Of a DNA stretch of 18,983 nt, positions 1 to 18,983 are shown piece after piece. Location: NCBI GenBank assembly GCA_031372065.1, contig JANMKN010000202.1:1-18983 (forward strand). Reading direction: 5' to 3'. The notes beneath the pieces are model-generated. The model did not search any database. It saw nothing but the letters and a program-made list of their open reading frames with translations, and had not been told where the DNA came from. How positions within the stretch are numbered: position 1 is the stretch's first letter; each line of letters starts with the position of its first letter. The position numbers and the translations under genes were made by a program. This DNA is from Abditibacteriaceae bacterium (lineage in GTDB: Bacteria; Armatimonadota; Abditibacteriia; Abditibacteriales; Abditibacteriaceae).

Positions 1-452
1 TGGGAATTCCTTCGTCAGGCCGATTGGTTTCGTCTACAGGTCTTTCACCTTCTATGGATCATCGTTCCAGAAAGATTCGACTACCGCTCGGTATGGTAAC
101 TGACTGACTGGTCTTGCACACAGTCCAAAGGCTCCCGCAACACCGATTACACATCGCTGCAAGGCTATGCCATGTAATCGGTTTAGGCTGTTCCCGTTTC
201 GCTCGCCACTACTCAGGGAATCGCATTCGCTTTCTTCTCCTCCGCTTACTTAGATGTTTCAGTTCAGCGGCTTACCTCTACCCTTACTATATATTCATAA
301 GGGAGTTCCATGACTGGTCATGGAGGGTTGCCCCATTCGGAAATCTCTGGATCAAAGCCTGCTTACGGCTCCCCAAAGCTTATCGTCGTTTGCTACGTCC
401 TTCATCGGCTCCAAGTGCCAAGGCATCCACCGTGCGCCCTTCCTAACTTGAC
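1..452 (-). rRNA. rrl: 23S rRNA, 5' portion (runs off window start)
   Basis: The reverse complement begins GTCAAGTTAGGAAGGGCGCACGGTGGATGCCTTGGCAC...GATGAAGGACGT...TTTCCGAATGGGGCAACCC...GAACTGAAACATCTAAGTA...TTCCCTGAGTAGTGGCGAGCGAAA. These are conserved 23S domain I motifs. The mature 5' end is approximate. Confidence 0.97.
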
Positions 453-524
453 TACGCAAAAGTCTGCAATCACTTGCAGGTTTCACAATCTACGTCTTTG
501 CGCTTCTTAAAGAACACACATTCA

Positions 525-590
525 AATGTGGAGTTCGGAATGTGGTGTGAGGAATTTGCATTCCGCATTTCGCATTCGTCATTCCGCACT
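525..590. repeat. Heptamer tandem repeats arranged as an inverted pair, in the rRNA leader
   Basis: (AATGTGG/AGTTCGG)n followed by (CATTCCG/CATTTCG)n. The same family occurs at 10141-10202. Confidence 0.7.
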
Positions 591-631
591 TGCTTGGTTG
601 CTCGGCGAAATTTAATTTCTCATTCTCTATG

Positions 632-647
632 CAGTTTTCAAGGTGTT
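632..647 (-). promoter_or_regulatory. rRNA antitermination boxA-like element
   Basis: The minus strand reads AACACCTTGAAAACTG about 180 nt upstream of 23S, resembling the boxA/processing motif of rrn leaders and spacers. Confidence 0.65.
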
Positions 648-803
648 CAGTCACTCCACTTTGAAAGACAAAATTTGCCTTTCACGTCGGAGGCTGATGA
701 GAATTAGCTTCTAAAAGCTAACTCTAATCAACCATCGTCGCTTTGCTTCCTGAATAATTGTGAGCCTCGGTTTCGAGCCAAACTCGTCCGGCGGCAAGGA
801 GAA

Positions 804-833
804 ATTCTACACAACTTCCCCATGCCTTGTCAA
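804..833 (-). promoter_or_regulatory. Sigma70-type rRNA promoter (proximal, P2-like)
   Basis: TTGACA (833-828), 18-nt spacer, TAGAAT (809-804). An A/T-rich UP-like tract lies upstream and CTTGCCGCCGGA follows. Confidence 0.75.
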
Positions 834-1066
834 GGCTTTTTTCAAAAATTTCCAAATTTTTCTGTCGGCAATTTTTATTACCGAACTCCGAACAGCGTTA
901 AGGTTTTGCAGTGACCCAGAAAGAGGTGCGTTAATTAACGCGGAGGAAAAATGTCTCTGGTGATCTGCGAGTGATTTTCTTCGGAAGAAAATTGTCGGTT
1001 CGTTTGAAACGTCAGGTGCGCCACATTAAGATGATTTGAACGACTTTCATCCGGCGGCAAGAGAAG

Positions 1067-1095
1067 AATATACCGGTGTAAACGCAGGGTGTCAA
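1067..1095 (-). promoter_or_regulatory. Sigma70-type rRNA promoter (distal, P1-like)
   Basis: TTGACA (1095-1090), 17-nt spacer, TATATT (1072-1067). An A/T-rich tract lies upstream and the same CTTGCCGCCGGA 12-mer follows. Confidence 0.78.
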
Positions 1096-1145
1096 CCATA
1101 ATTTCAAAAAATTTAGATTTTTTTTGAAATTTTCGCCAAAATAAT

Positions 1146-1173
1146 TTGACTTTTCAAAATTATGCTTTACAAT
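1146..1173 (+). promoter_or_regulatory. Sigma70-type promoter for the DUF4397 gene
   Basis: TTGACT, 16-nt spacer, TACAAT. GGAGG RBS at 1217-1221 precedes the ATG at 1229. Confidence 0.55.
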
Positions 1174-1228
1174 ATAGTGATTCTCGCGAATTGAACGCAG
1201 AGAAATATTCATCTTTGGAGGACAGGAA

Positions 1229-1954
1229 ATGAAGAATTTAGTTGTTGCACTGGGAGCATTTGCTCTGATGGCGCCGCTGGTGCTGGCACCGATGGCATCG
1301 GCACAGCCCGCAGCGGGCAAGGAAAAGAAAGAAAAGGCAGCGAAACCGGCAGCGGCCAAAAAAGAAAAAGGCGTGGCTCATGCCCGCATTCTGCACGCTG
1401 TGCCCGATGCCCCTGCCGCTGATGTGTGGCTTGATGGGAAAAAAGTCGCCGAAAACGTGGCTTTTAAAACCATCAGCGATTATTTGCAAATTGACAGCGG
1501 AAAAACCGCCGTCAAACTCACGTCCGCAGGCAAAACCGACACGCTCTTTGAAGGCTCATTCACCGCTTCGCGCGATGGCTATTACACCGTCGCAGTTGCG
1601 GGCATGGCTGCCAAAATGATGTTAATCAATCAGAACGATAACACCGGCAAAACCGCTGAGAAAAAAGCTCGTATTCGCGTGTTTCATCTGGTGCCCGGTG
1701 CGCCTGCGGTTGACATCACGACGCCTTCCACGCGCGCCAAAGACGGGGCCACCAACGTAATCAAGAAGTTGGAATTCGGCAAAGACGCCACAAAGTTGGT
1801 CGCGCCCGGCAAAATGACCTTGCAAGTGCGCGCCGACGGCAAAGTGCTGAAAGAAATGGCTGATGTCACGCTCGAAGCAGGCAAGCGCTACGCCATCTTC
1901 GCCGTTGGCAAACCCGACTCCCTTGAGTTGCTCGTCAAGCCGGCGGGCCAATAG
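1229..1954 (+). CDS. Secreted DUF4397 domain protein
   Basis: Signal peptide (…PMASA|Q), a Lys/Ala-rich linker, and two repeats with ARILHAVPDAPAADVWLDG and RIRVFHLVPGAPAVD motifs typical of DUF4397. Strong RBS. Confidence 0.85.
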   Translation: MKNLVVALGAFALMAPLVLAPMASAQPAAGKEKKEKAAKPAAAKKEKGVAHARILHAVPDAPAADVWLDGKKVAENVAFKTISDYLQIDSGKTAVKLTSAGKTDTLFEGSFTASRDGYYTVAVAGMAAKMMLINQNDNTGKTAEKKARIRVFHLVPGAPAVDITTPSTRAKDGATNVIKKLEFGKDATKLVAPGKMTLQVRADGKVLKEMADVTLEAGKRYAIFAVGKPDSLELLVKPAGQ

Positions 1955-1966
1955 GATTTTCAAAAT

Positions 1967-1998
1967 CGGGCACCACAAAGTTTGCGGTGCCCGTTTTT
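1967..1998 (+). terminator. Intrinsic terminator
   Basis: CGGGCACCACAAA / TTTGCGGTGCCCG stem followed by TTTTT. Confidence 0.75.
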
Positions 1999-2028
1999 GT
2001 TTTTGGATTTTTCGTGAAAGGAAACGCC

Positions 2029-2736
2029 ATGAAATTCTTGACGGGAACTCTCGCTTCACTCATTTTCTGCCTATTAACGCACACTGCAAACTCTGACGAA
2101 ACACCAAAAGAAATCAAGCCGAAAAGTGTCGCTCATGTGCGTATTTTGCACGCCATCGCCGGGGCACCTGCTGCCGATTTTTATTTTGATGATAAAAAAG
2201 TCGCCGAGAAAATAACCTTCAAAACGCTCGGCGATTATAGAGAAATCGAAAGCGGCAAAACTGTTATCAAGATGACCGCCGCCGGTAGCACGGCCACCAT
2301 TTTAGACGGCACAACCACTTTCAGCCGCGACGGTTATTACACCATCGCGCCCTTTGGCACGATGGATAAAGCCAAACTCACGGTGCAAAACGATAACACC
2401 GGCAAAAGCGATGATAAGAAGCCGCGCGTTCGCGTTTTTCATCTCGCGCCGGGCGCCCCAGAACTTTCGTTTGCCTTTGTTTCGCCACTTACCGCCGATA
2501 AAAAAGCCGATGTCATCAAAAACCTCGAATATGGCGCCGACACTACCAAACTAATCGAACCCGGCGCACTGATTGTGCAAGTTGGCATCGCCGAAAAAGT
2601 GGTTTACGAAGTGCCAAATGTCATACTGGAAGCCGGAAAACGCTATGCGATTTTCGCTGTCGGCAAACCAAATCTGCCCGGCCCGCAAGCGTTTGAATTA
2701 TTGATCCAAACGATGGGCGCAGAAACGACCCCTTAA
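2029..2736 (+). CDS. Secreted DUF4397 domain protein, paralog of the upstream gene
   Basis: Start moved to ATG 2029 (AAAGGA RBS, signal peptide MKFLTGTLASLIFCLLTHTA). Contains VRILHAIAGAPAADFYFD and RVRVFHLAPGAP, and shares SRDGYYT, QNDNTGK and LEAGKRYAIFAVGKP with 1229..1954. Confidence 0.85.
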   Translation: MKFLTGTLASLIFCLLTHTANSDETPKEIKPKSVAHVRILHAIAGAPAADFYFDDKKVAEKITFKTLGDYREIESGKTVIKMTAAGSTATILDGTTTFSRDGYYTIAPFGTMDKAKLTVQNDNTGKSDDKKPRVRVFHLAPGAPELSFAFVSPLTADKKADVIKNLEYGADTTKLIEPGALIVQVGIAEKVVYEVPNVILEAGKRYAIFAVGKPNLPGPQAFELLIQTMGAETTP

Positions 2737-3914
2737 AACACCACATGAAACGACGCATACGGTTTTAAGCCTTGTCCGCCGTTAAGACGATAGGCGAAGC
2801 CGAGGTCAATAAACGGCGTGGCAGTGGCCGCCAAACCGACGAAGGGGCCGCGCCCGCTGAGGCCCAAATTAGCGCCCAGCAGCGCCATGTGATTGCGTTG
2901 CCCCAGTGTCAGTGCTTGATACTGAACGGCGGGCGTCAGGCGTGAATCAAGGCCAGTTATCCAGCCGAATTTCAAGGTTGGCACATGGATTTTCGGCGTT
3001 TTGCGTATGGCTTCCTCATCGCCGCGCCACGCGGCTTGCAAGAACCAATAAGCGGCGCGAATGGACGAAGTGCCGGCTAATTTTAAAGCGATGTGATTGG
3101 TGTCAATCCATTGAATGGGCGGCTGTCCCAGCGCTTCCCACAAGGCTTCGCCCGCTTGCGGTGGAATCACCGCATCGCGCGCCGCTTGCACCATTAACAC
3201 GCGCCGAGGCCGGTTGTTATTGGCGTAAGTCATCGGGTCAACGCTTTTCAATTCTTCGATTTGGGCGGGCGTGAGCGGCTTGTGTTTGCGTCGCAAAAGG
3301 AGGCTGCCCAAAAAATTACGCTGACGGATTTTCTGCAAATCGCCGCCGCCCTCGAAAGCCACACCCGCGCGCAAGCGATTGTCTTGTCCCATCGCCAAAT
3401 GCGTGATAATCGCGCCCAAACTGGCGCCTAAGATGCCCAACTTTTGAGGGTCAACTTCGGGACGCGCCGTCAGCCAATCGGTCACGGCGCGCACATCGGC
3501 CACGCTTTGCGAAAAGGATTGCTTGATGTCGCTGATGGTGTTGCTGTCGAAGCGGTCATAAGGCGAAATGTGCGGCACCTGTCGCTCGATATGATAGGGC
3601 AACGTCATCACCAAAGCCGCAATACCACGCGCGGCGGCATATTGCGCGGCATTTTTCAAATCGGCGTTGTTTTTGACGCCCAAAAAGTGCAGCAAAATCA
3701 AACCGGGCGCCCGTCCCTGCACGCCTTGCGGTGGGTAGTAACTAAAATAAATGGTGTCATTGGGCGCATAGCCGCTCGGTTGCGGGCTGGGAATTTTGAA
3801 TTCCTGCGCCATCACCTTGGCAGTCGCCAATTGCTTTTCAAATTCATCGCCCCGCGCGCTCAAAGGCGCGCTGATTACGCCCAACGCCAGCAAAATCGCC
3901 CACAGAATCTTCAT
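2733..3914 (-). CDS. Secreted alpha/beta hydrolase (dienelactone hydrolase/esterase-like) with C-terminal beta-rich extension
   Basis: Signal peptide; nucleophile elbow RPEVDPQKLGILGASLG (GxSxG); candidate Asp in RDAVIPP and His in DTNH. Confidence 0.8.
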   Translation of the reverse strand: MKILWAILLALGVISAPLSARGDEFEKQLATAKVMAQEFKIPSPQPSGYAPNDTIYFSYYPPQGVQGRAPGLILLHFLGVKNNADLKNAAQYAAARGIAALVMTLPYHIERQVPHISPYDRFDSNTISDIKQSFSQSVADVRAVTDWLTARPEVDPQKLGILGASLGAIITHLAMGQDNRLRAGVAFEGGGDLQKIRQRNFLGSLLLRRKHKPLTPAQIEELKSVDPMTYANNNRPRRVLMVQAARDAVIPPQAGEALWEALGQPPIQWIDTNHIALKLAGTSSIRAAYWFLQAAWRGDEEAIRKTPKIHVPTLKFGWITGLDSRLTPAVQYQALTLGQRNHMALLGANLGLSGRGPFVGLAATATPFIDLGFAYRLNGGQGLKPYASFHVVF

Positions 3915-3930
3915 ATTTTTTTGCTTACTT

Positions 3931-4028
3931 TCGTGTTTTAGGTGCTTCCTCTCGTGTTTTTACTGCTTGTCCTTGTGTTTCCAGCACCTGACCTCGTGTT
4001 TTTGGTGCCTGACCTCGTGTTTTTGGTG
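3931..4028. repeat. 21-bp tandem repeat, about 5 degenerate copies
   Basis: A TCGTGTTTT-like core recurs at 3931, 3952, 3973, 3994 and 4015. The last two units are near-identical (CCTGACCTCGTGTTTTTGGTG). Confidence 0.8.
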
Positions 4029-4135
4029 ATTCCTCCTCAAACAAGCGCTGATTGCGCCAATCGCCAGCAAAGATGTCCACAAAATTCTCATGCTTTAGAA
4101 CTAATTCTTCGCTTCCAATGCTACAACTGATTCCA

Positions 4136-4165
4136 CAAAACGCGATTGCAAATTCGCAATCGCGT
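4136..4165 (-). terminator. Putative intrinsic terminator (minus strand)
   Basis: Perfect 10-bp stem ACGCGATTGC/GCAATCGCGT, ending in a short T run on the minus strand. Confidence 0.55.
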
Positions 4166-4476
4166 CGCTTTCAGTTTACAACTGGTGCGTCACTGGCCAA
4201 TGGTTTCCGTGGCGACTGGCGCCTACGTGCCTTTTTCGCCTTTGCGCTGTTTTTTCGATAGTGGCATGGTGGTTAGCGGGCAAAAGACCATTTCTTTGGC
4301 TGCGTCGTTGGTATGCTCAAGTTATTTTCGCAGGTGCTGGCTTGGTGGTTTTGCTATTCATTGTCAACCTTGTCACCTTTATTCTGCCGTTATAGGTAAC
4401 AAACAGCGGGCTATGAAGAAACTATGTTGACACGGGGTCTCTTTTCAGCAATTTGTTTTGGGTTTTGCTACGGCAC

Positions 4477-4511
4477 AAGAGCGCGCTTCTCAAGTGTGAA
4501 GCGCGCTTTTT
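4477..4511. terminator. Hairpin/terminator downstream of uvrA
   Basis: AAGAGCGCGCTTC / GAAGCGCGCTTTT inverted repeat. Confidence 0.55.
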
Positions 4512-4633
4512 CGTGCCACTGTGAGCGGCGCGTTTGGCTCCTTGCGCGGAGTTTGACAAACGGCGTCGAACGGCTTTTTATGCTTCAAAACACCAAAGCA
4601 AATCATCAACAGTTTGTCGCCACCAGCGCAAAA

Positions 4634-7600
4634 TTACTTCCCGTGCCTCATCATGTGCTGCTTCAAAAATTGGCCGGTGTAACTGGTTTTGTGCTTGATG
4701 ATTTGCTCCGGCGTGCCTTGGGCGACAAGTTTGCCGCCGCGCGAGCCACCTTCGGGGCCAAGGTCAACAATCCAATCGGCGCTGGCGATTAAATCGAGGT
4801 TGTGTTCGATAACTAAAATGGTGTTGCCTTGATCGGTCAGGCGTTGCAGCACTTCAATGAGAACTTTCACGTCCGCCATGTGCAAACCGACGCTGGGTTC
4901 GTCGAGAATATAAAGCGTGTGGCCCGTTGAGCGTTTGGCGAGTTCGGTGGCGAGTTTGACGCGCTGCGCTTCGCCGCCCGAAAGTGTCGTTGCCGGTTGG
5001 CCCAAGTGAATGTAGCCAAGACCGACATCGCAAATGGTTTTCAGTTTGCGCGCGATAGAAGGAAGGTTTTCAAAGACACCCAACGCTTCTTCGACGGTCA
5101 TATCCAGCACTTCGCTGATGTTGAAATCTTTGTATTTCACTTCCAACGTTTCGCGGTTATAGCGCTTGCCGCCGCACACTTCACAGGGCACATAAACGTC
5201 CGGCAAAAAGTGCATTTCGATTTTGATAATGCCATCGCCCTGACAGTTTTCGCAGCGCCCGCCTTTGACGTTGAAACTAAAACGCCCCGGCCCGTAGCCG
5301 CGCGCTTTGCTTTCGCGCGTGACCGAAAATAGTTCGCGCAGTGGCGTAAAAGCGCCGGTATAAGTGGCCGGATTGGAGCGCGGCGTGCGGCCAATCGGCG
5401 ATTGATCTATGTTGATCAGTTTGTCAATCAAACCGATGCCTTCGATGTCATCATGCGTGCCCCACACGACGGGTTGATGATTGATTTCATACGACAAGCG
5501 CTTGTGCAAAATGTCTTCGATGAGCGTGCTTTTGCCGCTGCCCGAAACGCCCGTCACACAAACCAAACAACCCAGAGGAATCGAAACATCAATGCCTTTT
5601 AAATTGTGTTGGCGGGCATTTTTGATGACGAGATGGCCTGTCGCTTCGCGGCGTGCGGCGCGTTGGGGAATGCTATCGGCGCCGCTAAGAAATTGGCCGG
5701 TGATGGATTCGGGACACTCTATAATTTCCGACAAAGTGCCTTGCGCCACCACACGTCCGCCGTGTTCGCCAGCGCGCGGGCCGATGTCCACAATATGATC
5801 GGCGGCGCGCATAGTGTCTTCGTCGTGTTCGACAACGATCACAGTGTTGCCGAGGTTTTTCAAGCGCATCAGGGTGCCCAGCAGTTTTTCATTGTCGCGC
5901 TGATGCAGGCCAATGCTCGGCTCGTCCAAAACGTAAAGCACGCCCACCAAACCAGAGCCAATTTGCGTCGCCAAACGAATGCGCTGCGCTTCGCCGCCGG
6001 ACAACGTATTGGCGGCGCGGTCAAGCGTCAGATAATCGAGGCCGACATCCACCAAAAACTGCAAACGCTCTTGGATTTCCTTGAGAATTGGACGCGCAAT
6101 CGTCGCTTCGCGCGTGGTAAGCGGCGATTGGTGGTCGGGCGCATCAGGTGCCTTTTCCTGCTTCGAGCCTGTGCTTTCCGGCTTTATCTTTTTGAAAAAC
6201 TCCGCCGCGTCGCCCACACTGATGCCCGTCACGGCGGCGATGTTCTTGTCGGCGACAGTGACGGCGAGCGGAAACGCTTTCAAACGCTGGCCTTTGCAGG
6301 TTTTGCAAGGCCGGTCGCTCATGTATTTTTGAAGTTCTTCGCGCCACTGGTCGCCGTATTCGCTGTATTGGTTTTGCAGACTGCCCAAAACGCCTTCAAA
6401 CGGCGTATCGTAAGCGCGGCGACGGCCATGCATATTCAAATACGAAACGTGAAATTTACGGCCTTTGCTGCCATTGAGAAGCACATCGCGCTGTTCTTCG
6501 GTGAGATGCGAAATCGGACGTGTCAAAGAAAAACCATATTCGCTGGACAAAACGCGCAGCATGGCTTTTTTATAGTTGCCCGTCGCACGCTTCCACGGCG
6601 CGATGGCGCCTTCTTCAATGCTCATGCGGTCATCGGGCAAAACGAGTTTCGGATCGAATTCCTGATGCGTGCCCAGCCCCGAACAATCGGGGCACGCGCC
6701 ATACGGACTGTTGAAAGAAAACGTGCGCGGCTCCACTTCTTCAAACGAAAGTTCGCAATGTGGACAAGCGAAATGTTCGGAAAAGGTGAGGACAGAGTCG
6801 TCAGACGGCGGACGGCGGGAGGCTGTGTCATCCGTTTCCTGCTGACCGCTTCCGGCTTCCTGCCCACTGCCGACTACTTCCACCATTATGATGCCTTCGC
6901 CCATTTTTAGCGCGGTTTGCACGCTGTCGGCGATGCGGGAGCGTGAGTCGGGGCGCACAATCACGCGGTCAACGACGATTTCAATATCGTGTTTTTCGTA
7001 TCGTTCGAGTTTGATGTCGTCGGTTTCATCCAACGAATAAATGGTGCCGTTGACGCGCACGCGGGCGAAGCCTTTTTTGCGCGCGTCGTCGAAGATTTTG
7101 CGGTATTCGCCTTTGCGCCCGCGCACCAGCGGCGCCAGAATATGCAAGCGCGCGCCTTCGCCCAGATTCAGAATTTGGTCGGTGATTAAATCCACGCTTT
7201 GCCGCGCAATAACGCGCCCGCAATTCGGGCAATGCGGCGTGCCGGCGCGGGCAAAAAGCAAGCGCAGATAATCATAAATTTCCGTGACCGTCGCCACTGT
7301 CGAACGCGGATTGCGTGAGGCGGTTTTTTGGTCAATCGAAACCGCCGGGCTAAGGCCTTCGATGAAATCCACATCCGGCTTGTCCATTTGCCCCAAAAAC
7401 TGGCGCGCATAAGCCGACAGGCTTTCCACGTAACGCCGTTGACCCTCGGCATAAATGGTATCGAACGCGAGCGACGACTTGCCGCTGCCCGACAGCCCGG
7501 TAATCACAATAAGCTGATGACGCGGCAAGTTGATGTCCACGTTTTTCAAATTGTGCGCCCGCGCGCCGCGCACGATAATAAATTTGTCGGGCGTGATCTC

Positions 7601-7744
7601 TTCGGGCGGAACTTGGGTCACCTTGACCGGTTCGGTTTTGGCTTTGGTCGTTTGGCGCGGCGTTTTTGTGGGTTTTACAGCTTTTTTGGTGGTTAATGGC
7701 TCAGATTTAGTGGCGTCAGCCTTGGTTTTGCGAGCAACAGGCAT
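4634..7744 (-). CDS. uvrA: Excinuclease ABC subunit UvrA
   Basis: [11 protein letters not shown], Walker [29 protein letters not shown], zinc fingers, [16 protein letters not shown], second Walker [11 protein letters not shown], and [12 protein letters not shown]. Start taken at ATG 7744 (the ORF track extends to TTG 7780). Confidence 0.98.
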
Positions 7745-7782
7745 AATTGGTCTCAATTGATTTCGATTCGGAAAACTCAAAC

Positions 7783-7814
7783 AAAAACGCGGCGCAAATA
7801 AAGCGCCGCGTTTT
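7783..7814. terminator. Terminator-like hairpin in the uvrA upstream region
   Basis: AAAAACGCGGCGC-AAATAAA-GCGCCGCGTTTT, with T tracts on both strands. Confidence 0.55.
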
Positions 7815-7853
7815 CAGCGCGAGAAATTCTTCTCGTCGCCAAATTTCACGACA

Positions 7854-7882
7854 AGTGTAGTGCTTTTTAGCGTGAACCTCAA
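7854..7882 (-). promoter_or_regulatory. Putative uvrA promoter
   Basis: TTGAGG (7882-7877), 17-nt spacer, TACACT (7859-7854). Confidence 0.45.
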
Positions 7883-7896
7883 CAATGGCAGAAAAA

Positions 7897-7939
7897 GCAA
7901 AAAAGTCACCTTGAAAATCATCAAGGCGACTTTTTTTGC
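7897..7939. terminator. Intrinsic terminator after the DUF4127 gene
   Basis: GCAAAAAAGTCACCTTGA-AAATCA-TCAAGGCGACTTTTTTTGC, immediately after the stop at 7948. Confidence 0.75.
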
Positions 7940-7947
7940 AATTTGCT

Positions 7948-9432
7948 TTACGTTAATTCGGTATGAACTTCACATTCGAAGGTGCGCATCCACGGCAGCG
8001 TTACATCGCAGCGCGTTAGCTCGCCTTTGAAATGACGGCGCGCTAAGGCTTGGGCGAAGCCTTTAATTTCGCGCCGCGTTTGCGCTTCGATGTTTTCGCC
8101 GCCGATGCCCATGTTTAACGGCGATAAGCCGTGATCCCGCGCTGTTTTCTCGACGCGGCTACGCACGTTCGATTGATAGCACCAATCGTCAAGCAAGCGA
8201 TCCAAAACAAAAACTCGATTCAAATCGGCGGTATTCACAAAGCCTTGTTCCGGCCCGCCACGCAAAAGCGCCGCGCATTGCGCTAAAACAGTGCCCGTTG
8301 TGTTGCCTGCCGTGTTCCATGCCCCAAAAACTGCGATTTTACCGAGCAAACGCCGCTGATCGAGTTCATTGAGCAGCAAATTATCGGCGCCATTGGGAAA
8401 AGCAACATCACAAAGCGCCACACGCCGCCCGTTTTCAATGGCGATCTGAATCGCCGTTAAGAAAGTTTCCAAATGATTGGCGCGGCTGGCACGCTCGGTT
8501 TCGCCTTCGTCTTTTTGATAGCCGCCCACAGACGCGTTGACGAACAAATCAAAATCGCCATCGCCTTCTTCGACAATCGTGCCGCGCATCGCCGCGATAT
8601 GCTCACGCAAGGCTTGATCATAAGGCCGGTCTTCAAAGGGCGCGATGTGACGCGCGTGCGCCGAATTCGACCAATGAACACGAAAACGCACGCCGATGTT
8701 CCAATGGCGCGCCAATAAAGTCAGCGACGCCTCATCGGCACCGGGATGCAACGACATTTTGTCGGCAACACCTAATTTTTGGGCGCGCGCCATCAAAATA
8801 TCTTGCTCTTGGCGATGGAGGCCATATTCGGCGGCGTCTTCCTGCGTAATCAGCAGATATTGAAATACGCCTTGCGCCAGCCATTCGATCATTTGCAAAT
8901 TAATGGCGTGATTGCGCGCGCGCGCCGCGTGGTAATCGTCCAAAATTTCCGGCGGAATTTGCGCGATGACGCTTTCCAATTCTTGCTGCAAATGTTCGGA
9001 ATTAAAGCGCTCCGCTTCATCGGCGAGGCGCGCATAACGCATGATATTGTAATAATTGGTCGCCGCCGCTTCGGATTCCATCGTGACGGCAAGGCGCATC
9101 AAAATGCTGAAACCATAAATCGGCGTTTGCGGATGCGCCTCATGCCATTTTTTGAGAACTTGCAGGTTCTCAAGCGCATTTTGCAGTGGCGGCGTGCCAC
9201 GACGCGAGGCGACTAAGCCGCCGTAGGCCAACATATCCGACGATACAATCAGGCCTTCGACTGCGGGCAGGGCGTTCAGCCATTGCGCCAGCGCCAATGG
9301 TTGGCCGGGTGTAGTGAAGTAACCCAATATTTCGTTGGGGGGAACAATCAGTTCCATCGCGCCGATGGCGGCAATTTGTTGTGGAAACCGGACGTTGCAA
9401 GGTCGGTTGTCAAGCGGAATTAAAGCGAGCAT
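7948..9432 (-). CDS. DUF4127 family protein
   Basis: N-terminal LIPLDNRPCN, SSDMLAYGGLVASR, HPGADE, DVAFPNGAD, AWNTAGNTTG and C-terminal LPWMRTFE match the DUF4127 pattern as I recall it. Confidence 0.8.
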   Translation of the reverse strand: MLALIPLDNRPCNVRFPQQIAAIGAMELIVPPNEILGYFTTPGQPLALAQWLNALPAVEGLIVSSDMLAYGGLVASRRGTPPLQNALENLQVLKKWHEAHPQTPIYGFSILMRLAVTMESEAAATNYYNIMRYARLADEAERFNSEHLQQELESVIAQIPPEILDDYHAARARNHAINLQMIEWLAQGVFQYLLITQEDAAEYGLHRQEQDILMARAQKLGVADKMSLHPGADEASLTLLARHWNIGVRFRVHWSNSAHARHIAPFEDRPYDQALREHIAAMRGTIVEEGDGDFDLFVNASVGGYQKDEGETERASRANHLETFLTAIQIAIENGRRVALCDVAFPNGADNLLLNELDQRRLLGKIAVFGAWNTAGNTTGTVLAQCAALLRGGPEQGFVNTADLNRVFVLDRLLDDWCYQSNVRSRVEKTARDHGLSPLNMGIGGENIEAQTRREIKGFAQALARRHFKGELTRCDVTLPWMRTFECEVHTELT

Positions 9433-9437
9433 GGAAT

Positions 9438-9540
9438 TCAGTTGTCAGTGGTCGGTGATCGGTGATCGGTGATCAAAAATAAAATTCGTAAAGTTCGCAT
9501 CAGGTCTGCGAATGCCGACCACTGCTCACCGACAACCGAC
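9438..9540. repeat. Heptamer tandem repeats, inverted pair
   Basis: TCAGTTG TCAGTGG TCGGTGA TCGGTGA TCGGTGA (9438-9472), with a complementary arm CCGACCA CTGCTCA CCGACAA CCGAC (9515-9540). Confidence 0.75.
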
Positions 9541-9566
9541 TTTAGATCACTGAATTATACCGTTTT

Positions 9567-10136
9567 TCACTGATCTTCGAGAGGTTTGCTCAAATTCTGA
9601 GCGAGAGAATTACTGGCTTGACCCGAAATTTTGCGCGGTGGCAGCAGGTAAATTTTATTTAATAAAGTGCGCGCCGCTTCGTGCTGCGGGTTCAAGCGCA
9701 GTTCGGCCTTGAGGGCGTCCATCGCTTTTTGGTAAAGCTCTTGTTTGTAATAGGCGACGGCTAAATTATAGTGCGCATCTTTCCAATTGGGGCGGTCAGA
9801 AACTAATTTTTCAAGTGTTTTGATGGCCTCGTCGTTTTGCCCTACAGCATCGTAGCAGGCGGCTAAATTGAGCAAAGCCGAGGTATTTTGTTCATCGAAG
9901 GCCAACACATAGCGCAAATGCGTGATCGCTTCTTCGGCCTTACCTGACATATAAAGCGCGGCACCGAGATTGAGTCGCCCTTCCAAACGCGATGGCTCCA
10001 ATTCCTGCGCCTCGCGCATGATTTCCGCCGCGCGTTCGTAGCGTTTGCGCTCCATCAGGCGCTGTCCTTGTTTCCACAAAAACTCAGCGCGCGTCGCGTT
10101 GGCGTCTTTAGGTTGTCGCTTTTGCCAGAACCACAT
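9567..10136 (-). CDS. Tetratricopeptide repeat protein
   Basis: Four TPR-like units (e.g. GRLNLGAALYMSGKAEEAI, AHYNLAVAYYKQELYQKAM). Start moved to ATG 10136 because the longer ORF overlaps the upstream gene and a repeat hairpin. Confidence 0.85.
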   Translation of the reverse strand: MWFWQKRQPKDANATRAEFLWKQGQRLMERKRYERAAEIMREAQELEPSRLEGRLNLGAALYMSGKAEEAITHLRYVLAFDEQNTSALLNLAACYDAVGQNDEAIKTLEKLVSDRPNWKDAHYNLAVAYYKQELYQKAMDALKAELRLNPQHEAARTLLNKIYLLPPRKISGQASNSLAQNLSKPLEDQ

Positions 10137-10140
10137 AAGA

Positions 10141-10202
10141 GTGCGGAATGTGGAATGCAGAATGCGGAATGATTTCGCATTCCGCACTCCGTATTCCGCA
10201 TT
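10141..10202. repeat. Heptamer tandem repeats forming an intergenic hairpin
   Basis: GTGCGGA ATGTGGA ATGCAGA ATGCGGA followed by TTCGCAT TCCGCAC TCCGTAT TCCGCAT. Confidence 0.8.
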
Positions 10203-10203
10203 T

Positions 10204-10569
10204 TTAATATTCTTCGTTTTCGTCGTCTTCGCCGACATCGGGTTCGCCGTCGGAAAATGATTCCAATTCCTGACCGCGAAAAACGGTGACCAAGAAATCT
10301 TCGCGCGCGAATTGCGGCAAATGCGACGACACAATATCTTGATCTATCAAATCAATTAAATCGCCTTGCTGTTCGTTATCGAGGTCTTTTTCGATAATCA
10401 GCGTGGCGTTAATCAAATCGGGGCCAAAATGAATGTCCACTTGGCCCAAACGCACATCGTCCTGCCAGATAATGTAAACCTCAGACGAGTTGGTGCGCAC
10501 GACGCGCACCAAGCGCACGTCCAATGCAGCAGCGCGGTCACGAGCGCGCGGTTTGTCGCCTTGAGCCAT
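10204..10569 (-). CDS. Conserved hypothetical acidic protein
   Basis: 121-aa ORF with AGGA RBS, globular composition and acidic tail. TATAAT lies upstream (10623-10618). No family recognised. Confidence 0.75.
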   Translation of the reverse strand: MAQGDKPRARDRAAALDVRLVRVVRTNSSEVYIIWQDDVRLGQVDIHFGPDLINATLIIEKDLDNEQQGDLIDLIDQDIVSSHLPQFAREDFLVTVFRGQELESFSDGEPDVGEDDENEEY

Positions 10570-10706
10570 ATCAATTCCTATTTTCCCGTTTTCTTATTGC
10601 GCGTCCTTCATATGCCGATTATAACCAAATTTTCACGCCTCTCGCAATTATAAGGTGCCTTAGCCTTAACGTTTTAAGAACGGATAGGTTGGGTAAAATG
10701 CTTGAT

Positions 10707-12413
10707 GTGAACGGAATTGTCGACCCCGATGCCCCATCAGACGCCATAACACTGGCTTCCATAGACAAAATCGAAAAACGGCGCCTGCGCTGGTTGATGG
10801 TCATTTTTCTATTAATCGCCACCGTGCCCTATTTGTGGGCCGCTGCCATCACACCGCCCGGCTTCGTTTATAGCGGCTTGCTTTTCAGTCCCGACGACCA
10901 AAATGTGCATCTGATGTGGGCGCGCCAAGCCGCCGAAGGCCATTTTTTCGTGCAGGATTTGTTCACCACCGAGCATCTCACTACGGGAGAAAAACCGCTT
11001 TTTAACAACCTACTGACAACATTGATCGGCGCGCTTTCTTGGCCGCTTTTTTCGCTGATAATTTCTTACCATGCGCTTCGCATGGCGGCGGGCGCCCTAT
11101 GCTTATGGTGTTTTTATGGCTTGGCCGCGCAATTAACTTCCGACAAGCGAATCCGTTTTTTCGCCACCGTTTTGGCCGCCTTTTCATCGGGCGGCGGCTG
11201 GCTGCGCGATGTGTTGCCTTTTTGGGTCAATCGTGCTTGGATAGACCGGCCCGACAACACCAATTTTCCTATGATGCCGGAAGGGTTTGCCTCTCCGTCG
11301 CTTTTTATTTTTCCGCTCAACGCGGCATCGTTGGCGTTGTTAGCCCTGATTTATCACTGCGTTTTGCGCGCGCAAAACGGCGAAAAAAGCGCCTTAAAAA
11401 TTGGTTTTGTCGCTGCGTTTCTGCTTTCCAATATTCACACTTACGATGCGTTACCTTTAGGCGCGACTTTACTGCTTTGGGCACTTTTTTGCGGCTTAAA
11501 AGAGAAAAAATTGGCCTTCGCGCCGCTAATTATCGCTTCCGGCACACTGTTGCCGCTGATTTATCAGGTTTATGTGTTCAAAAACAGCAGCGAATTTAAA
11601 TTAAAGGCGATAACGGTCACCGCGCCGCCACCTTTGCCCGATGTTTTGCTGTCTTACACCCCGCTTTTGCTTTTGGCGCTCTATGGCGCGTGGACAATGC
11701 GACAAAATCAATCAGCACGTTTGCTCGTGCTTTGGGCACTTGTCACCCTTGTTTCGATTTACGCGCCGCTTTCCTTTGGCCGTAAAATGATCGAAGGCTT
11801 TCATTTGCCGCTTTGCTTTTTTGCCGCAGTAGCGGTTTTTGCATTGCTGAAAAACCGCACGCCCATTTTGCAACGCACTTTTGCCGCGTTTTGCGGCCTG
11901 CTATTGTGCCTTTCGTCGTTGCAATTTGTCGCTTGGTGCTTGGCTGATGCGCCCAAAAGCATCGTGCCCTATCGCGGCAATATGCCGCCGCTTTATTTAT
12001 CGGTTTTCGACGACCAAGTGCTATTTGATTTAAACAAGCAATATCAAAAAGACAAAGCCCTAAATAAGCCACCCAGTGCGGTATTGAGTTTGTATTTTGT
12101 CGGCAATTACATTCCGCAAAAAACCGGCTATCATGCCTTTTTAGGCCATTGGGCCGAAACTTTGGAATTCAAGCGCAAATCCGCCGAGGTTCACGCATTT
12201 TATCAAGGACGAATGCCGCGCGCCGAAGCATTGGAATGGCTGCATAAAAATCACATTCGCTATGTGTTTTTTGGTTTTTATGAGGCGCATTTATTTTCGT
12301 CAAACCAGCCGCTACACGATTTGTTGGGCAAGTCAATTATCTATCGTGGCCCAAACGAAATGGAATCTTCTAACAATCCCTCAGCTGTAGTGTTTGAAGT
12401 GCCCGACAAATAA
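10707..12413 (+). CDS. Polytopic membrane protein, probable GT-C fold glycosyltransferase-like
   Basis: About 11-13 hydrophobic segments, a DD motif after TM1 (SPDDQNVH), and a C-terminal periplasmic domain (…LHKNHIRYVFFG). Start is GTG 10707 or ATG 10698; the ORF-track start at 10524 overlaps the divergent gene. Confidence 0.65.
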   Translation: MNGIVDPDAPSDAITLASIDKIEKRRLRWLMVIFLLIATVPYLWAAAITPPGFVYSGLLFSPDDQNVHLMWARQAAEGHFFVQDLFTTEHLTTGEKPLFNNLLTTLIGALSWPLFSLIISYHALRMAAGALCLWCFYGLAAQLTSDKRIRFFATVLAAFSSGGGWLRDVLPFWVNRAWIDRPDNTNFPMMPEGFASPSLFIFPLNAASLALLALIYHCVLRAQNGEKSALKIGFVAAFLLSNIHTYDALPLGATLLLWALFCGLKEKKLAFAPLIIASGTLLPLIYQVYVFKNSSEFKLKAITVTAPPPLPDVLLSYTPLLLLALYGAWTMRQNQSARLLVLWALVTLVSIYAPLSFGRKMIEGFHLPLCFFAAVAVFALLKNRTPILQRTFAAFCGLLLCLSSLQFVAWCLADAPKSIVPYRGNMPPLYLSVFDDQVLFDLNKQYQKDKALNKPPSAVLSLYFVGNYIPQKTGYHAFLGHWAETLEFKRKSAEVHAFYQGRMPRAEALEWLHKNHIRYVFFGFYEAHLFSSNQPLHDLLGKSIIYRGPNEMESSNNPSAVVFEVPDK

Positions 12414-12454
12414 AAAAAGCCAGCGCGAAATCTGATTTCGCGCTGGCTTTTTTT
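12412..12454. terminator. Bidirectional intrinsic terminator between the membrane protein gene and the tRNA
   Basis: A7-GCCAGCGCGAAATC-T-GATTTCGCGCTGGC-T7, a perfect inverted repeat. Confidence 0.9.
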
Positions 12455-12504
12455 ATTTTTGCAGTAGGCCGAGAGGGATTTGAACCCCCAACCAAGGCAT
12501 TATG

Positions 12505-13088
12505 CTTACCACTACAACTTTCGTTGCCTTTCGTTTGTGGTCTGGACTATCTCTTCTCTTTACGAGTCTCCCGTTTAGTCTCTGCACCTTCCATTTCTGG
12601 CTTGGCTCAGGATTACCATATCTTTCGATTTAGGCTTCCCTGAATTTGAGAGATTCTATCTCAGAACTCAACATTATGAACCGTGTCATAATCTGCGATT
12701 CCAAGACAACCCATTCAAAGGACTATATGAACTGTTCTGTCTGCGGGACGCCTCTTAAAGGCAAACAAACCAAATACTGCTCGAAGCAATGTAAGTTTAA
12801 ATCTGACAACAACCGAAATCAGAATTATACAAAGCAACAAGAACGAGGCCGTAAAAGAAAACTCTCTTTGATAGAGGCGGCGGGTGGTAAGTGCTGCCTT
12901 TGTGGTTATTGTAAAAACCCCAATGCTTTATCCTTCCACCACTTAGACCCAGCCAAAAAGAATTTCAATTTGGACATCAGAAGCTGCTCTAATAAAACCG
13001 TTGACAGTTTGAAAAAAGAAGCCTCTCAATGTATTTTGGTGTGCTTAAATTGTCATGCAGAAATTCACAGCGATAATCCTCCCTCTTG
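12505..13088 (-). mobile_element. Group I self-splicing intron (IC3-like), 584 nt, in the tRNA anticodon loop
   Basis: Minus-strand core motifs: P AAATTCAGGGAA (12647-12636), Q AATCCTGAGC (12614-12605), R GTGCAGAGACTAAA (12587-12574), S AAGAGATAGTCC (12555-12544). P4 TTCAGG/CCTGAG, P7 GACTA/TAGTC, P3 TCTCTC/GGGAGA. The 5' exon ends in U and the intron ends in G (12505). Confidence 0.93.
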
Positions 13089-13089
13089 A
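12727..13089 (+). CDS. HNH endonuclease, putative intron-encoded homing endonuclease, antisense to the intron
   Basis: AAAGGA RBS before ATG 12727 (120 aa). N-terminal CSVCG…KYCSKQC zinc finger; C-terminal CCLCGY…LSFHHLDP…CILVCLNCHAEIH HNH/zinc module. Basic, and visibly more AT-rich than its neighbours. Confidence 0.88.
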   Translation: MNCSVCGTPLKGKQTKYCSKQCKFKSDNNRNQNYTKQQERGRKRKLSLIEAAGGKCCLCGYCKNPNALSFHHLDPAKKNFNLDIRSCSNKTVDSLKKEASQCILVCLNCHAEIHSDNPPS

Positions 13090-13134
13090 GTGCCCTGCTC
13101 TAACCCTTGAGCTATCGGCCCCTTAGCGCCAATT

Positions 13135-13143
13135 ATTCTACCA
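13135..13143 (-). promoter_or_regulatory. Extended -10 promoter for the tRNA
   Basis: The minus strand reads TGG TAGAAT (TGn + -10), 13 nt upstream of the tRNA 5' end. Confidence 0.6.
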
Positions 13144-13158
13144 AACAAAGAAGCGAAC

Positions 13159-13209
13159 GGCAGGATGCTCGATGCTCGATAGTGAAAATCCTGCATCCTG
13201 CCTCCCGAT
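13159..13209. repeat. Heptamer repeat hairpin between the sigma gene and the tRNA
   Basis: GGCAGGA TGCTCGA TGCTCGA … TCCTGCA TCCTGCC TCCCGA. Confidence 0.6.
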
Positions 13210-14496
13210 TCACTCTTCGCCAAAAGCATCGGCGAGCGGCGTGCCTTGCGTGCGGCGGCGCAGTTTGCGCAAGGCACGGACTTCGAGTTGGCGCACGCGT
13301 TCGCGTGAGATTCTCATCTGCAAAGCCACATCTTCCGGTGTTTGCGCGCCATCATCGGCATAGTCACCGATGCCAAAACGCTTGCAAATTACCACGCGTT
13401 CGAGGCCGGACAGAGTTTCGAGAGCGTGCCCTAATTCCGTATGCAATTCGCTGCGCGAAACGCGAATTTCAGTTTCGTCGCCTTCGCCGCCCACAATGTC
13501 AGAAAGCTCCATGTGTTCGTCGTCCCCAACGGGCGAATCAAGCGAAAGCGGCTGCATAGAAGCGCGCATCGCTTCTTCCACGAGACTGAGCGGTATCCCA
13601 GAGGCTTCGGCGATTTCGATGCGCGAGGGAGAACGCCCCAAATTTTGCGATAATTCGCCTTGCACGCGGCGCACTTTCTGCATTACCGCATAAATATGTC
13701 CCGGCAAGCGCATCGAACGCGCTTGGTCGGACATGGCGCGATTAATGGACTGACGAATCCACCACGTCACATAAGTGCTAAGACGTTGCCCGCGCTCAGG
13801 GTCGAAGCGCTCGACGCCGCGCATCAGGCCAATCATGCCTTCCTGCACAATATCCAGCATTGGCAAAGTGGTGCGATCACCGTAGCGGCGCGCCACGAAA
13901 ACAACAAGGCGCCAGTTGGCCTCGACTAATTTTTGCTTCGCTGTTTCCTGCTCTTGTGGCGAACCATTTTTCACCAAAAGCGCCATGCGATGCTCTTCTT
14001 CAGGCGAAATGCGCTCAAATTGCGCCATGCGCTGCATATATTGCTTGTAGGCGTCCTCGACGGGGCGGCTATCGAAATCTTCGTCGTCCAACGTTGAAGG
14101 AGGCGCGGCGCCAGCGGCGAGAATTTCCTCCCAGTTTTCAAGGCGCGTCGCCATGATTTCTTCGAGTGAATTAATTGAGGCCAAGACATCATCCAAGTCA
14201 CTGTTGGCGTCATCTTTGTCAGCGCTCTTGTCAGCGACTTTTGCGATTTTTTTTGGTCGCGCGGTAGCTTTTGGCGCTTTGACTTTGGGGGTTGTGGCCG
14301 GACGCGGCTCGTCCACAACGGCAATGGCGCGTTCGTCCAGCGCCTCGAAAAGTTCTTCGGCGGCCAGTTCATCGAGCGCCAAATCGCCCAGCAGTTCGTT
14401 AATTTCTTCGTATGATAAGCGTCCGGCCCGCGCGCCGCGTTCGATAAGGTCAAGCACGCGCGGTTCTTCCAGAAGCGGTTTTAATGGTGAATTCAC
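13210..14496 (-). CDS. RpoD/SigA-family sigma-70 factor, divergent paralog
   Basis: Region 1.1-like GRLSYEEINELL; region 2 KLVEANWRLVV…DIVQEGMIGLMRGVERFD…STYVTWWIRQSINRAMSDQAR; region 3 PLSLDSPVG; region 4 ISRERVRQLEVRALRKLR. Confidence 0.9.
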   Translation of the reverse strand: MNSPLKPLLEEPRVLDLIERGARAGRLSYEEINELLGDLALDELAAEELFEALDERAIAVVDEPRPATTPKVKAPKATARPKKIAKVADKSADKDDANSDLDDVLASINSLEEIMATRLENWEEILAAGAAPPSTLDDEDFDSRPVEDAYKQYMQRMAQFERISPEEEHRMALLVKNGSPQEQETAKQKLVEANWRLVVFVARRYGDRTTLPMLDIVQEGMIGLMRGVERFDPERGQRLSTYVTWWIRQSINRAMSDQARSMRLPGHIYAVMQKVRRVQGELSQNLGRSPSRIEIAEASGIPLSLVEEAMRASMQPLSLDSPVGDDEHMELSDIVGGEGDETEIRVSRSELHTELGHALETLSGLERVVICKRFGIGDYADDGAQTPEDVALQMRISRERVRQLEVRALRKLRRRTQGTPLADAFGEE

Positions 14497-14573
14497 ACCT
14501 CAGATTTTACCGCAACTTCGCAAGCTTCGACTGCCTCTGCACACCAGTTCCAAGCCTGCCACAATTTCTAACA

Positions 14574-14602
14574 TTGTGAAGCGTTGGCGACACGGCTATA
14601 AT
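14574..14602 (+). promoter_or_regulatory. Putative rpoZ promoter
   Basis: TTGTGA, 17-nt spacer, TATAAT. Confidence 0.6.
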
Positions 14603-14675
14603 TAATAGGCTTTGGAACACGGTTCTGGGAATCAGTGGGTCAGAGCAATTTTTGAATGGAGCAAATGACTCGCTC

Positions 14676-14924
14676 ATGCCGCAAGATAATATCACCGAAT
14701 TGAAAAAGCGCGTGCCCGGTGGCAAGTATGCCTTGGCCCGTGCCCTCGCCGAACGTGCCCGCCAGTTGCAAAACGGCGCCACGCCCCTCACTGCCGTCAA
14801 AGTCGCAAACCCACTATCCACCGCCATCGAAGAAATTCTCGAAGGCAAAGTGACCTTCGATTTTAAAAACGAAGAAGAAACCAAAGCGGCGATAGCCAAC
14901 GAAGCCGCCAAGTTGCTGACTTAA
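14676..14924 (+). CDS. rpoZ: RNA polymerase omega subunit
   Basis: KYALARALAERARQL…PL…NPLSTAIEEILEGKV matches the omega consensus. Start is ATG 14676 (alternative TTG 14652). Confidence 0.85.
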   Translation: MPQDNITELKKRVPGGKYALARALAERARQLQNGATPLTAVKVANPLSTAIEEILEGKVTFDFKNEEETKAAIANEAAKLLT

Positions 14925-15160
14925 TCGGTTGACTTGAATCGCGCCGTTCGCTGGAATTTGCAAAGGCCGACTCTTAACAAATCGTGCCATTTTCAGGGTC
15001 GGTCTGTCACATTTCTTCACATTTGAAATTGCAACCGTTTTGCGCCGCTGCTGTCTTAGATGCCATCTCATTGGTCAAGATACAGCGGCGCATTGGGTTT
15101 CAAATCTGACACTCAAACCACTATCTGTTGTATCCACAACCGCCTCAAGGATGTCTCTTC

Positions 15161-15895
15161 ATGGTTTCGTTTCGCCTCGCTGATAAGGTTCGCCTCAAGT
15201 CCCGTCGCAATGTTCATAACCAATTGGGCGGCTTTACCTTGATTGAACTCTTGGTCGTCATAGCGATAATTTCGATCCTTGCTTCAATGCTGTTTCCGGC
15301 CTTTTCGCGTGCCCGCGAATCGGCACGTCGCATTGATTGCATCAACAATTTGAAGCAAATTGGCATCGCTGTCGCCATGTATGTAAACGACTGGGACGAG
15401 CGCTATCCCATTGGCTATCCTTATTGGTCGGCACCGGGCAATGTGCCCAATCAACCGCAACTCTCCCAAACACTCTACACCTACACCAAGAGTTATCAAG
15501 TGTGGAACTGCAAATCGTGGACGGGGCTTTACCGGCCCGAAACTGATGAAGGCAACTACAGTTTCGTCGTTTTGGAAACCGATGAATCGTCTTCTACCAT
15601 AAAGAACCAAATGATTGGCGTGCCCTTTCCCGGTGCCGGTGGCGGTTTGTATCAGCGGGCACGCGGAGATTCATCTTTGCAAGACCCGACGCGCTATCCT
15701 CTTCTCTTTTGTGGTGCAGGTCCGCAACAGGTGCCCGAAGAAATTCATGGACACACTTTAGTGGGCGATGCAGCATGGGCTAATGGCGCTATCAGTGGCA
15801 CCAACGTGCTTTATGGCGACCAACACGCCAAATGGTGGAAGGGCAACCGTCCCAACTGGGACACTTTTTATCACACACCGATTAACGGCAATTAG
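15161..15895 (+). CDS. Prepilin-type N-terminal cleavage/methylation domain protein (DUF1559, H-X9-DG-like C-terminus)
   Basis: [45 protein letters not shown] and C-terminal [21 protein letters not shown] precedes ATG 15161. Confidence 0.9.
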
Positions 15896-15928
15896 ACGAA
15901 GGAAATTTAGCGGTTAAACTGCTGCTCT

Positions 15929-16432
15929 ATGGAATCCCAGTTCATTTTTCCGTTCATTTTGCGTTTTCTGCCATCGCTTTTGTTGGTTGGCTTGGCTTTT
16001 GTCGCCGCCTCTGACAAAAAAACCGGACGCCAGTGGGCCAATTTGCTTTATCAAATGGGCAGCGTGCGGCCCGATCAACGTGACGACCCCAAAATTCAAA
16101 GTGGCGTCAAAATTCCCTTTTTCGTTTTAGCCTTTGGAATGCTTTTTCTGCCCGCGCATTTAGGGCCGATCAGCTATTTTCGCTGGGTGACCAACAAGAA
16201 CGAACCAGTGTTAAACCTCAATCAGGGCCAGGGTTTGAAGGATTCGGACGACGCCTTGATCAAACTGCAAAAAGAAAAAGAAGCCGAGCCAACGCCAACA
16301 GCGGGGCCACAAAATCCGCCACCGCCCGGCGTCGGCAATCCGCCACCACCAGCGGCGCCCGGCGCTCCCTCTGGAAGCACACCTCGCACCAACAGTAAAA
16401 CGACACCGGGCAGCATAGGCGCCTTACGTTAA
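15929..16432 (+). CDS. Hypothetical membrane protein with Pro-rich C-terminal tail
   Basis: Two hydrophobic segments and an NPPPPG/NPPPPA low-complexity tail, followed by a terminator. Confidence 0.7.
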   Translation: MESQFIFPFILRFLPSLLLVGLAFVAASDKKTGRQWANLLYQMGSVRPDQRDDPKIQSGVKIPFFVLAFGMLFLPAHLGPISYFRWVTNKNEPVLNLNQGQGLKDSDDALIKLQKEKEAEPTPTAGPQNPPPPGVGNPPPPAAPGAPSGSTPRTNSKTTPGSIGALR

Positions 16433-16434
16433 AT

Positions 16435-16469
16435 AAACAGCGCGCGATGAAGAATCGCGCGCTGTTTTT
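16435..16469. terminator. Bidirectional intrinsic terminator
   Basis: AAACAGCGCGCGAT-GAAGA-ATCGCGCGCTGTTTTT between convergent genes. Confidence 0.85.
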
Positions 16470-17169
16470 ATAGAGAGACAGTCAGATACTTTTTCGCTGC
16501 TGCGCGCAATTTTTCAGGCGATAAATCTTCCAAAAACGGCACGTTTCCCCAAACGGGTAATCCTGTCATCTCCGCGATTAAATTGGGGCTGGTCTGGGCC
16601 GCCAAATCATCTTCGGGGACCGATTCCGCGTCGCAAAATATCAATCCTTCAATCCTGTTTTCGCGTAACGCTTCAACAGTCAGCAAAGTGTGATTAATAG
16701 TGCCCAAAGTGCGCCGCGCCGCGATGACAATCGGCATTTGCCATGCTTCGATTAAATCTGCGCACGTCAAAATCTGCCCATTATTTTCAGCAATCGGCAC
16801 CATCAAGCCGCCGACGCCTTCGACTAAAACCAAATCGTGCCGCGCCAGCAAAACATCCAGCGCGCTTTTGGCTTGCGCGAAGAAATTTGCGCTCTCTATT
16901 CCGCCGCGCCGCGCGGCCATGAGCGGCGCCAACGGTTCTTGCAAGCGAAGGGGATTGATTAAATCCAGTTCATCTTGCACGCCCGTAACATCACGCAAAA
17001 ACCGCGCGTCTTCGCTGACGAGTTGGCCATTTATCAAGTCGCAACCGCTGGCAAATGGCTTCATCACGCCGCAATTGAGGCCGCGCTGTTGAAAATGCAA
17101 GCACAGCAGCGCGGTGACTAACGTTTTGCCAACGCCGGTGTCGGTTCCGGTTACAAAAAGCGTTTTCAT
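16468..17169 (-). CDS. bioD: Dethiobiotin synthase
   Basis: MKTLFVTGTDTGVGKT, KPFASG, EPLAP, VEGVGGLMVP, LGTINHTLLT. The ATG overlaps the upstream stop (ATGA). Confidence 0.95.
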   Translation of the reverse strand: MKTLFVTGTDTGVGKTLVTALLCLHFQQRGLNCGVMKPFASGCDLINGQLVSEDARFLRDVTGVQDELDLINPLRLQEPLAPLMAARRGGIESANFFAQAKSALDVLLARHDLVLVEGVGGLMVPIAENNGQILTCADLIEAWQMPIVIAARRTLGTINHTLLTVEALRENRIEGLIFCDAESVPEDDLAAQTSPNLIAEMTGLPVWGNVPFLEDLSPEKLRAAAKKYLTVSL

Positions 17170-17804
17170 TTGTTCAATTGCGAAAGTGAAACGGAATCGT
17201 CCTCGTAGAGCCACTTTTCAAAATGCGCTTTACGCTGCGGCCATTCGCTGTCGAGAATTGAAAACCAAGCCGTGTCGCGGTTTTCATTTTTCGCAATTTG
17301 ATGCTGGCGAAACAAGCCTTCGTATTGAAAACCGAGGCGAAGCGCGGCACGTTTGCTGGCTTCGTTGGCGTTGTTGCATTTCCATTCAGCGCGGCGATAA
17401 CCGAGGTCATCGAACAAATGGCAGAGCAGCAAATAAACGCTTTCGGTATTGACTTTGGTGCGTTGCACAAAAGGCGCATACCAAATGTGTCCCAGTTCGG
17501 CGCGGCCATGTAGCGGCTCGATGTTGAGAATCGAAATCACGCCGCACGCCTGTTCGTTTTGGTAAACGGCGTAAAACAATGGCTCATCGCCCGATGCCGT
17601 TGTTTCCAGCCATTGCCGGTAAAAATCTTCATTTTCAAACGGCCCATACGGTAGGTAGCGCCATAGCTTTTCGACTTCGGGCGCGCCGTGCGAAATGGCA
17701 AAAAGCGGCGCGGCATCGCGGGCGGCGTCCAACGGTTTTAACGTCACAGACTGGCCTTCGAAATCGCGCCGTTCGGGGCGCGGCCAAGATTCAGGAAATT
17801 TCAT
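17166..17804 (-). CDS. GNAT family N-acetyltransferase (RimJ/RimL-like)
   Basis: AELGHIWY…LFDDLGYRRAEWKCNNANEASKRAALRLGFQYEGLFRQH…NRDTAWFSILDSEWP. Confidence 0.9.
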   Translation of the reverse strand: MKFPESWPRPERRDFEGQSVTLKPLDAARDAAPLFAISHGAPEVEKLWRYLPYGPFENEDFYRQWLETTASGDEPLFYAVYQNEQACGVISILNIEPLHGRAELGHIWYAPFVQRTKVNTESVYLLLCHLFDDLGYRRAEWKCNNANEASKRAALRLGFQYEGLFRQHQIAKNENRDTAWFSILDSEWPQRKAHFEKWLYEDDSVSLSQLNK

Positions 17805-18915
17805 GTTTCACCTGTGCAAAAATTTGTAAAACGCGCGCGATTGTTTCATCATCCAGCGTCGCATTGGCCGTTAAACGCAAGCGAGAAGTGCCTGCGGGCA
17901 CTGTCGGCGGACGAATCGCGGGGCACCAAATGCCGTTTCGCAAAAGTGCCTCACTTAATGCCACAGCGCGCGGCGCAGCGCCAACTATAACAGGAATAAT
18001 CGGCGATGGATTCAAGCGCGAGGTGAAGCCGATAGCGCTTAAACCATACGCCAATTGCTTTGTGACTTCACATAATCGCGCCACACGTTGCGGTTCACGC
18101 TGCACGATTTCTAACGCCTTCAGTGCCGCGCCGCAGTTGGCCGGAGCGAGGCCCGTCGTGTAAATAAAAGGCCGCGCCGCATTAATCAACCAATCAATCA
18201 CAATTTGCGACGCGACAACAAAGCCACCCTGCGATCCCAACGCTTTTGAGAGCGTGCCGATGAGAATACAATCCATATCTTGCATTTTGCATTTTACATT
18301 TTGCATCGCTGTTCCATGCGCGTCATCTAAAATCAGCACCGCGTTAAAGTGGGCTGTTAAGTCACTTAACACCGTTAAGTCGGTCAGGTCGCCATCCATC
18401 GAATAAACGGTGTCCGAGACGACTAAAAAGCGCTCGCCGTCGCGGTTATCCGCGTGCTTTTGCAGCAATTTTTGTAAGCGTTCGGCTGATTTGTAGTAAC
18501 GCACGACGGCGCCTTGCGAACTTGCTAAACGGCAGGCATCAATCAGCGACGCATGATTGCGCTTGTCGCAAAATAGGATGTCGCCACGCCGCGATAAGGA
18601 AGTGATAACGGCCAAATTTGCTTGATAGCCGGACGGAAAAACCAATGCGGCTTCGCAACCTTTCCAAGCTGCCAATTCATGTTCGAGTTGCTCGTGAAGC
18701 GGCGTGTGACCGCTGACCAAACGCGAGGCCCGCGCGCCGCAACCATACTTTCGCGCGGCTTCGCAAGCGGCTTCGATGACTTCGGGATGACGCGCCAAGC
18801 CCAAATAATCATTAGATGCCAAATCGAGAACGCCATCGGGCACGGCGCATAATTGGCGTCGTAAGCCGGCGGCGTCTTTTTCGTTTAACGCGGCGCGTAA
18901 TTCCTCGTTTAGCAT
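17791..18915 (-). CDS. bioF: 8-amino-7-oxononanoate synthase
   Basis: LASNDYLGLA, ASRLVSG, FPSGYQAN, NHASLID, YSMDGD, DDAHG, PLP lysine GTLSKALG, AIRPPTVPAGTSRLR. Lies in an operon with bioD. Confidence 0.95.
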   Translation of the reverse strand: MLNEELRAALNEKDAAGLRRQLCAVPDGVLDLASNDYLGLARHPEVIEAACEAARKYGCGARASRLVSGHTPLHEQLEHELAAWKGCEAALVFPSGYQANLAVITSLSRRGDILFCDKRNHASLIDACRLASSQGAVVRYYKSAERLQKLLQKHADNRDGERFLVVSDTVYSMDGDLTDLTVLSDLTAHFNAVLILDDAHGTAMQNVKCKMQDMDCILIGTLSKALGSQGGFVVASQIVIDWLINAARPFIYTTGLAPANCGAALKALEIVQREPQRVARLCEVTKQLAYGLSAIGFTSRLNPSPIIPVIVGAAPRAVALSEALLRNGIWCPAIRPPTVPAGTSRLRLTANATLDDETIARVLQIFAQVKHEIS

Positions 18916-18983
18916 TGTTGTTCGCGCGGCAGTTTACCGTTTTCTGTGCTAATCTCATAAGCCGCAGCAACCAAAATATCAGG

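Follow-up and report, generated by a model that had tools for sequence, protein, structure and literature searches.

A group I intron bearing an antisense HNH endonuclease gene splits a predicted tRNA-Ile2(CAU) gene in an Abditibacteriaceae genome

The group I intron in the tRNA-fMet gene of Synechocystis PCC 6803, which encodes the endonuclease I-Ssp6803I, resembles the locus reported here in that it is chromosomal, interrupts a CAU anticodon loop, measures about 600 nt and contains an endonuclease gene (PMC11622646, PMC1995217), and its class name, fMet.2Ug, implies the same U33/C34 position (Williams, 2020). The two differ in that I-Ssp6803I is a PD-(D/E)XK enzyme hosted by an initiator tRNA (PMC11622646, PMC1995217), whereas our locus combines an HNH enzyme with an Ile2 tRNA, and in that I-Ssp6803I belongs to one transcription unit with its exons (PMC11622646), whereas the gene described here is antisense. 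The Azoarcus BH72 tRNA-Ile(CAU) intron (class Ile2.5Ug) shares the isotype, the group I type and the anticodon-loop location (PMC13168695), but it is 205 nt long, lacks an ORF and follows the anticodon (a 3′ exon of 40 nt was used in the construct; PMC13168695), while ours precedes it. More broadly, Williams (2020; bioRxiv 10.1101/2020.01.27.920355) assigns classical tRNA introns to subgroup IC3, states that introns above ~400 bp may hold genes, and recognizes 21 tRNA/position classes of bacterial group I introns, a figure that makes the four classes given in our preliminary description outdated. Its main text makes no mention of an HNH gene, an antisense gene or an insertion in the P1 loop.

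The window, a stretch of 18,983 nt from the Abditibacteriaceae assembly GCA_031372065.1 (contig JANMKN010000202.1), contains two tRNA exons on the minus strand: a 33-nt 5′ exon (13121-13089; positions 1–33, last base U33) and a 40-nt 3′ exon (12504-12465; positions 34–73, first base C34, CCA not encoded). Joined, they form a full cloverleaf with the anticodon CAU. The 584 nt between them (12505-13088, minus strand) follow U33 and end in a G, the omega-G at 12505, and the Rfam model RF00028 matched 12739-12525 on the minus strand with 67.3 bits (E = 1.9e-15; gathering threshold 50), its sole match in the genome. The preliminary description had read the locus as a tRNA(CAU) split at U33/C34 by a 584-nt group I intron on the strength of the cloverleaf, the exon U and the terminal G, and had proposed the Rfam search; both the reading and the search held up. 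It had also expected standard annotation to miss the tRNA, and default ARAGORN indeed found none at the locus. With intron search, likewise proposed, ARAGORN did see a split gene but named the wrong isotype and cut site, calling it Leu(CAA), because the dinucleotide CA is present at both junctions. Splicing after this shared CA, or after the anticodon, was rejected, since a U at −1 and an omega-G coincide only at U33/C34.

The genome's ARAGORN list comprises 56 intact tRNA genes, including two CAU genes, one (contig C317) with the C1-A72 mismatch of an initiator and the other (contig C168) elongator-like. The split tRNA lacks the initiator mismatch and has acceptor pairs 2–4, pair 7-66 and A73 in common with the genome's tRNA-Ile(GAU), pairs 3 and 4 being G-C and C-G in both. 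We rejected an fMet or elongator Met identity in view of the separate initiator and elongator-like genes and the Ile-like acceptor stem; the anticodon first assigned to the gene stands, and its isotype is of the Ile2 type, not fMet. The genome also encodes TilS (177.6 bits). By the general identity rules of tRNA isotypes, the split gene is a tRNA-Ile2 of the lysidine type that would read AUA, with lysidine modification and isoleucine charging predicted. Split Ile2 genes of this kind would account for genomes seemingly without tRNA-Ile2, in which they are missed or are called Leu, Pro, Ser or Val by ARAGORN.

The HNH endonuclease gene (12727-13089, plus strand; 120 aa) runs antisense to the tRNA and the intron, and its TGA stop (13087-13089) straddles the 5′ splice site, being complementary to U33 and intron positions +1 and +2. 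An HNH ORF had initially been placed 5′ of the catalytic core; the location proved correct, within the P1 loop as described below, but the strand had been missed. A sense-strand ORF or maturase was rejected, as stops interrupt all three sense frames, the longest open stretch being 70 aa, and HNH starts at 12646 or 12676 are disfavoured, as the frame in the congeneric genome G002 is closed upstream of both. The protein has an N-terminal CxxC...CxxxC zinc motif, a long helix and a C-terminal CxxC-HH-CxxCHxxxH domain. Its best PHROG match was the HNH profile PHROG 2255 (E = 2.5e-19); the Pfam HNH profile gave 19.2 bits, under its cut-off of 21.4, and NCBIfam returned no family. Across 11 aligned homologues H71, H72, H110, H114, C56, C59, C106 and C109 were invariant; at the position of the canonical central Asn of HNH enzymes the family has a Lys and the window protein Gln101. 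The AlphaFold model, though confident (pLDDT 89), had a weak best structural match to the HNH nickase 4h9d (Z 4.3, rmsd 2.7, 61 aligned) and no Foldseek match at E ≤ 0.001, while EcoKMcrA was the best result in a sequence search of solved structures (E = 0.007). The wider family is large, with 3614 cluster representatives at E ≤ 1e-10; proteins P0011-P0025 carry a tandem HNH unit, with two to four copies per protein.

For the closest pair (window/G000 vs. G002, frame intact in both) we obtained a dN/dS of 0.18 at dS 0.42, and dN/dS lay below 0.5 in all 35 homologue pairs with 0.05 < dS < 1 (median 0.13), a set in which the pairs overlap. Such low values argue that the antisense frame encodes a protein under selection.

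To place the locus among its homologues, we considered the best 80 of 201 genome loci encoding an HNH relative. A group I core lay within 500 nt on the opposite strand in 75 of these 80, on the same strand in none, and was absent from five; in L090, counted among the 75, the core appears to belong to a neighbouring intron, and one of the five core-less loci (L082) is cut by a contig end, with a CAU 5′ exon directly after the HNH stop. The junction script resolved 67 of 82 loci, of which 65 were CAU genes split at U33/C34 and two were wrong calls; removal of one duplicate left 64 loci. The U33/C34 junction was thus common to 65/65 loci giving a CAU tRNA (82 examined). According to record titles, the hosts belong to the Acidobacteriota, Chloroflexota, Patescibacteria, Armatimonadota, Latescibacterota and other phyla. 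The HNH stop lies across the splice site in 17 of the 64 loci and 9–18 nt inside the intron in the rest. Two loci from Patescibacteria (L071, L080) have close HNH homologues with a leaderless −10 box and no tRNA or intron nearby, and these genes have possibly escaped from an intron. Three HNH genes (L077, L104, L111) contain in-frame TGA codons, some at an expected Gly, which is consistent with UGA recoding. In one Anaerolineae locus (L057, 512-1893) the intron reaches ~1.3 kb through a further insertion in the core. A scan of metagenome contigs with exact 18-nt matches was discarded, since all 11 matches were unrelated DNA.

The ribozyme core, P3–P9, was assigned to 12505-12653 (minus strand) from the RF00028 match and an alignment of homologous cores. 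All pairs of P3 (6), P4 (6) and P7 (5) were standard in 62/62 aligned cores, and two-sided, compensatory changes were found in each of the three helices, which argues for a conserved ribozyme fold. Between this intron and that of G002 there are 3 differences in the last 156 nt and 44 in the first 362 nt. Folding the core alone gave a minimum free energy z of −1.3, which is uninformative because the RNA is pseudoknotted. Cofolding placed the internal guide sequence at 12703-12713 (minus strand), where G12711 forms the wobble pair with U33 and the guide flanks pair with exon positions 26–32 and intron positions +1/+2. Since the guide lies 376 nt into the intron, the entire HNH gene falls within the P1 loop. 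Exon position 31 and the guide base facing it covary in 64/64 loci (A-U in 44, G-C in 20), though these represent few events because kin loci are not independent. The 5′ arm of a P1 extension (13067-13088, minus strand) is the reverse complement of the last HNH codons; the extension duplex, at −24.9 kcal/mol, beat 17/17 internal controls, and the loop is closed by pairing of 13082-13073 with 12726-12717, a segment complementary to the region where ribosomes would bind the HNH message. In 37 of the 64 loci, the window's among them, an end-to-end duplex of this kind was more stable than every internal control (mean −22.0 vs. −14.6 kcal/mol). Because the gene is antisense and inside the P1 loop, it cannot be translated from the pre-tRNA or the excised intron, as I-Ssp6803I can, and because it is on the opposite strand, it needs a transcript of its own.

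A CUAAG-type motif facing UAUG-like bases occurs in the first 30 nt of the intron in 55/64 P1 extensions and also in ORF-less introns; it provides the antisense TAG stop, and the window's lineage is without it. We take this motif to resemble the 11-nt tetraloop receptor. The RNA evidence consists of contigs from relatives of the organism and is without strand information. One contig from run X13 (depth 2.9) skips exactly 584 nt, as splicing would, but could reflect an intron-less allele; it is no proof of splicing because the DNA run X1 also has intron-less joins. In a contig from run X20 (depth 2), the 3′ end of the intron is joined back to the guide region (window 12498-12711, 214-nt loop), which could mean either that an ORF-less relative of 214 nt had formed a full-length circle or that a 4-nt repeat had produced a chimera.

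Upstream of the HNH gene, a Shine-Dalgarno-like AAAGGA (12717-12722, plus strand) ends 4 nt before the ATG, is kept in G002, and has its complement within the 3′ arm of the P1 extension; it would serve as the ribosome binding site. An uncertain candidate −10 box for the antisense transcript, CATAAT (12687-12692, plus strand), corresponds to TATAAT in G002; near relatives in the RNA runs differ at 12684 and 12689 within this region, and a promoter scan called nothing upstream of the ATG, CATAAT included. The same scan did not call the −10-like TAGAAT (13135-13140, minus strand) that is the likely tRNA promoter, where relatives have TAAAAT at a similar place. Between the tRNA and a convergent gene (10524-12413), there is a bidirectional, intrinsic-terminator-like hairpin (12411-12455), which should halt plus-strand read-through, so that the HNH gene would require an internal promoter. 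Among the 64 loci, 17 have a −10 box 5–8 nt before the antisense ATG, as in leaderless genes (vs. 33/669 control ATGs), a further 16 have an SD-like motif, and 31 have neither by the patterns used; the window locus is of the SD type, its promoter being only a candidate. Upstream of the tRNA lies a sigma-70 gene (13210-14496, minus strand; profile match and synteny). The 5′ end of a 23S rRNA gene was seen at the contig edge (window 1-453, minus strand).

We compared allele states among relatives, as the preliminary description had proposed, and intron-less, ORF-less and ORF-bearing alleles were all found within one family. In the same genus, the window's genome (G000) and G002 carry intron and HNH gene, while G001 and G003 have an intron-less gene at the same sigma-70-adjacent locus as G000. 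In the sister genus, where the sigma-70 neighbour is also present, G024 has a 639-nt intron with an HNH gene and G014 a 290-nt intron without an ORF; 275 of 290 aligned bases are identical and both ORF termini are retained, so that the G014 intron most simply arose by deletion. In the host family 4/27 genomes exceed the RF00028 cut-off, and in the phylum 19/351 genomes match the core, with 16 further loci comprising 14 ORF-less introns, one with an antisense HNH gene and one unresolved. An acidobacterial family matched in 67/151 genomes (the unpublished G370 being counted), 10 through the exon only; its 28 top intron loci included 10 with an antisense HNH gene, 18 without and none with a sense gene. 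Internal stops break the HNH ORFs of L038, L102 and L112. The HNH proteins of six same-phylum introns were rejected as one clade (AU p = 0.003), and together with the allele states this fits repeated gain, decay, loss and transfer between phyla. Independent HNH gains within the host family were not supported: three same-family HNH proteins were not rejected as a clade (AU p = 0.21). At one G002 locus (L004, contig C15) the tRNA exons are identical to the window's and the intron is 90% identical, but the flanking genes differ, and the anticodon stems of the syntenic intron-less genes in G001 and G003 differ from that of the window's tRNA; this points to co-conversion of the exons or to the entire tRNA gene having moved. 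G014 and G024 also have classical tRNA-Leu(UAA) introns (L228, L229), and three family genomes have weak RF00028 matches (L225-L227; 29–33 bits, ~290 nt) outside tRNA genes.

Free-standing relatives of the HNH gene were found in phages and in the host phylum. A tRNA gene was present within the locus in 74 of the best 79 viral loci, and the nearest tRNA lay within 150 nt in 65, being a CAU gene in 35 of those; CAU was the commonest tRNA overall (46 of 290), in what is a selected set. One of the 79, L132, has the HNH gene inside a tRNA intron, antisense. Of the first 15 viral loci listed, 13 have an adjoining CAU gene on the opposite strand, and 11 of these 13 are tail-to-tail or overlapping, with the polarity seen in the intron; the 35 CAU-adjacent phage HNH genes as a whole lie on the tRNA's strand in 20 cases (mostly more distant) and on the opposite strand in 15. 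In L118, L121 and L126 the HNH stop falls at the anticodon, which may be chance, as a stop occurs there in one of every three frames. Distant HNH relatives in the host phylum were free-standing beside tRNA genes in 24/24 loci. A tree of 91 of the 160 HNH proteins, built on few columns and rooted at the midpoint, grouped 45/45 intron-borne proteins in one branch with 12 free ones (SH-aLRT 92, branch not starred), left the free phage proteins outside that branch, and needed 8 changes of intron/free state, the direction of which the tree does not give. The association of free nucleases with tRNA genes makes it plausible that the HNH gene was captured from one of them into an intron. In five phage loci (L114, L117, L149, L154, L158), a free-standing HNH gene lies near tRNA genes, called as Leu, Asn and Phe, that contain group I introns of other kinds.

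Taken together, we consider it probable that the locus is a mobile tRNA(CAU) group I intron at U33/C34 with an antisense HNH homing endonuclease captured from a phage. The covariation-supported fold suggests that the pre-tRNA folds with the HNH sequence looped out and that the P1 extension brings U33 onto the guide, after which the ribozyme, by the usual group I mechanism, would excise itself and restore tRNA-Ile2. The HNH gene would be transcribed from the other strand, convergently with the tRNA, from its own promoter in the intron or just upstream in it; such a layout would keep ribosomes off the splicing substrate and probably hold expression low. As in other homing systems, the enzyme would nick or cut intron-less tRNA(CAU) genes near the anticodon, repair would copy the intron in, and the intron-bearing allele would be immune because its target is split. 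The HNH gene most likely derives from a free-standing phage HNH gene that was already antisense beside a tRNA(CAU) gene. The earlier proposal, that the intron is mobile, that its HNH gene serves homing and that the host tRNA is probably essential, fits the intact core, the three allele states, the selection on the HNH gene and a search that found no second intact copy.

These data could be read in other ways. The HNH gene could be kept for cutting intron-less tRNA(CAU) genes on incoming phage or mobile DNA, as defence or as a way of boarding phages, and not mainly for chromosomal homing. Three observations agree with this: purifying selection is strong although haploid hosts should seldom meet a homing partner, CAU is the commonest tRNA in the selected phage loci, and the phage intron of L132 contains an antisense HNH gene. 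However, introns without an ORF are more numerous than those with one (18 vs. 10 acidobacterial, 14 vs. 1 in the host's own phylum) and broken ORFs occur, so that a selfish cycle of gain and loss fits better than a host benefit, and we regard the phage-directed role as unlikely. Another reading, which we find distinctly improbable, has a functional intron in which the HNH gene is a recently silenced passenger, the signal of selection dating from past activity. The weak promoter signals in the window, the replacement of the family's Lys101 by Gln and the absence of the CUAAG-type motif from this lineage are what such silencing might leave; against it, the frame is intact in both G000 and G002 despite a dS of 0.42, all invariant His and Cys residues are retained, and so is the SD-like element.

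It is most improbable, finally, that the tRNA is a disrupted pseudogene whose function is covered by an intact Ile2 gene missing from the assembly. With 410 contigs, the assembly reaches 93.9% completeness, and its ARAGORN list is also without tRNA-Gly(GCC) and Pro(CGG), which leaves room for a gene that escaped assembly. Yet BLAST of either exon against this assembly found no second Ile2 copy; the cloverleaf is perfect, the exons are identical to those of G002, the core is nearly invariant, and the locus is that of the intact gene in G001 and G003. Moreover, of 2889 ORFs with at least 300 codons, 2172 use ATA, so a tRNA-Ile2 should be needed.

A further, tentative proposal, which we hold to be rather doubtful, is that this one family displays all birth stages of a mobile intron, that the enzyme still targets the tRNA(CAU) genes of incoming phages, and that phages are vehicles between phyla that may themselves be restricted. 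If so, the stages would be a free phage HNH gene facing a tRNA(CAU) gene tail-to-tail on the opposite strand, a U33 intron without an ORF, and the combination of the two, and the split host tRNA gene would be immune to the captured enzyme.

We found no description of an antisense HNH gene in a bacterial tRNA intron in the literature searched, mostly open-access papers, and the locus apparently represents a widespread, undescribed variant of mobile group I intron. In phages, I-TslI is reportedly an inverted HNH gene within an intron of a T7-like phage; two other phage intron genes considered as antisense precedents proved to be sense. SegB is reportedly a free-standing GIY-YIG nuclease among phage tRNA genes with an intergenic target. 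The I-DsqI system of nuclear rDNA group I introns has a homing gene antisense to the intron with a separate transcript, as proposed here, but is eukaryotic, of the His-Cys box type and hosted by rRNA (PMC9548176), whereas ours is bacterial, HNH and in a tRNA. In the collaborative homing model, an ORF-less intron is joined by a free nuclease that is already pre-adapted (PMC2988022). Free-standing nuclease genes among phage tRNA genes, such as SegB, parallel the phage HNH relatives of our gene. The papers considered on free-standing phage nucleases do not contain this HNH family, its preference for CAU tRNAs or its intron-borne form. With phage relatives beside the same tRNA type, the family offers a direct test of collaborative homing as an origin of mobile introns, and it also bears on how homing genes persist in haploid bacteria. 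Its antisense layout is fixed across several phyla, and to I-Ssp6803I, the one characterised bacterial tRNA-intron endonuclease in the literature found, the HNH family adds a second enzyme class.

Follow-up and report, generated by a model that had tools for sequence, protein, structure and literature searches.

The intron in the tRNA-fMet gene of Synechocystis PCC 6803 encodes the endonuclease I-Ssp6803I; the gene is located in P1 and overlaps P1/P2 (PMC3073962), and a title in the reference list of that source describes the enzyme as specific for the anticodon region. A preprint that sorts bacterial tRNA introns into 21 classes, and states that introns longer than about 400 bp may contain genes, places this intron in class fMet.2Ug; it assigns the classical tRNA introns to subgroup IC3 (Williams 2020, bioRxiv 10.1101/2020.01.27.920355). 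In Didymium iridis, the gene for I-DirII is antisense to the group I intron Dir.S956-2 and has its own promoter (PMC3073962, PMC3679873). Two enzymes of phage T4 are described in PMC2988022. For I-TevI, the enzyme's promoter, which lies inside the intron, is overlapped by a homing-site copy that works as an operator. SegB is a free-standing homing endonuclease of the tRNA cluster, and its target is listed as a tRNA intergenic region.

The locus described here lies in a stretch of 18,983 nucleotides (the window) from an Abditibacteriaceae genome, G000, which is 94% complete. It holds a tRNA(CAU) gene split by a group I intron, with an HNH endonuclease gene on the opposite strand of the intron. 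The locus is probably a composite selfish element, made up of a group I intron in tRNA-Ile2(CAU) and an HNH homing endonuclease that mobilises the intron and may well repress itself. Its features are as follows; G002 is a genome of the same genus.

12411 to 12455, both strands: two-way terminator-like hairpin between the tRNA gene and a convergent membrane-protein gene (terminator search; U tract on the minus strand)
12465 to 12504, minus strand: tRNA exon 2, C34 to the discriminator base (in-silico splicing)
12505 to 13088, minus strand: group I intron of 584 nt between U33 and C34, ending in G (Rfam and in-silico splicing)
12525 to 12658, minus strand: ribozyme core (Rfam RF00028; 145 of 148 bases over 12505-12652 identical to G002)
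12659 to 12706, minus strand: P2, with 12706-12699 paired to 12666-12659, extended by the palindrome hairpin (folding)
12673 to 12692, no strand: palindrome ATTATGA-N6-TCATAAT, inverted copies of the anticodon loop; proposed operator, and distal P2 hairpin in the RNA
12684 to 12692, plus strand: candidate -10 CATAAT preceded by TG, in the right arm of the palindrome (sequence)
12709 to 12713, minus strand: internal guide sequence, the 3' strand of P1 (folding; the motif recurs among homologous loci)
12717 to 12722, plus strand: ribosome-binding site (RBS) AAAGGA, kept in G002; its opposite strand is part of the 3' strand of the P1 extension (12717-12726)
12727 to 13089, plus strand: gene for a 120-aa HNH endonuclease, in the P1 loop and antisense to the intron (ORF, profile matches, model and dN/dS)
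13073 to 13082, minus strand: 5' strand of the P1 extension, paired with 12726-12717 (probability 0.82)
13087 to 13091, minus strand: 5' strand of P1, the last three exon bases and first two intron bases, paired with 12713-12709 (mean probability 0.73)
13089 to 13121, minus strand: tRNA exon 1, G1 to U33 (in-silico splicing; 33 of 33 bases identical in G002)
13135 to 13140, minus strand: TAGAAT hexamer, candidate -10 for the promoter of the tRNA itself (sequence)

A first-pass annotation, made from the sequence alone, had placed the tRNA and intron on the minus strand and the HNH ORF on the plus strand. The Rfam core and in-silico splicing agree with this, and the ORF (12727-13089), RBS, candidate -10, inverted repeat and TGA all lie where they had been reported. 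Two other features lie elsewhere in the window. Between the sigma-factor gene and the tRNA promoter, 13159-13202 forms an inverted repeat of 10 bp whose minus-strand tail is T-rich; it is likely to be a terminator. Positions 1-453 (minus strand), at the contig end, are the 5' part of a 23S rRNA gene with 17- and 25-nt insertions relative to the Rfam consensus.

Rfam RF00028 matches the minus strand at 12525-12739 with 67.3 bits (gathering score 50). ARAGORN without the intron option calls no tRNA in the whole window. When the exons are joined in silico after T 13089 and before 12504, the product is a tRNA whose anticodon is CAT, and the U(-1)/omega-G rule is satisfied; the splice site was set by this rule and not by ARAGORN alone, because alternative cut pairs also fold as tRNAs. 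The intron of 584 nt thus runs from 13088 to 12505 on the minus strand, between U33 and C34, with its terminal G at 12505. Its likeness to the classical tRNA introns suggests subgroup IC3, and it is very likely to be self-splicing. Hexamers resembling TAGAAT are also found upstream of the tRNA in G001, G002 and G024.

There are three CAU tRNAs among 66 ARAGORN calls in G000. By identity rules, the two others are presumably the initiator and elongator Met tRNAs; the split tRNA has C4:G69 and C5:G68, presumably an Ile2 mark. No Ile(TAT) tRNA is found among the 66 calls, and tilS is present above its profile cut-off. The split tRNA is probably of the Ile2 (lysidine) type and reads AUA. Since the other CAU tRNAs appear to be Met types, Ile(TAT) is missing from the calls and tilS is present, it is probably the sole AUA reader of G000, and therefore has to be spliced.

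RNA data were small shares (0.07-0.15) of three runs, in the form of strandless assembled contigs of other organisms, none spanning the locus. One contig skips the 584 nt; its flanks are foreign and its source may be an intron-less relative. In a 151-nt contig of another organism (run X3, record 10; window 12498-12711), the intron 3' end and seven exon-like bases are joined to guide sequence. This joint is either an intron circle or a template-switch artefact. The idea that the nuclease gene was inserted into an anticodon-loop copy at the intron's 5' terminus arose from one RNA contig joint; it was rejected, as the 15-nt pattern gave 34 viral matches and 0 of 34 had an intron core.

The anatomy of the pre-tRNA was taken from computed RNA folding with pair probabilities. 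In the predicted P1, U33 pairs with G, as is required of the U(-1)-G pair. The P1 extension (10 bp) closes over the HNH ORF in the predicted fold, and its 5' strand overlaps the final codons of the gene on the opposite strand. The RBS falls inside the P1 extension and the candidate -10 inside P2. All 15 P2 pairs are kept between G000 and G002, with two one-sided changes and one two-sided change; this is a comparison of two sequences, too few for statistical support.

The HNH protein contains the Cys and His motifs previously picked out by eye: C3, C6, C18 and C22; C56 and C59; H71 and H72; and C106, C109 and H110. Six of these residues (H72, H110, C56, C59, C106 and C109) are invariant across 69 aligned rows and are presumably the catalytic His, the metal-binding His and the zinc cysteines. 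At the position aligned with the Asn of the McrA HNH motif, homologs have Lys and the window's protein has Gln; N89 and N108, at other positions, are conserved. The Pfam HNH profile (PF01844) matches with E 7.7e-4 and 20 bits, under the cut-off of 21.4, while PHROGs HNH families match with E down to 2.5e-19. Relative to G002 the ORF has 23 synonymous and 21 non-synonymous changes (dN/dS 0.18, p 1.9e-7), a ratio which resembles those of uvrA (0.15) and the neighbouring sigma gene (0.18). Sequence comparison therefore indicates a real gene under purifying selection.

The model of the 120-aa protein (pLDDT 87, pTM 0.67) consists of an N-terminal four-Cys finger, a 25-residue helix (27-51) and an HNH-type domain. 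A sequence search of the PDB gave no match under E 0.18, and fold searches with the model gave nothing at E 0.001; the top fold-search rows are HNH nucleases at E 0.15 or worse, with a best Z of 4.0 (rmsd 3.7, 63 aligned). A homodimer model scores 0.53, versus 0.00 for the best of three controls, with pLDDT of at least 86; the runs show 100% contact agreement, and the interface is formed by residues 61-67 and 106-115. This mark is attained by 20 of 30 solved homodimers versus 1 of 23 single-chain proteins, and passing it may reflect likeness to solved HNH dimers. The prediction supports a homodimer. A two-fold dimer with the nuclease domains in the centre would fit a two-fold site with a fixed spacer.

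Homologs were taken from three scans, as the best 80 of 551, 493 and 524 confirmed matches respectively; these are samples, not a census. Close homologs are the 65 distinct proteins among the listed matches with 100 bits or more, the window's included. Of these, 38 lie antisense in 33/34 introns of tRNA(CAU), which bears out the link to tRNA introns on which the first-pass annotation depended; the carriers listed are Acidobacteriota, Chloroflexota, Patescibacteria, Armatimonadota, Krumholzibacteriota and one viral contig. In Bacteroidota and kin, three of the 65 occupy the sense strand of 36/37 introns. Six, from Gammaproteobacteria, stand free in divergent orientation to a tRNA(CAU) whose 36/37 intron has no ORF (two of the six were assigned from 5' exons). 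Another stands free next to a 33/34 intron that likewise lacks an ORF, and the other 17 are otherwise free.

Some of these layouts have features of their own. The sense-strand HNH genes in after-36 introns at L065, L066, L068, L070 and L071 start at most a few dozen bases from the splice site. At the gammaproteobacterial loci L040, L046, L047, L048, L056 and L057, the free HNH gene is head to head with a tRNA(CAU) that has an ORF-less intron after 36; this arrangement is possibly collaborative homing. At L036 (637-1242, minus strand), a tRNA(CAU) intron of 1307 nt contains both an antisense HNH gene and a sense LAGLIDADG_2 gene (Pfam E 6.8e-36). Several distant homologs among the matches listed (L073-L105, L209-L262) are in or beside tRNA-Asn(GTT) 35/36 and tRNA-Thr(TGT) 33/34 introns, mainly in Patescibacteria; the listed ones inside these introns are on the sense strand.

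Free-standing members beside tRNA(CAU) are found mostly in phages. An intact tRNA(CAU) lies within 250 nt of 14 of the 17 otherwise-free close homologs listed. At the listed loci, 15 of 28 adjacent tRNAs are CAU versus 1 of 24 farther ones (p 1.6e-4; the loci are related to one another, so p-values overstate). Weaker homologs (85-100 bits) are near tRNA(CAU) in 6 of 22 listed cases, which is not significant. The enzyme had been expected to cut intron-less tRNA(CAU) alleles, and the close free homologs likewise point to the tRNA(CAU) gene as the likely target. A quick tree of the proteins, with 12 of 85 branches starred and 41 open (L057 and L065, of 90 distinct proteins, were dropped by the length filter), was not used for the order of events.

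Among 41 genomes searched, 21 have matches to some part of the locus. The complete element is present in G002, 91% identical. In G024 the same site is occupied by another intron; the core is about 68% alike and the antisense homolog is 52% identical to that of G000. G014 has a sister of the G024 intron in which the gene has been lost by in-frame deletion, leaving a METVFST-stop relic behind the RBS. At this locus (L003, 1425-1480), the P1 loop of the ORF-less intron retains the RBS, the start and the last HNH codons, fused in frame. Intron-less alleles are found at 16 loci in the bacterial family, and G001 and G003 have the same flanking genes as the window. Full, nuclease-deleted and empty alleles are thus held by relatives within one bacterial family, as expected of a homing cycle. 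The position of the gene in the P1 loop, together with empty alleles in relatives, is the pattern that marks an intron-encoded homing endonuclease. Homing by cutting of the empty CAU gene is quite likely; the CAU neighbours of homologs and the broken tRNA genes described below are indirect indications of it.

The stem GGGCA is present in 4 of 4 intron-bearing versus 2 of 16 intron-less genomes, a comparison that includes only two intron lineages. In a sample of the phylum, the core is found in 7 of 401 genomes; the three of these outside the bacterial family are ORF-less introns at the same site, judged by eye. Comparison of G000 with G002 (dS 0.42 versus 0.68 and 0.90, over 120 codons) does not demonstrate lateral transfer. 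In G002 (L002), the intron-bearing tRNA has neighbours unlike those in G000, G001 and G003, and the sigma gene is on another contig. Free-standing cassettes at L061, L119, L123, L201, L114, L116, L196, L124, L127 and L200 are flanked by orphan tRNA halves, some with a replacement tRNA(CAU). Orphan halves at about ten phage cassettes, in a few related groups, break between positions 26 and 33-35; automated pairing of the halves recovered 1 of 15 loci, and these breakpoints rest on reading by eye.

A mechanism in four steps can be proposed. Firstly, the minus-strand pre-tRNA would be made and the ribozyme would excise itself, with the antisense of the nuclease gene looped out via P1; AUA decoding would be kept. 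Secondly, the nuclease needs its own plus-strand promoter because the tRNA precursor is no message; it would be expressed from a promoter in P2 and the RBS in the P1 extension. Thirdly, the homodimer would recognise the DNA encoding the anticodon loop in tRNA(CAU) genes that lack the intron. Its cut would fall within the 5' strand of the anticodon stem, immediately ahead of the insertion site; repair would copy the intron in and thereby split the recognition site. Finally, the dimer would occupy the inverted pair of anticodon-loop copies that covers the -10 of its gene and would repress that gene, which would keep both the nuclease level and antisense traffic over the tRNA low.

The separate antisense promoter proposed in the first-pass annotation is well supported by sequence across the family. 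Among the listed antisense loci having an ATG, 21 of 37 have a TAnnnT hexamer 5-8 nt before it, versus 3.8 expected; several antisense loci also have a good -35 (e.g. TTGACA-17-TATCAT in L036). This arrangement, which is mostly that of one clade, predicts leaderless messages. G000 and G002 have the other promoter type, with a hexamer 34 nt upstream plus an RBS. No -35/-10 pair is found upstream of the HNH ATG at the window locus, and the candidate promoter, which at this locus alone does not stand out from chance, scores p 0.26 against shuffles (p 0.43 in G002). An extended -10, TG-T-CATAAT, had been put forward here. It is present and the position of the hexamer is kept in the sister genome G002, but G002 has TATAAT without the TG; the extended -10 was consequently rejected as a conserved signal. 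Expression of the HNH gene in antisense from a promoter of its own is likely.

The arms of the inverted repeat, ATTATGA at 12673-12679 and TCATAAT at 12686-12692, cover the candidate -10, as previously reported. What had been missed is that, across the family, the repeat copies the anticodon loop, at intron-less sites too: TCATAA is the DNA of tRNA positions 33-38. No other match to the repeat occurs in the window, where 0.01 would be expected by chance (3 of 200 shuffles), and the exact TTATGA-N6-TCATAA occurs once in the 6.1-Mb G000 genome. The search for palindromes at other loci allowed up to one mismatch and a spacer of 2 to 11 within 110 nt of the start. Among the matches listed, 16 of 38 free-standing homologs have a palindrome in this range, compared with 4 of 39 antisense-intron loci, 0 of 12 other intron-linked loci and 10 of 140 distant homologs. 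Control windows have it in 28 of 3760 cases. The spacer is 6 in 26 of 30 matches at the listed loci. In the leaderless clade its place is taken by one C[AG]TAT box that lies between -35 and -10 (at 17 of 21 hand-picked loci versus 84 of 3743 windows); its recurrence may be due to shared descent.

The motif also follows the neighbouring tRNA. Outside CAU introns, it accompanies CAU or UAU neighbours at 18 of 50 listed loci versus 7 of 128. The palindrome matches the actual loop of the neighbouring tRNA at 19 of 118 listed loci, versus 8.7 with neighbours shuffled (0 of 2000 shuffles reached 19). Without the CAU/UAU loci, this becomes 4 of 65 versus 1.3 (p 0.02; two of the four share one motif). 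When loops are assumed, palindromes for Arg(TCT) are found in 2 of 17 versus 0 of 212 cases, both with the same motif, and there is no signal for Asn (1 of 51), Thr (0 of 26), Leu (0 of 14) or Ile(TAT) (0 of 21). Covariation of the palindrome with other anticodons is weak in these data.

The tRNA gene itself has a single TCATAA half-site; the position of the second half-site matches at 2 of 6 bases, and the palindrome spacer, when laid on the tRNA gene, covers positions 27-32. TCATAA occurs 2313 times in the G000 genome; this frequency and the single half-site weigh against the proposed mechanism. When the test is reversed and starts from the palindrome, a family member turns up at 1 of 120 listed loci if the spacer is 6 and at 0 of 120 listed loci if it is 9; chance matches dominate. 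As with I-TevI, a target-like sequence overlaps the candidate promoter of the HNH gene. Autorepression by the nuclease at the palindrome is a somewhat favoured reading of these sequences.

The main alternative keeps the same homing element and dispenses with self-repression; the repeat would be merely P2 RNA structure, a relic of a phage cassette or the site of another regulator. This is possible, although doubtful. In the pre-tRNA fold the two arms form the distal hairpin of P2, with a pairing probability of 0.96. The arms in G002 are TTATAA, one base off the CAU loop, and this single difference preserves the pairing. In addition, the palindrome is missing from 35 of 39 listed intron-borne homologs. 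Against this alternative, the sequence with its 6-nt spacer is also found upstream of 16 of 38 listed free-standing homologs which have no intron; these fall on many separate branches of the tree. The arm sequence is conserved and the spacer variable among palindromes, which suits a protein site rather than a hairpin, and the homodimer model suits a two-fold site.

A second alternative extends the suggestion, made from the sequence, that the antisense transcript may disturb synthesis or splicing of the tRNA and that the base at the insertion site is needed for correct termination. The transcript would then have a measurable effect on the tRNA, and termination would be tied to the insertion site as a checkpoint. 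The candidate tRNA and antisense promoters do converge, about 440 nt apart, and no T-tailed terminator is found on the plus strand after the HNH stop. The TGA at 13087-13089 is indeed made of two intron bases and the complement of tRNA U33 (13089). In the 39 distinct antisense loci among the matches listed (duplicates L026, L045 and L189 omitted), 14 ORFs stop exactly at U33 (11 TGA, 3 TAA), 14 stop earlier and 11 run beyond it, extending 14-55 nt into the antisense of the exon. A functional dependence on the insertion-site base is not upheld, and the stop codon was rejected as an insertion checkpoint: 25 of the 39 listed homologs end elsewhere, and read-through of the TGA in the window would add 7 codons.

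Introns start with CA or TA at 28 of 39 listed antisense loci and in 5 of 5 ORF-less introns examined (G014, L063, L268, L270 and L271). U33 is near-universal in tRNAs and doubles as the splice-site U. An intron start of CA or TA next to U33 therefore gives an antisense stop in any frame, whether or not there is a gene. The overlap of stop and U33 is real and, from these sequences, appears incidental, a by-product of how such introns begin. An effect of the antisense transcript on the tRNA, with termination as a checkpoint, is improbable.

It is more improbable still that the protein acts on the tRNA, as an anticodon nuclease or addiction toxin, or aids splicing, and is found beside tRNA(CAU) for this reason. 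In favour of this, an intact tRNA(CAU) gene adjoins 14 of 17 listed free copies, and a DNase directed at that gene might be expected to cut it. However, all sequence matches and the best fold matches are to HNH-type nucleases, and several phage cassettes are flanked by broken tRNA genes. The G014 intron, which has lost the gene, keeps a strong core of 76.6 bits; the protein is dispensable for splicing there, because the gene is lost while the core stays strong. Least probable of all is that the ORF is a silent, decaying passenger, since the weak promoter score at the window locus is set against a dN/dS of 0.18, 24 of 44 ORF differences from G002 at third codon positions and the retention of every invariant residue of the family.

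If the composite selfish element is generalised to its homologs, there would be a new family of dimeric HNH homing endonucleases of about 120 aa directed against tRNA anticodon arms, carried in a mobile, self-repressing cassette. The cassette would have homes in phage tRNA arrays, beside intron-bearing tRNAs and, in either orientation, in the P1 loop of two tRNA(CAU) introns; its operator would spell the target half-site, and the window would keep this operator recast as ribozyme P2. Taken as a single joint claim, this stands at about even chances. No description of the layout or the palindrome was found in the accessible literature; most subscription papers were beyond reach, and the Nakagawa 2025 preprint on Patescibacteria may treat intron ORFs.

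The consequences would be several. The specificity of a nuclease could be read from its upstream DNA, and a site-specific nuclease of 120 residues with a readable half-site would be practically useful. One short stretch of DNA would act as ribozyme helix, promoter, operator and RBS. The family would offer a mechanism for the spread of Ile2 introns between phyla. As free, neighbouring, intron-borne and deleted states of one gene are available, the origin of mobile introns would become directly testable. The family would have been overlooked because the split gene escapes tRNA finders and the ORF is on the opposite strand. I-Ssp6803I is the only endonuclease of a bacterial tRNA intron met in the accessible literature; the HNH family would add another, widespread and not related to it.

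In the scheme of Williams 2020, the window's intron would be Ile2.2Ug; the classical Ile2 intron, the Azoarcus-type Ile2.5Ug, lies after position 36, whereas this one is at 33/34. The locus shares with that of I-Ssp6803I a bacterial chromosomal tRNA(CAU) intron, the same loop position and an endonuclease gene in P1. The two differ in enzyme and host: I-Ssp6803I is a PD-(D/E)XK enzyme in an fMet tRNA, while the window's enzyme is HNH-type in an Ile2-type tRNA. The gene for I-Ssp6803I is on the sense strand of its intron. I-DirII provides the parallel for a homing gene that runs antisense to its group I intron within a gene for non-coding RNA, but it is found in eukaryotic nuclear rDNA, with a polymerase II promoter and a spliceosomal intron; the window's element is in a bacterial tRNA, with candidate sigma-70-type signals inside P1 and P2.

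I-TevI resembles the window's gene in having a target-like copy over its own promoter (here a candidate promoter). It is a GIY-YIG enzyme with one direct copy (15 of 20 nt), in contrast to the two inverted half-sites of 6-7 nt and the predicted dimer in the window. SegB, free-standing in a tRNA cluster, resembles the phage members of the HNH family; it is also GIY-YIG and has an intergenic target, whereas the HNH family is apparently aimed at the anticodon arm and occurs inside introns as well. The HNH element is thus like I-Ssp6803I in its niche, like I-DirII in its orientation and like I-TevI in its proposed control, and is a member of none of these systems.
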